Assembly: GCA_019057795.1 (NCBI GenBank)
Contig: JAHLWS010000069.1
Location: 20,659 to 84,658 of the forward strand
Source of the DNA: Promethearchaeota archaeon
Lineage (GTDB): Archaea > Asgardarchaeota > Lokiarchaeia > Sigyniarchaeales > SOKP01
DNA length: 64,000 nucleotides
Direction of reading: 5' to 3'
The notes below the pieces were generated by a model. It saw nothing but the letters and a program-made list of their open reading frames with translations. It was not told where the DNA came from and did no database searches. The position numbers and the translations under genes are program-made. Every line of letters starts with the position of its first letter. Position 1 is the stretch's first letter. Positions 1 to 64,000 of the stretch are shown in pieces.

Positions 1-293
1 ATAGTTATTTGGAGTCTCTAATTACTGAACTTGGATGCGAAAATGCATCGGTAAGCGGATCAACACTTATAATTGAGCGTTACGGTTTAACGAATTACAC
101 TGTCGAAATATCATACGGAGATAAGGGGACTATGTCCTCATTCACGGTAAAAGACATTGGTGATACGGTTATCTATCGAATAACCAGTTCTAATTCAGAG
201 TGGCTGTTTTATTTAATTCTAATAATAGTATCAACAAGCAGCATTGTATTAGTTGCTTATGTAGTTATTAGAAATTGGAGACATAAAAGATAA
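1..293 (+). CDS. 3' end of a CDS entering from upstream of the window; C-terminal membrane anchor (probable surface protein tail)
   Basis: The frame is open from the window edge with no stop before position 9. It ends in a hydrophobic helix WLFYLILIIVSTSSIVLVAYVVI followed by a basic tail RNWRHKR. Confidence 0.4.
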   Translation, partial: SYLESLITELGCENASVSGSTLIIERYGLTNYTVEISYGDKGTMSSFTVKDIGDTVIYRITSSNSEWLFYLILIIVSTSSIVLVAYVVIRNWRHKR

Positions 294-690
294 TTCTAAA
301 ACGATTTTTTTTTAACTTCTTTTTTTTTAATGATATCTTTTCGATTATTTCTCACCAAAATCAGTTTATTTATTAATATTAAGATAATTAATAACCAGTT
401 TAAACAAAAAATAAAAAAAAGCTATTAAAAAAAATGGCTCAAAAATTATTCAGAACTGTCTGGTAAATCATTTTTGGGAGGATTATAACCTGCGGGATAA
501 ATGTTAATTAAATCATGTGGAGTAGTGTCTAAATTATTCTTTTTAATAATTTTATATAAACAAGATTAAAAAAGAAAAAAAATAATATTTATTGGGGAGC
601 TTTAGAGTAAAATTTTTACTTAAAAACTCTCGTGAAGTCGGCAAGTAAATAATTCTAAAGCGCTCCGCCTTATTTTTCGATAGATGTATG

Positions 691-1161
691 TTAATTGTTT
701 GGTTCTTCGTTAATATCTATCTTTTTAGCAAGTTTCTTTCCTATCGTAATCCTTAAAAGACCGTTAGTCAATTTAGAAGATATCGTATTTTCGTCTGCGT
801 CAGCTGGAAGTGGAATGTCCATGTTTACTTCTGTGAACGTAAATCCTCTGAACGCAAAAGGAAATCCATGTTTTTCAGGCTTTTCTTTGCTCTTTTCACG
901 TTCTGGTACTTTCGGCTTGCTTGCTGTTACATTTAGATGTTTATTGATAAGCGATACTTTAACATCCTCTTTAGTACGTCCTGGTAATGGTACGGTAATT
1001 AAATATACGCTTCCTAAATCTTCTATGTTGTGGTGAATATAACCGCCCATAAAATCTCTCATAAAATGATGGGCCATTCGCTTCATTCTAGTTATGTCTC
1101 TTGGATTAATAGGGATGCAACCATGCATCATTCTTGGTCCAAAATTTCTGTCGTCACACAT
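691..1161 (-). CDS. hsp20: Small heat-shock protein, Hsp20/alpha-crystallin family
   Basis: Alpha-crystallin domain pattern: YLITVPLPGRTKEDVKVSL...HLNVTA ... FTEVNMDIPLPADADENTISSKLTNGLLRITIGKK. Confidence 0.85.
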   Translation of the reverse strand: MCDDRNFGPRMMHGCIPINPRDITRMKRMAHHFMRDFMGGYIHHNIEDLGSVYLITVPLPGRTKEDVKVSLINKHLNVTASKPKVPEREKSKEKPEKHGFPFAFRGFTFTEVNMDIPLPADADENTISSKLTNGLLRITIGKKLAKKIDINEEPNN

Positions 1162-1208
1162 TCGATTTTTTACCTCTTTTCTTTAATTTTTTTTTAAATT
1201 GATGAAAA

Positions 1209-1871
1209 TCAAAAGTTTTCGAAATCATCATCATCGTCTAGTATTTCAATAATTTTCACGTTTTCTTCCCTATTCTTCTTTATGTTATTGAGTAGAACTT
1301 TGTATTCAGAGATTTTTTTATCAATTTCTTTCAGTCTTCTTGAAAGTCTATGCTTCGATAAGTCTAATTCTTTAATTACTTTATTTACGCGTTCAATGTT
1401 TGCTAAAGAATAATCATTTTCATTAATTTTTCTAGATGAAGGTTCACAGTGATAAGGAAAGCAAGACATCATACTGTGTATGCGTTCCTCGTTAGGAATC
1501 CATGTTTTAACAATAGTTCGTATATATTCTCCAAGCGTGTTAATGCTAGGCTCTAAATTGCTTTTGAGTATTTCTTTCAATCCCTTTTTTCCAGATTCTG
1601 TTATTCGATATAATTTTAATTGACGATTGTTTCTGATTATTGCTTCAATGTTGATATATCCTTTCGTAGTTAACCTGTTCAATAAAGGGTAAATTGTTCC
1701 CGGTGAAGCTCGCCATAAATTTTTAAATTTTTCGTTGATTTTTTGAATAAGACCGTATCCCGAGATACCGTCGAAATTTTCTATAATAGAAAGTACTAGG
1801 ATATCTAACCCTGATAAGGATCCGCTCTGATGTCCGCTGAAACGTTTACCAAAAAACATTTTTTTCACCAA
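1209..1871 (-). CDS. PadR-family winged-helix transcriptional regulator with a long C-terminal helical extension (Phr-like architecture)
   Basis: wHTH core LSIIENFDGISGYGLIQKI...SPGTIYPLLNRLTTKGYI...YRITESGKK. About 100 additional helical/charged residues follow. It lies 47 nt upstream of hsp20 on the same strand. Confidence 0.7.
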   Translation of the reverse strand: MVKKMFFGKRFSGHQSGSLSGLDILVLSIIENFDGISGYGLIQKINEKFKNLWRASPGTIYPLLNRLTTKGYINIEAIIRNNRQLKLYRITESGKKGLKEILKSNLEPSINTLGEYIRTIVKTWIPNEERIHSMMSCFPYHCEPSSRKINENDYSLANIERVNKVIKELDLSKHRLSRRLKEIDKKISEYKVLLNNIKKNREENVKIIEILDDDDDFENF

Positions 1872-1972
1872 TTAGATAGTCTGATCTCGATATATCTAAG
1901 ATCGAACATTAATATTTTAATATAAAGACGCCTTAATAAATATATCGGAAATCGAATACATATAAAAGAATG

Positions 1973-2539
1973 TTATAATTCATTAATTTTTTGATGTACT
2001 TCCTTCCAATTATGAACCCTATAAATATTATTCTCACAAATAATATCTTGATTCCAGGGTTGATTAAATAGTAACAATGTTCTGTTTTTTAACTTCTTAA
2101 TTGGTTCTACTAAGCTCGGGTTATCATCAACGTAGAGATCATAACTTTGTTTTAATTTAATATCGTAAGGCCGATGGTGTAGTAAAATTAATTCAGAATA
2201 TTGAATACTCTCCCTAATATTGTGAAAATCTAACTTTTTTTTTATTGAAGAACGATATTCAGGTATCCGTGCTGAGAGTATATCCATGTCGTATACCTCG
2301 TTTAATTTTTTCATAATTTCCGGAGCGTTCTCGTCAATAAAAGGAATATTCATAGAATCAGCATATATTTCGTAGAAAATTTTGAAAGCAGTATCTTCAT
2401 CCACATTCCAATCTTTAAAAAAGTCCCATTTAGTAACATCTTTTTTTTGATGGTTAGTGCCATATCTTTTGTTGAATATTTCGCAATAGGTTACAATAAT
2501 ATCAAGTAAAACGCCATCTATGTCGATCGCGATTTTCAT
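1973..2539 (-). CDS. HAD-superfamily 5'(3')-deoxyribonucleotidase-like phosphatase
   Basis: N-terminal HAD motif I MKIAIDIDGVLLD. Size and the later DDNP motif fit the NT5C-type family. Confidence 0.55.
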   Translation of the reverse strand: MKIAIDIDGVLLDIIVTYCEIFNKRYGTNHQKKDVTKWDFFKDWNVDEDTAFKIFYEIYADSMNIPFIDENAPEIMKKLNEVYDMDILSARIPEYRSSIKKKLDFHNIRESIQYSELILLHHRPYDIKLKQSYDLYVDDNPSLVEPIKKLKNRTLLLFNQPWNQDIICENNIYRVHNWKEVHQKINEL

Positions 2540-2560
2540 AATAAAATAATTGGCGATAAT

Positions 2561-2570
2561 ATTATAAATA
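2561..2570 (-). promoter_or_regulatory. TATA-box-like element about 25-30 nt upstream of the 1973..2539 start codon (leaderless-type promoter)
   Basis: The minus strand reads TATTTATAAT. The spacing to the ATG at 2539 fits an archaeal TATA-to-TSS distance. Confidence 0.35.
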
Positions 2571-2573
2571 TCT

Positions 2574-2594
2574 TTATGTGATTATTATGTGATT
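2574..2594 (-). promoter_or_regulatory. Tandem direct repeat TTATGTGATT-A-TTATGTGATT (11-nt period) immediately upstream of the TATA-like box; candidate regulator site
   Basis: Exact 10-nt units at 2574..2583 and 2585..2594, read directly from the sequence. Confidence 0.3.
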
Positions 2595-2965
2595 TGTTCA
2601 AACCAAATTTTAGTAAATACTATTCTGTTTAGAAATTTTAAATTTACTTGAAATTATTCGTTAAGTTTTGTTGAATTTTTGTTGAAACTAAGCGTTAAAT
2701 TTATATAGCCACATTAATAATACAGTAATGGGACTCGATTCCCACAAATAATGCTATAAACGAAGGTGATGATTTAAAAAAACCTGAATTGAATACAGAA
2801 AAATAAAAAAGTTTATCCTTTCCTCTACTAGGATTAACAAACAACGACTTTTCTTTTTTTTCCCTTCTTCTTAATATTTTTTATATATATATGCTAAATT
2901 AATTTTTATGTCTTATATCGAATTAAAGTGCAATTAAATTTAAAATAAAAAGTTGTGAAGTCTAA

Positions 2966-3742
2966 TTGAAGCAAATAAAGGGAATTTTGGCAGATATTGA
3001 TGGTACTCTCTACTTTAAAGGTTCAGCAATTTCTGGAACGATCGAAGCCGTAGAAGAGCTACGAAAAAAAGGCATTAAATTGTTGTTTTTAACTAACACC
3101 GATAGTAAATCTCCTAGAACTGTGTTTAATACGCTGAATGAATACGGATTTTCTATTAAGGAGCGGGAGTTATTTACGCCGATTATTGCTTTAAAGGAAT
3201 TTTTAGAGGAATATCCCGATAAGAAAATTTATTTGGTTACAACTGAAGAGGTAAAAGAAGAATTTCAAAAATTTCGTCAAATTAAGAGTTCAGAAGTTCC
3301 GGATTTTGTAATTATAGGAGATTTTCAGGATAATTGGGATGTTAACAGACTTAATGTAGCTTTTAAATATGTTATAAAACATAAAGCTAAATTACTTGGA
3401 ACGCAAGGAAATAAATATTACCTAGATCGTAATGGAGAACCCGTAATAGATACGGGGTCTTTTGTGTGGATGATTGCCAACGCAGCAAATGTAACGCCAA
3501 AAATATTTGGAAAGCCTTCAAAAGAATATTTCGTACAGGCTTTAAAGAAGCTTGATTTGTTAGCTAAGGACACTGTTGTAATAGGAGACGATATCGAATC
3601 AGATATTGAAGGTGCTCTTAATGCCAACATTAGAGGAATTCTTGTAAAAACGGGAAAAGGAAAATTCTTTAATCCCTTAGAATCAGAGATACATCCAAAT
3701 ATGGTTATTAACTCGTTTAGTTCCATACTTGAACTGCTATGA
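2966..3742 (+). CDS. HAD-superfamily subfamily IIA hydrolase (NagD/LHPP-like sugar- or pyrophosphate phosphatase)
   Basis: Motif I ILADIDGTLY, motif II LTNTDS, GKPS lysine motif, motif IV VIGDDIESDIEGA. TTG start in the ORF track. Confidence 0.75.
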   Translation: MKQIKGILADIDGTLYFKGSAISGTIEAVEELRKKGIKLLFLTNTDSKSPRTVFNTLNEYGFSIKERELFTPIIALKEFLEEYPDKKIYLVTTEEVKEEFQKFRQIKSSEVPDFVIIGDFQDNWDVNRLNVAFKYVIKHKAKLLGTQGNKYYLDRNGEPVIDTGSFVWMIANAANVTPKIFGKPSKEYFVQALKKLDLLAKDTVVIGDDIESDIEGALNANIRGILVKTGKGKFFNPLESEIHPNMVINSFSSILELL

Positions 3743-3758
3743 ATTAATAATTTTGGTT

Positions 3759-3959
3759 TTATGCTGACATCGCTGAAGAATTAGGTGTTCCATTAATTTT
3801 GAAAATTTGATATTGATCCTTTATTTCATCAATATCTACGGTAATGAGCGTGTGAAGATGATGTTTTTTCTCAAAGAGCTCAATTTTATTTTGATTTATG
3901 GGATTATTTGGGTGAATTACTATATATTCCTTACATCTAATACATGCTCGAGCTCTCAT
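3759..3959 (-). CDS. Small hypothetical protein (66 aa)
   Basis: ORF only. One CxxC (CIRCKEY) and no recognisable family. Its coding status is uncertain. Confidence 0.25.
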   Translation of the reverse strand: MRARACIRCKEYIVIHPNNPINQNKIELFEKKHHLHTLITVDIDEIKDQYQIFKINGTPNSSAMSA

Positions 3960-4161
3960 AATACTTCTTCATCGATCTATCTTAAATCTATAATTATTAA
4001 AAATCAAATGTATAAGAAATTATTGTTTTTTTTTAGAAATGTTCGTGTTGATCGAACATAATATTAAAAGAGGTAATTTCTATACTATAGACTAGACTCA
4101 ATTTTGTTTTTTACAATTTCTTCTTTAATATCGCAAGTTTCTTTCAAGCAGATCGTTCACA

Positions 4162-6408
4162 CTAAATATCCATAAGGTTTGGTATCGTTGAGTCGTACAA
4201 ATCCTTCATCTTATCGATATCAAGTTTAATATCTTGAGATTTTAAACCTTTTACGTTGATTTCTGGTTTATTGGTTAAAACACCTAATTTTTTAACGGAT
4301 ACTTTAAATTTTTCGCAAAGAATCATAATTTCCTTAAAATCTTTTGGATCAGTTTCTATTATAAATCTCCCTACAGATTCGCTAAATAAAAGCTTATCGT
4401 CTCTTAAATTCTTGTCATTGTAACTATTTAGGTCTAAATCTGCTCCAAGTTTATTTTTGAAACACATTTCGCCAATTGAGATTATAAATCCTCCCTTGTT
4501 TACATCGTGATTAGCTTTAATCATTTTTTTTTCATACAATTCAAAAATAAAATCCCATCTTGCCTTGATTTTTTTCTCATCTACTTTAGGTGGAATCCCC
4601 CCTTCAATATCATATATAACTGAATGATATTCTGACCCGCCTAATTCATTTTCGGTTTCACCAATAATAAGAATGTCATTTCCTACATTTTTAAACGGTA
4701 AAGTTATTATATTTTCAACACCATCAATTATACCAACAATCATTATTACGGGTGAAGGCTTAATTGCCGTTTTAGTGACCTCGTCTTCGTTATAAAATGA
4801 AACATTTCCACCTACCACAGGGATTCTTAATTCTTTGCAAAAATCAGCCATACCTCTTACGGAATTTGCAAAATACCAGAAAGATTCAGGAATTTCAGGA
4901 TTTCCGAAATTACAGCAATTTACCATAGCTTTAGGCTTTGCACCGTTTGCTATTATATTCCCACAAACCTCTACAAGACCTCCTTTAGCTCCTTCGTATG
5001 GATCTAGGAAACATTGCTTTGAATTCGTTCCAACGCTCGACGCTAAAAATTTGTTAGTTCCGATTATTCTAAGCACTCCCGAGTCACCAGTTCCACATTT
5101 TACGACTGATCTAACTCCTACCTCGTGATCGTATTGTCTATAAACCCATTCCTTACTGCAAATATTTTCAGAAGCTATTAATTTGTAGATTATTTCTTCA
5201 AGATTAGAAGAAGGTTCAGGTGTTTTTTGGGATATAAGATCATCAAGAATTTCAGGTCTTTTTTCTTCGCGATCTATTATTGGAGACTCTGAAAGAGCTA
5301 TTGAAGGCAAACTAACTACTAAATTATCGCCATCATATATCTTCAAAACCTTAGAATCGTCTGTTCTGCCTATTACTGCGTGAGCCATTTCAAACTTTCG
5401 AAAGATTTCTAAGATTTTTTCTAAACCTTCTGGTTTTACTATAAATGCCATCCTTTCTTGGGATTCTGAAAGCATAATTTCGTAGGAATTCATACCCGGT
5501 TCACGCGTAAATATTTTACGCATCTCTATCCTAGCTCCCGTTCCACCATCTCCTGTTAACTCGCTTAGCGCACAAGATATCCCTCCTCCGCCAAGATCCT
5601 TTAATCCCCTTACATAACCTGTTTTTATAGCTTCTATAGTTGCTTCAATTATCATTTTTTTCGTAAACGGGTCCCCTATTTGAACCGCAGGTCTATCTGC
5701 TTCAGACATGTCTGTTAATGTCCTTGAGGCAAATGTTACTCCATGAATGCCATCCCTCCCAGTTGAGCCTCCCATAAGGATAATATAATCTCCCGGGTTA
5801 TATGCTCTACTCGGAGCGTGTTTAAAATCTTCAACGCTACCTAATCCGATGCATGCAACATTGACTAAACAATTGCTTTCAAAACTTCTATCAAATTCTA
5901 CCTCACCTCCAATGGTGGGGATTCCGGTACAATTTCCATAGTCAGCAATTCCCTTTACCACATATTTAAAAAGCCATTGAGAATGTGGATTATTTTTTAG
6001 TGTACCAAATCTAAGTGGGTCTAATAACGCAATTGGTCGTACACCCATACATAAAACATCCCTAATAATTCCACCTATGCCCGTTGCAGCACCATGATAA
6101 GGTTCTATCGCTGAAGGGTGGTTATGAGATTCAATTCGAAATGCTAACGCGTAACCATCTCCTATGTCAATAACCCCTGCATCTTGCCCAGGTCCAGCTA
6201 ATACATAATCGTAATTTTTTTCAGCATCTTCAAAAAGTTTTAATTTAGGACGAGATGATTTATAGGAGCAATGTTCGCTCCACATGACATCAAACATGCC
6301 CAATTCAGTGATAGATGGATCTCTTTCAAGCGTATCTTTTATCCACTTAACCTCTGGCTCCGTTAAATCAACTTTTAATTCTTCTCCATTAATTTTCACT
6401 TTAGGCAT
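4162..6408 (-). CDS. purL: Phosphoribosylformylglycinamidine synthase subunit II
   Basis: Full-length small-PurL pattern: EHCSYKSS, ESHNHPSAIEPYHGAATGIGGIIRD, GGSTGRDGIHG, and duplicated AIR-synthase-like halves. It is adjacent to purQ and purS. Confidence 0.95.
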   Translation of the reverse strand: MPKVKINGEELKVDLTEPEVKWIKDTLERDPSITELGMFDVMWSEHCSYKSSRPKLKLFEDAEKNYDYVLAGPGQDAGVIDIGDGYALAFRIESHNHPSAIEPYHGAATGIGGIIRDVLCMGVRPIALLDPLRFGTLKNNPHSQWLFKYVVKGIADYGNCTGIPTIGGEVEFDRSFESNCLVNVACIGLGSVEDFKHAPSRAYNPGDYIILMGGSTGRDGIHGVTFASRTLTDMSEADRPAVQIGDPFTKKMIIEATIEAIKTGYVRGLKDLGGGGISCALSELTGDGGTGARIEMRKIFTREPGMNSYEIMLSESQERMAFIVKPEGLEKILEIFRKFEMAHAVIGRTDDSKVLKIYDGDNLVVSLPSIALSESPIIDREEKRPEILDDLISQKTPEPSSNLEEIIYKLIASENICSKEWVYRQYDHEVGVRSVVKCGTGDSGVLRIIGTNKFLASSVGTNSKQCFLDPYEGAKGGLVEVCGNIIANGAKPKAMVNCCNFGNPEIPESFWYFANSVRGMADFCKELRIPVVGGNVSFYNEDEVTKTAIKPSPVIMIVGIIDGVENIITLPFKNVGNDILIIGETENELGGSEYHSVIYDIEGGIPPKVDEKKIKARWDFIFELYEKKMIKANHDVNKGGFIISIGEMCFKNKLGADLDLNSYNDKNLRDDKLLFSESVGRFIIETDPKDFKEIMILCEKFKVSVKKLGVLTNKPEINVKGLKSQDIKLDIDKMKDLYDSTIPNLMDI

Positions 6409-6410
6409 TA

Positions 6411-7118
6411 TTATGACCTCCTTTTAATAAATTCTACCATCGAATTAAAAAACAGCTTACCATGTGTCGTACCTTTAGGGGATAATATTGCTTCTGATGC
6501 TCGTTCTGGATGTGGCATTAATCCCATACAATTTCGTTCTAAATTACAAATTCCTGCGATATTTTCCATTGATCCATTAGGATTTGCATTTTGAGTATAT
6601 ATACCATTTTCATCTGAATATTTAAATACTATTAGCTCGTTTTCTTCCAATTCCTTTAAGTTGTCAGCAAAATATCTTCCTTCTCCATGAGCGATAGGGA
6701 TAGCAAGTACGTCACCGTTTTTCATTTTGTGTGTAAAGGGGGTTTTGTTATTTTCTACTCTTATGTTTATCCATTTACAAACGAATTTCAAAGAGTCGTT
6801 TTGTAAGAGAGCGCCAGGAAGAAATTCAGCTTCGATTAAGATTTGGAAACCGTTGCAGATACCTATTATAGGTCTACCGTCCTTCAACATGATACGAGCT
6901 TCATCTAACGCGGGGCTATGGGCTGCAATAATGCCCGCTCTTAAATAATCTCCAAATGAGAACCCTCCTGGAAGAATAACGCCATCAAACTCGGCTTCTT
7001 TAAAGTGATTATGCCAAACTAAGCTGGTTTCAACTCCAATAACATTATTTAAAACATGCATTGCGTCTAAATCGCAATTTGCTCCAGGAAATTGAATAAC
7101 AGCAATCTTAATAGTCAT
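6411..7118 (-). CDS. purQ: Phosphoribosylformylglycinamidine synthase subunit I (glutaminase)
   Basis: Class-I amidotransferase: GGFSFGDYLRAG, nucleophile ICNGFQIL, and HGEG...MPHPER. Confidence 0.95.
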   Translation of the reverse strand: MTIKIAVIQFPGANCDLDAMHVLNNVIGVETSLVWHNHFKEAEFDGVILPGGFSFGDYLRAGIIAAHSPALDEARIMLKDGRPIIGICNGFQILIEAEFLPGALLQNDSLKFVCKWINIRVENNKTPFTHKMKNGDVLAIPIAHGEGRYFADNLKELEENELIVFKYSDENGIYTQNANPNGSMENIAGICNLERNCMGLMPHPERASEAILSPKGTTHGKLFFNSMVEFIKRRS

Positions 7119-7384
7119 AATTTCTTCACGTTTAGAACGTTTAAATTCTGCGTAACTGGATTAAAGATTCTTAGGTCATTGCACATTTTTGTGACAATTT
7201 CCTTGGCATCTTCTTCATTGTTCGCCTTTAAAACGATTCTTAAATATTGACCCGAACGAACTTTGGATACTTGGTCATATCCTTTTTTTGCGAGCAAATC
7301 TCTTTTTATAGTCTCAGCTACGGGATCGCGAGCGGCAGGTTTGTTCTCCAACGAGATTTCTATTTCAAATTCTGATTGAGCCAT
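7115..7384 (-). CDS. purS: Phosphoribosylformylglycinamidine synthase subunit PurS
   Basis: 89 aa with a 4-nt overlap onto purQ. It has the PurS-like pattern (DPVAETIKRDL..GY..V..VR.GQYL.I). Confidence 0.85.
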   Translation of the reverse strand: MAQSEFEIEISLENKPAARDPVAETIKRDLLAKKGYDQVSKVRSGQYLRIVLKANNEEDAKEIVTKMCNDLRIFNPVTQNLNVLNVKKL

Positions 7385-7517
7385 TTATGAAAAAAAGGTG
7401 AGTAATAATTTTAATAGTTCTTATTAATTAATAAATAATTTTCTTCAATAAAATGCGACAAAAATGATTTATTTTTTATCTATTAAAATTTAAAGACCCT
7501 AAATCGAATCTAATCTA

Positions 7518-7718
7518 TTACAATTGCATAAAGCTAACTAAAACCAAGAGTAATAACGCAAAAAGGTTGAATAGAAAACTGTATTTACCGAGTTTTGGCA
7601 GTTTTTTGTCCATAACTCTGTTTTCATTCCTTTTTGTGGAAGTTAGATCAATAATCAGCGTAACAAAAGCAGCCATAAACAATGCAAATACACCAATCAA
7701 TAAAATAAAAATAAACAT
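7518..7718 (-). CDS. Small two-helix membrane protein (hypothetical)
   Basis: 66 aa with two hydrophobic segments separated by a basic loop TSTKRNENRVMDKKLPK. Confidence 0.3.
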   Translation of the reverse strand: MFIFILLIGVFALFMAAFVTLIIDLTSTKRNENRVMDKKLPKLGKYSFLFNLFALLLLVLVSFMQL

Positions 7719-7764
7719 GATAAAAAAATTACTATTAAATCTTATTTAAATCTTTTCCTAAGAG

Positions 7765-8742
7765 CTATAAATAATTTGCTTTCTTCAAATTGTTTACAAT
7801 TCTCTCTACCACATCGATGACTTCAGCTTTAAATTCTAACCCTGTAATCTTTTGATAGCTTTTCATGTATCTTTTTGTCAGCTCAATTTTAATTTCTGAG
7901 GAAATTGGAGGTATATCTTGATCCGGCTTAATATTTGGGAATATATTGGGGTAAGTTTCCATCAACCAACCCCGAAATATCTCTTTATCTAAAATTTCAG
8001 GTTCTTCGTCGTTTTCAAATCTTTCTTCGTAATTCTCTAACATCCAAAATCTGGACGAATCTTGAGTGTGTATTTCGTCGATTAATAGTAATTCTCCATC
8101 TTTCAAGCCAAATTCGTATTTCGTATCTACTAATATAAGTCCGTTTTTGTTGCAGTAATCTTGGCCAAATCTGAACAATTTAACAGCAGCTTCTTCCATT
8201 TGTAAATATATGTCTTTATCAACTCTTTTATCTTTTAAGATCGTATCTCTTGAGATATATATATCATGACCACTCTTTGCTTTAGTAGAAGGAGTTAAAA
8301 TAATATCGTCTAACTTTTGATTTTTTTTTAAACCGCTCGGTAAAACAATTCCTGAAGTCATATTGCCTTTAGTATAACTACGCCACGCTGTTCCAGTTAT
8401 ATACGCTCTTACAATCATTTCCACTGGAATCATTTCACACTGATGAACAACGGCAACGTTAGGATCTGGAATGGTTATAATGTGATTTTTAACTAAATTT
8501 TTAGTTTTTTCAAACCAAAAAGACGAGATTTGATTTAGCATCTGCCCTTTAAAGGGTATCGTAGTAATAACGCGATCAAAAGCAGATAAACGATCTGTAG
8601 CAATAATAATTCTAGTATCGCCTTTTATGTAATTATCTCGCACTTTTCCCTTATATAATTCCCCTAAAGATGAAAAATTAGTCTCATCTAAAGTCTTTTC
8701 GAATTGATTTTTAATTATATCATCTATTTTGTCAGTTACCAT
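7765..8742 (-). CDS. purC: Phosphoribosylaminoimidazole-succinocarboxamide (SAICAR) synthase, long (Ade1-like) form
   Basis: LYKGKVRDNY, IIATDRLSAFDRV, KGQMLNQISSFWF, LVDTKYEFG, DEIHTQDSSRFW. Confidence 0.9.
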   Translation of the reverse strand: MVTDKIDDIIKNQFEKTLDETNFSSLGELYKGKVRDNYIKGDTRIIIATDRLSAFDRVITTIPFKGQMLNQISSFWFEKTKNLVKNHIITIPDPNVAVVHQCEMIPVEMIVRAYITGTAWRSYTKGNMTSGIVLPSGLKKNQKLDDIILTPSTKAKSGHDIYISRDTILKDKRVDKDIYLQMEEAAVKLFRFGQDYCNKNGLILVDTKYEFGLKDGELLLIDEIHTQDSSRFWMLENYEERFENDEEPEILDKEIFRGWLMETYPNIFPNIKPDQDIPPISSEIKIELTKRYMKSYQKITGLEFKAEVIDVVERIVNNLKKANYL

Positions 8743-8821
8743 GTATATAATTAAGATAAAAAAGCATAAAAATTTTATATTGAAATTATTAACGCAAAAA
8801 TAATTAATAATAATAAAACGC

Positions 8822-9190
8822 TCATAGTTTTCGGTAAGAACCGTTGTTAAATTCTTCTGTTGAGTATTTATTTCTATTTTTTTCCATTTTTTTGATAAAA
8901 ATATCAGTTAGATCTACATTAACGCTATTTGTAATGCTAATTAAATATATAAACACGTCTGCAATCTCATCAGAGAGCTTTTCTAATATTTCCTTATTCT
9001 TACGAATAGTTTCAAGTGAATAATCTTTAAACAAAAAGATTTCGGATAATTCTGCAACTTCAATACTAAGTGCTTGAATTAAATTTTTTGGAGTATGAAA
9101 TTTAGCCCAGTTGCGTTCTCTAACAAATTCTCGCACTTCTTCTTTAAAAAAAGAAATTGTCGTATTATCATCTTTAAGATTTGGATTCAT
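8822..9190 (-). CDS. MazG-like nucleotide pyrophosphohydrolase (dCTPase-like)
   Basis: FVRERNWAKFHTPKNLIQALSIEVAELSEIF ... EIADVFIYL, which is the typical all-alpha NTP-PPase EExxE/D pattern. Confidence 0.7.
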   Translation of the reverse strand: MNPNLKDDNTTISFFKEEVREFVRERNWAKFHTPKNLIQALSIEVAELSEIFLFKDYSLETIRKNKEILEKLSDEIADVFIYLISITNSVNVDLTDIFIKKMEKNRNKYSTEEFNNGSYRKL

Positions 9191-9230
9191 AATTAAGTAA
9201 ACAACAACAAAATAGAATATAATTAAGATA

Positions 9231-10070
9231 TTATTGCTGGAGGTTTTTAATAAACTCGCATATTAACAGATTAATTCTATCCTTACGTTGAGCTGGGGCA
9301 AAATGTCCCGCTATATCAATAATTTCAAGCTTAGAATTTGGAATCATTTTATGGAGTTCTTCCGACATTTGTTCGGGAGCAAAATTATCTAATCTTCCAC
9401 CAATAATCAGCGTGGGGCACTTAATTCCAGAGGGATCGTATTCATTAATCTCATTTATCATACTAAATATCTGATCTTCAATAAGCATATACAATTCGTC
9501 TTTAGTCATTCTCGATCCATTTAAAGAGTCAGATAACGAAGTTAAAATATAGGGTATAATTTTATCTAAAATATCCTCTACAGAATTGGCAACCACATCC
9601 AAAAAATTTATACGGATAAAATATGGAAGCAGGTTGTAAAAAATATTTCTAACTACATTATCAATCATTATGTATCCTGAATTTAACAAAATTAAGAATT
9701 CTACATCATCCGGATATTTCATACAAACTAATTGTCCGATCATACCTCCAACCAGAGAATGTCCAATAATTCCATATTTTTCATTTACGCCTAAATTCTC
9801 TAATAAATCCTCTAGATCTCTTATGATATCGTACCTTAAATTCTTAGAAAGATTTATTTCTACAGGATGATCGCTCCTCCCATGCCCTAACGCATCAAAA
9901 GCTATGATACGGTAGTTTTCTCTTAACATTTGTATTTGCCCTTTGAAAAATGAAGCTGAAGAGGCGAAACCATGAAGTAAAATAATCGTACCTTCGTTTT
10001 TATCTTTAAATTCGCCGTTGATATCTTCGTAATACAGGTTATAACCTTCTTGGTTTTTAAAGAAGGGCAT
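9231..10070 (-). CDS. Alpha/beta-fold hydrolase
   Basis: ILLHGFASS oxyanion region, GHSLVGG nucleophile elbow, and C-terminal IAGHFAP histidine. Confidence 0.8.
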   Translation of the reverse strand: MPFFKNQEGYNLYYEDINGEFKDKNEGTIILLHGFASSASFFKGQIQMLRENYRIIAFDALGHGRSDHPVEINLSKNLRYDIIRDLEDLLENLGVNEKYGIIGHSLVGGMIGQLVCMKYPDDVEFLILLNSGYIMIDNVVRNIFYNLLPYFIRINFLDVVANSVEDILDKIIPYILTSLSDSLNGSRMTKDELYMLIEDQIFSMINEINEYDPSGIKCPTLIIGGRLDNFAPEQMSEELHKMIPNSKLEIIDIAGHFAPAQRKDRINLLICEFIKNLQQ

Positions 10071-10260
10071 GGTATCAAAATTTTATTTATTGGGTTTAAT
10101 TTTGTGAATTAAAGTACAAACAAATACTTTTCTAAAATGAAAATCATTTAAATTTAGAAGGTTATTCTGAAAAATTTAAAGAACTACTATTCAGAAAGAA
10201 GAAATTTCGTGAACTATTTTCATATATATTAACTTTACTTAAAAATAGAGAAAAAAAAAA

Positions 10261-11724
10261 TTATAGGTTTTTTGTTATTCGTTTTTTGTCATTAATTTCA
10301 AGTACTGTGGACATGAATATTCTCCCCAATTTTTTGTATATTTTTGAATTTTCTTTATTTGGGTTTTTAACATCAGCAAATCTTACCATTTTTTCAATTG
10401 CATCTTCGATACTGTTAAATTTACCAAGTCCACAGAAACCTAGAATTGCGGCTCCTAAAGCAGCACCGTCTTTGATTTCTGGAATTATTACTTTCTTGAT
10501 CATAACATCTGCAACCATTTGTGCCCAAAAATCACTATTCATACCGCCTCCATCTACTTTTAACTCATCTATTTTAACTTTTCCCATACCTTCTAATATA
10601 TTTAGGTACATTTGAGCACTTAAAACAGCAGATTCCATTATAGCTCTAATCATGTGACCTCTTGTATGATTTAAGCTTAATCCATGAATTGTCCCTTTTC
10701 TGAATATATACAACGGAATAAATAACAAACCTGCGCTTCCGGGACTAATCTGTTCTGCTTCTTTTGTTAAAATATCGTAAATATTTCTATTTAATTCCTC
10801 AGATTCTTTGACTTGAAGTTGTGAGAAATTGTCTTTAAACCATTTCAAGGCCGTCCCAGTTCCCGGCATAGTGCCTTCTATAAACCACTTTCCCTTAATA
10901 ACATGTGGTAAGGAGAAAATTGGCACATCCCCAGCAGGTTTCATAGGTCCATCAACAATTAAATCCACAAATGTCCCCGTTCCAAAGGTCACCTTTGCTT
11001 GCCCTTTATTAATTACTCCTAAACTTAAAGCAGCGCATTGTTGATCTCCGCCTCCCATTATTATTGGTATAGATGGATTTAAACCTAAACTTTTTGCAGC
11101 TTCATCTGTTAACTTACCAATTATTTCACCGGGAGTATGAAGTTCAGGCCATAAATTTAGTGGCATATCGTATAGATCAGCAAGACCAGCGTCCCATTGC
11201 AATGTATCCATATTTAAGATACCATATATTCCATTCGTGGGGTCTGTAACGCACGCTCCACATAATTTCATGTAAATATACGAGTCTGTGGAAATTATTT
11301 TAAAAGTTTTATTATATAATTCAGATTCGTTATTTTTCAACCAGAGTATTTTTGGGATTGCTCTTCGTAATTCTCCCTCTTCTTGGAATCCTTTAAAATC
11401 CGTAATTTCTCGTTCGTCCATCCATGTAAGCGCAGGATGCAATACTTCACCATTTATATCAATGATAGTCGTAGTTGCCCTTTGAAAGGCTGCTGAAATT
11501 CCAATTATGTCATTTGGGTCTATTACTCCACTTTTTATAATTTTGTTACAAGTACTTTTGACAGCATTCCACCATATTATTGGGTCCTGCTCTGAGATTC
11601 CAATTGGTTGTTCTACAACGGGATACTCTTCATAAGCCCGAGCTATTTCTTTCCCGTTTATATCGAAAATCATTGTTCTTGTACCTGTTGTTCCAACATC
11701 AAAAACACATATTAAATCGCTCAT
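10261..11724 (-). CDS. FGGY-family carbohydrate kinase (xylulokinase/glycerol-kinase-like; substrate unknown)
   Basis: N-terminal VFDVGTTGTRT, GGGDQQCAALSLG, and C-terminal VDGGGMNSDFWAQMVADV. Confidence 0.85.
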   Translation of the reverse strand: MSDLICVFDVGTTGTRTMIFDINGKEIARAYEEYPVVEQPIGISEQDPIIWWNAVKSTCNKIIKSGVIDPNDIIGISAAFQRATTTIIDINGEVLHPALTWMDEREITDFKGFQEEGELRRAIPKILWLKNNESELYNKTFKIISTDSYIYMKLCGACVTDPTNGIYGILNMDTLQWDAGLADLYDMPLNLWPELHTPGEIIGKLTDEAAKSLGLNPSIPIIMGGGDQQCAALSLGVINKGQAKVTFGTGTFVDLIVDGPMKPAGDVPIFSLPHVIKGKWFIEGTMPGTGTALKWFKDNFSQLQVKESEELNRNIYDILTKEAEQISPGSAGLLFIPLYIFRKGTIHGLSLNHTRGHMIRAIMESAVLSAQMYLNILEGMGKVKIDELKVDGGGMNSDFWAQMVADVMIKKVIIPEIKDGAALGAAILGFCGLGKFNSIEDAIEKMVRFADVKNPNKENSKIYKKLGRIFMSTVLEINDKKRITKNL

Positions 11725-11779
11725 TTAATCACTTTAAAAATATATTTTAAATAAATTAATTAAAAATAATTTTTTCATA

Positions 11780-13054
11780 TTAAAGTACTTTATTTAATAA
11801 TTCAGACACGTCTACTATTTTAATCTTTTCTTTTTCATCTTCTTCAAGTCCATAAGCCAAGCCTAATTCACATAATGGACATGCAGAAACAAAAACTTCT
11901 GCTCCCGTTTCCTTTAACTCATTGACTCTATTAGAAGCCTGTTTAATCGCTAAATCTTTATCGGCCCAATGAGCTGTACCACTCCAACCACAACAATGTA
12001 CGTATTCTTTAGTATATGTTGGTTCTACCAATTCCAGACTTGGAATCTTACCAAGGATGTCTCTAATAGATGAAGTATCGTTCATATTTCTAGCAATAAG
12101 ACAAGGATCGTGGATCGTTACTTTTTTCAAATCATCAGGTATATTTTTTGTTGGCTCGATTTTACCTTCGTCTAACAATTTTTTGATGTATTTTGCTATA
12201 TGAATTATTTTTTTATCGATTTTAATTCCCGCGCTTTCGTATCTTTTGGTTAATGTTAAAATACAACCAGGGCAATCTGATACAACAACATTGGCGCCCG
12301 TAGATTCAATCAATTCCTTGTTTTTATTAGCAAATCCTTTCGCTGTTTCAAAATCTCTTATATTAAATGCTGGGCCCCCACAACATACTTTTTTATCGAG
12401 ATTGGTGGAAAATTTTACTCCTGCTTTTTTAAGAATTTCAATGTTTGCCTTTATTACTTCTGGGAACTTCATTGACTCGCAACCAATATAATAATAAACC
12501 TCGTCATTACCGTCAGTTTCAACATTTTCAATCCCTTTTTCTTTATAGGTTTCGTAAATGTTGTACCCTTCAATTGTGTTTGAGCTTTTTAATTTATCAA
12601 TTTGCTCCTTACAATAATCAGGCATTAATCCTTTATCGTTTAGATCGTCTCTTACAGTTTCTAACAAAGAAACAACTGAAAAGTCAAAAGGACACCAAAT
12701 TTTACAACTCTCTTCGTTGGAACACATATACATAAGATCAATAAATGCTTTATTTTCTTCCTTTGTAGGATCTATTTTCCCTATTGACAGATAATATCCA
12801 ATTCGTGCTTTATAAGCGGGACTCATAGTTTCTGATTGCGAAGCTTGAAGCGTACCACAGTCAAACCTGCACATATTTGGACAAAGCATACATTTAATTA
12901 AATTACCAATATCTGCTTTATATTCTCCTTTAGGGTAAAAGTTCTTCTTTGTTGAGCGCATATTTTTCATTAGAATTGCTTTAATATCCCTATCTGCTTT
13001 ACTAAGGAGTGGAAGCATCCATTTATACTTTTTTAATGTTTCGAAAGCACCCAT
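11780..13054 (-). CDS. Fe-S/CCG-domain oxidoreductase subunit (GlcF/GlpC/HdrD-like)
   Basis: Ferredoxin-type Cys clusters (CPNMCRFDCG; CSNEESCKIWCP) and two CCG motifs (CCGGP, CCGWSG). The start codon abuts the stop of the upstream FAD oxidase gene. Confidence 0.8.
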   Translation of the reverse strand: MGAFETLKKYKWMLPLLSKADRDIKAILMKNMRSTKKNFYPKGEYKADIGNLIKCMLCPNMCRFDCGTLQASQSETMSPAYKARIGYYLSIGKIDPTKEENKAFIDLMYMCSNEESCKIWCPFDFSVVSLLETVRDDLNDKGLMPDYCKEQIDKLKSSNTIEGYNIYETYKEKGIENVETDGNDEVYYYIGCESMKFPEVIKANIEILKKAGVKFSTNLDKKVCCGGPAFNIRDFETAKGFANKNKELIESTGANVVVSDCPGCILTLTKRYESAGIKIDKKIIHIAKYIKKLLDEGKIEPTKNIPDDLKKVTIHDPCLIARNMNDTSSIRDILGKIPSLELVEPTYTKEYVHCCGWSGTAHWADKDLAIKQASNRVNELKETGAEVFVSACPLCELGLAYGLEEDEKEKIKIVDVSELLNKVL

Positions 13055-14533
13055 TCATTTTTCGCCTCTCTTCCATGTATCCACATAAATTTTACCTGGA
13101 TTTAAAATATTATTAGGATCTAAGAGTTTTTTAATTTCTTTCATAGTTTTCAGAGATTCCCCCCATTCTTCAGCCATCCAATGAGATCTATTAATACCTA
13201 CTCCATGATGGTGCCCAATGGAACCCCCAGCGTCTAAAACTGCTTTAATTGTTGAATTCCAACAATTTTGATAAAATTCAAGATCAGATGTACCTTTAGG
13301 AGGGACACCTCCAAACGTAAAATAGATACCAATGCCATTTGGATAAAAGTGTGAAACATGAGCCGTTATTAGTAGATTACCTTTTACCTTGCCCGTTGCT
13401 TCTAATACGGAATAATATAACTTTGTTGCGTTCTCCCATAAAGAAGCGACTTCAATAGTATCAAAGACTAATTTATAAGCAGGCATCGAAGAAGTTTCGG
13501 TAACTTTAAATCTAGTTTCAAACCAATGTTCTACCGGAGCCTCTCCGCAATCTATCCCAAGATTTTTCTCACATTTTTCTCTTGTGATTATCTCTTCTAA
13601 ATCAACTAGTTTTTGGTTTCCTTCACAAACGAAAATAACCATTACTTTATCTTTCGCATTTTCAACTTCGCCAAAATGCCTATTAGTTTCTGATTGGTCG
13701 TAAATTCTGATAACCGCAGGATTCATATTCTCCCTTAAAATTTCTCTTACAGCTTCAAAAGAGGCTTCAATTGAAGGAAATGTGTATGATATTAATGTTC
13801 TTTTTTCCGGAATAGGCCATATTTTCAATGTTGCTTGTGTAACTATCCCTAAGGTTCCTTCTCCTCCTATAAATAATTTATCAAGTAAAGGTCCTGTTGA
13901 TGCTCCTGCAATCGTTTTGAATTTGATAAGGTCGCCTTGTGGTAATATTACATCCATACCTAAAACTATATCTTCAATTTTACCATATTTGGTTGAAAAT
14001 TGACCCGCTGCTCTATGAGCAATCCAACCACCTAGTGAAGATGTGTAAAGAGATTGTGGTATGTGCCCCGTAGTATATCCTTTAGCCTCCAAAAACCTTT
14101 CTAAATTCATTCCATTAATTCCAGCTTGAGCGGTTACCGTTAAATTTTTCTCGTTTATATCCACGATCTTGTTAAACTTTTTCATATCAAGAATTATACC
14201 CCCATAAATAGGTATAGCGCCTCCAACAACTCCAGAACCCTCAGCAAATGGAATTACAGGGATTTTCTCTAGATTTGCTAGCTTTAAAATTTCTGAAATT
14301 TGAATGACATTTTCTGGCCAAGTTATAAAATCAGGTAAACCTGCAATTATTCCTTGTATTGTCCAATTCAAAGCTATCATCGAAGTGTCTTTTGTATAAG
14401 CCAATAAGTCCACTTCTTCAGTCGAAACATTTTTTTCTCCGATAATCTCAATTAGTTTTAACTTAATGTTTGACTTATTTTTAATTTCAGAGCGATTTTC
14501 CTTATATATTATTTCAAAATCTTTAAAATCCAT
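13055..14533 (-). CDS. FAD-linked oxidase (GlcD/D-lactate dehydrogenase-like)
   Basis: FAD_binding_4 pattern PVIPFAEGSGVVGGAIP and C-terminal GGSIGHHHGVG. It has zero intergenic distance to the CCG-domain gene. Confidence 0.85.
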   Translation of the reverse strand: MDFKDFEIIYKENRSEIKNKSNIKLKLIEIIGEKNVSTEEVDLLAYTKDTSMIALNWTIQGIIAGLPDFITWPENVIQISEILKLANLEKIPVIPFAEGSGVVGGAIPIYGGIILDMKKFNKIVDINEKNLTVTAQAGINGMNLERFLEAKGYTTGHIPQSLYTSSLGGWIAHRAAGQFSTKYGKIEDIVLGMDVILPQGDLIKFKTIAGASTGPLLDKLFIGGEGTLGIVTQATLKIWPIPEKRTLISYTFPSIEASFEAVREILRENMNPAVIRIYDQSETNRHFGEVENAKDKVMVIFVCEGNQKLVDLEEIITREKCEKNLGIDCGEAPVEHWFETRFKVTETSSMPAYKLVFDTIEVASLWENATKLYYSVLEATGKVKGNLLITAHVSHFYPNGIGIYFTFGGVPPKGTSDLEFYQNCWNSTIKAVLDAGGSIGHHHGVGINRSHWMAEEWGESLKTMKEIKKLLDPNNILNPGKIYVDTWKRGEK

Positions 14534-14658
14534 ATAAAATCAGTATTTAATTTATGGTTTGTTATCATAGTAAAATGATTAGAATTAATTTAAAATTTCT
14601 ACTTTTATTAATATTCTAACACTATTTGTAACAAAAACTACGAGAAAAAGCGTGTAAA

Positions 14659-16143
14659 TTAATAAAATGTTTCTCCTGTAATTCTATTCACCTTTAAATG
14701 TCTAAACCTAGCTTGAGTTTTAATCAGCTCCATATTTAAAGATACTTTCTCTACAACCTCGGGGGGAAATAAATATTTAGCCAGTTGAATAATCATCTGT
14801 CGAGTTTCAATACAATTAAATAATTTAAGAATTTCTAATGCGTAAAACAGCTCGGAAATTAAATCAAAATTCATATCTGCTGAAAACTCAAGAAGTTCTA
14901 AATTTCTATAAATTCTAGATATTATACTTGATAAAAGGTCGTAGTCTTTTACCCTTTCTAAAGTATTTCTCATATAATTACAAAATAATACGTAATAAGT
15001 CGCTTCAGATGAAATAAAGCCATCTCTATATTGCTTTATTCCTTCCGGTGTTATTCTATGTTCTAATTCTTCCAATATTGCATAAATATTGTCTTCTATG
15101 TTACGAGCACGAATAAGATTATAAATTTTTAAGATTACAACTAGTTGAGATGTTTCTAAATTCTTTAGATAAGATTGCTCGAAATATTTAGAATCAGCTT
15201 CTATTAAACTATTAAGTTGAGAATTTGTAAGCCACAATTTCATAAATTGTGTAGCTTTTAATAGGTAATATACTCCATCAGTAGCTTGTACTAAGGGTGC
15301 TTCAAACTCATCTATCCCTTCTTCATATAAATCCATTAAAAAATTCTTAATTTTATCTTTGTCTAATTTTAGATTAAAAAGGTTTGCTAAATAAATCCCA
15401 CAAAAATAGAGGTCAGGATTTTTTAAAGTAACAAGCGGAATTGTAACCAACCACTCACTCATATTATTCAAAATGTATTCTTTAATATGAGAAAAATCAA
15501 ATCTCCTTTCTAAGTGGAAAAAGCTAATTATACGGTCTATTAAATATAAAAGTTGTAATTTTTCTTTTGGATCCTCTAAATCTTCTAAAACCTCAATTCT
15601 TTTTTTATTTCCAATTAATTTCTTTACGAATCGCTCTTGAATTTGAAGATATTTCTTCAAATTTTCTTTTTTTTCTGGATGTTTATTAATTAGATCTTTT
15701 AAATTTCTCAATTCAACTATAAATTCTAAACTCAGAAAATCTTTTGATTTCAAATTTAGTATAATTGGATTAACATTAATATCAACTAAATAATCTACAA
15801 CTTTTTCTAAAAAAATCTCATACATAATAGGTGCTATTTTTATATCGTAAATTTCATGAATAGAAGAAATTTTACAATTACCATTAGGATTAATCTCAAA
15901 GAAAAGGTCTAAAAATTTATTTTCTATTTCTTCTAGCTCAAATTCCATTTCTAGTAAATCTGCTTTGATAAAATCTAAAATTTCAGCAAATCTATTATCC
16001 AAATTATCTATTTCAATTTTCTTCATTTTAACATAATTATAAATTCTTTCGCGAAAAAATTGGTCTACCCTATTATAAAAAGAATCAACATTGTCGAGGT
16101 ATAAACTAAAAATGTTAAATAATCCTTGAAAAATCATTGACAA
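14659..16143 (-). CDS. Hypothetical all-helical protein (494 aa) with about 6 periodic helix motifs in the C-terminal 300 residues
   Basis: Long ORF with no recognised motifs. See the finding on its 42-49 residue periodicity. Confidence 0.6.
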   Translation of the reverse strand: MSMIFQGLFNIFSLYLDNVDSFYNRVDQFFRERIYNYVKMKKIEIDNLDNRFAEILDFIKADLLEMEFELEEIENKFLDLFFEINPNGNCKISSIHEIYDIKIAPIMYEIFLEKVVDYLVDINVNPIILNLKSKDFLSLEFIVELRNLKDLINKHPEKKENLKKYLQIQERFVKKLIGNKKRIEVLEDLEDPKEKLQLLYLIDRIISFFHLERRFDFSHIKEYILNNMSEWLVTIPLVTLKNPDLYFCGIYLANLFNLKLDKDKIKNFLMDLYEEGIDEFEAPLVQATDGVYYLLKATQFMKLWLTNSQLNSLIEADSKYFEQSYLKNLETSQLVVILKIYNLIRARNIEDNIYAILEELEHRITPEGIKQYRDGFISSEATYYVLFCNYMRNTLERVKDYDLLSSIISRIYRNLELLEFSADMNFDLISELFYALEILKLFNCIETRQMIIQLAKYLFPPEVVEKVSLNMELIKTQARFRHLKVNRITGETFY

Positions 16144-16513
16144 CTACCCGAAATTTTAATACCAGTTTTAATTATAGCTATACTCAATATATTTTATAGA
16201 ATATATGGAAGAACAGAAATTAATATTTTATTCTTATTTCAATAAAATGAAAATATTTGCCGATTATTATTTAATTAGGCGGTTATATTTAAGTATGAAA
16301 TTTATCAAAAAAAAATTAAAAATGATAATAGGTTCTTAATGTCTTTAATTTAAAATTTATAATTTTAACTCGTAATAAAAATCCTTCTATGAAATTAAAG
16401 ATTTGACCATTTGAATTTTAACCTTAATGGATACTTAAAATTCGAAAAAATTACTTCATAAAATTTAAAATTAAAGAATAATCTATATATATAAGATAAT
16501 TTTTAAGGAAACG

Positions 16514-17950
16514 ATGAAAAATATGACTTCAAATATATTTGGTACTTCAGGCATAAGAAAGGTGTTCCAAAATTATAGCGAGACAGATCTCATGTTTACG
16601 CCGCAAATGGCTTTAGATGTGGGATTGGCGTTGGGCACATATTTAAAAGGTAAAGGAATCGTAGTTATCGGGAAGGATATTAGAACTTCTGCTTTACCAA
16701 TAGAATATTCATTAATCTCAGGGATTTTAAGTACGGGATGTAATGTGAAAACATTAGGAATTGTAACTACGCCCACATTAGCAATGTCTTTACGATATCT
16801 AAAAGGGGATGCTGGTGTTGAAATCACAGCCTCTCATAATACTCCCGAATACATCGGGCTCAAGTTATGGAATCCTTCAGGTATAGGGTATTCCCACGAG
16901 CAAGAAGATGAAATTTCGCGAATATATGACGAGAAGGATTTTCTTGATATCAAATGGGATCAAATTGGAAGAGTTACTCAGGTTAATGATATTAACGATA
17001 AACACATTTCAGATATAATGGATCGTATAGCATTTGATGGGAGTAAACTTAATGTTATAGTTGACCCTGGAAACGGAGCAGGATGTGAAATTGTCCCAAG
17101 GTTATTAAGTGCTTACAATGTAAATATTATTACCATAAATGCGCAGATGGATGGTAAATTCCCTGGAAGAAATTCAGAACCTAGCGAAAAAAATTTGATT
17201 CAGATTTCCAAATTTCTGAAAATATCAACACAAGAAGATATTGGAATAGCGCTAGACGGGGATGCTGATAGAGTTATTTTCTTAGATGAAACTGGTGAGA
17301 TTGTCGATCCAGTTAGGTTATTAGCCCTCTTGGCGAAATATTATATACAAAATAATAAAAATAAAATTTCATTGAATGATATGAAAATATCTACTCCAGT
17401 AAACTCATCTAGCTTAATTGAAGATGTGTTACAACCGCTAGGTTGCGAAGTAATAAGAACTGAGGTCGGAGATATTCAAGTAGCTCAAGCTTTACAGAAG
17501 AATGGGGGATTCTTAGGTGGAGAAACTTCAGGTACTTATATTTGGCCCAGCTTCCATTTAGGTCCAGATTCAATAGTCACAATTGGATTAGTATTGCAAA
17601 TGATAGTCAAAACAGGAAAAAATTTAATAGAATTATTGAAAGAAATACCAAAATATCCCTACTACCGTAAACAATTTCAGCTTATAAAAGACATTCCCTT
17701 TACTGATGAGATAAACCAAAAAATTATTACTGAGATGAAAGAGAGCTTCGAATCTATGGGAAAAGTTTTAAAATCTATTAATAAAATGGACGGTTGTCGA
17801 TTCGATTACGATAATGGATGGATTTTAATAAGACGTTCAGGAACTAGCCCATATTTAAGAATTTCTGGTGAATCTAGTGTCGATATAAATCAATCAATTG
17901 AAATGAATAAAATAGCAGAAGAAAAAATGAAGAAATTAAATTTAATATAA
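16514..17950 (+). CDS. glmM: Phosphoglucosamine/phosphohexose mutase (PGM/PMM superfamily, intact motifs)
   Basis: Phosphoserine loop TASHNTPEY, Mg loop DGDADR, sugar loop GGETSGT, phosphate loop RRSGTSPYLR. The symbol is assigned from the UDP-GlcNAc gene context only. Confidence 0.8.
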   Translation: MKNMTSNIFGTSGIRKVFQNYSETDLMFTPQMALDVGLALGTYLKGKGIVVIGKDIRTSALPIEYSLISGILSTGCNVKTLGIVTTPTLAMSLRYLKGDAGVEITASHNTPEYIGLKLWNPSGIGYSHEQEDEISRIYDEKDFLDIKWDQIGRVTQVNDINDKHISDIMDRIAFDGSKLNVIVDPGNGAGCEIVPRLLSAYNVNIITINAQMDGKFPGRNSEPSEKNLIQISKFLKISTQEDIGIALDGDADRVIFLDETGEIVDPVRLLALLAKYYIQNNKNKISLNDMKISTPVNSSSLIEDVLQPLGCEVIRTEVGDIQVAQALQKNGGFLGGETSGTYIWPSFHLGPDSIVTIGLVLQMIVKTGKNLIELLKEIPKYPYYRKQFQLIKDIPFTDEINQKIITEMKESFESMGKVLKSINKMDGCRFDYDNGWILIRRSGTSPYLRISGESSVDINQSIEMNKIAEEKMKKLNLI

Positions 17951-17969
17951 AGCTTTTCTAAAGCATCTA

Positions 17970-17976
17970 TTTTTTT
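17970..17976 (+). terminator. Oligo-T tract downstream of glmM-like gene (archaeal-type terminator candidate)
   Basis: T7 run about 20 nt after the TAA stop. Confidence 0.3.
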
Positions 17977-17984
17977 ATGTGGAA

Positions 17985-18947
17985 TTAACTGTTTCTAATT
18001 TCTATTTCTATTCCTTTTTGTTCAAGCTTTTTTTTGTTAGCAAGAAGTTCTCGACCAGCGATTTTGTCTAATACATAGGTCAGATTACCACCATTATTTG
18101 AATATATCTGCCCATAAGAAATTGGAATATCTGGAGTTGGATCATTTAATAACGATTTGGTGACTGATTCAACCTTACGTTCGCCATTAGCCAACAGAAT
18201 TACTGCCTTTGCTTTATATACTAATTCAGCCCCCATACTGATTGCATACTGAGGGGACTCTTCTTTTGTAGCGAAATGACCATCTGTCACAGCATTTTCT
18301 ACAGTGTTATCGTCAAGTTTTACTAATAAAACGTTACTCCCTTCAAAAGGGATTCCTGATTCATGAAAAGCAACATGACCACGACCTCCAACGCCTATTA
18401 TATGTAAATCAATACCACCAGCATCTGTAATTTTTTGAACATACCCTTCTAGTATTGTTTTTTGAATCCACTTTAAATAATCTGACACCGGATTTTCTTT
18501 AATAGATATCGATTTACCTGCATCTGTACCCAATTCACTCCAGTCTTCTGGATTTGCGTCAAGTTCATTTATTAATTGTTTTTGATCAATCAAACAACCA
18601 TAAGGGACCGAGGTCTCGATGAATTTTTTATCAAGAAGCCCAAAAAATTCTTGAATCATAAAATAACAATAACTCTCTGGATGTAGCATTCGTTGTTGAG
18701 CATTTTCACCAGGGAGACCTACATATTCATCAAGATTAAAGCTACGAATTCGAGTACTATCAAATTCACCAGAATTAGCCATCCGAGCTAAATTTTTATA
18801 CATCCCGGTAGGTGAATTTCCTGTTGCAAGCCCTAAAACATATTCACCCTTGTCTTGTAATCCTTGGATGATATGTTCTTTTACGATTTCTGCTGCAACC
18901 TTACTTAGTTGTTCAAAATTATCTGTTACAAATACTTTAATCGCCAT
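17985..18947 (-). CDS. nagB: Glucosamine-6-phosphate deaminase/isomerase family protein (long variant)
   Basis: LGLATGNSPTGMY, NLDEYVGL, GVGGRGHVAFHES. It carries roughly 35-40 extra residues before the GxGxxGH loop compared with E. coli NagB as I remember it. Confidence 0.75.
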   Translation of the reverse strand: MAIKVFVTDNFEQLSKVAAEIVKEHIIQGLQDKGEYVLGLATGNSPTGMYKNLARMANSGEFDSTRIRSFNLDEYVGLPGENAQQRMLHPESYCYFMIQEFFGLLDKKFIETSVPYGCLIDQKQLINELDANPEDWSELGTDAGKSISIKENPVSDYLKWIQKTILEGYVQKITDAGGIDLHIIGVGGRGHVAFHESGIPFEGSNVLLVKLDDNTVENAVTDGHFATKEESPQYAISMGAELVYKAKAVILLANGERKVESVTKSLLNDPTPDIPISYGQIYSNNGGNLTYVLDKIAGRELLANKKKLEQKGIEIEIRNS

Positions 18948-19092
18948 TAAAAATACTTCTAAAATTTATTTTAAACTAAAAAAAGGTTTACATAATAAAA
19001 ATTTAATTATATGAACTTCTTGGATTATATTTGTTATATCTTCGTTCGGGAACAAAAATATTTTTATTCCTTTCATTCTTTTCTATTTTTAA

Positions 19093-20943
19093 ATGTGTGG
19101 TATTTTTGGAATAATTACTAATCAAGAAATTCCTTTAGGAAAAGTTGTCTTAGAAGGAATTAAACGATTAGAATACCGTGGATATGATTCATGTGGTATT
19201 GTTTCACTCTGTAATTCTAAATTATTTGTTAAAAAAGAGGCTGGAAAAATTGCTGATATCTGTAAAAAAGTTAAATTAGATGAGTTTCCTGATGGTTCGA
19301 AACTTGCGTTGGCCCATACAAGATGGGCAACTCATGGGGCACCTACTAAACAAAACAGTCATCCGCATTTAGATTGTTTCAACAAAATTGCAGTTGTGCA
19401 TAATGGGATAATAGAAAATTTTATGGAATTACGGAATGAACTCTCTTCTACAGGACACTCGTTTAAATCAGATACTGATACTGAAGTTATTCCCCATTTA
19501 ATTGAAGATTTTATGAAAAAAGGTTTTAATCTTAAGCTTGCTACCATAAGCGCATTAAAAAAATGTAAAGGAGCATACGCAATAGCAGTCTGTCAGGTTG
19601 ATAATCCTGATACGATTATAGTTGCTCGAAAGGAATCTCCTTTAATAATTGGAATAGAAGAAGGAAAAACAACTTATTGTTCTTCAGATATTCCTGCTTT
19701 TCTACCTCTTACTCGTAAATGTTATATAATGGAAGATAACGAACTTGCTGTTTTGAAAGCGGGAGAAGTAAAATTTTTTGATCTTAAAAACGATAATGAA
19801 TTGATTAAAAAAAAAATACAAAATATTGAATGGAATATAGATGCTGCTGAAAAATGTGGTTATGAGCATTTTATGCTAAAAGAAATTTTCGAACAACCAA
19901 ATGCATTAAGGTATACTATGAAAATTTCAGAGCAACTTTTAAGTAAGTTCGCAAACGCTTTATTATCAGCAGATAACATATATATTACTGCTGCGGGTAC
20001 ATCTTATCACGCAGCACTAGCAGGAAAATTTATAATTACTAGATTTCTTGGTAAAAACATTCAAGATATAGAATGCTCTGAATTTGAGACTCAACTAACA
20101 GGTAGTTTACAAGATGATTCCGTGATTATTGCAATCTCTCAATCAGGTGAAACGATTGATACGATTGAAGCGATTAGATGGGCAAAAAAGGCAAAGTCTG
20201 TTAAAATCTTAACGATTACTAATGTTGTAGGCTCATCGATTACTAGGTATTCCGATCACGTGATCGTAACAAATGCAGGACCTGAGATTGGTGTAGCCGC
20301 AACAAAAACGTATAGCACACAAGTTCTTGCTCTTGCTTTGATAGCAGTTTCAATCGCAAAAATTAGAAAAATAATATCAGACGAAGATATAATAAAATAC
20401 TACGGTGCTTTAACTGGAATTCCTAATATCATTGAAAATTTCCTTAAAAAAAATGTTGATTTAATTAAATATATCGTAAATAATTTAGAAAAAAATCTGA
20501 ATTATTTCTTTTTAGCAAGAGGTATTTCAATCGCAACTGCCAAAGAAGGAGGATTAAAATTGAAAGAAGTTGCTTGTCGATTTATCGAAGGTTATTCAGC
20601 AGCTTCTGCTAAACATGGGCCAATTTCTTTAGTAAGAGAAGGATTTCCTATAATTTTTATTGCTCCACCTGACGAGACATATAATAGATTAGTTGGGAAC
20701 GTAATGGAGTTCAAATCTAGAGGAGGAAGAATTATTTCCGTCGTTGTGGAAAGCGATGTAAAAATAACAAAATTAAGTGACATAACAATTCGAATTCCTC
20801 AACCCGCTGATAAATATCATAATCTTTTCAGCCCAATTACTTTCATGCCTGCCTTACAATTATTAGCCTATTATGCTGCCTTAGCTCATGATCTAGACCC
20901 CGATAAACCATTAAATCTTAGTAAGACTGTGACCGTTCATTAA
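19093..20943 (+). CDS. glmS: Glutamine--fructose-6-phosphate aminotransferase (isomerising)
   Basis: N-terminal MCGIFGI nucleophile, two SIS domains (SQSGETIDT), and a C-terminal ...LSKTVTVH tail (canonical tail is ...KSVTVE). Confidence 0.95.
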   Translation: MCGIFGIITNQEIPLGKVVLEGIKRLEYRGYDSCGIVSLCNSKLFVKKEAGKIADICKKVKLDEFPDGSKLALAHTRWATHGAPTKQNSHPHLDCFNKIAVVHNGIIENFMELRNELSSTGHSFKSDTDTEVIPHLIEDFMKKGFNLKLATISALKKCKGAYAIAVCQVDNPDTIIVARKESPLIIGIEEGKTTYCSSDIPAFLPLTRKCYIMEDNELAVLKAGEVKFFDLKNDNELIKKKIQNIEWNIDAAEKCGYEHFMLKEIFEQPNALRYTMKISEQLLSKFANALLSADNIYITAAGTSYHAALAGKFIITRFLGKNIQDIECSEFETQLTGSLQDDSVIIAISQSGETIDTIEAIRWAKKAKSVKILTITNVVGSSITRYSDHVIVTNAGPEIGVAATKTYSTQVLALALIAVSIAKIRKIISDEDIIKYYGALTGIPNIIENFLKKNVDLIKYIVNNLEKNLNYFFLARGISIATAKEGGLKLKEVACRFIEGYSAASAKHGPISLVREGFPIIFIAPPDETYNRLVGNVMEFKSRGGRIISVVVESDVKITKLSDITIRIPQPADKYHNLFSPITFMPALQLLAYYAALAHDLDPDKPLNLSKTVTVH

Positions 20944-21057
20944 AGATATTCTTTATTCTTATTAAAGTTCAAAATTCTTCCTATTATTGCTATTTTAACA
21001 ATATTAAAAATATAATAAGAATAAGAAAAAAAGTAGTATTAAATGAAAAGATGATTT

Positions 21058-22299
21058 CTAAATAAAGGATGGAAGATACTTCAATATTGCATTTCTTGTA
21101 TTTTCAACGATACTCAAAAGCCAAGAAGTTCCAACTTTTAAATTGTGCTCGTCCAAATTTTGTATTACATTGATATAATCCTTATTTGTTGTATCTATGT
21201 TATTTATAAATTCATCCTTCATTTTCTCGTCACCAGAATACGATAGACATTCATTAAAGCATTTTTCGATTTTTTGTATGTTTTCAAGTAGTTCTCTTTT
21301 TTGATTTATCAACTCATTTGACACTTCATTACCCTTAATCGATTTATACAATTCAATGGATTTTTCCATCTTACTAGCTAATTGTTTGAATCTTTTAATT
21401 CTCTCGTTGAAAATAATCTCAAGTTTTTCAAGTGCACCTTCATAAAGTAGTTTTTCCATATCACTTCCTTGAAAAAACTTAGAACGTACAATTAGATACC
21501 ATTGTTTAAGAGCTATTATGTTTGCTATATATTCAATACAATTTATAACCCTTCTTTTAACGCTCCAATATAATCCCGGATAGAAATCCATATCCCCTTT
21601 TTGAGGCTCTTTACCCATTAAAAGTTTATGGCCTTGGGGACAATCTCCACGGTAAATAACTCCAGCTGCAATTACTGTCTTATAACCTATCCGACTAGGT
21701 CCTACTATTCCGCCTTGGCCCCCTAAAAAGATGGGAGGTTGATTGAGCATAACACCATATGCTACATCTCCAATTAAAGATGCAGTTGCTTTATCCTGAT
21801 TAGGTGTATAATTAAAATGAATATACGAACTACCCACTTCACTATGGTTTATTCTGCTCGTCCCGCCTGCCATTAAAACATCACAAAAATTAATAATGCT
21901 CCCTAATGTCACAAATGGAAAAAGAATTGTTTGTTTAAGACCTACTGTATGGGCACCATTTGCTTTCTCCTCCAGCAGGCATCCCTCCCGTACTTCAGCA
22001 CCATCCTGAAACATTGATCCTTTAAGAAATGTTGATCCTTCAAAATATCCACCTTTTAATTCAACTTTTCTCCCTAATTGACAATTTTTAATAGTAACTG
22101 GAGACCTACTGCCCAGCTTAACTCCCGGCATAATAAGTGTCTTTTTGCCAAATATTTTACATCCTGAGTGTATTGTAACATCCTCAGATGATATCAGATT
22201 AATGTTGACTTCCTCGCCTATTTCAACCGAAGAAGGATTTGGTATTTTGACTCCTTTTTCAATTAAAGCAGTAATTAATGAGTTTTTATTATTTACCAT
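21058..22299 (-). CDS. Left-handed beta-helix (hexapeptide-repeat) protein with about 170-aa C-terminal helical domain; GlmU-C-terminal-like acyltransferase candidate
   Basis: Hexapeptide-like turns across residues about 20-230, including HSEVGSSYIHFNYTPNQDKATASLIGDV...FLGGQGGIVGP. The C-terminus is helical and has no recognised motif. Confidence 0.55.
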   Translation of the reverse strand: MVNNKNSLITALIEKGVKIPNPSSVEIGEEVNINLISSEDVTIHSGCKIFGKKTLIMPGVKLGSRSPVTIKNCQLGRKVELKGGYFEGSTFLKGSMFQDGAEVREGCLLEEKANGAHTVGLKQTILFPFVTLGSIINFCDVLMAGGTSRINHSEVGSSYIHFNYTPNQDKATASLIGDVAYGVMLNQPPIFLGGQGGIVGPSRIGYKTVIAAGVIYRGDCPQGHKLLMGKEPQKGDMDFYPGLYWSVKRRVINCIEYIANIIALKQWYLIVRSKFFQGSDMEKLLYEGALEKLEIIFNERIKRFKQLASKMEKSIELYKSIKGNEVSNELINQKRELLENIQKIEKCFNECLSYSGDEKMKDEFINNIDTTNKDYINVIQNLDEHNLKVGTSWLLSIVENTRNAILKYLPSFI

Positions 22300-22478
22300 A
22301 TAATCTTATCTCTTTTCTGGTTCATATTTCTTATTTTTTTAATAAAAATAATTTCTAACTTCTAATAAACCTTTTTTAGTAAATTATTGTCTAATTCATT
22401 TATTCCCTCAATTCAACTTCTAACATATTATTACTATTACACACTCTGCTGAAGTGTCCCAACAAGATGTGAGAATTA

Positions 22479-23765
22479 TTATAAACTCTTCTTAATAATC
22501 CCTTTATTTGGATCATGGTAATAAAGAGTATTTGGAGGGATATCCTCACTTACTATTGTATGGGCTCCGATTCTTGAATTTTCACTAATGATTTTACCTG
22601 TCATTATGCTTACATTTATTCCGGTTTTAACGTTTGGTCCGATAATAGTACCTAATTTTCTTCTTCTTGAATCAACTAACTGACCTTTAATAGACACCTT
22701 AACGCTTTTTTCATCAAGTCTTAAATTTGCAACTTTAGTTCCTGCTCCCAGATTTACATTCTCACAAATAATTGAATCTCCTACGTAATTAAAGTGAGGA
22801 ATTGTAGTATTTGATAAAATAATAGAATTTTTAATTTCACTCGTGCCAATGTGGCAATCATTAGCAATGAAAGTATATGGTCTTATAAACGAATTAGGCC
22901 CGATTAAATTGTTATTTCCGATATAACAAGGCCCCTGAATATAGGAGCCAGAACGAACATTAGTTCCTTCGCCAATATACACTTTCCCTGAGATTTGAAC
23001 ATTATCTTCAATCTTGCCTATTATTTTATTTTCTATTTTGTCTAAAAGATAACTATTGGCATCTAAAAATTGCCAAGGTAATCCTATATCGCTCCAGAAA
23101 TAGTTTTTTATCGTGTAACCTGCAATATTTCCTTTAAATTGGTTTATCAGAATTTCCATAGAATCTGTAAATTCATATTCCCCTCGAATAGATTTTTCAG
23201 TTTTTTCAATTGCTTGAAAGATTTTAGATTCGAATATAAAAATTCCTGCATTTGCTAGATTTCCTACATTCATCTCTGGTGTGGGTTTTTCAATAATTTT
23301 TTCAACAAAACCGTTAGGATTTAAAGAGATGATACCAAATTCTTCAGGATTTTTTACTTCCATTAATAAAATTATACCTTCCACCTTGTTTTCATTAAAT
23401 TTTTGAACAATTTCTTGATAAACTTTAGGTTCTACTAATAAATCTCCATACATCATTAAGAAAGGCTCGTCTTTAATAAAGTCCTTGGCAAAACCAAAAG
23501 CATGTGCTGTACCTAAATATTCTTCTTGGGTTTTATATTCTATTTTAATTTGAAATTTATCAATTCCATTGCCAAAATAATTTCTAATTATATCTTCTTT
23601 ATATCCAACTATTAATAAAATTTCATTAATCCCTGCGTCCTTTAACCCTAAGATTGTATGTTCAAGTAAAGGCTTGCCAGCGATAGGAATCAGAGGTTTT
23701 GGGCGAGAAAAAGTTATAGGCATCAATCTCTTTCCCTTTCCTGCTGCAATTATTACCGCTTTCAT
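22479..23765 (-). CDS. glmU: Bifunctional sugar-1-phosphate nucleotidylyltransferase/acetyltransferase (archaeal GlmU type)
   Basis: N-terminal MKAVIIAAGKGKRLMPITFSRPKPLIPI nucleotidyltransferase signature and C-terminal LbH repeats. Confidence 0.8.
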   Translation of the reverse strand: MKAVIIAAGKGKRLMPITFSRPKPLIPIAGKPLLEHTILGLKDAGINEILLIVGYKEDIIRNYFGNGIDKFQIKIEYKTQEEYLGTAHAFGFAKDFIKDEPFLMMYGDLLVEPKVYQEIVQKFNENKVEGIILLMEVKNPEEFGIISLNPNGFVEKIIEKPTPEMNVGNLANAGIFIFESKIFQAIEKTEKSIRGEYEFTDSMEILINQFKGNIAGYTIKNYFWSDIGLPWQFLDANSYLLDKIENKIIGKIEDNVQISGKVYIGEGTNVRSGSYIQGPCYIGNNNLIGPNSFIRPYTFIANDCHIGTSEIKNSIILSNTTIPHFNYVGDSIICENVNLGAGTKVANLRLDEKSVKVSIKGQLVDSRRRKLGTIIGPNVKTGINVSIMTGKIISENSRIGAHTIVSEDIPPNTLYYHDPNKGIIKKSL

Positions 23766-23995
23766 ATAAGATATTAGTTTAAGATTATATTAAAAACTTC
23801 CTCTATAATGCCATTTAGGGCAATAGGACTATTAAACATCTCTAATAATGAGTGAAGTCAAGATCTTTAATGAAGATTCATTGTTCGCAAAATAATTATA
23901 ATATCATTACAGTATCTTAACTAAAAATCCTTTCTAGTGCCTTGCATTTATTTATTATTTATATTTATACATTAAAACTAGAATTGATATGATGA

Positions 23996-26746
23996 TTATT
24001 CTATCTTCTTAGGAAGGGAGAAATAAAACGTGCTTCCCATGTTCTTCCCTTCTGATTCCATCCAAATTTTCCCCCCGTGTGATTCCACAATTCTCTTTGA
24101 AATAAATAGCCCTAAACCAGTACCATCAATTTCTAAATCAAGACCTTGACCATAACGTTCTATTTTTCCAAATTGTTGAAAAAGTTTCTTTTTCTGATCT
24201 TCATTAAAGCCAATTCCGTTATCTTTTACTGAAACAACAACAAGCTCTTCTTTTAATTCTGTCTTTATTTCAATTTTCCCCCTGGGTGGAGTGTACTTAA
24301 TCGCATTAGATAGTAAATTAGAAAGAACATCGTGAATCTCCTCTTTTTCAATATTTGCGTACAACTGGTCATGTATATCTAATTTAATTGAGTGCTTTCT
24401 TTTTTCTGCCATAGGTTCTAATTCAAGCACGCAAAAATTTATGAGAAATGATAAGTCTTCCCTTTGCTTACTCGGTCTTAATTCGGGTGATTCTAATCTA
24501 GAAGATTTTAAAAGGTTGTTAATAATATTCTGAAGTCTATCGCAACCAGCATTTATCTCTCGTAGTTTTGAAATAATAGATGAATCTAATTGATCTTCAT
24601 GTAAAGATAATATGAGTTCAGAATATCCCTTAATTGAAATGAGGGGGGTTTTTAATTCATGAGAAGATCTTCTAAGAAACTCAGATTTTAGTTTACTTAC
24701 TTCTCTTAAATTTTCCTCAACATGCTTTCTCTCAGTAATATCCATGCCATATATGTTTACATAATTAGTACCTCTTATGGGTGTAAAAGTAAAGGAGTAA
24801 AAATTCTCACCAAATCTCACTTCTGATTCAGTAATTTGATTGCTTTCAAACGAATGTTTCACGTTTTCCTTTATGATATTTGGGATTTGATTATAATCTA
24901 TTATGTTAAATAATTTTTGACCTGCATAGTTTATATAAATAACTTCATCTCTATTCACTCTTAAAACGGGATAGGGATTCTCTGATGGAAATTGAGCTAA
25001 ATCAAAGATTTCTTTCTCCTTTTTCTTGCGCTCGGTGATATCTGTAAATATAATTCCAAGATTATCTCCTACTTTGAACGCTCTTATCGAGAGTTGAGAG
25101 GAAGATTGTCCATCTATTCTATTAAAAATACCATCTTCTGTAGAAAACGGTTTTCCAGTTTTAATGACTTCAATATATTTGTCATATCTCCCAGTTTCTT
25201 TAAGATTTGGTACGATATCTAAGATGTTTTTTCCGATTATTTCCTCTTTAGTCATCCCTATAGTTTGTAGCGTTACCTTGTTCACATCAATATAATTCAA
25301 TTGTGCATCATAAAGGACGAACCCATCGGTAGCTGAATTCATGAAACTCGCTAATCGCTGTTCTGATTCTTTTAATTTTTGTTCTGATATCTTTTGTTTG
25401 GTAACATCTCTAAAACTCCATACACGTCCCTTAATCTCTCCTGCGTGAATTAGTGGACTAGATAAGCGATCAAAAATCCTTCCATCTTTAAATAAGAGAG
25501 TATCAAAACCTTCGCTAGCAGATCTATAAAGTTGATTTACTTTTGAAAGAAAAGCTTCTGGGTCTGTTAATTGACTTAATACATAATCTAATAATTTTTG
25601 ATCATCTCTTTTTTCGATTAAATCCTGTGGAATACGCCACATGTCCGCAAATTTAGAATTAGTGTGCGTTACTTGACCATATTCATCAACAACAAGAATC
25701 CCATCTGCAGTAGATTCTAGGGTTGACCTCAAAATTTCTTCGGATTCTCTTAATTTTTGTTCTGATATTATTTTTTCGGTAACTTCTCTAGCGAAACCGT
25801 AAAATCCGATCTTATTTCCTTCAGAATCGTGTATTAAATCGATAAATCCTTCCAAAAATACTTGTTTTCCCCTATTCGTTAACCCTTTAGCTCTATTAGT
25901 ATGAGGAAGGGGAATTCCTGATTTATAAAGTTGGTTAAACATTTTAAATAACTCTTTAGATGTCTTTTCGTCGAAAATCAAGCGAAAATTCTTTCCTAAT
26001 AGTTCTTCCTTTGAATATCCTACTGTTTTACACCAATAATCATTCACGAAGGTAAAATTTCCCTTAAGATCGAGAGCATAATATCCTTCCATCATGTTTT
26101 CGAGAAGCTCTCTATATTTTTTCTCGGATTTTTTTAATTTGTGTTTGAATTTAGTCTGATCTGAGCCTTTGAATATCTCCCAGGTGCCCTCTCGCCTAAA
26201 AAGAGCACATTGATGATTGCGAACAGCATCCAAAATCTTAAAAGATCCGCATATTTCAAGGGAATAGGCGCAAACAGCAATTATATTATAGGAAGTGATT
26301 ATATTACTTATTTCTTCCTCAAAATCGTTGAAAACTTTCCAATCTTTATCTTCTTGCCAAAAAGTATTTCCTGTTAATCTTAATCCATTAAATCCATTAT
26401 CTAACGCACCATTATATTTATCTACCCATCGATTGAGAACGCTTTGCAGGTCAAATTCGTTATTTTCCTGATACAATTCTGTATATGGAATAATCTCTAT
26501 CTGATTTTTCTGTACATACGTATCAAACTTAGGTATAGCCATTCTCATAGCCTTCTCGGCATCTTTTTCATTTAACGGTTCAGAAGTTATCCACATGCAA
26601 TATTCATTATTCTCTAAACCTGCTTTAAAATAGGACACTAAAATCTCGAGAAGATCGCCTTGTGTTTGATAAAACATACAGAAATGAGTGCCCCATGGTA
26701 TAGTGCCTAAAACTTCAATCCCAGATTTTCTTTCTGATGATTTCAT
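23996..26746 (-). CDS. Sensor histidine kinase: N-terminal MEDS domain, about 4 PAS/PAS-like domains, HisKA, HATPase_c
   Basis: MEDS-like GTHFCMFYQTQGDLLEILVSYFKAGLENNEYCMW. Repeated PAS modules each end in ...DVT/ITE(R)K. H-box SSHELKTPL. N/G boxes NLLSNAIKYTP, DNGIGF, GTGLGL. Confidence 0.9.
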   Translation of the reverse strand: MKSSERKSGIEVLGTIPWGTHFCMFYQTQGDLLEILVSYFKAGLENNEYCMWITSEPLNEKDAEKAMRMAIPKFDTYVQKNQIEIIPYTELYQENNEFDLQSVLNRWVDKYNGALDNGFNGLRLTGNTFWQEDKDWKVFNDFEEEISNIITSYNIIAVCAYSLEICGSFKILDAVRNHQCALFRREGTWEIFKGSDQTKFKHKLKKSEKKYRELLENMMEGYYALDLKGNFTFVNDYWCKTVGYSKEELLGKNFRLIFDEKTSKELFKMFNQLYKSGIPLPHTNRAKGLTNRGKQVFLEGFIDLIHDSEGNKIGFYGFAREVTEKIISEQKLRESEEILRSTLESTADGILVVDEYGQVTHTNSKFADMWRIPQDLIEKRDDQKLLDYVLSQLTDPEAFLSKVNQLYRSASEGFDTLLFKDGRIFDRLSSPLIHAGEIKGRVWSFRDVTKQKISEQKLKESEQRLASFMNSATDGFVLYDAQLNYIDVNKVTLQTIGMTKEEIIGKNILDIVPNLKETGRYDKYIEVIKTGKPFSTEDGIFNRIDGQSSSQLSIRAFKVGDNLGIIFTDITERKKKEKEIFDLAQFPSENPYPVLRVNRDEVIYINYAGQKLFNIIDYNQIPNIIKENVKHSFESNQITESEVRFGENFYSFTFTPIRGTNYVNIYGMDITERKHVEENLREVSKLKSEFLRRSSHELKTPLISIKGYSELILSLHEDQLDSSIISKLREINAGCDRLQNIINNLLKSSRLESPELRPSKQREDLSFLINFCVLELEPMAEKRKHSIKLDIHDQLYANIEKEEIHDVLSNLLSNAIKYTPPRGKIEIKTELKEELVVVSVKDNGIGFNEDQKKKLFQQFGKIERYGQGLDLEIDGTGLGLFISKRIVESHGGKIWMESEGKNMGSTFYFSLPKKIE

Positions 26747-27019
26747 ATATTATTTTACCCATTTAATATTAACTTTTGGAAATAATTCTACTATTTGAGC
26801 CTATTAAATATCTTTTATTTTTTATTATTTAGAACTAGTTTTTTTATATAATTTTATTGTTTTAAAAAAACCTTAAAACAACTACGAAAAATTTATATTT
26901 TACGCTCAACTAAAAATTAAATAAATTTATAAAATTCAAAAGTCTTTTTAAATAAAGAATTTACACCTAATAATACCAGCTTTCATATAAGAGATTTGTT
27001 AACGTCTATTGAAAGCTTT

Positions 27020-28510
27020 TCACGCTTTTTCTACACGAAATATATGGCTATTCCAACCCTCTAATTCGATATATAATCCATTTTCACGAAGATCTTTTCC
27101 TTTATAAATATACTCGTTCCTTGTAAGCAGATCTGTAAACTTCCAGTTAAATAGTCCAAAATCTATATCTTCTATTATTAAATGCGCTTTGGAAGCAATT
27201 AAACTATAATTGACAACAATTAATAGTCGATCCTTATCTGTCCACCACTGATACGAAATAATATTATTGAAAGAGTTATCACTTGAACTGATAGGTTTAA
27301 CTTTACATAAAGACCATTTTGCATTATCAAACTCTCTTCCGGGAATAATTTCCAACAAATTGTCATAGAATTCCATCAGAGCTAAGTCATCTTCTTCTGT
27401 CGTCGCCCTTCCTAATTGAACAGGTAATTTTATTTCGTATCCTCGTGTTTGCCCTTCAAAAATCAATCGAGCGCCAGGTAGTGTTGATGTAATAACAACA
27501 GCAGCTTTTGAAGCTTCAGTTCCGAACACCGTTATAGCTCTTGGTTCATCGTGATTTTCAATAAAGCGGAGCAATTTTCTTTGGTAATCCAAATCTGCTT
27601 TAAGATGTTCGTTTACTCTCTGAGCATTATCATTAGCTAAGCGTTCGTATAGTTTCTTATCATAACAATAATCAAATCCTTGCTGCATCAATTCCCATTC
27701 CATATCCCAATACACTTCAGCTATAAACTTAAAATCGGGGAATTCATTTTTTACAGCAACAATAATTTCTTCCCAAAATTCTTTTTCAAGAGCTGGACCT
27801 ACTTTTACCTCCCATGTGCGGTTAAAAACGCTATTAGTCATTAACATTGCCATATCACATCTAACACCATCACATTGTTGGGCGATCGAAAGTAGCGTGT
27901 GAATGGCTTTTGAACGAGCTTCAGGCGAAAACGCATTGATTTGCACGGTGTCGGTCCATGCAGGAAAATTGGGATCGCGACCATGAGCATAAACAATATC
28001 TCCTAAAGAGAAAAAGTCGTATGGTTTAGCTATTAAATCATCTATAGTTCCTTTTATAAAAACATCTGATTTTTCAAGCGTCCATAGATGGTCTACTGAA
28101 ACATGGTTGGGAACATAATCTAAAAGTAGCAATATTCCATGGTCAGCTAATTCTTTGCGGAAGAAATCTAAACCATCTGAACCCCCAAGGTGAGAACTAA
28201 CGTGATAATAATATACTGAATATGGCGAACCAATAACATCATCGGTATTAAAATAATGTAACGCCTTACGATATTCTTCTTGTAAACCTTCGTGGTTAAT
28301 CGCAATTTCTCTTCCTATAGGACTTCTTTCCCATACTCCCATTAACCAAATTGCATCATAAGGAGTTAATTCTTGGTCAATTAATTCAACAGGTAATGTA
28401 TCTAACTTAATTGAATGGCCATATATCTCAGATAAATTGTTTAACCATGGCCACGTGTTAATTTCGTAAATTTTAGGGTGTTTAGGCCATATAATCTTTT
28501 TTATTGACAT
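27020..28510 (-). CDS. GH13 alpha-amylase-family glycoside hydrolase
   Basis: LLDYVPNHVS (region I), GVRCDMAM (nucleophile Asp region II), AEVYW (acid/base Glu), FIENHDEPR (region IV). Confidence 0.8.
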   Translation of the reverse strand: MSIKKIIWPKHPKIYEINTWPWLNNLSEIYGHSIKLDTLPVELIDQELTPYDAIWLMGVWERSPIGREIAINHEGLQEEYRKALHYFNTDDVIGSPYSVYYYHVSSHLGGSDGLDFFRKELADHGILLLLDYVPNHVSVDHLWTLEKSDVFIKGTIDDLIAKPYDFFSLGDIVYAHGRDPNFPAWTDTVQINAFSPEARSKAIHTLLSIAQQCDGVRCDMAMLMTNSVFNRTWEVKVGPALEKEFWEEIIVAVKNEFPDFKFIAEVYWDMEWELMQQGFDYCYDKKLYERLANDNAQRVNEHLKADLDYQRKLLRFIENHDEPRAITVFGTEASKAAVVITSTLPGARLIFEGQTRGYEIKLPVQLGRATTEEDDLALMEFYDNLLEIIPGREFDNAKWSLCKVKPISSSDNSFNNIISYQWWTDKDRLLIVVNYSLIASKAHLIIEDIDFGLFNWKFTDLLTRNEYIYKGKDLRENGLYIELEGWNSHIFRVEKA

Positions 28511-28731
28511 GATTAATTTAGGGTCGATTCATTCTTAGTATTAATGAATATTAAATATGCCTCCTAATATAAAAAATAAATCCTATTTTAGTTTCAAATT
28601 TCGAACAGAAGTTAACGAGTAATTTATTGTTAAGTTATTTTTTGTCAACTTTTTTAAAAATAAATATATATAAATTATTAGACAATCATATCTATAATAT
28701 CTATAATAAAGAAAAATAAAAGAAGTAAGTA

Positions 28732-29295
28732 TTGAAAATGAGTGAAGAGAAAGAAGCAATTCGAAAGCTTATAATGCTGATTTCAGATTTACGTGCTAAA
28801 GACGAGGAGCGTTACGAGGCTCACGTTAATTTTATGAACGAAACCATTAAAATGATTAGTGCAATTGAGTCTCAGATGAATAAACACTGGTCTACTGTGT
28901 TAGAATCCCTTAAGGAATTAAATGAGGACATAAACAATAATTTAGACAGTTTACTTACAGGAATAAACCCGAAAGGTCTAAGAGAAACGTCCAAATCGCT
29001 TCAAGAAATCATGGATACAATGAACAAGAGCGTTCAATCGATGAATTTGGAAAAGGTTTTAAGCGAACTTAAAGTTTTAAAAGCTTCAACAATACCAATA
29101 ACAGCAATTCCTGGGGCGGTTTCTGTAGGACAGCAACCAGAACAAATTACAGCTAATCTTAATCTGAACCCTCCGGGGGGTGCAGTAGCTTCACAAGAAC
29201 CTGAAGTATACGGATTTGTCCCCGGAAAAAAGAAGAAGAAAGAAGACGAAAATGACGAGCCGCACCTTATGAAGCCAAGTGACCTTTTTAAGTAA
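28732..29295 (+). CDS. Hypothetical helical protein with a disordered Pro/Gly/Lys-rich C-terminal tail
   Basis: ORF only. The helical N-terminal 120 aa are followed by PGAVSVGQQPEQ...PGKKKKKEDENDEPHLMKPSDLFK. Confidence 0.5.
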   Translation: MKMSEEKEAIRKLIMLISDLRAKDEERYEAHVNFMNETIKMISAIESQMNKHWSTVLESLKELNEDINNNLDSLLTGINPKGLRETSKSLQEIMDTMNKSVQSMNLEKVLSELKVLKASTIPITAIPGAVSVGQQPEQITANLNLNPPGGAVASQEPEVYGFVPGKKKKKEDENDEPHLMKPSDLFK

Positions 29296-29367
29296 TTTGG
29301 GAGATTTACTGGCTCAAAAAATCAATATAAGTCCACCTGCTGCCCGGGGATTAATTACTTAATCAAT

Positions 29368-30678
29368 CTAATACATATTTTTCAATCTTTCCATAAAAGG
29401 TTCTACACTTTTTTTGACTCCGTTTACATTTTCGCCTATTTTTTTGAAATTAATAACTATTGATGGTATATTTAATTCCGTTTTCATTTTATCCTTTAAT
29501 GTATCGTATGTTTTTGATATTGAAGGGCACCCAAATACCTGGTTGAAGATTAAACCATCTATGTTCATTCTTTTTGCTGCTGCTAAGTAGGAATTCGTCA
29601 TATTTTCTCTGTTGCATCCAATTCCTTTTGTTGATGCGTTCAATAGAAAACGAGAGTAATCTTCAATGGGGTCGGAATTTTTTGATAAAGGGATTTCTTC
29701 CAATAAACCTAGTAAGTCCCAATCAGCATAAATTATCCTTCCACCCAATTTATAAATAATTTCGTGTACTTCTGGTTCCCACCCTTGGTACATTGGGGCA
29801 AATAACACCCTTGGCATGTGAGAAACATCCATTCCTATACCTTTTTTGATCCTCTCTCTCATTTCTTTAACTAATTGACTCATATTATTTAAGTATCTTT
29901 GAGCGTTAGAATTATAATCTTGAAATGTTATTGTTAGAAGCGCTAGAATTTCCGCAAAGGATGCAGGATTACAAGGATAGAAATTTGAAGTACTGATCTC
30001 ATAAAGGATTGTTTTATAAAATCGCTTTACCTGGTTTCCTATTCGGAATTGTTTTTGTAAGCTACTATCTGTGACAAAATTTCCTGTTATACCCTCTAAA
30101 TCACTGATCCCCCTTTTTACACTGTTTATTATTTGTTCTAGTGCCTTATTTTCATTTTCTAGATTTTTAGGAGGAACCTCAATCGTTATTTGATTAGGGA
30201 CTGTTGTTTTTAACGATTCAGAAAACTTATTCCATTCACCACAACGCATAGCAAAGTTAAGATTAGCGTCTAAATTTTTGCCCTTTGATAAATGCATTCC
30301 ATAAAGAGCGTTAATTCCATAACATAATTCAGAGGGAACGCCATTATTAACACCTAATTCGTACATTTCATTATATTTACTATGAATCGAGGTAATAACA
30401 TCTTCAAGAATTTTATCGACTATTTTTAATATATCAAATTGACGAGCGAAATCTAGAAATTTTGATGTTAAACTCCAACCTAATACACTAGTGGCGGAAT
30501 TTAACATTGCTAAGTACTTATTAACTTCAAACGATTCCATTCGAATTGGAAAAACTGGAATCCCTCCAACGGCAAAAGCTAAATCTGGGAAACCTAAGGC
30601 AACTGAAATTAATTTTTTCTTTTCTTTAAACTTTTTCTTTTTTAGATACTCTCTACCTGTTAAAAAATTATAAGCCAT
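29368..30678 (-). CDS. 2-hydroxyacyl-CoA dehydratase / benzoyl-CoA reductase BcrC/BadD/HgdB-family protein, paralog 1 (solitary)
   Basis: Collinear and highly similar to 36617..37972, for example AYNFLTGREYLKKKKFKEKKKL..PVFPIRM, FYPCNPASFAEILALL, QDYNSN, MRERIKKGIGMDVS, YADWD, INFKKIGEN. Confidence 0.8.
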   Translation of the reverse strand: MAYNFLTGREYLKKKKFKEKKKLISVALGFPDLAFAVGGIPVFPIRMESFEVNKYLAMLNSATSVLGWSLTSKFLDFARQFDILKIVDKILEDVITSIHSKYNEMYELGVNNGVPSELCYGINALYGMHLSKGKNLDANLNFAMRCGEWNKFSESLKTTVPNQITIEVPPKNLENENKALEQIINSVKRGISDLEGITGNFVTDSSLQKQFRIGNQVKRFYKTILYEISTSNFYPCNPASFAEILALLTITFQDYNSNAQRYLNNMSQLVKEMRERIKKGIGMDVSHMPRVLFAPMYQGWEPEVHEIIYKLGGRIIYADWDLLGLLEEIPLSKNSDPIEDYSRFLLNASTKGIGCNRENMTNSYLAAAKRMNIDGLIFNQVFGCPSISKTYDTLKDKMKTELNIPSIVINFKKIGENVNGVKKSVEPFMERLKNMY

Positions 30679-30828
30679 TTTAAGAACAGACGTGAAACTT
30701 ACGACATCGTCAGCGTATATACTCGTTTTAAAACCAACTCTAGCTGCTATTATAAAATAAGAATTTTCTACAACTATAATTTAAAAATAGTCATCTAATT
30801 GTAATAAAATTTATGAGGTAAAGTATAA

Positions 30829-30845
30829 GGGTTTATGATTTTATT
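30829..30845. repeat. Direct repeat copy A1 (GGGTTTATGATTTTATT)
   Basis: Exact 17-mer that recurs at 33276..33292. Confidence 0.85.
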
Positions 30846-30972
30846 TGAACATCTTCATAAAAACTCCAAGATGAGTTTTTATTTCTTCGATTTTTTCGCC
30901 AATTTTATTATATATCATTGTTATTGATGGTATTTCAACTACTCGACATAATTTTTCTTTTAATATAACATA
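30841..30972 (-). pseudogene. 3'-terminal remnant (about 43 codons) of a third HgdB-type dehydratase paralog
   Basis: My minus-strand translation is YVILKEKLCRVVEIPSITMIYNKIGEKIEEIKTHLGVFMKMFK*. It aligns with the C-terminus of 36617..37972 (YTMLREKVRRELEIPTTAITFNKIGENIEQMKTRLGAFMEMFK*). The frame closes at a stop at 31006..31008 and there is no N-terminal body. Confidence 0.75.
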
Positions 30973-31119
30973 TACTCTTAGAAGTTTTATTCTAATACTC
31001 GAATATTATCTCGGATTTGAAAATATTTATATTTCATGGTTTACTTCTTGAAATTCGAATTTTTCCGCAAACATAAGAGTTAAGCAAGATTTAATTGTAT
31101 ATAAAATGTATTATAAACC

Positions 31120-31139
31120 AAGAAAATGAAAATATGAAA
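31120..31139. repeat. Direct repeat copy B1 (AAGAAAATGAAAATATGAAA), about 15-30 nt upstream of the ddl-like start
   Basis: Exact 20-mer that recurs at 33322..33341. Confidence 0.85.
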
Positions 31140-31152
31140 AAATCTGATCAAG

Positions 31153-32139
31153 ATGACTAAGGAAAAAATAAAAATTTGCGTACTTGAGAAAAAACGAGGA
31201 AATTTTTCAATACAAGAGAAATTTGCTAAAAACGAAAATATTATCGATACAACTAATCAAGAAGTAGAACATCATTTAAGTGCTTTAAATGAAGCGGGTT
31301 ATGATGTAAAAATATTAAAATGGAATGACAATATAATTTATGATTTAAAAAGTCTTGACATTGATATCGTATTTAATATATCCAGCATTGTTGAAACAGC
31401 TATTTTAGAAGAATTAGAGATACCTTATGTAGGGTCTGATGTTTTTGGATGCGTTATAGCAACCGATAAGGTTCTTACTAAAGACTTGTGGTTTAAAAAA
31501 GGATTACCAACATCACCTTATATTTTAGCAAGATCAAAAGAGGATTGTGAAATTTTTAAGAAAAACAAGCCATTTGATTATCCTTTATTTATAAAACCCT
31601 CTCAAGGGAGAGGAAGTTCTGGAATCGATGAATCCTCACTTATCTGTTCATATAACGAATTAATTAAAGGAGTTGAAAAAAGATTAAACACAATAAATCA
31701 ACCTGTTCTTATTGAAAAATTTTTAAAAGGTAGGGAAATAACATGTGGAATTATTGGTAATGGAAATCAGATTAAAGCCTTACCTTTATTAGAAATAATA
31801 CACAAGGAAAAGGAAAAATTCTTGACATTTAATAAAAAAGAGTTAGATGACGATCAATTCCAATGCCCTGCAAAATTAACTCCGAAACAGTCTAAAGAAT
31901 TACAGAAATTAGCTATTTCAGCATTTCAAGCGATAAATCTTAGAGATTATGGTCGTGTAGACATGATCTTATCAGAAGAAGGTCCTTTTTTATTAGAAAT
32001 AAATTGTTTTGCAGGATTAATGTGTACACCAAAAGATAAACCTCATAGTTACATGGGCTTTATGGCAATTGCAGAAAACAAAAAAAGTAGTGAATTCTTA
32101 GATGAAATTATAAAAGAAGCATTAAAAAGAATTGGATAA
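31153..32139 (+). CDS. D-alanine--D-alanine ligase-family ATP-grasp enzyme
   Basis: Ddl-type pattern: ILEELEIPYVGSDV, FIKPSQGRGSSGI, GREITCGIIGNG, YGRVDMILSEEGPFLLEINCFAGL. Confidence 0.75.
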   Translation: MTKEKIKICVLEKKRGNFSIQEKFAKNENIIDTTNQEVEHHLSALNEAGYDVKILKWNDNIIYDLKSLDIDIVFNISSIVETAILEELEIPYVGSDVFGCVIATDKVLTKDLWFKKGLPTSPYILARSKEDCEIFKKNKPFDYPLFIKPSQGRGSSGIDESSLICSYNELIKGVEKRLNTINQPVLIEKFLKGREITCGIIGNGNQIKALPLLEIIHKEKEKFLTFNKKELDDDQFQCPAKLTPKQSKELQKLAISAFQAINLRDYGRVDMILSEEGPFLLEINCFAGLMCTPKDKPHSYMGFMAIAENKKSSEFLDEIIKEALKRIG

Positions 32140-32181
32140 CTTTCGTTCAAACTAAAAACAAATTGTATTATGTGAATTAAA

Positions 32182-33267
32182 ATGCCAATACTTGAAATAA
32201 ATTTGAGAAAAATTAGACATAACGCAAAATTATTAAAGAATCTTTTAACTCAGCGAAATGTATCTATTATTGGAATTACAAAACTTGTCTTAGGAAACCC
32301 TACTATTGCAATGACGTTGGTTCAAGGAGGAATAGAGTATTTAGGAGATTCACGAATTAACAATATTATTAAAATGAAAAAAAATAATATTAGAGCTCAA
32401 TTTGTTTTAATTCGTATTCCAAGCATTACTGAAATTCCTCTTGTTGTTAAATACGCAAATTATAGCCTAAATTCAGAATTAAAGACCATAAGAATGCTTT
32501 CAAATGAAGCCGTTAAACAAAAAAAGATACATAATATAATTCTAATGGTAGATATGGGAGATTTAAGAGAAGGAATAAATATATTCAATATTGAATTTTT
32601 TGTCGAAGAGATTTTAAAACTAAAAAATATAAATTTAAGTGGAATTGGTACAAATTTCAAATGTTTTGGTGGTATCATCCCGACAGATGAAAATATGAAT
32701 GAATTTTCAAAATTAGTCTTTAGGATCAAGGATAAATTTGAATTGGAATTAGAATTTGTTTCAGGAGGAAATTCTGCAAATTTTAACTGGTTTAAATCGT
32801 GTAAAAACATTGGTGAAATAAATAATTTTAGAATTGGGGAAGCCATGTTTCTAGGAAAAGAAACGATAAATTATGAACCAATTCCAAATCTATATACAGA
32901 CGCTTTTAAGTTAATAACAGAGATTGTTGAGTTAAAACAAAGATCTGTAATCCCCAAAGGGATTATTGTATCAAATGCATTTGGGGAACGTGTCCAAACT
33001 TACCATAAAAAAATTAACAACGGTAAAAAAAGCGATATAATTAGAACACAAGCACTTTTAAATATAGGTAGACAAGATATTGCAGTAAAAGGATTAAATC
33101 CGAAAGAAAGTATTAATATTCTTGGAGCTTCAAGCGACTACTTAGTTGTAGATATAAGAGATAATCAATTTCAGATTGGACAAAAATTGCATTTTGATTT
33201 AAATTATGAAGCTCTTTTAAGAGCAATGACTAGTCCCTATATCCATAAGAAATTTATCGATATTTAA
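32182..33267 (+). CDS. Alanine/ornithine-racemase-fold PLP-dependent enzyme (YhfX/Orr-like)
   Basis: Type-III PLP barrel N-terminus with candidate PLP lysine in IIGITKLVLGNP, MVDMGDLREG, and a C-terminal beta domain. Confidence 0.6.
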   Translation: MPILEINLRKIRHNAKLLKNLLTQRNVSIIGITKLVLGNPTIAMTLVQGGIEYLGDSRINNIIKMKKNNIRAQFVLIRIPSITEIPLVVKYANYSLNSELKTIRMLSNEAVKQKKIHNIILMVDMGDLREGINIFNIEFFVEEILKLKNINLSGIGTNFKCFGGIIPTDENMNEFSKLVFRIKDKFELELEFVSGGNSANFNWFKSCKNIGEINNFRIGEAMFLGKETINYEPIPNLYTDAFKLITEIVELKQRSVIPKGIIVSNAFGERVQTYHKKINNGKKSDIIRTQALLNIGRQDIAVKGLNPKESINILGASSDYLVVDIRDNQFQIGQKLHFDLNYEALLRAMTSPYIHKKFIDI

Positions 33268-33275
33268 ATTTACAT

Positions 33276-33292
33276 GGGTTTATGATTTTATT
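33276..33292. repeat. Direct repeat copy A2 (GGGTTTATGATTTTATT)
   Basis: Exact match to 30829..30845. It lies 9 nt after the racemase-like stop. Confidence 0.85.
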
Positions 33293-33321
33293 CTGAATGG
33301 TAACGAAACACATTTTAGAAG

Positions 33322-33341
33322 AAGAAAATGAAAATATGAAA
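33322..33341. repeat. Direct repeat copy B2 (AAGAAAATGAAAATATGAAA)
   Basis: Exact match to 31120..31139. Confidence 0.85.
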
Positions 33342-33677
33342 TTTATTTTTATTACAGTAAGGATAATTTTTAGTTTATTAAAAAAAGTTCTAAAAAACAT
33401 CTACATAATTGTAGAATTAAAATTTGCCTCTTAATCTATATAAATGACGCAAAATTTTAAATGTAATAATTGATATAATAAGATAGGAAGAATTTTGCAT
33501 TGAAACTTAAAACGGTATTAATTATCTAAATATTAGAATATATTTTTGTATCCAATAAATTAGGGATATAATTAGAGCAACTGGTTATTCACTGTTATTA
33601 TTCTATCGAATTTTAATAATCACTACTCTGCAATCCAGTAAGTTTCTTTAATGCTTATTTCAAATATTGTTTGAAGG

Positions 33678-35432
33678 GTGTTTTATTCAATAATGATGAC
33701 TAACTCTTATTTAGAGAAAAAAAAAAATAGAAGAATTTTAACAGCATGTATAGGACAATGCGTGCATGTAGCAGGTACATATAATTTCATTCAAATTTCA
33801 AAACAGTTAGGTTATAATAATATATTTTTAGGACCTGCTACCCCTATTTCAATTGTTATCGATCAAATTAAAAAGTATGACCCTAACATTGTAGGGCTAA
33901 GTTATCGTTTAACGGCAGACACTGTTAGACCTTTACTAAATGAATTTTTTAAAAATTTTATAAAATTAGAGAAAAAACCAAAAAAATTATTTTTTGCTGG
34001 AACACCTGAAGTAGTTGAGATTGCAAGAAAATATGAAGGGTTCGATGAATATTTTGTTGGAGGGGAATCAAAATTTGAATTAATTTCTATCTTGAGAAAT
34101 GAGAAAGTAAAATCAGAAAGTAAAACAGAAATCCCTATGGACATTATTTCTCGAATACAATGGAAGAAACCTTATCCTGTAATTAGAGCGCACTTTGGAT
34201 TACCTAATTTCAATGAAACAATAGAAGGAATAAAAAAAATTGCTAAAGCTAAAGTCTTAGATGTTATTTCAATTGCGCCCGATCAAAATACGCAAGCAAA
34301 TTATTTCCACCCTGAAAATCAAGATAAAGAATTATCTGGAGCGGGCGGGGTTCCTTTGCGCACTCAGCAAGATTTCGAAAAGCTCCATCAGGCAAGATTA
34401 ACCGGAAACTATCCGATGTTAAGGGTATATGCTGGAACACGCGATTTCATTAAATTAGGAAAATTGTATCGAGATACAATTCAAAATGCTTGGGCAGCAA
34501 TTCCTATTTTTTGGTTTAATCAAATGGATAGTAGGGGGCCTTTAACTTTAAAAGAATCGATTAAACAGCATCTAAACGCAATAAAGTGGCACGGAAAGCA
34601 CAATATTCCCGTTGAAGTAAACGATCCACATCATTGGAGCCTTCGAGACGCTCCTGATGCTATAGCTGTTGCTGATATGTATTTATGTGGAATAATAGCC
34701 AAAAAATTAGGCGTCAAAAATTTTATAGCACAATATATGTTTAATACACCTCCATCAAGTTCACTTGATATGGACTTAGCAAAAATTCTCGCTAAAGATG
34801 AGTTACTTCAAACGCTAGCCAATGAGAACTTTACGATAATTAAGCAAGTTCGAACGGGAATAACAAGTTTCCCATTAGATTTGGATAAAGCAAAAGGACA
34901 GCTTGCTACAGCGACATTTGTTCAATTAGCTATTAGACCAGACATTGTTCATGTAGTTAGTTCTTCTGAAGCTAGTCATGCAGCTCGTCCAGAAAATGTA
35001 ATAGAAAGTTGTAAAATAGTGGATCAAGTCATAGATAAAGTTTATTCCTGTAAAATTAATATTATAGATAAAAAAATTGAGGAAAGGAAAGAAGAATTAA
35101 TAAGACAAGCCAAATGGATAGTTAATTTAATACCTCATCTAACAAAAAATGAAGAAGAAACGATAAGTCCATACACCAATTATGAAGTTTTAAGTCGACT
35201 CGTAAAATATGGTATATTTGATGCCCCACATTTAAAAAACAATAAATTTGCGTTGGGTAAAATTAAAACAAAAGTAATTAACGGTGCTTGTTATTCGTGG
35301 AATGAATCTCAGCAAAAAATTTACGATGAAATTGAAAGAATAAAAGACATTATCTTTAATAGCCCATTTAAAAATTTTTCTGATTCATTACAACAAAAAG
35401 AAAAATCCATCACAAAGGTGATGGATGAATGA
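33678..35432 (+). CDS. B12-binding-domain-like N-terminus fused to a large TIM-barrel-like domain (possible glutamate-mutase sigma+epsilon-like fusion); function unknown
   Basis: N-terminus ILTACIGQCVHVAGTYNF...IVGLSYRL...LFFAGTP follows the Rossmann B12-binding layout, with CVHVAG where DxHxxG is expected. Downstream motif order (VIRAHFG..., PMLRVYAGTRD, HNIPVEVNDP, LGVKNFIAQYMF) resembles GlmE/MutE as I remember it. The track start is GTG, and the ATG at 33693 is an alternative. Confidence 0.35.
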   Translation: MFYSIMMTNSYLEKKKNRRILTACIGQCVHVAGTYNFIQISKQLGYNNIFLGPATPISIVIDQIKKYDPNIVGLSYRLTADTVRPLLNEFFKNFIKLEKKPKKLFFAGTPEVVEIARKYEGFDEYFVGGESKFELISILRNEKVKSESKTEIPMDIISRIQWKKPYPVIRAHFGLPNFNETIEGIKKIAKAKVLDVISIAPDQNTQANYFHPENQDKELSGAGGVPLRTQQDFEKLHQARLTGNYPMLRVYAGTRDFIKLGKLYRDTIQNAWAAIPIFWFNQMDSRGPLTLKESIKQHLNAIKWHGKHNIPVEVNDPHHWSLRDAPDAIAVADMYLCGIIAKKLGVKNFIAQYMFNTPPSSSLDMDLAKILAKDELLQTLANENFTIIKQVRTGITSFPLDLDKAKGQLATATFVQLAIRPDIVHVVSSSEASHAARPENVIESCKIVDQVIDKVYSCKINIIDKKIEERKEELIRQAKWIVNLIPHLTKNEEETISPYTNYEVLSRLVKYGIFDAPHLKNNKFALGKIKTKVINGACYSWNESQQKIYDEIERIKDIIFNSPFKNFSDSLQQKEKSITKVMDE

Positions 35433-36535
35433 GGTTCTGCGTTATTGGAGCAGGAAATGGTGGCCGAGCGTTTGCGGCATATTTATCATCAGAAGGATAT
35501 CCTGTAAATCTATATAATCGCTCATATACCAGAATTTATGACATCAAAAAGAAAGGAGGAATAAAAGCAAAAGGGAAGTTAAAAGGCTTTTTCCCAATTG
35601 ATCTGATTACACAAAATCTAAATTTGGCAGTTAAGAATGTAGATGTTATTTTAATAGTAACTCCTGCTTCAGCACATAAAAGTATTGCAAAGAACATTGC
35701 ACATTTTTTAACAAACGATCAGATAATATTGTTGAATCCAGGTAGAATTTTTGGAGCTGTAGAGTTTAGAAGTATAATAGAAAAGGAAAGAGGGAATCTC
35801 CCTATTTTTATTGCTGAAACCCAAACATTACTTTTTACATCAAGACAATTGAAAAAAAATGAAGTTCAAATTCTTACAATTAAGGATTCTGTTAGTTTTT
35901 CTGCTTTTCCAGAGAAGCATACGTTTTTCATTAGTGATACATTGAGAGATGTTTTTCCCCAAATGAATCCTATTGATAATTATCTGCAAGTTACATTAAA
36001 TAACATGGGGATGTTATTGCATCCAACTCTCTCATTATTGAATGCTAGTGCTATGGATTATGGAAGAAAGTTCAATTTTTATGCACAAGGGGCATCTACA
36101 CATACTTGTGAAATTCTTGAGGCTCTTCAAATGGAATTCAGAAAGATTTTTGAAAAGTTAAATTTAAAGCAAATAAATTTTTGTGAATGGGTGGAGAAAT
36201 CTTATGGATTTAAAGCAAACAATATCTATAATGCTATTCAAAAAATAGAGGCATATAAAAATATTGTTGCTCCAAAAGAATTAATAACTAGATATTTCAC
36301 TGAGGATGTTCCAACTGGACTTGTACCTATGGCGTCATTAGGAGAATTCTTAGAAATTTCTACACCAATAATTGATTCTATAATAAATTTATCTTCGATT
36401 TTATGTGGAATTGATTTTAGAAAAGAGGGAAGAAGCATTATGAACTTAAATTTAGCTAGCCATATAACTAAACAAATGAAAGGAGAAGATATGTTGGGAA
36501 TACTAGAAAGTCAAAAAACACAAATCGATGCTTAA
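35429..36535 (+). CDS. NAD(P)-dependent octopine/nopaline (opine) dehydrogenase-family oxidoreductase
   Basis: N-terminal Rossmann MRFCVIGAGNGGRAFAAYL and C-terminal YFTEDVPTGLVPM (the Octopine_DH EDVPxGLV signature). Its ATG overlaps the upstream stop (ATGA). Confidence 0.65.
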   Translation: MRFCVIGAGNGGRAFAAYLSSEGYPVNLYNRSYTRIYDIKKKGGIKAKGKLKGFFPIDLITQNLNLAVKNVDVILIVTPASAHKSIAKNIAHFLTNDQIILLNPGRIFGAVEFRSIIEKERGNLPIFIAETQTLLFTSRQLKKNEVQILTIKDSVSFSAFPEKHTFFISDTLRDVFPQMNPIDNYLQVTLNNMGMLLHPTLSLLNASAMDYGRKFNFYAQGASTHTCEILEALQMEFRKIFEKLNLKQINFCEWVEKSYGFKANNIYNAIQKIEAYKNIVAPKELITRYFTEDVPTGLVPMASLGEFLEISTPIIDSIINLSSILCGIDFRKEGRSIMNLNLASHITKQMKGEDMLGILESQKTQIDA

Positions 36536-36586
36536 ATTGTTTTAATTTATGAAGATATTATTAAGCTTTAATTTCTTCTATATTAG

Positions 36587-36614
36587 GAGATTATATCTAA
36601 AATCTCTATTTTTT
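36587..36614 (+). terminator. Short hairpin (GAGATT-N8-AATCTC) followed by T6 in the convergent gap between the opine dehydrogenase and dehydratase genes
   Basis: Inverted repeat and T-run read directly from the sequence. Confidence 0.3.
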
Positions 36615-36616
36615 AA

Positions 36617-37972
36617 TTACTTAAACATTTCCATGAATGCACCGAGCCTTGTCTTCATTTGTTCGATGTTCTCTCCAATTTTATTAAAAGTAATTGCAGT
36701 TGTTGGTATCTCAAGCTCGCGTCTTACTTTCTCTCTCAGCATTGTATAACAATTTGAAATAGAATGACATCCAAACAATTGAAAAAATATAAGACCATCG
36801 GCATTTAATTTTTTTGCCACTCTCAAATATGAGTCAGTTAACGTGTCGTTATCACACCCAATCCCTGATACTGTTGCATTTAAAAGAAATCGAGCGTATT
36901 CTTCAACAGGATTTAAATGATTAGCCACGGGAATTTCCTCTGAGAATTTTATTACTTCCCAGTCAGCATAAATCGCTCTCCCGCCTAGTTCATATATAAT
37001 ATCGTGGGTTTTTGGTTCCCATCCTCCGAATATTGGCGTTACAAAAATACGCGGCATTTTAGACACATCCATTCCAATTCCCTTTCTTATTCTTTCCCGC
37101 ATTTCGTCTACGAGTGAAATTAAATTATCCCTATATCGTATCGAATTAGAATTATAGTCTTGAAATGTAAGGCTTAATAACGCCAGAATTTCACTAAATG
37201 TTGCTGGATTACACGGATAAAAATCAGAAGCACTAATATCGTAGATTATTGTTTTATAAGATTTTTTTACTTGATTACTAATTTTAAAATGCTCTCTCAA
37301 TTGATTATCCGTTATTGTGTTGCCAGTTAAATTCTCCAATTCTCTTATGGCGTTCGATACATTATCAGTTATAATTTCCAAAGCATTTCCAATATTTCTG
37401 GGAGGAATATCAACCCATATTTGCTTTGGGTCTTGATTGATTATTTTTAAGGATTCCATATATTTATTATACGCGCTACATCGAATTGTAACGTTGAGAC
37501 ATGCGTCTAAATTACGACCTTTGGAAATATGCGCACCAACTAAACTTTTCAACCCGTAACAGAAGTCACTTGAAATTCCATTCTCAATTCCAAGATCATA
37601 CATTTCGTTGTATTTTTTGTTAATCGTGTCAATTACATCCTCAATAATTCCGTCAACAATTTTACTGATTTCAGATATTCCAAGGTTCTTAACAAAACTT
37701 AAGAAGCTAGAAACATTTTTCCAGCCAAAAATACTAGACGCGGAGCCTAAGTACGCGAGGTATTTACTAATTTCAAAAGTGTGCATCCTTATCGGAAACA
37801 CTGGTACAGCACCTGCCGCGAAAGCTAGATCTGAAAATGCTAAGGATACTCCAACTAGCTTTTTTTTCTCTCGGAACTTTTTCCTTTTTAGATACTCTCT
37901 GCCTGTTAAAAGATTATAAGCCATTTTTAATACAGAACTAAAAGTTATTATTTCCTCAGCAATTAAACTCAT
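36617..37972 (-). CDS. 2-hydroxyacyl-CoA dehydratase HgdB/BcrC-family subunit, paralog 2 (beta-like)
   Basis: Family similarity to 29368..30678. It has an ATGA overlap with the upstream alpha-like gene and sits in an operon with an HgdC-like activator. Confidence 0.8.
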   Translation of the reverse strand: MSLIAEEIITFSSVLKMAYNLLTGREYLKRKKFREKKKLVGVSLAFSDLAFAAGAVPVFPIRMHTFEISKYLAYLGSASSIFGWKNVSSFLSFVKNLGISEISKIVDGIIEDVIDTINKKYNEMYDLGIENGISSDFCYGLKSLVGAHISKGRNLDACLNVTIRCSAYNKYMESLKIINQDPKQIWVDIPPRNIGNALEIITDNVSNAIRELENLTGNTITDNQLREHFKISNQVKKSYKTIIYDISASDFYPCNPATFSEILALLSLTFQDYNSNSIRYRDNLISLVDEMRERIRKGIGMDVSKMPRIFVTPIFGGWEPKTHDIIYELGGRAIYADWEVIKFSEEIPVANHLNPVEEYARFLLNATVSGIGCDNDTLTDSYLRVAKKLNADGLIFFQLFGCHSISNCYTMLREKVRRELEIPTTAITFNKIGENIEQMKTRLGAFMEMFK

Positions 37973-39108
37973 TTCATCATCTCCAAATACGCTTCTATTC
38001 TTGTTGAGAGCTGCCCTCGATTAGCTCGAGAATAGTCTCGCTCTAAATTCAATACTTGTATTCCTTTTTCTTGTAACTCATTTTTCAAGAAAGAAGACAT
38101 TAACGATATGTGGTCGCAAAATTTAATAATATGATTGAAAACGCCTAATTTTTTACCAGTTTTTTTTGTATAGTTCTTAGAATAATTATCAATCAAAGAA
38201 ACTTTTTGTTGCAAGAAGTTAGGTACTGAATGGTCTCCACACGTATTATTTTTAAATCTCAGCACCAATAAATCTAAAGGATTTTTGTTTGAATTTATCG
38301 AGTCATCATCTATAACTTGTGAATAATAGTGATTTCCAATCCATGTATCGAAATAAACAATATTTCCCCCTCCTTCTTCGATTAAATCAATTAGGTTATC
38401 ATTAATGAAGATAGAACATCCTGTAAATAAAATATCTTTAGATAAACCAAGGTTTTGAGGTGGATTGTTTTTTACTTCTTCAATGTACTTTTCTAAATCA
38501 GGTAGGAATGTTGGACCATATAATATTGCTTTTTGAATTATATTTAATTTTTCTGAGCCCAAAATCTCTAAATCATTAACTTGCGATATTTTTTTTTTAA
38601 AATCATTATACTTCTTAATACTCTCAAATAATTTTTCGTCAGAAATTTTTTTACCTATAATATCTTCAAGCTTCTCCTTTAAATTTTGTAGCTCTATCTT
38701 GAAATATTTTAAACTACTTTCATTAGTCATATATGGGACATAAAAATTTAAACGAGAGATATTGAAATATTTAGTTATTATTTCTGAAGCACAAATATCT
38801 GATACGCAGTGGTTTGAAACAATAAAATAATCCACCAAATCTAAAAATCTGTAGTTATTTGGTTTAGTAGAAAATAATCCAATACATGATTGAGCAAATG
38901 CACATGTAGATGGAGGTAAAAAATCGTGACTAGCTTCCATTAACTCGTCATCCCCTCCAAACATCATCCTTAAAGGAAAGAAACCCGCTGCATCTATCAA
39001 CTCTTCGGGGATATTGTCGTGAGCTAAAAAAGCAACGATTTTAACACCTTCTTGCTTTTTTTCTTTAAGAAATAACGAAAACTCTGGGAGAAGAATGGGA
39101 TCGGTCAT
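37969..39108 (-). CDS. 2-hydroxyacyl-CoA dehydratase HgdA/BcrB-family subunit (alpha-like)
   Basis: Same fold family: N-terminal IVAFLAHDNIPEELIDAAGFFPLRM and Cys-containing PPSTCAFAQSC. It is positioned between the activator and the beta-like gene. Confidence 0.7.
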   Translation of the reverse strand: MTDPILLPEFSLFLKEKKQEGVKIVAFLAHDNIPEELIDAAGFFPLRMMFGGDDELMEASHDFLPPSTCAFAQSCIGLFSTKPNNYRFLDLVDYFIVSNHCVSDICASEIITKYFNISRLNFYVPYMTNESSLKYFKIELQNLKEKLEDIIGKKISDEKLFESIKKYNDFKKKISQVNDLEILGSEKLNIIQKAILYGPTFLPDLEKYIEEVKNNPPQNLGLSKDILFTGCSIFINDNLIDLIEEGGGNIVYFDTWIGNHYYSQVIDDDSINSNKNPLDLLVLRFKNNTCGDHSVPNFLQQKVSLIDNYSKNYTKKTGKKLGVFNHIIKFCDHISLMSSFLKNELQEKGIQVLNLERDYSRANRGQLSTRIEAYLEMMK

Positions 39109-39222
39109 AATATTAGCTTGAGTAGTATGAAATTATCTATCTGAAAAGACTTATTTCCTTAAAAAAGTTTCCCGATTTAAAATATAGATAAAAATATTAA
39201 AATTAGCTGAAATAAAATTAAT

Positions 39223-40002
39223 CTAATTAGAATTGTTTTCTTGAGCTATTAAAGCGGCACCAATAGCTCCCGTGAGTTGAGGAAATTCGGGTGTTTCGAT
39301 GCCATATCCAAGTTCATCTTCTAAAAATTTTTTTACAGCAGGGTTTTTGGCGACTCCACCACAGAAAATAAGTTTAGGTCCTACTCCAATACGTTTTGCC
39401 ATTCCGGCAACTCTTCTCGCAATTGATTTATGTATGCCGCTTGCGATCTCTTCTTTAGAAGCCCCTCTCGCGAATAAACTTATTACTTCGCTTTCTGCGA
39501 AAACTGTACATGTTGAACTTATTGAAGCCGATTTGTTAGATCGTAAAGCTAAATCTCCAAATTGATCAATAGGAACTTCCAACGCGTGAGCCATGACTTC
39601 CAAAAACCGGCCCGTTCCTGCTGCGCATTTGTCATTCATTTGAAAGTCAATAACATTTCCAGTTTTTGCAGACATTACAATTGCTTTACTATCTTGACCC
39701 CCAATATCTATTACGGAATTAGCATCTGGAAAGAAATATTGCACCCCCCTAGCGTGAGCTGTAATTTCAGTCACTCGATCGTCTGCAAAGTCTACTGTAT
39801 TTCTTCCGTAACCGGTGCTCATAATGTGTACATCTTCCTTCTTCAAACTGTGTTTATTTAATATTTCATTAAATAAATTATGACCAATTCTTTTGAAATC
39901 ATATGTGGATCTTTCTGTTCGGTGATCAATTAACTTCCTATCGTTAATAAGCACTATCTTTGTTGCCAAAGAACCAATATCTATACCAATAAAATTCTTC
40001 AA
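39223..40002 (-). CDS. BcrAD/BadFG/HgdC-type ATPase (dehydratase activator, archerase)
   Basis: ASKHA-fold N-terminus IGIDIGSLATKIVL, DIGGQDSK, cluster-bridging Cys motifs NDKCAAGTGRFLE and STCTVFAESEVIS, and C-terminal GGVAKN. Confidence 0.9.
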   Translation of the reverse strand: MKNFIGIDIGSLATKIVLINDRKLIDHRTERSTYDFKRIGHNLFNEILNKHSLKKEDVHIMSTGYGRNTVDFADDRVTEITAHARGVQYFFPDANSVIDIGGQDSKAIVMSAKTGNVIDFQMNDKCAAGTGRFLEVMAHALEVPIDQFGDLALRSNKSASISSTCTVFAESEVISLFARGASKEEIASGIHKSIARRVAGMAKRIGVGPKLIFCGGVAKNPAVKKFLEDELGYGIETPEFPQLTGAIGAALIAQENNSN

Positions 40003-40123
40003 TTTAAATCATTTAAAAATATAATTTTATATCTTAAAATTTTTTAAAAAATTTTAAATTTTCGATAAAACCAAATAATTACTTCCTTTATTCATTACAA
40101 ATTTATTTTAGTTGAAGGCTAAA

Positions 40124-40993
40124 TTAAGTAGGAATTACTAATTGTAGCAATAGAGAAACTAGTAATGTCGTAACACCCGCTGTAACTAAATGAATTGCGT
40201 ACTTAGCATGTCCCCCGCCAGAGATTTTTCCTAAAAATATACCTAAATAAATCAATATAGCTACCAAAACTCCATAAGAAACTAAAAAATGAAATATGGA
40301 TAAAGTATCTCCAAAGAAAAACGGAATTAATGGAAGGATCGATCCTAAAACAGGAGCGCCCCCGTCGACTAAAGACGCGACTATGGTGGCAAATTTTTCT
40401 GATCGTTCAATTATTGATTTATTATTTTTTCTTATTTTTTTCTTTGGTTTTCCCTTTAAAGAAAAAAATCTTTTGTTATTAGTATGATTTAAATTTATGG
40501 GAGTTACCATTGCTTTTTGAATCTCTTGTTCTTCTAAAATTTCTTTCTCATCATTACTTAAGCCTTTTTTCTCTCTATTATTCGGTTTTTCTTCCTTTTC
40601 TTCTTCAAAAATTACCATCTCTTTTTTTAGATCAATCATTTTTTTCTTTCTTTCGGCTTCTTCAGAGAGAAAGGCGCCCCATAAGCCACTAATACCAATT
40701 GCTAAAGCAGTGGAAAAACCAGTTATTATAATGATAGTTGAACTTAAAGTTTGAGCTGTATTTAAAAGAAAATTTGGAAGAAATATGATGAAACTTCCGC
40801 TAACTATTCCCGCACAAGTTAAGGCTCCGTCAAAGGCGTTATTAAAAAATTTACGGCGAACTATTATGCCTAAATTAGACAGTTCAGAATATTTACGCCA
40901 TTTCTTGGTTAAATCTTTTAAACCCATTTTATTTAAAAAAACCCCATTTTTCGCATTTTGTACATACAATAAATCTCTTATCTTTAATAACAC
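40124..40993 (-). CDS. VIT1/CCC1-family-like membrane protein with a Lys/Glu-rich central insert
   Basis: NNAFDGALTCAGIVSGSF (compare GANDGxVS), SGLWGAFLSEEAE, then a charged loop, then C-terminal TM helices ...GGAPVLGSILPLIPFFF...GKISGGGHAKYAIHLVTAGVTTLL. Confidence 0.45.
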   Translation of the reverse strand: MLLKIRDLLYVQNAKNGVFLNKMGLKDLTKKWRKYSELSNLGIIVRRKFFNNAFDGALTCAGIVSGSFIIFLPNFLLNTAQTLSSTIIIITGFSTALAIGISGLWGAFLSEEAERKKKMIDLKKEMVIFEEEKEEKPNNREKKGLSNDEKEILEEQEIQKAMVTPINLNHTNNKRFFSLKGKPKKKIRKNNKSIIERSEKFATIVASLVDGGAPVLGSILPLIPFFFGDTLSIFHFLVSYGVLVAILIYLGIFLGKISGGGHAKYAIHLVTAGVTTLLVSLLLQLVIPT

Positions 40994-41155
40994 ATACTTA
41001 TATTTTAAATTTAAGGGGGAATCTATTATAATCTTTGTAATTATTTGATGCTGTTAATCTTTTTGAATTAAATTTCAGTAAAAACTGATGATTTTTATTT
41101 ATTTAATCATATAATATTCATAGAATATTAAAAATTATGGAATTGAATACTAATT

Positions 41156-41797
41156 TTGACAAACAGAAAAATCAAAGAAGAAATAATTTCATTACTCATA
41201 GATCATGTTCGGATTATTTACTCTATTATTAGCGACATGGGCGTGTATTATACCACCTGGGCAGAAGACTTTGAGGCTAATAAGAAAAGTTTAGAAAAGA
41301 AAAAAAGTAAAATGCAATTATCAGAAGAAGAAGGTGACGAGCTAAAAATTCGCTTAATACAGAACTTTTCAGAGGCTGAAGCTTTCAATCTCGGAGATTA
41401 TGTAGCATTAATGTTGAAGATGGATAATGTTATTAATTATCCCCTCGAATTTGTCGATATGTTAGCAAAAATTAACTTAACTGGTAAAAGTGCAAATAAG
41501 ATTAAGAAGAAATATCATAAGTTAATAAACCAAATTATGGAAATGGCTGGTATCTTGAAAATAGCTATAAAAAACTTAAGGGATAATCAGGATAATGTCT
41601 TTGATAACACAACTACAATTCATGAACTTGAATCTAAAATTGACAGAACTTATAGGCAATTTCTTGAGTTTTTATATTCTAATGTTGAAGACATAAGAAT
41701 TTTACTACGTATCAGGGATAGTATTGTGTTACTGGAGCAGTTGGCAGATCGTATCCACGATATTGCTGATTTAATGAGAGTTTTGCTGTATCAATAA
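41156..41797 (+). CDS. DUF47/PhoU-like helical protein
   Basis: About 210-aa helical-bundle pattern: IHELESKIDRTYRQF ... LLEQLADRIHDIADLMRVL. TTG start in the track. Confidence 0.45.
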   Translation: MTNRKIKEEIISLLIDHVRIIYSIISDMGVYYTTWAEDFEANKKSLEKKKSKMQLSEEEGDELKIRLIQNFSEAEAFNLGDYVALMLKMDNVINYPLEFVDMLAKINLTGKSANKIKKKYHKLINQIMEMAGILKIAIKNLRDNQDNVFDNTTTIHELESKIDRTYRQFLEFLYSNVEDIRILLRIRDSIVLLEQLADRIHDIADLMRVLLYQ

Positions 41798-41995
41798 ATA
41801 ATCTCATCCTATATTACATCAAATTCGTTCTTTTTTAAACCAAACATCATATTCTTTCTTAAAATCGAAACAACTCAATATTTTTTTAGCAAATTCCTTA
41901 AAACCATAAAAAATATGGAAAAATTTATACCTATTTTTACATTATTCTATTTAAAATAACTTTAATTGAGTTAAAATATAAAACAAGTACAATTT

Positions 41996-42367
41996 GTGAA
42001 TACTATGAACGGAAAAATGAAATTTTATTCATTGTTAGGATTTTTCCAATTAGTGCTTATATTAATTGTGTTTTTTAGTGTAGATGGAATTATCACTATG
42101 GTTGCAGCACAAACAGAGAGTTTTGATTACTATAATTCTCCAACAGCGGCGATTTTAGCGATTTCAGCAGCAATCTCCCTTTCAGCAGCAGTATTAGGAA
42201 GTGCAATCGCTTTAAAAACAGTAGGTACAGCAGCAATATCATCTTTATCCGAAAGAGAAGAAAGTTTTTTTAAAGCATTCTTAGTTGTTGCATTGTGTGA
42301 GGCTTTAGCCGTATATGGTTTAATTGTTGCCATCCTCCTCTGGACAAAAATCCCCACGCCAGGATAA
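41996..42367 (+). CDS. atpK: A/V-type ATPase proteolipid (c/K subunit) with an N-terminal hydrophobic extension
   Basis: Hairpin AAILAISAAISLSAAVLGSAIALKTVG ... FLVVALCEALAVYGLIVAILL carries the conserved carboxylate E in helix 2. About 45 extra N-terminal residues are present. GTG start in the track. Confidence 0.8.
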   Translation: MNTMNGKMKFYSLLGFFQLVLILIVFFSVDGIITMVAAQTESFDYYNSPTAAILAISAAISLSAAVLGSAIALKTVGTAAISSLSEREESFFKAFLVVALCEALAVYGLIVAILLWTKIPTPG

Positions 42368-43469
42368 TCTTGATTTACATTTAAAATCGTTAAGAAGGTG
42401 TTTTTTTACGAGTGAAATTATTCCGTCTTATGCTTATACATATATTAAAATCGATTATTTAAAACTATTAATAATTGATGATGACACTTTACTAAAACTT
42501 AAAAGAATCTACGATATTGATGACTTCATGGAATCTATTAGACCTTACTATCCTAATTTAGATTTCAAAGAAAATACTATTGAAGATATTGAAGTAGCTC
42601 TTAATAATAATTATATTAAGCTAATTGGTAAAATTTTACATTATTCCCCCCAAAACATGAGAATATTCTTAAGAAATTATCTCATGAAATTTGAAATACA
42701 AAATCTCAAACAAATAATCATCAGTTTAATTTTAGGAATTAATCTAGAAGAAAAAAGAAAATACATTAATTTTTTAGTTGAAGAATATTTAGATAACACG
42801 GAATTCATTGAAGAATTGCTTAAATTTACTTCTTTAGACGAAATACAATTATTTCTTAAAAGAACTAAATACAATATAGCTATTAGAGAAGGGATTCTTT
42901 ACTTTAAGAAAAATAAAGAAATTTTTATTCTGGAAGCTTTTTTAGATCAATTATATTATAAGCAACTTAATGCTCAACTGGAACGTTTAAATAAAAAAGA
43001 GAAAACAATGATATCGTTGTTTGTGAAATATAAAACTGAAATTTATAATATAAATGTGATTTATAGGGGAATAAAAAATAAAATTGAAGGAAAATTATTA
43101 TCTCAATTTCTTGTAAATAATTATTTATTCCTAAATGAAAGTAAATTAGAACAATTGTTAAATCTTGATAATGTTGATGAATTTATATCAATTATTAAAG
43201 AATATTTGAAGAATATTAAGGAAACAAAACCATTTTTTATCAAGCTAAAAATTAATCAAAAACACTTAATTAGGTCAATTGAACAATTTTATATAACTTA
43301 TTATTTTAAGAAATTTAAGATTAAAATTGACGATATTGATTTTTTCACCATTTACAAAATTTTAGAAATACTTATAAAAAAAGGGGGAGAAATCCGATTT
43401 ATTATATTACCCCAGGTAATTAAGATCCTTCACTATAAGTTTAAAGCGTTAAAAACGCAGAAATTTTAA
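42324..43469 (+). CDS. atpC: A-type ATPase subunit C (V-type d homolog)
   Basis: Size, all-helical composition, N-terminal YAYTYIK..L motif (compare YAYxNARV) and its operon position. The start is uncertain because the track ATG overlaps atpK by 44 nt. Confidence 0.65.
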   Translation: MLPSSSGQKSPRQDNLDLHLKSLRRCFFTSEIIPSYAYTYIKIDYLKLLIIDDDTLLKLKRIYDIDDFMESIRPYYPNLDFKENTIEDIEVALNNNYIKLIGKILHYSPQNMRIFLRNYLMKFEIQNLKQIIISLILGINLEEKRKYINFLVEEYLDNTEFIEELLKFTSLDEIQLFLKRTKYNIAIREGILYFKKNKEIFILEAFLDQLYYKQLNAQLERLNKKEKTMISLFVKYKTEIYNINVIYRGIKNKIEGKLLSQFLVNNYLFLNESKLEQLLNLDNVDEFISIIKEYLKNIKETKPFFIKLKINQKHLIRSIEQFYITYYFKKFKIKIDDIDFFTIYKILEILIKKGGEIRFIILPQVIKILHYKFKALKTQKF

Positions 43470-43529
43470 AGTTAATTATGAAATTATGAAATAAAATATT
43501 TAATAGATAATAATATGTGAGTTGTAATA

Positions 43530-43841
43530 ATGCCAATTTTTAAATGGGTTGAAGAAATCGAAAATATTTATGAAAATTTGATTGAAAACGCTAAAAAAGA
43601 AAGTTTAGAAGACATTGAGAAATTAAAAGCTTCATTAGAAAAAAATATGGAAAAAAAACTTCATAATAATCAAGAAATTATTAATTCTGCCTTAAAAACA
43701 CTTTCAAAAGAAATTGATGAAAAATCATTAAAATTCGGAGAGTCAATATCAAAATTATATAGCAAAATAGAAAAAAATTATTATGAAAATAAGGAAGGAT
43801 TAATGAATTTAATATTTGAGAAATTAGGATTTGATTTTTAA
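43530..43841 (+). CDS. atpH: A-type ATPase peripheral-stalk subunit H (V-type G-like)
   Basis: 103-aa charged coiled-coil protein within the operon. Confidence 0.55.
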   Translation: MPIFKWVEEIENIYENLIENAKKESLEDIEKLKASLEKNMEKKLHNNQEIINSALKTLSKEIDEKSLKFGESISKLYSKIEKNYYENKEGLMNLIFEKLGFDF

Positions 43842-44158
43842 TGCCTGATAAAAAAATACATGTATTAGGTTACGACGAAATAGTTTCATTGTTTGGTCTT
43901 TTAGGTATTGAAGGAACGATAATTAAACATAATGAAGATTTTTTAAAAATTTTTAAAAATTTAATAAAAAAATCTTCTGTTGCTATGATAATTATATACA
44001 TGGATTTATCAGACGAAAATCTCGAATTTCTAACAGATTTTAAAATAAATAATAGGACACCATTTGTATATTTATTACCAAATATTTTTCAACAAGATAT
44101 AAAGAATCAAGATAAGGTATTAAACAAAATTTACGAATTGATAGAAGAAATTATATAA
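43841..44158 (+). CDS. atpF: A-type ATPase subunit F
   Basis: KIHVLGYDEIVSLFGLLGIEG, which is the typical F-subunit N-terminus. 105 aa. Confidence 0.75.
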   Translation: MPDKKIHVLGYDEIVSLFGLLGIEGTIIKHNEDFLKIFKNLIKKSSVAMIIIYMDLSDENLEFLTDFKINNRTPFVYLLPNIFQQDIKNQDKVLNKIYELIEEII

Positions 44159-44192
44159 AAAAAGATGATCGGCCATTAGTGAAGGAAATGAC

Positions 44193-44897
44193 ATGAAAGA
44201 GAGATTTGGAAAACTAAGTTTGTATTTAATAAATCAAGCTGAAAATGAGATAAAGAAGATCAATCAACAATCCCTCTTTCAAATGGCAGAAGTTAGAAAA
44301 AAAGCTAGGGAAAGAACTTCAGAAAGCTCTTTAAAATTGAAAGCGCATTTTAACGAAACATACAATAAACTATTAAATAATTCTCTATCTTCTTATCTCT
44401 TGAAAATTAAAGAAGAAGTATTAAAATCTAAAAACAAATTAATGTTGGAACTTATTTCAGATTTAACAGACTTAATAAAAGACAAAATAAAAAATAATTA
44501 TTCGAGCTACATTAGTTTTTTACTAAAAAATCTTGAAAATATCAAGGATTTTGTGGATAAACCCCCGGAGATTATCATTCACTTAAATTCAATAGATTTT
44601 AAATATTTCAGCAATAATATGGGAAAGATTGAAAGTATATTAAGAAATAAAATAAGTTTAGTCAAGTCAGAAGAAGAATTTACGGGAGGTTTTAAGTGTG
44701 TAATTATGGCCGGACATTTATCTTACGATTATACGATTGAAAATCAATTAAAGAAGATCACACCGATTATAGAAATTGAGTTTTCAAAGATTTTTTCTGA
44801 CTCCGAGACTGATATTAGAGCTCTAGAAAATAATTATATTGAATTTATCCAAAATCAAAAATTAGCTGTAAACGAATATTTAAAGAAATATGAATGA
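44193..44897 (+). CDS. atpE: A-type ATPase subunit E (peripheral stalk)
   Basis: Long N-terminal helix with a C-terminal globular part (...GGFKCVIMAGHLSYDYTIENQL...EFSKIF). It overlaps atpA by 8 nt. Confidence 0.7.
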   Translation: MKERFGKLSLYLINQAENEIKKINQQSLFQMAEVRKKARERTSESSLKLKAHFNETYNKLLNNSLSSYLLKIKEEVLKSKNKLMLELISDLTDLIKDKIKNNYSSYISFLLKNLENIKDFVDKPPEIIIHLNSIDFKYFSNNMGKIESILRNKISLVKSEEEFTGGFKCVIMAGHLSYDYTIENQLKKITPIIEIEFSKIFSDSETDIRALENNYIEFIQNQKLAVNEYLKKYE

Positions 44898-46731
44898 AAT
44901 TAAAGAAAAAATTAAGTCCGGATATATCTCATCTATAAACGGATCCTTAATAGAAATAAAAGGCTTAGAAAACTATGTACGGCTAAATGATTTAATTAAG
45001 GAGTCTAAACATAAAATTTTAGGCGAAGTAATCCAAATTTATTCAGATCATGTTACTGCTCAATGTTTTGAAAATACTTCTAATTTAAAATTAAATGAAG
45101 AAGTTATTAGTTTACAAGAACCCTTATCAATGGAATTAGGTCCTGGTTTATTAGGACATATCTTTGATGGTATTCAAAGACCATTGGAAGCAACTTTTTT
45201 GAGTTCTAAAGGCGAAGGATTTTTAAAGAGAGGAGTTGATTTACCTGCTTTATCAAGAGCGAAAAATTGGCATTTTAAACCAGTAAAAAAGATAAATGAT
45301 TATGTAAGTACGGGGTATGTAGTTGGAACCGTTCAGGAAACAGAACTCATTGAACATAAGATTATGATTCCATTAGGAATTTCCGGAAAAATAACCTATA
45401 TTGCAGAAGAAGGAGAATATACTGTTAGTGACGAAATTTACCGCTTGAAAAATGGTTCCAAAGAAAAATCGTTTAATATGATTCAAAAATGGCCAATCAC
45501 CAAAAATAGGCCTTATAAAGAGCGAGGCTTTCCTAATGAACCACTAATTACAGGAATGAGGGTAATCGATTTACTATTTCCAATAGTAAAGGGAGGTACA
45601 GTTGCCGTTCCTGGAGGATTTGGAACGGGCAAAACGGTAATCCAACAATCTCTAGCAAAATGGTGTAACGCAGATATAATTATTTTTGTTGGATGTGGAG
45701 AACGAGGAAACGAGATTGCAGACGTCTTAAAACAGTTTTCTGAAATAAAAGATCCAAAAAGTGGACGCCCGTTATTAGAACGAATTGTTATCCTAGCTAA
45801 TACATCTAATATGCCCGTATCTGCGCGAGAAGCAAGTATATTTTCTGGAGTTACAATTGGTGAATATTTTAGAGATATGGGGTATGATGTAGCAGTTTTA
45901 GCAGACAGTACTTCAAGATGGGCAGAATCATTACGGGAAATATCAGGGTTATTAGAAGAAATGCCGGCCGAAGAAGGATATCCGGCTTATTTACCCTCTA
46001 AAATTTCTAGCTTTTATGAAAGAGCTGGTGTTGTTAAGATATTGGGAGAAAAAGATTCTGGAAAAGAGAAATTCGGGTCTATAACAATTATTGGTTCAGT
46101 ATCACCGCCTTCAGGAGATTTCAGTGAGCCCGTTACTTCAACTACAAAGCGTTTTGTTCAGGCTTTTTGGGCATTAGATGCGAGTTTAGCATATTCTAAA
46201 CATTATCCTGCGATTAATTGGTTAAATTCATATTCAAAATATCCTGAATTCATCTCAGATTGGTGGTTTGAAAGAGATATTTATTGGCCTGAGATAGATA
46301 TAGATTGGTACGAGTGTAGAAAACAAATAAATAGCATCCTATCTCAAGAAAACGAACTAAAAAATGTCACCCAATTAGTTGGTGAAGAAAACTTACCAGA
46401 AAATCAACAATTTATCCTATTCATTTCACGATTGATTAGAAATGGTTTATTAATTCAAAATGCCTTTGATTCTATAGATTGTTTTACAGACGTTAAAAAA
46501 TTAATTGGAATAGTAAAACTCATTCTATTACTATTTAAAGAAGGCAATCAACTCTTAAAGCAAGGTTTTCTAATTGAAGATATCAAAGAACTCGATGTTG
46601 TAAATGATATTCTTAGGACTTGCCGTACTGTTCCTAATAATAATTTTGTTCAAATAGAGAAATTAAGAAAGAAAATGCTAAACGAAATAGAGTCATTAAA
46701 ATTAACATATGGTATTTTTAGGAAAAAATGA
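44890..46731 (+). CDS. atpA: A-type ATPase catalytic subunit A
   Basis: Walker [10 protein letters not shown], catalytic loop [46 protein letters not shown]. Confidence 0.95.
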
Positions 46732-48119
46732 GCGTAATTTATAGAAAAATAAAACAAATTGTTGGACCTTTAATATTTCTAGATAATAGACACGATGTAC
46801 AATATGGTGAAATCGTTAAAATTCATTCTGATGATGGAAAAGAACGTATAGGCCAAGTCGTAAAAATGGATGAAAAGATTATAACAATTGAAGTATTTGA
46901 AAATACAGCTGGACTTTCTTCAGAAAATTCTACAATTACTTTTACTGAAGATTCTTTTAAGATAAAAATTTCAAGTGATATGATTGGAAGAGTTTTTAAC
47001 TCCTTAGGAAAACCTATTGATATTAATACGAAACAAGTGTTAGATTCAGACATTTTTACCGAAATTGAACGGGATATAAACGGTTTACCAATTAATCCTT
47101 TTGCAAGAGAATATCCAACGCAAGTCATCCAAACGGGAATATCGGTAATAGACGGTCTTTTTACCTTAATAAGAGGACAAAAACTCCCAATATTTAGTGG
47201 TCAAGGATTACCCCATAATCTATTAGCTGCTCAAATTGTTACTCAAGCAAAAGTTTTGACAGAAGAACCATTCTTAATAATTTTTTGTGGAATTGGAATT
47301 ATCCAAGATGAAGCAATTTTTTTTATGAATCGTTTTAAAGAAAGTGGAAACATACAAAATATCATTTCTTTTATCAATTTTGCTGACGATCCAATAATGG
47401 AAAGACTAATAATTCCGCGCGTAGCATTAACTACTGCGGAATATTTTGCATTTGAAAAAGATATGCATGTTCTTGTTGTTTTAATAGACATGACGAATTA
47501 TGCTGAAGCTTTAAGAGAACTAAGCTCCGCCAAAGAAGAGATTCCTAGCAGAAAGGGGTATCCGGGTTATTTATACACTGATTTCGCATCGATCTATGAA
47601 AGAACTGGTAAAATTAAAGGTAAAAAAGGGACAATAACCCAATTACCGATTTTGACGATGCCTAACGACGACATTTCTCACCCAATTCCGGATACAACAG
47701 GGTACATAACTGAAGGTCAGTTAGTTCTAAATCGTAACTTAGAAAAAAAAGGAATATATCCCCCTTTTGAAGTCTTAGCGTCTATATCACGACTTATGAA
47801 AGACTCAATCGGTAAAGATACTACTAGGGAAGACCATGCTGATGTTAACTCTCAACTATTAGCATCGTATTCAGCTGCCCTTGAAGTTAGAGATCTTATA
47901 TCGATTGTGGGGGAAGATGGATTAAACTTAAATCAAAAATCGTTATTAAGATTTGGTAACTTTTTCGAACAAAATTTTTTAAATCAAGGGTACACAGAGG
48001 AAAGGGATTTTTCAACGACTCTCAATATTGCATGGAAAGCTTTATCTAATTTACCAAAAAATCAATTATTTAGAATACATGACGATTTTATTGATAAGTA
48101 TTACATTGAAGAGGTGTAA
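46728..48119 (+). CDS. atpB: A-type ATPase non-catalytic subunit B
   Basis: [15 protein letters not shown] (degenerate P-loop typical of B), [20 protein letters not shown], and a 4-nt overlap with atpA. Confidence 0.95.
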
Positions 48120-48164
48120 GTATCAATTAGTTTTAGAGAGTTTAAGCCCACAAAAACAAATTTA

Positions 48165-48764
48165 ATGAGTCTACAGAAAAGGTTAACTTTTGCTGTTAAA
48201 GGCGAAAATTTTCTAAAATTTAAATTAGAACAAATAATATTTGAAATCAAAAAAAATTGGGATAATTATTTAAAACAACGTGAAATCTTTTTAGAATTAT
48301 TCAAAGAAACTATGATTAAACTTAATCAAACATATAAAGAAATGGGTAAACGAGAATTTAATTTAATTAGCAAATTAAGTAAAATCCAATATAACCCAAT
48401 GATTTCTATAAATTATATAAAGAAGATTGGAACATTAGTGCCAATAATAGATTACAAACTGATACGGGAGGAATCGCTTCCAGCTTACTCTTTTGAAAAT
48501 ACATCTCATTATCTTGATGATTTGATTATTCTTTTAATAAAGTTTTTTGAAAGCCTTATAATTTTTTCACAGTCTGAAGATCTATTATTGAAACTCTCCC
48601 TAACTTTTAAAAAAATAAATCGTAGGATAAATGGTCTAAAGAATGTAATAATTCCTGAACTACAAATAGACATTAAAAAAATTAAAGCTATATTAGAAGA
48701 AATTGAAAGAGAGAATTATGTTCGGTTAAAAAATACAAAAGATCTTATTACAAAAAATGTTTAA
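48165..48764 (+). CDS. atpD: A-type ATPase central-stalk subunit D (true start probably upstream of the track ATG)
   Basis: RLTFAVKGENFLKFKLEQ... matches the D N-terminal helix. The conserved PT(K/R)xNL motif lies in-frame upstream of the ATG (see finding). Confidence 0.8.
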   Translation: MSLQKRLTFAVKGENFLKFKLEQIIFEIKKNWDNYLKQREIFLELFKETMIKLNQTYKEMGKREFNLISKLSKIQYNPMISINYIKKIGTLVPIIDYKLIREESLPAYSFENTSHYLDDLIILLIKFFESLIIFSQSEDLLLKLSLTFKKINRRINGLKNVIIPELQIDIKKIKAILEEIERENYVRLKNTKDLITKNV

Positions 48765-48781
48765 GTGAGGAATGAAAAAAA

Positions 48782-51070
48782 ATGACAAAGAAAAGCCCAA
48801 TGGAATTATTTAAGGTAAATATTAATCGTAATTACAAGGATCTTCTATTACAACACCTATCCCAGCTTAATCTAGTTCACATTAAAACGAAACCTGAAAT
48901 AAGCGACATAATTGAAAAAGATAAAGTTTTGTTTGATAGAATTAAGAAATTAAGCCAAAATTTAGAAACCTTATTCAAAAACCTTAATATTACTGAATCT
49001 GACTTCCAGAAATTAATATTTGAAAAAGAAGAGAGAAAAGAATTTGATGCTAAAGATATAGACGATTTGTTAAATCAAATATTGAGTGAAATTAATTTTT
49101 ATTCAAACCGTGTTAATGAGTTAAAAAGATATATGATCACTATCAAAGTGGAATTGGATAAAATAAATTTGATTCATGTAAGTTACATATTTTTGGAAAA
49201 ATATGATTTAACGCGAACTAAATTATCGAAGTTTAATCGATTAGAATTTAAAGCCTTTACAACCTTCTCAAAGAACCTCGAAAATATAGAGAATCTTTTT
49301 GAATTTTCTTATTTTCCGAATTTTTTTCAGTATGATTTTTTAAGCGATGAAAGAATTGCCTTTTTCGTAATCTATCCAAAGGAAAAAGAAGAGGCATTTA
49401 GAGAGAGAATACGCCTCATTCATGCCGAAGAAGTACCGATTCTTAAAAAATATTTGCAGTCAAATGGGATAAACTTTCCTCGTATAGCAGATGAAATCAA
49501 GTTTATTGTGTCGTCCTTAAATAAATATCAAAAGGAATTAGAACGATTAAGAGACAATAACATACTATTATTTGCTGCTACGAATGAGATCATGCAAAAT
49601 ATAGAAGAATATAATTGGGCTTCACATCAATTCGAAGAATTATCTTTAAATCGATTAAGTTTGAGTTTTTTTATTCCACAAGAAAAAAAACAAGAAATAC
49701 AAAAGGGGTTGATTGAAAAGTTCCAAGATCAAATAACGATTGAATCAATCGCTATTACAAAAGATAGATCTGTTAGTTTAAAAGAAGATAAGAGCCATAT
49801 ACGCCCAAGAAAGTCACCAGACTCCAAAAGGAAAGACTCTTCATTAAAGGAAGAACCGACCAATAATAATAAAGAAATTAAAAAGGATTTAAGAAATACA
49901 GCTCCTACAATTATGAAGAATAATTTCTTTATGAGACCCTTTGAAACTATTACTAAAATGTACGGTGTTCCTGCTTATTCAGAAATTGATCCCACTCCCT
50001 TTTTGGCAATAACATTCCCAATTTTGTTTGGATTGATGTTTGGGGATATTGGACATGGTATCACATTAATTATCTCCGGTTTAATTGGAGCATTTGTCTT
50101 TAGGAACAAAAAAAGTACCGATTTCTTAAATTTTTGCTGGATCATTCTGTATTGTGGAATCGGTTCTATACTAGTTGGGATTTTATATGGCGAATTTTTT
50201 GGGATGCATGACATTGAATTATTTGGAACGATTTTTTTACACTTAGAACCTGTTACCATTCCATTTTTGAATATCACTTTACACAATCCATTGGAAAATA
50301 TAATGGTTGTTTTTAAGTTTGCTATATTAATTGGGGTAGTACATATTAATTTGGGCTGGTTCATACAATTTTTGAATTATTGGAAGCAGCATAGAAAATA
50401 CTTAGGTTTTACTGACTCTTTAGTTAAAATCTGGTTATTAACTGGGGGAACTATTTTAATTTTTACTTTTGGTTTTGATATCTATGTATGGATGGCACCT
50501 CCTTACCCAATTTTGTTGCCCTTGCTCCCAGGTATATTATTAATACTCTTAAAACCATTTGGCAAAATTTTCCACATTTCTTATTTGAAAGAAGAGACAA
50601 TTGGAGGCCTTATAGGGGAAGGTACAATGGAGTCATTTGAAACATTATTATCGATAATGAGCAATGTAGCATCTTATATAAGATTACTAGCTTTAGCTTT
50701 AGCACATATCTCTTTAATGGTCGCAATTCAAGCAATGGGGAATTTATTTCAAGGTGGGGCGTTTATTAACGAGATAATTAATATAGTAGGATTGATATTA
50801 GGTAATACGCTTGTTATTTTACTAGAAGGATTACTTGTTTTTATAAATACCATCAGGCTCCATTTTTATGAATTTTTCTTCAAATTCTATCAAGGAACTG
50901 GAGTTACATATATCCCTTTTTATTTAGACGATGAATATTCTATCGTTTCCTTTAAATTAAGCGCCATAAAAGATGTTATTTCCGAAGAAATAGATAAAGA
51001 GATTGAATCAAAGAAAACTCATGAGGATATAATTAAAGCAGAAAAATACATTTATAAAAAATATTTATAA
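48782..51070 (+). CDS. atpI: A-type ATPase membrane subunit I (V-type a homolog)
   Basis: Cytoplasmic N-terminal half followed by a multi-TM C-terminal half. The latter contains PYGVPAYSEIDPTP and the essential-Arg motif SYIRLLALALAH. Confidence 0.9.
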   Translation: MTKKSPMELFKVNINRNYKDLLLQHLSQLNLVHIKTKPEISDIIEKDKVLFDRIKKLSQNLETLFKNLNITESDFQKLIFEKEERKEFDAKDIDDLLNQILSEINFYSNRVNELKRYMITIKVELDKINLIHVSYIFLEKYDLTRTKLSKFNRLEFKAFTTFSKNLENIENLFEFSYFPNFFQYDFLSDERIAFFVIYPKEKEEAFRERIRLIHAEEVPILKKYLQSNGINFPRIADEIKFIVSSLNKYQKELERLRDNNILLFAATNEIMQNIEEYNWASHQFEELSLNRLSLSFFIPQEKKQEIQKGLIEKFQDQITIESIAITKDRSVSLKEDKSHIRPRKSPDSKRKDSSLKEEPTNNNKEIKKDLRNTAPTIMKNNFFMRPFETITKMYGVPAYSEIDPTPFLAITFPILFGLMFGDIGHGITLIISGLIGAFVFRNKKSTDFLNFCWIILYCGIGSILVGILYGEFFGMHDIELFGTIFLHLEPVTIPFLNITLHNPLENIMVVFKFAILIGVVHINLGWFIQFLNYWKQHRKYLGFTDSLVKIWLLTGGTILIFTFGFDIYVWMAPPYPILLPLLPGILLILLKPFGKIFHISYLKEETIGGLIGEGTMESFETLLSIMSNVASYIRLLALALAHISLMVAIQAMGNLFQGGAFINEIINIVGLILGNTLVILLEGLLVFINTIRLHFYEFFFKFYQGTGVTYIPFYLDDEYSIVSFKLSAIKDVISEEIDKEIESKKTHEDIIKAEKYIYKKYL

Positions 51071-51090
51071 AGTAGGTTTATTGTAAAAAT

Positions 51091-51615
51091 ATGAAAACCG
51101 AAAACACGAAAGAAAACTCATCCAAGAAAAATATTTTTCTCAAAATATTACTACCAATTGTTTGTCTAGTTGTGATAATCTTTTTATATATTATTTTGAT
51201 GGAATTTGGAGTACATCCACTTCTCATTATTTTAATACTAGGATTTGTGCTGTTACTGTTTGTAGGATCCTTTTTTATGGAAAAAAAGCAAAGCCCAATT
51301 TATTCAAAAATTTTTCCTTATAAAAAAAGAAGAAGTCAAGATTTTCATCGAAAATTGGAAATAAAGATAGAAACGGAACCTGAGAAACCGGTTCAAAAAG
51401 ATTTTAAAGAAGTGAATCTAAACTTTAAGTATCGCAAATCCCTTATGAATAAATGCGAAAATTGCGGGATGCTTATAACAAGCTACAGGAAAAATTGCCC
51501 TACATGTGGTCAAGCACTTGAAATGAAAGAAATTGTGAAGAAATGTAAAAATTGCGGAATGTTAATTACAAAGTCTGTGAAAATATGTCCAATTTGTAGA
51601 AAGCGAACAATATAA
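51091..51615 (+). CDS. Membrane-anchored double zinc-ribbon protein
   Basis: Two N-terminal TM helices followed by two near-identical CxxC-N11-CxxC units (KCENCGMLITSYRKNCPTCG and KCKNCGMLITKSVKICPICR). Confidence 0.6.
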   Translation: MKTENTKENSSKKNIFLKILLPIVCLVVIIFLYIILMEFGVHPLLIILILGFVLLLFVGSFFMEKKQSPIYSKIFPYKKRRSQDFHRKLEIKIETEPEKPVQKDFKEVNLNFKYRKSLMNKCENCGMLITSYRKNCPTCGQALEMKEIVKKCKNCGMLITKSVKICPICRKRTI

Positions 51616-51657
51616 TAAAAAACATAATGTTAACTTACATGGTAGGATTAGTAAAAA

Positions 51658-53469
51658 ATGGTCACAGAAACAAATAATTCTAATTTGGGTTTTATATCTG
51701 CCGTCAATGGATCATTAGTGGAGGTTAAAGGATTAGAAAATCAGGTTCGGCTTCACGATTTAATTAAGATTAGTAAATATAACATTATTTGTCAGGTAAT
51801 TCAAATCTACGCGAATCGAGTAATAGCCCAATCTTTTGAAAGTACTAATAGTATAAAGTTACACGATAAAGTAATTAATCTCAACGAACCTTTATCCATG
51901 GAGTTAGCACCAGGATTGTTAGCAAATGTTTTTGATGGAATTCAGAGACCTTTAGATCTTACTTTCAGCCAGTTTAAAGAAGGAAGATTAGGAAGAGGCC
52001 TTGAATTTCCCTCTTTATCAAGAACAAAAAAATGGCATTTTATTCCATCAAGCAAAATAAATGATTCTTTAAGTAGTGGAGATGAAATTGGTACCGTTCA
52101 AGAAACATCCTTTTTTGAACATAAAATAATGATTCCTCCTGAAAATTCTGGTATTTTATCGTTTATTGTTGACGAAGGTGATTATACAATCATCGAAGAG
52201 ATATATACCTTGAAAAAGCAGAATGTAGAAAAATCTTTTTGTATGTTACAAAAATGGCCAGTCACTATGAGCAAACCTTATAGCTCAAAAGAGCAACCTA
52301 GCGAACCTTTACTAACTGGCTTGCGTATTGTAGATTTATTGTTCCCCATAGCTAAAGGTGGTACTTTTGCGGTTCCAGGAGGGTTTGGAACTGGTAAAAC
52401 AATTATTTCACAACATATAGCTAAATTTTGTAACGCAGAAATTTGCGTTTTTATAGGATGTGGAGAGCCTGGCAATGAAATTGCAAATTTTCTAAAACAA
52501 TTCACGGAAACTATCGATCCCAAAACGGGAAGACCTTTAATAGAACATATTGTTCTTATTGCTAATACTTCAAATATGCCCGTATCTGCTCGCGAAGCAA
52601 GCCTTTTTTCAGGAATTACAATAGCAGAATATTATAGAGATATGGGTTACGATGTTGCCGTTGTAGCAGATAGTATTTCGAGATGGGCAGAATCATTAAG
52701 GGAGATCTCAGGGTTATTAGAGGAAATGCCTGCTGAAGAGGGTTATCCTGCGTATTTGCCATCGAAACTATCAAGTTTCTTTGAACGAGCCGGTGTTATT
52801 ACAACTTTAGGGAAAAAAAAAGGATCAATTACAATCATAGGATCGTTATCTCCACCAGCTGGTGATTTTAGCGAACCGGTTACCGCAGCTACTAAACGTG
52901 TTGTTCAGGGGATTTGGGCTTTAGACCCTAAATTAGCATATCTAAAACATTATCCTGCAATTAGTTGGATCAGTTCATATTCCAATTATCCTGAGTATGT
53001 AGCAGAATGGTGGAGCGAGAGAGACATTGTTTGGCCTGAGATAAATTTAAACTGGTTTGAGTGTAGAAAACAAGTAAATGAGATTTTAGCAAAAGAAAAC
53101 GAGTTGAAATATCTTACCCAGCTACTAGGGCTAAAGAATTTAGCTGAAGATCAAAGGTTAGAAATTTTTACGGCAAATCTAATAAGAAATGCTTTTTTAG
53201 TTCAAAACGCTTTCAACGAAGTAGATAGTTATACGAGTAGTAGAAAATTGCTAGGGTTAGTAAAAGTAACACTTTTATTATATAATAAAACTAAATCACT
53301 CGTAAAGCGAGGCTTTCTAATTGATGAGAAGAGGTGTGATGAAATTCTCAATGAGATTATGAAAATTAGCCATTATGCTCCTAATGAAAATTTTGAACAA
53401 ATTGAAGAGCTAAGGGATAAAATTAATAATGAATCTTTAGGTTTAGTTTTTAAAGTTCATCGAAGATAG
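51658..53469 (+). CDS. Second, diverged A-type ATPase A-subunit paralog (catalytic-loop Arg replaced)
   Basis: Full-length collinear similarity to atpA (44890..46731). Walker [10 protein letters not shown] is intact, but the sequence reads GCGEPGNE instead of GCGERGNE and DSISRW instead of DSTSRW. Confidence 0.9.
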   Translation: MVTETNNSNLGFISAVNGSLVEVKGLENQVRLHDLIKISKYNIICQVIQIYANRVIAQSFESTNSIKLHDKVINLNEPLSMELAPGLLANVFDGIQRPLDLTFSQFKEGRLGRGLEFPSLSRTKKWHFIPSSKINDSLSSGDEIGTVQETSFFEHKIMIPPENSGILSFIVDEGDYTIIEEIYTLKKQNVEKSFCMLQKWPVTMSKPYSSKEQPSEPLLTGLRIVDLLFPIAKGGTFAVPGGFGTGKTIISQHIAKFCNAEICVFIGCGEPGNEIANFLKQFTETIDPKTGRPLIEHIVLIANTSNMPVSAREASLFSGITIAEYYRDMGYDVAVVADSISRWAESLREISGLLEEMPAEEGYPAYLPSKLSSFFERAGVITTLGKKKGSITIIGSLSPPAGDFSEPVTAATKRVVQGIWALDPKLAYLKHYPAISWISSYSNYPEYVAEWWSERDIVWPEINLNWFECRKQVNEILAKENELKYLTQLLGLKNLAEDQRLEIFTANLIRNAFLVQNAFNEVDSYTSSRKLLGLVKVTLLLYNKTKSLVKRGFLIDEKRCDEILNEIMKISHYAPNENFEQIEELRDKINNESLGLVFKVHRR

Positions 53470-53505
53470 AAAACCTATTATCTATTTTTAAGGTTTGTCT
53501 GCGTC

Positions 53506-54108
53506 TCATGGTTTGAACCATTCAAAGAAGTAATAACTCATTGTTAATGGATTGGCGATTACAAATTTCTTCCTTACAGAGGTTGCCAACCTTCCAGCTC
53601 GAACCATATCAATCGCAGTTATTTTTGCATCATGAGGTAATACATGAGCAATAAACGCTGAATGCTCTAACCCTGGTCCTTTCTTATACACTACAAAATC
53701 AGCGCCAAATTTTAGCCCCGGACGAGGAATGTATCCCTTTTTCCTTAAATCTTGGTAAATAATATATTTTTCTTCAAATTTATGATGTATTTTTTTTCCT
53801 ATTTCGTGAAATTCTTTGGTAGAAAGGTATTTATCGCTCTTCGCGTCAAATATAGTAATTTTTTCTTTTTCTAACAAGAAAAGTGCTTCAATTAGGGATA
53901 ATTCCGATGGTTTAGAGAAATATTCTAAACGTGGTTTACTAATCCCGAGAGGAGCCCCAAAAAACTTTTGTTTAACATATAAATAGGAAGCATGCAGTGG
54001 ATTAAACACAATTACGCGATTATTAATAAATTTAGTTGGAATCTTTTTAGGGATGTCGTCGTCGTTTAAATCCTCCAGCGAAATGGGAGTCTCTTTTTCT
54101 TTACTCAT
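53506..54108 (-). CDS. endA: tRNA-splicing endonuclease
   Basis: C-terminal catalytic domain pattern YQDLRKKGY..RPG.KFGADFVVYKKGPGLEHSAFIAHV...R.A.SV.K. Confidence 0.8.
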   Translation of the reverse strand: MSKEKETPISLEDLNDDDIPKKIPTKFINNRVIVFNPLHASYLYVKQKFFGAPLGISKPRLEYFSKPSELSLIEALFLLEKEKITIFDAKSDKYLSTKEFHEIGKKIHHKFEEKYIIYQDLRKKGYIPRPGLKFGADFVVYKKGPGLEHSAFIAHVLPHDAKITAIDMVRAGRLATSVRKKFVIANPLTMSYYFFEWFKP

Positions 54109-54233
54109 CTAATTAGATGTATAACGGATAATTTAATAATTCTTCCAATTTAACTAGCAATAGATAAAATTATATAAATTTTTAATACAATTGTTTTAAT
54201 AGAATAATTTAAATCATTCACTCAAAATTAAAT

Positions 54234-55157
54234 TTGGTATTAAGAGAATCTTCTGCCGCGGGAATTTATTATCCACGATCCAAATCGGATTTAATTAAAA
54301 TGTTGGATGAATCCTTTTTAGATAAAGAATTTGGCCCAAATGAAAAATTCGACTCTTTAAACGAAAAAACAAGAACAGTATTTGGTGGAATATCTCCACA
54401 CGGGGGTTACGTTTATTCTGGTAGCTGTGCGGCGCATATGTATTTACATTTGTTTAAGGAAAAAATCCCGGATACAGTTGTAATATTAGCCACTGAAGAT
54501 TTAGGATATAACAACATTGCTTTATTAGAAGTAGGTGAATGGGAAACTCCTTTAGGTAACTTAGAGGTTGATAGCGATTTGTCTCAAAAATTGCTAAAAA
54601 CGAGTAGCATGGTTAAAGGAGATGATTCTGCATTTGTTGGATTTCCCTTTGGAAGAGAATACTACATTGATGTACAATTGCCGTTTATTAAATATTGTGC
54701 GTTAAAGAGAGAGATAAAAATCTTGCCAATTATTATTTCTATAATGGATTATGATAAATTAGATAAATTATCTGAAAATATCGCGAGAGCAGTCCAATCC
54801 TTAAACAAAGATATAGTATTTATAGGTTCTACAGATATGAGTCATATTATTTGTAAAGATGAATTTACTGCTGAACTTAAAGTGCAAGAAATGCTCTTAG
54901 CAGATAAAACTGTAATCAAATCGTTTACAGAATTTAATCCAAAGAAGATTTTTTTTGATGCGTCAAAATCTTCTATAAAAGGGCCACAAATTCTTACCAC
55001 ATTAATGCTAATATGTAAAAGGATGGGTGCTAACGAATGTAGAGCTCTAAGTTATTACACTAGTTATGACAAAGGTGGAGGAGCTGGTCCATGTAAATAT
55101 AATGTAGGATATTTTTCGGGGATTATTATAAAAGATTTAATAGAAAAAGAACAATAA
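54234..55157 (+). CDS. Memo-family (AmmeMemoRadiSam system protein B-like) paralog 1, with substitutions at conserved metal-site positions
   Basis: AAGIYYP, GGISPHGGYVYSG, STDMSH are present. However, it has ATEDLG instead of GTDHVG and SIKGPQ instead of TVCGAQ. TTG start. Confidence 0.75.
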   Translation: MVLRESSAAGIYYPRSKSDLIKMLDESFLDKEFGPNEKFDSLNEKTRTVFGGISPHGGYVYSGSCAAHMYLHLFKEKIPDTVVILATEDLGYNNIALLEVGEWETPLGNLEVDSDLSQKLLKTSSMVKGDDSAFVGFPFGREYYIDVQLPFIKYCALKREIKILPIIISIMDYDKLDKLSENIARAVQSLNKDIVFIGSTDMSHIICKDEFTAELKVQEMLLADKTVIKSFTEFNPKKIFFDASKSSIKGPQILTTLMLICKRMGANECRALSYYTSYDKGGGAGPCKYNVGYFSGIIIKDLIEKEQ

Positions 55158-55171
55158 TTATTTAGAAGAAG

Positions 55172-56062
55172 GTGACAAAATTGGTTATAAGAAAAGCATC
55201 ACATGCGGGAAGTTGGTACCCTGGCAAAAAAGAAGATTTAATAAAAAACCTTGATTATTTGTTTTCTGATAAAGAGTTTGGGCCAGGTAAATTACCTGAG
55301 ACGCTAAACCAAGATAGTAGGACTATAATTGGAGGTGTATCTCCTCATGCGGGATATACCTTTTCTGGAAGATGTGCCGCCTTTACGTATTTGAACTTAT
55401 TTAAAGAAAAAATCCCGGATACAGTTATCGTATTAGGGACTGATCATGTTGGCTATGGAAAGGTGGCTCTATTAGGAGATGGCGCTTGGGAAACGCCTTT
55501 AGGAAACTTACTAATTGACGATGAATTATCTAAAAAGATTTTAGATACAAGTGAAATTATTGTTGAAGATCGTTCTGCCTTCACTGGCTTCATGGAACAA
55601 GAACACAATATTGAAATACAATTACCTTTCATTAAATATTGCGCTAAAGATAAAGATGTAAAAATAGTAACGCTAAAAATTGGAATTAGAAGGGATTATA
55701 ACATATTTGAGAAAATAGCTTCTGATATATCTGCAGCAATTAAGGCGTTAAATAAAGATATTGTTATTGTAGCATCGTCTGATATGTCACATAAAGAGGT
55801 TTTTGATACAAATCAATTAAGTGAGTTTAAGAAATTTGATCAAGATGTTATTGATGCTTTTATAGAATTAAATCCTAATAAAACTCTTTCAGCTGCTTCA
55901 AAAACAACCGTATGCGGAGCCCAAACAATAACGACTTTAATGTTAATTTGTGAAAAATTAAACGCAACTAAAGGTGAGTTGTTAAAATATTATACTAGTA
56001 GCGATATTAGGGGAGGATATGGATATTGTGTTGGATATTTTTCGGGAATTATAGTAAAATAA
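55172..56062 (+). CDS. Memo-family (AmmeMemoRadiSam system protein B-like) paralog 2, canonical motifs
   Basis: ASHAGSWYPG, SPHAGYTFSG, LGTDHVG, EHNIEIQLPF, SSDMSHK, TVCGAQ. GTG start. Confidence 0.85.
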   Translation: MTKLVIRKASHAGSWYPGKKEDLIKNLDYLFSDKEFGPGKLPETLNQDSRTIIGGVSPHAGYTFSGRCAAFTYLNLFKEKIPDTVIVLGTDHVGYGKVALLGDGAWETPLGNLLIDDELSKKILDTSEIIVEDRSAFTGFMEQEHNIEIQLPFIKYCAKDKDVKIVTLKIGIRRDYNIFEKIASDISAAIKALNKDIVIVASSDMSHKEVFDTNQLSEFKKFDQDVIDAFIELNPNKTLSAASKTTVCGAQTITTLMLICEKLNATKGELLKYYTSSDIRGGYGYCVGYFSGIIVK

Positions 56063-56098
56063 TATAAAAATAAAAAAACTAAAATTAAAGAAAAAATT

Positions 56099-57211
56099 TT
56101 GAGAAATATGTCAGAGGAAAACGAGGAGAAAGTTGAAGACTTCATCTCTCTTTGGAAAAAAAAAATCACAACAGAAAATAAATCTTCTGTACTTGGTGAG
56201 GCACTAAAAAAAATTGAATCATTACAAAAAGAAAACGAAGATTTAAGAAAAAAAATTGCTACTGATATTAATTTGATAACCCGGTCTGAGGAAATCCTTA
56301 AAAATATTGTTGCTGAAAAAGAAAAATTAAAAGTAGAGAAAGAAGAGGCAGTAATTGAAATAAACATAAAAGTTAACGAATTAGGAGTCGAAAATTCAGA
56401 GCTTAGTAGTAAAGTAAAAAGTATGATAAAACTATTGTTAGAAAAGGACGAAGAAATTAAAGCTAAAGATAGTTTAATATCTGATCTGCAAAAAACGAGA
56501 ATTTCTACTTCAGGATCCACAACTCCAGTAAATAATGCGTTGGTTGAGGAGCTGCAATCTGATTTAAATAAAAGAAAATCTAATGTAACAAATCTAGAGT
56601 CAAAAATTTCATTATTATCGGAAGAGATTAACTCACTAAATAAGCAATTAGTTGAAAAAATGAAAAACGAGCCTGTAGATTATGTACTTCAAGTAGAACC
56701 TCCTAAACCTCCAGAACCTCCCGTTATCAAACCGCTCCATCCTGAACCGTCGTTAATGCCGCTTGAAGCGTTATGTAAAGATCTGCAATTGGATTTAACC
56801 AAATATAAACGAGTGATTGATAAATTAACCAAAGAGAAATCGCAACTTAAGAATGCTTTAGAAGAAAAAGGATTCCAATTTAGCTCTCAAGATTTGGAAT
56901 CATTGAAAGAAGAAAATGAATCCCTTAAAAAAGATCTTGAAGAAATACAAAGTTCTCTTGAGGTTAAGAAAATAGAAGCAACGCAGATTGCTACCCAAAA
57001 CATCGAACAAAAAATCCAAAACCTTGAAAGTAAAATACGAGAAAAGGAAGATGTAATAGCAGACTTAAAATTATCACAGATAACCCCAACTACGGTTTCT
57101 GCGGGCTCAATGCCAGAATTAGTCGAAAATCTACAGAAAAATATAAACAAATTAAAATCAATTATTGCTGAGAAAGACAAAAAGATTTCAGAATTAAGTA
57201 AACAAGTTTAG
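56099..57211 (+). CDS. Long coiled-coil protein with a central Pro-rich linker
   Basis: Heptad-rich E/K/L composition on both sides of VEPPKPPEPPVIKPLHPEPS. No enzymatic motifs. The ATG at 56108 is a possible alternative start. Confidence 0.6.
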   Translation: MRNMSEENEEKVEDFISLWKKKITTENKSSVLGEALKKIESLQKENEDLRKKIATDINLITRSEEILKNIVAEKEKLKVEKEEAVIEINIKVNELGVENSELSSKVKSMIKLLLEKDEEIKAKDSLISDLQKTRISTSGSTTPVNNALVEELQSDLNKRKSNVTNLESKISLLSEEINSLNKQLVEKMKNEPVDYVLQVEPPKPPEPPVIKPLHPEPSLMPLEALCKDLQLDLTKYKRVIDKLTKEKSQLKNALEEKGFQFSSQDLESLKEENESLKKDLEEIQSSLEVKKIEATQIATQNIEQKIQNLESKIREKEDVIADLKLSQITPTTVSAGSMPELVENLQKNINKLKSIIAEKDKKISELSKQV

Positions 57212-57342
57212 CAAATGTAGTTAATTGATTTTTTGCAAATTTATTAAGTCTTGTCTCATTTTTAAGAATGAAGTTCTTTCTTAAATAGATTTTATTTTAA
57301 ACCATAACCAAAAGTTTCAAATATTATAATTAAGTAAGTTCT

Positions 57343-58353
57343 TTGTGCGATAAGAAATTAAATGTAGAAAAGATGGCTATTCATATGAAAAATTCGTTAT
57401 CATTTTTATTCATTGGACACATAGCTATCGACAGTATTATTCGATTTAAACAAAAACGAAAACCATCTTTAGGTGGAAGCGTTACTTTTGGCTCGTTAGG
57501 GCTTAGAAAGTATACAAAGTCAACGAAGATTGGTATTATCTCAAATTTAGGAACTTTAAATTTTGATAAATCGTTGTTAAAACATTTTGATAACAAGTCA
57601 ATAGATATTAGCGGTGTAAAATCGTTTGAGACCGAGAATACTAATTTTGTATTAGATTATTCAAATCATTCAAGAACACTAACCCTCAAATCTCGAAGTC
57701 CTAATCTAAGATTCGAAGATATACCTGAATTTTATAAAACAAACCTTCCGAATATTATCGTGTTAGTTCCTTTGTGTAATGAAGTTTCTTATGAATATGT
57801 ATCAAAAATATTAGTAGAATTTCCAAATGCTTTTATTGGAATTGATTTGCAAGGATTTATTAGAAATATTGATGACGATGGGAAAATATCTTACATCTCA
57901 GATGAAGTAATTATTGCTAACATGAAAAAAATAATTAGCTTAATAGGTGATCGATTAATTCTAAAAGGGTCTGAAATTGAAATGAAATTATTATCTGGTG
58001 AATCAGACCTACAAAAAGTAATGGAATCCTTTAAGAGATTTGAAAATAAAGCTATATTTATCATGACACTGGGAGAAGGAGGATCAATGATATTAAAGAA
58101 TGGAGAACAACTATTAAAAATCCCGGCTTTTAAACCAAAAACGGTTGTAGATGAAACTGGAGCAGGCGATGTATATCTAGCAATTTTTATATATGAACTA
58201 ATCAATTCTGATAAGTCATGGAAAGCGGTTGAAAGTGCAGGATACATCGCATCAGCGGCAGCATCTTTTTTGATTGAAAAGAAAGGCCCAACGGGAGTCG
58301 AAACGAAAAATAAAGTTTTAAAAAGGTTAGAAAATAAAAATTATATCAACTAA
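57343..58353 (+). CDS. PfkB/ribokinase-family carbohydrate kinase
   Basis: C-terminal signature VVDETGAGDVYLAIFI and N-terminal GG dipeptide region SLGGSVTFG. The start is uncertain (TTG in the track, ATG at 57373). Confidence 0.75.
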   Translation: MCDKKLNVEKMAIHMKNSLSFLFIGHIAIDSIIRFKQKRKPSLGGSVTFGSLGLRKYTKSTKIGIISNLGTLNFDKSLLKHFDNKSIDISGVKSFETENTNFVLDYSNHSRTLTLKSRSPNLRFEDIPEFYKTNLPNIIVLVPLCNEVSYEYVSKILVEFPNAFIGIDLQGFIRNIDDDGKISYISDEVIIANMKKIISLIGDRLILKGSEIEMKLLSGESDLQKVMESFKRFENKAIFIMTLGEGGSMILKNGEQLLKIPAFKPKTVVDETGAGDVYLAIFIYELINSDKSWKAVESAGYIASAAASFLIEKKGPTGVETKNKVLKRLENKNYIN

Positions 58354-58373
58354 TTCACTTTAAGTATAATAAC

Positions 58374-58967
58374 ATGCATATTAATTCACATTTTGCTGTA
58401 GGAATAATCTTTAGTTCAATATTGAATTACTTTTTCAATTTTTCTTTGTTTGAATATTTCCTCATCGTTTTACTTTCTTTTATCTGTGATTTCGACGTTT
58501 TATTTTCTCAATTTGCTAAAAATCATAATCACAGAATGCTTATTTCACATTCAATAATACCTAGTTTCTTTATCATCGTAATTGGAGTAATTACTAATTG
58601 GCCCGCATTGTTCTTCAGTGGTATCGCATATTCTACGCATATCGTTATAGATACTTTTGATTGGGGTACAAATTTTTTCTACTTTCAAAAAAAACAAGTT
58701 GGATTAAAACTATTAATATCAAAAGAAGAATTTAACAATCTTCCTAAATACTTGGCTAAATATAAAAAACCCGAATCCTTTTTTGATGAAAAATATTATA
58801 GTAGTAAGATTTGTTTAGGAATTGAAGTTATTTTATTTGTACTTATGGTAATATTTATGATTATTTTTGCGTTTCAATATATTTTTCTTATATTCATTTA
58901 TTTTATTTTTTTATGTTTCCATTTGTATAGACACTTTCGATTAACAAGAACTGAATCTTCAGATTAA
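58374..58967 (+). CDS. Membrane-bound metal-dependent hydrolase-like protein (DUF457/YdjM-like)
   Basis: Multi-TM protein with His-rich motifs (MHINSHF, ISHSIIP, STHIVIDTFDWG). Confidence 0.35.
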   Translation: MHINSHFAVGIIFSSILNYFFNFSLFEYFLIVLLSFICDFDVLFSQFAKNHNHRMLISHSIIPSFFIIVIGVITNWPALFFSGIAYSTHIVIDTFDWGTNFFYFQKKQVGLKLLISKEEFNNLPKYLAKYKKPESFFDEKYYSSKICLGIEVILFVLMVIFMIIFAFQYIFLIFIYFIFLCFHLYRHFRLTRTESSD

Positions 58968-59113
58968 TTTTAGTCAGAATATAATCGATTCCTACACCTT
59001 ATAAATTAAATGAAAAAAATTTAAGAGTTAAATGTTAGTTTTAAATTATATCCCACAAAGTGGATGCAAATTAAACTAACAACCTAAAAAATTTAATAAA
59101 AATGTGATCTTAT

Positions 59114-59551
59114 ATGTCTGAAGGAATGAAAACCAAAGTTGGATTGTCTTTAGAACAAGAAATGATATTCTCGTGCGACCTTGGGGATATGAAAGTAAAA
59201 GATTGCTATGTGGACGATACAAATAAGGATGAGGTTGACATGCTTGGCCCTAATCCTACAAGAATGTTAGGATTAGCCTTATTAGGATGTTTGAGCGCCA
59301 GTTTTATCTTTTGTTTAAAAAAAAGAAATCTTACTTTAGATGATTTGAAAGCTGAAGCAGAACTAACAATTACTCGAAACAAAAAAGGTTTCTGGAGAGT
59401 TAAAAAGATCGATGTCAATATTGATATTAAAATTAGCGATCCTGACACTCGTAAAAGAGCAGATCAATGTAGAAAGATGTTCGAAGAATACTGTATTGTA
59501 ACTCAAGCCGTTCGAGAAGGTATTGATGTTGAAGTGAACGTTAATTATTAA
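59114..59551 (+). CDS. OsmC/Ohr-family protein
   Basis: Two conserved Cys contexts: LALLGCLSASF and FEEYCIVTQAVREGIDVEV. About 145 aa. Confidence 0.65.
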   Translation: MSEGMKTKVGLSLEQEMIFSCDLGDMKVKDCYVDDTNKDEVDMLGPNPTRMLGLALLGCLSASFIFCLKKRNLTLDDLKAEAELTITRNKKGFWRVKKIDVNIDIKISDPDTRKRADQCRKMFEEYCIVTQAVREGIDVEVNVNY

Positions 59552-59628
59552 TTTTATTTATTATTTCTTTATAACTTTTTAAATGCGTGTATAAATTATT
59601 TTTTTGAATAATAAATTAAGTGCATAAT

Positions 59629-60642
59629 TTAATCGGTTATACCACCATCAGTTATTGAGAATACAGCTTCTCCTTCGGGTAAATGGGGTGCATCAACCAT
59701 TTTTGCTACTCTCTGTTCTCCTTTTCCCTTTCTTAAATAAATTCTTATCGTAGCACCGTGGGCCATAATATGTCCTCCAGTATGAGTTGTTGGGTTTCCA
59801 TAAAAAACATCAGGTTTTGAAGAAACTTGGTTTGTAATCATTATTGCCAACTCGTCAAATATTTCTGTTAACCTTAATAAATCATGTATGTGAGTGTTGA
59901 GTATTTGTTGTCGATTTGCCAAAGTGCCCCTCCCGACATATTCGCTTCGAAAGTGCCCAATTATTGAATCTACAACGATTAGTTTGATATTCTTTTCTTT
60001 AATTATCTTTGAAGCTTCTTGTGCTAGCAGGACTTGGTGATCAGAATTATAAGCTCTCCCAACAGTAATATTCCGTAAAACTTGATTATGATCTAAATCT
60101 TTTCCTTCGGCCATTTGGACTATTCTTTCAGGTCTAAAAGTTCCTTCCGAATCGATATAAAGGGCATTACCTTCAAGACCTCCTTCTTCGTAGGGTAATT
60201 GAACATTTACACAGAGTTGGTGCGCAATTTGGGTTTTTCCCGTCCTATATTCTCCATAAAACTCAGTTAAAGCACCCGGTTCAATCCCCCCTGCTAATAA
60301 TTCATCTAATGTATGACTACTTGTTGTTAACCGATTCAAATGCTTTCTTTTTTCCCATATAATGTCAGCGCTTTTAAATCCCATTTTTTCAATGTCTTGA
60401 GCAGCTTTAACAATTTTTTGAGCAGTTTTTTCTCCAATTCCTGCTTTCTCCATTAATTTAGCAATTGGATAAATTGCAAGATATTTGATCGAGATAATTC
60501 CTGCGTCCTTTAACTTTTTTATCGTAACATCTCCTACTCCCGGTAAATCCTTTAGTTCGTATTTTACATCCGTTTTTATTGCGTCTTCACTGCTATTTTC
60601 TTTTAAATCAACTTTTTTTTTTGCCATGATTTTACCAATCAC
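59629..60642 (-). CDS. radA: DNA repair and recombination protein RadA
   Basis: N-terminal HhH (LKDLPGVGDVTIKKLKDAGI), Walker A GEYRTGKTQ, Walker B LIVVDS, and C-terminal HGATIRIYLRKGKG. Confidence 0.95.
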   Translation of the reverse strand: MIGKIMAKKKVDLKENSSEDAIKTDVKYELKDLPGVGDVTIKKLKDAGIISIKYLAIYPIAKLMEKAGIGEKTAQKIVKAAQDIEKMGFKSADIIWEKRKHLNRLTTSSHTLDELLAGGIEPGALTEFYGEYRTGKTQIAHQLCVNVQLPYEEGGLEGNALYIDSEGTFRPERIVQMAEGKDLDHNQVLRNITVGRAYNSDHQVLLAQEASKIIKEKNIKLIVVDSIIGHFRSEYVGRGTLANRQQILNTHIHDLLRLTEIFDELAIMITNQVSSKPDVFYGNPTTHTGGHIMAHGATIRIYLRKGKGEQRVAKMVDAPHLPEGEAVFSITDGGITD

Positions 60643-60734
60643 AAAATTAGTTTAATTTAAATTATAATGTCAATAATGTATTGTCCAATATATATAAAAA
60701 TAATAACAAAAAAATAAAAAATATAAAGTTATTT

Positions 60735-61418
60735 TTATTTCTGAACTTCCTTGCCGCTCTTAGTTATTAGTAGTAGTAGAATAAATAATAGCACACTCAT
60801 AAGAAATGTCAATAATGCCATCGCTCCCGGCAACCAAACGAAGCTTAAATAGAGAAAAGGGGGGATAAATAAACCAATAACGATAATAAATACCGGTAAG
60901 GGCACGTCCTCACCCTTTAGATCTACGAGTAATGGAACAATTACTAATCCAATCAAAATAGATATTGTAACTCTAAAAGCAATCAATATGGTGGAGTTTA
61001 CCCAACTTTCAATTCCAAAAGTATCTGTGTAAGTGTCCGGTAAATAAAAAAACCAATATTCAGTAGTGTTAGTTTGCATTGCAGTAATAGAAACTGGTAA
61101 AATCGCAGTAAGAATTAATTGTATTATAATTGCTAAGACCAAGTATAAAACAATATCATTAATTTCCTTTTTCTCTTTTGTTACGCCATATAAATCTCGT
61201 AATAAACAGAAAATCCAAAGAATAAATAATACTAAATATACGCCAAGAGCATCAAATTGAAGAAACCATAAGACATTAATGGGTATTAGAGCCACGATGT
61301 ACGCTAGATAACCATATCTTTCGTTCCTTTTGAATAGATCGAAAAATAAAAAAATTCCATATATTATAAAAAGTGTAGCCACAATGATTGTAGCATTTAT
61401 TACTTCATATTCAGCCAC
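60735..61418 (-). CDS. Polytopic membrane protein (hypothetical, about 6-7 TM)
   Basis: Hydrophobic segments throughout, with no recognised motif. Confidence 0.5.
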   Translation of the reverse strand: MAEYEVINATIIVATLFIIYGIFLFFDLFKRNERYGYLAYIVALIPINVLWFLQFDALGVYLVLFILWIFCLLRDLYGVTKEKKEINDIVLYLVLAIIIQLILTAILPVSITAMQTNTTEYWFFYLPDTYTDTFGIESWVNSTILIAFRVTISILIGLVIVPLLVDLKGEDVPLPVFIIVIGLFIPPFLYLSFVWLPGAMALLTFLMSVLLFILLLLITKSGKEVQK

Positions 61419-61549
61419 TATTAAAACTTCCCTTTTAATTAATTATTTTAATTTTATTAATAAGTATATAACAACATATTATTTTAAATATAATTCCATT
61501 AGAAAGGATTTAAGTTTTAAAATAGTTTATTTTTTCTCCTTCTGATTTA

Positions 61550-62935
61550 TTATAGTTTCGAAATTATTTCAGATAACTCATTTACCATTTTTATTGATTT
61601 GTTCTTATCTTCTGACTCTGCCGATAACAGGATTGCATTTCTGTTTAAGGCTACTTTAATGTTTACATACACATCTTCACCAATAATTTTTAACTCATTT
61701 ATGATATCTTGGTACTTTAATTCGTGTTCATCGACGAATTCAATTAACCTATTATGAATGGTTTCTATGATTTCTGCTGGTACGGGTATTGTTTTATTAA
61801 CTTTTATCCCAGTAGGAAAACCAATTGTAAGAGAACTAATTAAATCTTTTTGGTGTGCCATTATTTCTAAAATTTTCAACAGAATATAATTTCCGTCTGA
61901 AAATGGTGCATAATGTGGAAAATAAAATTTAAGCGACTCAGAGGCGGCAAAACAAGCTCTCTCTTGTCTAATTTGCCTTGAAAGCTCTCCTGGATAATTC
62001 TCTACAAGTTTAGTTGGATGTCCACTTTCTTCTATAAAACCTTTAACGACGGGAGAAATCGAGGGTGTTAGAATAACCGTACTATTTCTAGATTTTTGAA
62101 TTCTCTCATCATGTGCAACAAATAACATTAATAAATTTTCATAGCTAATTTCTAATCCATTTTCATCCACTACTAATATCCTTGATCCATCGACGTCAAA
62201 ACACACTCCTAAATGGCTATTTGAGGCTTTTACGATGTCCGCAGTATTTTTTATGGTATTTATACTTGGGACGGGTACTAAAGATCTTTCCCGGTAATGA
62301 GTGTTTAGCGCAATTACTTCAACTCCTATTTCGTTAATTAATATTGGAGTAATATTTCCAGTTGGACTAAATGAGCAATCAACTACTATCTTTAAACGCG
62401 CTTCTTTTATTATTTTTTTATTAACAAATTGTTCTAATGATTTGATGTACACATCTTGAGTTTGAGGGATCGCAATTATGCGCCCTATCCTTCGCGGTTC
62501 TGCCCGCCTAATTTGCGCGGGGAAATTGCGGTATGAATCAATGATTTTTTTTATATCGACAAGGGACAATTCAATTCCTCCAGCATCTACAAATCTAATA
62601 CCCACATCTTCGCTATATAGATGTCCTCCTGAAAAATATGCCCCTCCACTTGCTCCAAATCTTCTAATCGTAAATTCTAATAAAGGAAATGTGCAACTGG
62701 AAAGATTTAAAACATTTACTCCTGTACTCATAACACCCGAAGTATATGCTCTTTTTAACATGCGGCTGTCGTTATGGTAATCGCGTCCAATTACGATTGT
62801 TTCATCTAATTGAAATGAACTTCCATGAATAGATCCAATAGAGCTGGCTATTTCAGGAGTAAATATATAATTTGCTCTTCCTACAATTCGTCCGTTTTTG
62901 TTCAGTTCATCTAGATTTTGGACGCGCGCACACAT
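61550..62935 (-). CDS. PGM/PMM-superfamily paralog with all four signature loops degenerate
   Basis: Four-domain length and overall collinearity are retained. FSGGHLYSEDVG replaces TASHNP, DVDGSR replaces DGDxDR, AASESL replaces GExSG, and LSAESED replaces RxSGTEP. Confidence 0.6.
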   Translation of the reverse strand: MCARVQNLDELNKNGRIVGRANYIFTPEIASSIGSIHGSSFQLDETIVIGRDYHNDSRMLKRAYTSGVMSTGVNVLNLSSCTFPLLEFTIRRFGASGGAYFSGGHLYSEDVGIRFVDAGGIELSLVDIKKIIDSYRNFPAQIRRAEPRRIGRIIAIPQTQDVYIKSLEQFVNKKIIKEARLKIVVDCSFSPTGNITPILINEIGVEVIALNTHYRERSLVPVPSINTIKNTADIVKASNSHLGVCFDVDGSRILVVDENGLEISYENLLMLFVAHDERIQKSRNSTVILTPSISPVVKGFIEESGHPTKLVENYPGELSRQIRQERACFAASESLKFYFPHYAPFSDGNYILLKILEIMAHQKDLISSLTIGFPTGIKVNKTIPVPAEIIETIHNRLIEFVDEHELKYQDIINELKIIGEDVYVNIKVALNRNAILLSAESEDKNKSIKMVNELSEIISKL

Positions 62936-63191
62936 TTCACATCATTATAATTTCGTTTTAAAAAAAATAATTAAAAAACTAATTAATATACCTAGTTTTG
63001 ATTTAATAACTTTAACTGTTAAAAATTAGGAATGATTTATGTTATTAAATATTATCAAAAAATTAGTAATTTCGAATTAGTTAAACTCGATTATCGCTCC
63101 CTTTTAGAATGAAATCTTTTAATAACTGTTCATTAGATAATTAATATTAACAGAAAATAAAAAAATTCTAAGGCAAAAAAGTGAAATACCT

Positions 63192-64000
63192 ATGAAAATT
63201 TCGAGAGATGCAAGAAATCGATATATATTTGATGAATTCAAATTTTCTGAAAATGGAAGTATTGAATTTGATGGTGATATACATTTAGTTAGATTATTTG
63301 TGCAGAAATTGAATCAAAAGAAAGACTTAGTAAATTATCCAGAAATGGCAATCCGAATAGGAGAATTTAACGGGATGGCCTTAATATATGAAATTAAAAA
63401 ATATTTGCTTGATTTGTATAAAGAAGAAACAAAGAATCCATCTTTAAACCGTGAACTTTTTGATTACTTGAAAAAAAGAATAGGGGCTCCTAAACTTAAT
63501 ATTGCAATTTACTCATTAATCGAAGAATTTCCTCCCGAAAGTATCTATCATCAAGAGAAAGTTGATATCGATCAATTCTTGAAAGAAAAAATTGATGGTG
63601 TTGAAAATGAAATCCAATTTGTTGAGGAATTTTTAAATCTATGGCTTGGAAATATAAACCCTTCTTTCTCACCATACATTGAACTCTTCGATGATGGTTT
63701 GCTAGAAAAGAAGACGGTATACAGGGAAATAATTAACGAAACAAAGGAATTTTTCAATGGTAAATCTAAATTTGGTCCAAATAATCAAAATTTAATTGAG
63801 ATGTTAAATGAGCCTACACTCAAATATCCACATTCAATTCGCGAACAATTAGAATATATACATGAGCATTGGGGCGAACAATTAGGGAAATATTTATTTA
63901 GAATCTTGGTCGCCATCGATATTATACGAGAAGAAGAGATGCTAAGAGGATTAGGACCTGGTAAGTCAAAAGCTTATGAATACGACATAATGGAGCTTGA
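63192..64000 (+). CDS. 5' part of a CDS running out of the window (hypothetical; possibly the N-terminal domain of a large alpha-amylase-family protein)
   Basis: I translated MKISRDARNRYIFDEFKFSENGSIEFDGDIHLVRLFVQKLNQKKDLVNYPEMAIRIGEFNGMALIYEI... from the ATG at 63192 and checked about 100 codons, finding no stop. I read the frame as open to the window edge, but the remainder was read less carefully. It is not in the supplied track, presumably because it has no stop. The functional guess is from memory only. Confidence 0.6.
   Translation, partial: MKISRDARNRYIFDEFKFSENGSIEFDGDIHLVRLFVQKLNQKKDLVNYPEMAIRIGEFNGMALIYEIKKYLLDLYKEETKNPSLNRELFDYLKKRIGAPKLNIAIYSLIEEFPPESIYHQEKVDIDQFLKEKIDGVENEIQFVEEFLNLWLGNINPSFSPYIELFDDGLLEKKTVYREIINETKEFFNGKSKFGPNNQNLIEMLNEPTLKYPHSIREQLEYIHEHWGEQLGKYLFRILVAIDIIREEEMLRGLGPGKSKAYEYDIMEL

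What the first reader, a model, noticed from the sequence alone, without database searches (positions are those of the whole stretch)
33678..35432. B12-binding-like module with Cys in place of the Asp of DxHxxG, fused N-terminally to a GlmE-like barrel
Residues about 20-130 follow the cobalamin-binding Rossmann layout (compare glutamate mutase S, IVLGVIGSDCHAVGN). The motif here reads CVHVAG, so His and Gly are kept and Asp is replaced by Cys. The remaining ~450 residues follow the motif order of the glutamate mutase E subunit as I recall it. However, several substrate-contact positions of GlmE (the Arg, Glu and Tyr residues) do not appear to be conserved, which would imply a different substrate. 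A sigma-epsilon fusion with the B12 domain at the N-terminus, translationally coupled to an opine dehydrogenase, is not an arrangement I recognise.
Basis: partly seen in the sequence, partly recalled or inferred. Interest (0 to 1): 0.55.

Follow-up and report, generated by a model that had tools for sequence, protein, structure and literature searches.

The report
Orphan B12 mutase beside opine dehydrogenase
This Asgard-archaeal gene encodes a single-chain vitamin-B12 radical enzyme built like glutamate mutase but with a rebuilt substrate pocket; it is always paired with an opine dehydrogenase and belongs to a widespread family that was predicted in 2009 and, as far as I could find, has never been assayed.

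Summary
ORF 33678-35432 (+) encodes 584 aa. Residues about 15-145 form a cobalamin-type Rossmann domain with CVHVAG in place of DxHxxG. Residues about 150-560 form a TIM barrel plus C-terminal domain whose best structural match is glutamate mutase GlmE (Z 29.6). The profile match to GlmE has 94-97% probability.

GlmE's three substrate arginines and two tyrosines are not kept. The amine-binding acid (E171 to D284) and the adenosyl-ribose Glu (E330 to E431) are kept. So this is most likely an adenosylcobalamin isomerase with a substrate other than glutamate.

Cys and Asp interchange at the motif position between close relatives. Some Cys-type members are fused to a MutL/GlmL-type reactivase, so the Cys variant probably still uses B12.

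The gene overlaps a bona fide opine dehydrogenase by 4 nt. That enzyme carries the experimentally defined Arg/Gly signature for acidic amino acids. The pair is adjacent in 19 of 20 Asgard and 42 of 50 bacterial loci.

The arrangement is not new to the literature. Zhang et al. 2009 predicted this family, including the ODH and Ddl neighbours. This scan has also met it repeatedly on other DNA. I found no published assay, so substrate and product remain unknown.

The parts
33678..35432 (+). Fused B12-binding / GlmE-like mutase gene (584 aa from GTG 33678; the likely true start is ATG 33693 or 33696)
33720..34112 (+). N-terminal cobalamin-type Rossmann domain (about aa 15-145). H30, G33, S75, R77, L78 and G108 are nearly invariant.
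33759..33776 (+). CVHVAG loop, the variant of DxHxxG with Cys28 in place of Asp. His30 is the presumed lower axial Co ligand.
34125..35357 (+). GlmE-like TIM barrel plus C-terminal domain (about aa 150-560). Conserved residues sit at the C-terminal ends of the eight strands: R170, H172, S198, Q206, G223-G224-x-P226, Y251, D284, R286, E313, N315, R323, D327, Q352, N356, K369, R392, H425, E431.
34527..34529 (+). Asp284 codon, invariant in 111 of 111 family members. It aligns with GlmE Glu171, the residue I recall as binding the substrate amino group.
34968..34970 (+). Glu431 codon (107 of 111). It aligns with GlmE Glu330, which contacts the adenosyl ribose.
35429..36535 (+). Opine dehydrogenase (368 aa), overlapping the mutase stop by 4 nt (ATGA). 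It carries the acidic-amino-acid and NADPH-type signature (R106, G194, N30-R31-S32).
31153..32139 (+). Ddl-like ATP-grasp ligase. It is an accessory gene, adjacent to the cassette only in this genome and in a near-identical one.
32182..33267 (+). Ornithine-racemase-like PLP racemase. It forms a conserved two-gene unit with the Ddl-like gene.

Best explanation
The gene encodes a single-chain, base-off/His-on adenosylcobalamin-dependent radical isomerase of the glutamate-mutase (GlmE) lineage.

The N-terminal Rossmann domain would hold the corrin, with His30 as the lower ligand. Cys28 would take over the Asp role of hydrogen-bonding to that His. The barrel would hold the adenosyl group (Glu431) and a substrate that still has an amine (Asp284), but that is not held by GlmE's arginine claw.

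The enzyme works as an obligate pair with the downstream opine dehydrogenase. By its Arg106/Gly194 signature, that enzyme should reductively couple an acidic L-amino acid (Asp/Glu type) with pyruvate, using NADPH.

The most likely scheme (inferred, not shown) is a short biosynthetic route. Either the mutase rearranges the opine, an N-(1-carboxyethyl) acidic amino acid. Or it makes a branched acidic amino acid that the dehydrogenase then converts to an opine.

The product would then be exported (MFS neighbours) or joined by ATP-grasp ligases to another molecule. In Bacteroidota the target would be a cell-surface sugar. In this window the Ddl-like and racemase genes would play the ligase role.
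For: Fold and homology:
- AF2 model pLDDT 90.8.
- GlmE is the top hit by Foldseek (E 1.7e-17) and by VIA-align (Z 29.6).
- hhalign to GlmE gives 94.5-97.4%, against 7% to KamD.

Cofactor site:
- H30, G33, S75, L78 and G108 are conserved in 96-107 of 111 members.
- E431 aligns with GlmE E330, whose role with the Ado ribose is stated in PMC4413051.

Cys variant:
- Cys and Asp swap between close relatives. Asgard L037 has D inside the C clade; Flavobacterium L066 has C inside the D clade.
- The Cys-clade members P0142 and P0147 are fused to MutL (PF13941, 256-277 bits), the family of the glutamate mutase accessory protein.

B12 use by the organism:
- The genome has a CobA-type adenosyltransferase and three methylmalonyl-CoA mutase large subunits.

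Partner enzyme:
- MUT and ODH are adjacent in 19/20 Asgard and 42/50 bacterial loci, with a 4-nt overlap here.
- The ODH matches ArODH 1bg6 at E 2e-76, with the catalytic His kept.
- It has R/K at the A111 position and G at the N198 position in 62/62 partners. Telek et al. showed by mutagenesis that this pair switches preference to L-Asp.

Downstream steps:
- ATP-grasp ligases and MFS transporters recur next to the pair, and one member (P0124) is fused to an ATP-grasp domain.

Not a glutamate mutase substitute:
- A Tissierellia genome holds both a canonical MutL-GlmE-methylaspartase operon and this family.
Against: - No member has been assayed. Cobalamin binding, the adenosyl form and the reaction itself are all inferred.
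- The Pfam B12-binding hit is below the gathering score. Sequence search of the PDB does not find GlmE at all; only fold and profile-profile methods do.
- The residue mapping rests on an alignment at about 17% identity and could be off by one position (the KamD alignment places Q206 differently).
- The roles of GlmE R66, R100, R149, E171, Y177 and Y181 are taken from my memory of the C. cochlearium structures, not from a paper read here.
- The window's genome lacks MutL, a PduO-type adenosyltransferase and CobS.
- VIA-align Z for the PLP-dependent aminomutases (28.1, 25.5) is close to that for GlmE.
- The order of the two reactions and the identity of the substrate are guesses.
Confidence: 0.68

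Rival explanations
1. It is a PLP- and AdoCbl-dependent aminomutase of the lysine 5,6- or ornithine 4,5-aminomutase type. It would shift an amino group on a diamino or acidic amino acid, and the dehydrogenase would then act on the shifted amine.
For: VIA-align Z of 28.1 (KamD 8t0v_A) and 25.5 (OraE 3kp1_A) is close to GlmE's 29.6. A GAGGVP loop resembles the GFGGT loop of KamD in the hhalign output. An ornithine-racemase-like gene lies upstream.
Against: hhalign to a KamD family alignment gives only 7% probability, against 94-97% to GlmE. P0001 had no Pfam aminomutase hit. No Lys is conserved in the Rossmann domain after His30, where KamE and OraE carry the PLP lysine; the conserved set there is H30, G33, S75, R77, L78, G108. 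The position of that PLP lysine is from memory. The racemase neighbour is not conserved.
Confidence: 0.08
2. It is a corrinoid protein of the methyl-transfer type, as the PGAP label 'methionine synthase' on its relatives suggests, or a cobalamin sensor or carrier. In that case it would not be a radical isomerase.
For: Source names on many homologues read 'methionine synthase'. The best sequence matches of the N-domain include methyltransferase corrinoid proteins and MetH B12 domains.
Against: There is no cap (B12-binding_2) domain and no methyltransferase domain hit. The large domain matches the AdoCbl mutase barrels at Z 20-30, against about 15 for pterin-binding barrels. The Ado-ribose Glu is conserved. 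Relatives are fused to a MutL-type reactivase.
Confidence: 0.05
3. The Asp-to-Cys change marks loss or change of cobalamin use in the Asgard clade. The protein would then be a B12-independent enzyme or a pseudoenzyme that keeps only the fold.
For: The canonical Asp is missing in 42 of 111 family members. The Pfam B12-binding score is sub-threshold. The genome has no MutL, PduO-type adenosyltransferase or CobS.
Against: His, Gly, Ser and Leu of the B12 motifs and all barrel-face residues are as conserved in the Cys clade as in the Asp clade. C and D interchange within closely related lineages. Cys-clade proteins are fused to MutL. Identity is 67-96% across the closest Asgard homologues and 40-50% in other Asgard families, which argues for strong purifying selection. 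The genome has CobA and other AdoCbl enzymes.
Confidence: 0.07
4. It is simply a fused glutamate mutase (EC 5.4.99.1) that makes 3-methylaspartate from glutamate.
For: GlmE is the best fold and profile hit. The partner dehydrogenase is predicted to take acidic amino acids, and 3-methylaspartate is one.
Against: TIGR01503 scores 21 bits against a cut-off of 390. R66, R100, R149, Y177 and Y181 are all replaced or deleted. No methylaspartate ammonia-lyase or MutL lies nearby. A bacterium carries both a true GlmE operon and this family.
Confidence: 0.04

Closest known systems
Glutamate (methylaspartate) mutase GlmS/GlmE with accessory GlmL/MutL, Clostridium cochlearium (PDB 1cb7, 6h9e; EC 5.4.99.1)
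   Same: The barrel plus C-terminal domain is the same (Z 29.6, 375 residues aligned; hhalign 94-97%). There is a His-on B12 Rossmann module. The acid at the E171 position and the Glu at the E330 position are kept. Some relatives are fused to a MutL-type protein.
   Different: This protein is one chain, with the B12 domain at the N-terminus. It has Cys instead of Asp in DxHxxG. The arginine claw (R66/R100/R149) is replaced by H/Q/Y, and the loop carrying Y177/Y181 is deleted. Other arginines are invariant instead (R170, R286, R323, R392). The partner is an opine dehydrogenase rather than methylaspartate ammonia-lyase.
The 'novel B12-dependent protein family' predicted by Zhang, Rodionov, Gelfand and Gladyshev 2009 (BMC Genomics 10:78, PMC2667541)
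   Same: It has a distant N-terminal B12-binding domain and is always adjacent to a PF02317 opine dehydrogenase, with Ddl-like and AsnB-like genes nearby. It occurs in Clostridia, Chloroflexi and Thermotogae, the same phyla as my bacterial clade.
   Different: That paper had 11 bacterial members, no archaeal ones, no GlmE assignment for the large domain, and no note of the Cys variant. I could not compare its sequences one by one.
Lysine 5,6-aminomutase KamDE and ornithine 4,5-aminomutase OraSE
   Same: The barrel fold is similar (Z 25-28), and both use AdoCbl with a Rossmann B12 domain.
   Different: The profile similarity is weak (7%). No conserved PLP-lysine follows the His ligand. The domain order differs.
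Arthrobacter opine dehydrogenase ArODH/CENDH (PDB 1bg6) and the metagenomic mODHs of Telek et al. 2024 (the partner gene)
   Same: The match is E 2e-76 over the full length, with the catalytic His kept. The Arg/Gly pair and the N-R-S NADPH-type positions are as in the mODHs that prefer L-Asp or L-Glu with pyruvate.
   Different: The natural substrate of the window's enzyme is untested. The paper does not report whether the mODHs sit beside a B12 gene.
Fused isobutyryl-CoA mutase IcmF (PDB 4xc6)
   Same: It is a precedent for a single chain with the B12 domain N-terminal to the mutase barrel.
   Different: IcmF has an MCM-type acyl-CoA barrel with an inserted G-protein chaperone. Its similarity here is much lower (Z about 17).

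Membership tests
AdoCbl-dependent (base-off/His-on) isomerase superfamily | Rossmann B12-binding domain with DxHxxG ... SxL ... GG | tested here: inconclusive
   His30, Gly33, Ser75, Leu78 and Gly108 are conserved, and the fold matches at Z 15.1 to 1y80 and 4jgi. But Asp is Cys here (Asp in bacterial relatives), GG reads AG, and the Pfam score is below the gathering score.
AdoCbl-dependent (base-off/His-on) isomerase superfamily | TIM-barrel substrate domain homologous to GlmE, KamD, OraE or MCM | tested here: met
   Foldseek E 1.7e-17. VIA-align Z 29.6, 28.1, 25.5 and about 20. hhalign 94-97% to GlmE.
AdoCbl-dependent (base-off/His-on) isomerase superfamily | Conserved Glu that contacts the adenosyl ribose (GlmE E330, MCM E370, OAM E338) | tested here: met
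   E431 aligns with E330 and is present in 107 of 111 members. The role is taken from PMC4413051.
AdoCbl-dependent (base-off/His-on) isomerase superfamily | Binds adenosylcobalamin and catalyses a radical 1,2-rearrangement | not testable with these tools
   Needs purified protein, UV-vis and EPR spectra, and an activity assay.
Glutamate mutase E subunit (EC 5.4.99.1) | Scores above the TIGR01503 equivalog cut-off (390 bits) | tested here: not met
   21.2 bits.
Glutamate mutase E subunit (EC 5.4.99.1) | Arginine claw R66/R100/R149 and Y177/Y181 for glutamate binding (roles recalled from the C. cochlearium structures) | tested here: not met
   H172, Q206 and Y251 occupy the arginine positions. 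Both tyrosines fall in a 9-residue deletion.
Glutamate mutase E subunit (EC 5.4.99.1) | Operon with GlmS, GlmL/MutL and methylaspartate ammonia-lyase | tested here: not met
   The neighbours are an ODH, a Ddl-like gene and a racemase. The genome has no MutL. A true operon was seen in G154 for comparison.
Predicted B12 family of Zhang et al. 2009 | N-terminal distant B12-binding domain, and a gene always adjacent to a PF02317 dehydrogenase | tested here: met
Predicted B12 family of Zhang et al. 2009 | Ddl-like or AsnB-like ligase genes in the vicinity in several genomes | tested here: met
   A Ddl-like gene lies at 31153-32139. ATP-grasp genes are present in 23 bacterial loci.
PLP/AdoCbl aminomutases (KamDE, OraSE) | Conserved PLP-binding Lys in the Rossmann domain shortly after the His ligand (position recalled from memory), and an aminomutase barrel profile | tested here: not met
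   No conserved Lys in residues 31-60. hhalign to KamD gives 7%. The fold alone does not exclude it.
Methionine synthase / corrinoid methyltransferase proteins (PGAP label) | B12 cap domain plus methyltransferase or pterin-binding modules | tested here: not met
   Pfam and NCBIfam give no such hits. Only the B12 domain aligns to MetH.
Opine dehydrogenase, acidic-amino-acid type (partner gene) | PF02317 domain, catalytic His, and Arg at the ArODH-111 position with Gly at the ArODH-198 position | tested here: met
   133 bits to PF02317. E 2e-76 to 1bg6, with H202 aligned. R106 and G194 here, and R/K plus G in 62/62 partners.

The most novel reading that the evidence does not exclude
The pair is a previously undescribed 'opine mutase' pathway. 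The dehydrogenase would first make an N-(1-carboxyethyl) derivative of L-aspartate or L-glutamate. The B12 enzyme would then perform a radical carbon-skeleton (or nitrogen) shift on this tricarboxylic secondary amine. That would be a new substrate class for adenosylcobalamin enzymes.

The product would be an unknown branched imino-acid. It could serve as a stress solute or export product, or as an amide-linked decoration of surface glycans in Bacteroidota. In Asgard archaea the enzyme would do this with a Cys-tuned His-on cobalamin site.
Probability: 0.25. Interest if true: 0.8.

Novelty: new variant of a known kind. Interest (0 to 1): 0.55.

Why it matters
Only about a dozen adenosylcobalamin isomerase reactions are known. 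This family is a well-conserved, widespread orphan: more than 3,600 homologues, present in 56 of 151 sampled Asgard genomes and in at least ten bacterial phyla.

Its fixed partner has predictable chemistry, which makes the function directly testable with two proteins and a few candidate substrates. Solving it would likely add a new B12 reaction and a new metabolite, either an opine-type solute or a glycan decoration.

It would also correct the widespread 'methionine synthase' label. And it would show whether Cys can replace the Asp of the classic DxHxxG ligand triad.

Tried and rejected
I obtained context through the genome search, the fetch from genomes and the search for related loci instead.
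A five-sequence alignment worked.
- Sequence-only PDB searches, with the single protein and with the profile, find only B12 domains and never GlmE. The GlmE link rests on Pfam (weak), fold and profile-profile methods.
- The 'true glutamate mutase' reading was rejected on TIGR01503 and on the pocket residues.
- The aminomutase reading was downgraded on hhalign and on the missing Lys.
- The methionine synthase label was rejected.
- Earlier agents of this scan linked the cassette to a c-di-AMP riboswitch. I scanned 26 bacterial loci. Only one, Tissierellia L062, has RF00379 (111 bits) directly upstream of the mutase. The link is real but is not general on my sample, and nothing of the kind is present in the Asgard window.
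- The Ddl-like and racemase genes are not a conserved part of the cassette.
- Six literature searches for any characterisation of the pair found nothing after 2009.
- The model's coordinates are not readable from the script box. No pocket geometry or His30-to-barrel distances could be measured.
Full report
**What is there.** The window comes from a 4.95-Mb Asgard archaeal genome. The closest homologues carry Promethearchaeota/Lokiarchaeota names. ORF 33678-35432 (+) encodes 584 aa from a GTG. In-frame ATGs at 33693 and 33696 fit the N-termini of homologues better. Residues 28-33 read CVHVAG. The stop overlaps the ATG of the next gene by 4 nt (ATGA at 35429-35432).

**Domain assignment.**
- Pfam gives only weak hits: B12-binding at 19.9 bits (below the gathering score) for residues 19-81, and Met_asp_mut_E at 30.4 bits (just above it) for residues 325-490.
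- A 49-sequence family profile matches solved B12 domains (4jgi E 2.7e-8; the Aeropyrum mutase small subunit 2yxb E 1.2e-6; MetH; GlmS). His30 aligns with the His of DxHxxG, and S75-x-x-L78 aligns with the SxL motif.
- An AlphaFold2 model on that alignment is confident (pLDDT 90.8, pTM 0.88).
- Foldseek ranks GlmE first (1cb7_B, E 1.7e-17), followed by ornithine and lysine aminomutases and the acyl-CoA mutases.
- VIA-align gives Z 29.6 for GlmE (375 residues, rmsd 3.1), 28.1 for KamD, 25.5 for OraE and about 20 for MCM. The N-domain scores 15.1 against the corrinoid proteins 1y80 and 4jgi.
- I built alignments of true GlmE and KamD proteins from Bacillota genomes. Against these, hhalign gives 94.5-97.4% probability to GlmE over residues 118-583 versus GlmE 17-468. 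It gives only 7% to KamD.

**Active-site comparison.** A Tissierellia GlmE aligns without gaps to C. cochlearium GlmE, so numbering transfers directly. Local and global hhalign agree on the following mapping.

| GlmE residue | This protein |
|---|---|
| R66 | H172 (with invariant R170 two residues earlier) |
| R100 | Q206 |
| R149-H150 | Y251-A252 |
| E171 | D284 |
| Y177, Y181 | inside a 9-residue deletion |
| K326 | V427 |
| E330 | E431 |

- Across 111 bacterial and archaeal members, D284 is invariant. R170, H172, S198, Q206, Y251, R286, E313, R323, D327, Q352, K369, R392, H425 and E431 are each present in 107-111.
- These residues sit at the C-terminal ends of the eight predicted strands. 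In B12 mutases that face meets the corrin.
- E330 of glutamate mutase is described as contacting the adenosyl ribose (PMC4413051).
- The roles of the arginine claw, E171 and the tyrosines are from my memory of the C. cochlearium structures.
- My reading is that the cofactor side is kept, an amine-binding acid is kept, and the carboxylate-binding set is rebuilt. This points to a substrate other than glutamate, and the same substrate in bacteria and archaea.

**The Cys.**
- Position 28 is Cys in 42 of 111 members and Asp in 65.
- In a maximum-likelihood tree, the Cys type forms the clade that holds all the Asgard sequences. That clade has one reversal to Asp (L037). One Flavobacterium sequence inside the Asp clade has Cys.
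- Two Cys-clade proteins of 1,226 and 1,266 aa are fused to MutL (PF13941, 256-277 bits). In a true glutamate mutase operon, MutL sits beside GlmE.
- Interchange between close relatives, together with the reactivase fusion, argues that Cys is a working substitute for the Asp that hydrogen-bonds the His ligand. It does not look like a sign of cofactor loss.

**B12 use in this organism.** The genome encodes a CobA-type adenosyltransferase (160 bits), three methylmalonyl-CoA mutase large subunits and 19 other B12-binding domains. MutL, canonical GlmE, a PduO-type adenosyltransferase and CobS were not found.

**Distribution and the conserved partner.**
- More than 3,600 homologues exist. The top 120 are 67-96% identical Asgard proteins of 556-608 aa, many labelled 'methionine synthase'.
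- 56 of 151 sampled Asgard genomes have the gene.
- In 19 of 20 Asgard loci the opine dehydrogenase is adjacent on the same strand. The order is MUT then ODH in the window's own family, and ODH then MUT in other families. The twentieth locus ends at a contig edge.
- A bacterial sister clade has canonical DxHxxG. It spans Bacteroidota, Bacillota, Chloroflexota, Thermotogota, Myxococcota, Planctomycetota, Hydrogenedentota, Synergistota and others, and includes cultured Bacillaceae.
- 42 of 50 bacterial loci have the dehydrogenase within 6 kb.

**The partner enzyme.**
- It is a bona fide opine dehydrogenase: PF02317 at 133 bits, and E 2e-76 to ArODH/CENDH 1bg6 over 342 residues, with the catalytic His aligned.
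- Telek et al. 2024 showed by reciprocal double mutants that Arg at ArODH position 111, together with Gly at position 198, switches preference from hydrophobic to acidic amino acids (L-Asp, L-Glu) with pyruvate and NADPH.
- The window's enzyme has R106 and G194 at these positions, and N-R-S at the D34-I35-D36 positions. All 62 mutase-linked dehydrogenases I aligned have R/K plus G.

**Wider context.**
- In Bacteroidota and some Clostridia the pair is embedded in polysaccharide clusters. These hold a sugar transferase, an L-amino-acid-ligase-type ATP-grasp, a 'sugar-transfer associated' ATP-grasp, an aldo/keto reductase, PGA_cap, a DegT aminotransferase, glycosyltransferases and a UDP-GlcNAc 2-epimerase.
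- Elsewhere the pair stands alone. MFS transporters recur in both Asgard and bacterial loci. One member is fused to a glutathione-synthetase-type ATP-grasp domain.
- One Tissierellia locus has a c-di-AMP riboswitch (RF00379, 111 bits) directly upstream of the mutase. Twenty-five other bacterial loci have none.
- In the window, a Ddl-like ligase and an ornithine-racemase-like gene lie upstream, after a 410-nt AT-rich gap.
- Compared with same-genus relatives, these two genes look like an insertion between a dehydratase-like gene and the mutase.
- The Ddl-racemase pair is itself a conserved unit. In two other Asgard genomes it sits on a different contig from their ODH-MUT pair. Every sampled genome with its ortholog also has the mutase. 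That co-occurrence involves related genomes and is only suggestive.

**Comparison with what is known.**
- Zhang et al. [quoted passage not shown] They described a distant N-terminal B12-binding domain, 'always adjacent' to a PF02317 dehydrogenase, with Ddl and asparagine synthase genes nearby. This is clearly the same family.
- I found no later characterisation.
- Earlier reports of this scan reached the same family on other genomes. I used them as leads and re-tested their claims.
- This window adds four things: the Asgard clade with the Cys variant, the structural assignment of the large domain to the GlmE lineage with a residue-level map, the MutL and ATP-grasp fusions, and the universal acidic-substrate signature of the partner.

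**Verdict.** The protein is best described as an uncharacterised adenosylcobalamin isomerase family related to glutamate mutase, working with an acidic-amino-acid opine dehydrogenase. The substrate, the product and the order of the two steps are unknown. The opine-mutase scheme is my preferred guess, and it is inference only.

Noticed in passing
window 36617-40002 (-) and 29368-30678 (-): Three HGD-D / double-cubane-cluster-like genes plus a BcrAD-type activase flank the cassette. The same genes flank it in same-genus relatives. The system is 2-hydroxyacyl-CoA-dehydratase-like, and its substrate is unknown.
   Followed up: partly
window 31153-33267 (+); L133, L134: An archaeon that is not expected to make peptidoglycan carries a Ddl-like ligase plus an ornithine-racemase-like PLP racemase as a conserved two-gene unit. 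The unit is unlinked to the mutase in two other Asgard genomes, and every genome with its ortholog also has the mutase.
   Followed up: partly
L062:6761-6888 (+) and L062:10458-10512 (+): In one Tissierellia MAG, a c-di-AMP riboswitch (RF00379, 111 bits) lies directly upstream of the mutase-ODH operon. A second, truncated copy lies at the contig end after the ODH.
   Followed up: partly
P0142, P0147 (metagenomic proteins): These are 1,226 and 1,266-aa fusions of the Cys-type mutase with a full MutL/GlmL-type ATPase domain. The ESM Atlas also lists a Chloroflexota cluster of 863-aa proteins that carry MutL.
   Followed up: partly
L047-L059, L063, L077, L080, L091 (Bacteroidota and Clostridia): The mutase and ODH sit inside capsule or O-antigen-like clusters with two kinds of ATP-grasp ligase, DegT and PGA_cap. 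This suggests an imino-acid decoration of a surface sugar.
   Followed up: partly
L044 (G104:C23:1-20000): One same-genus Asgard genome has two MUT-ODH pairs about 10 kb apart on one contig.
   Followed up: no
L100:6119-8842 (+): The Gemmataceae member is 907 aa, with an N-terminal extension of about 290 aa that has no Pfam hit. No ODH was detected in that locus.
   Followed up: no
one search hit list: NCBI's pipeline names most Asgard members 'methionine synthase'. None of the domain evidence supports this label, and it is probably a propagated misannotation.
   Followed up: yes
L101 (G154:C72): The Tissierellia genome that carries the orphan mutase also has a canonical MutL-GlmE-methylaspartate ammonia-lyase operon. 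The two systems therefore coexist.
   Followed up: yes
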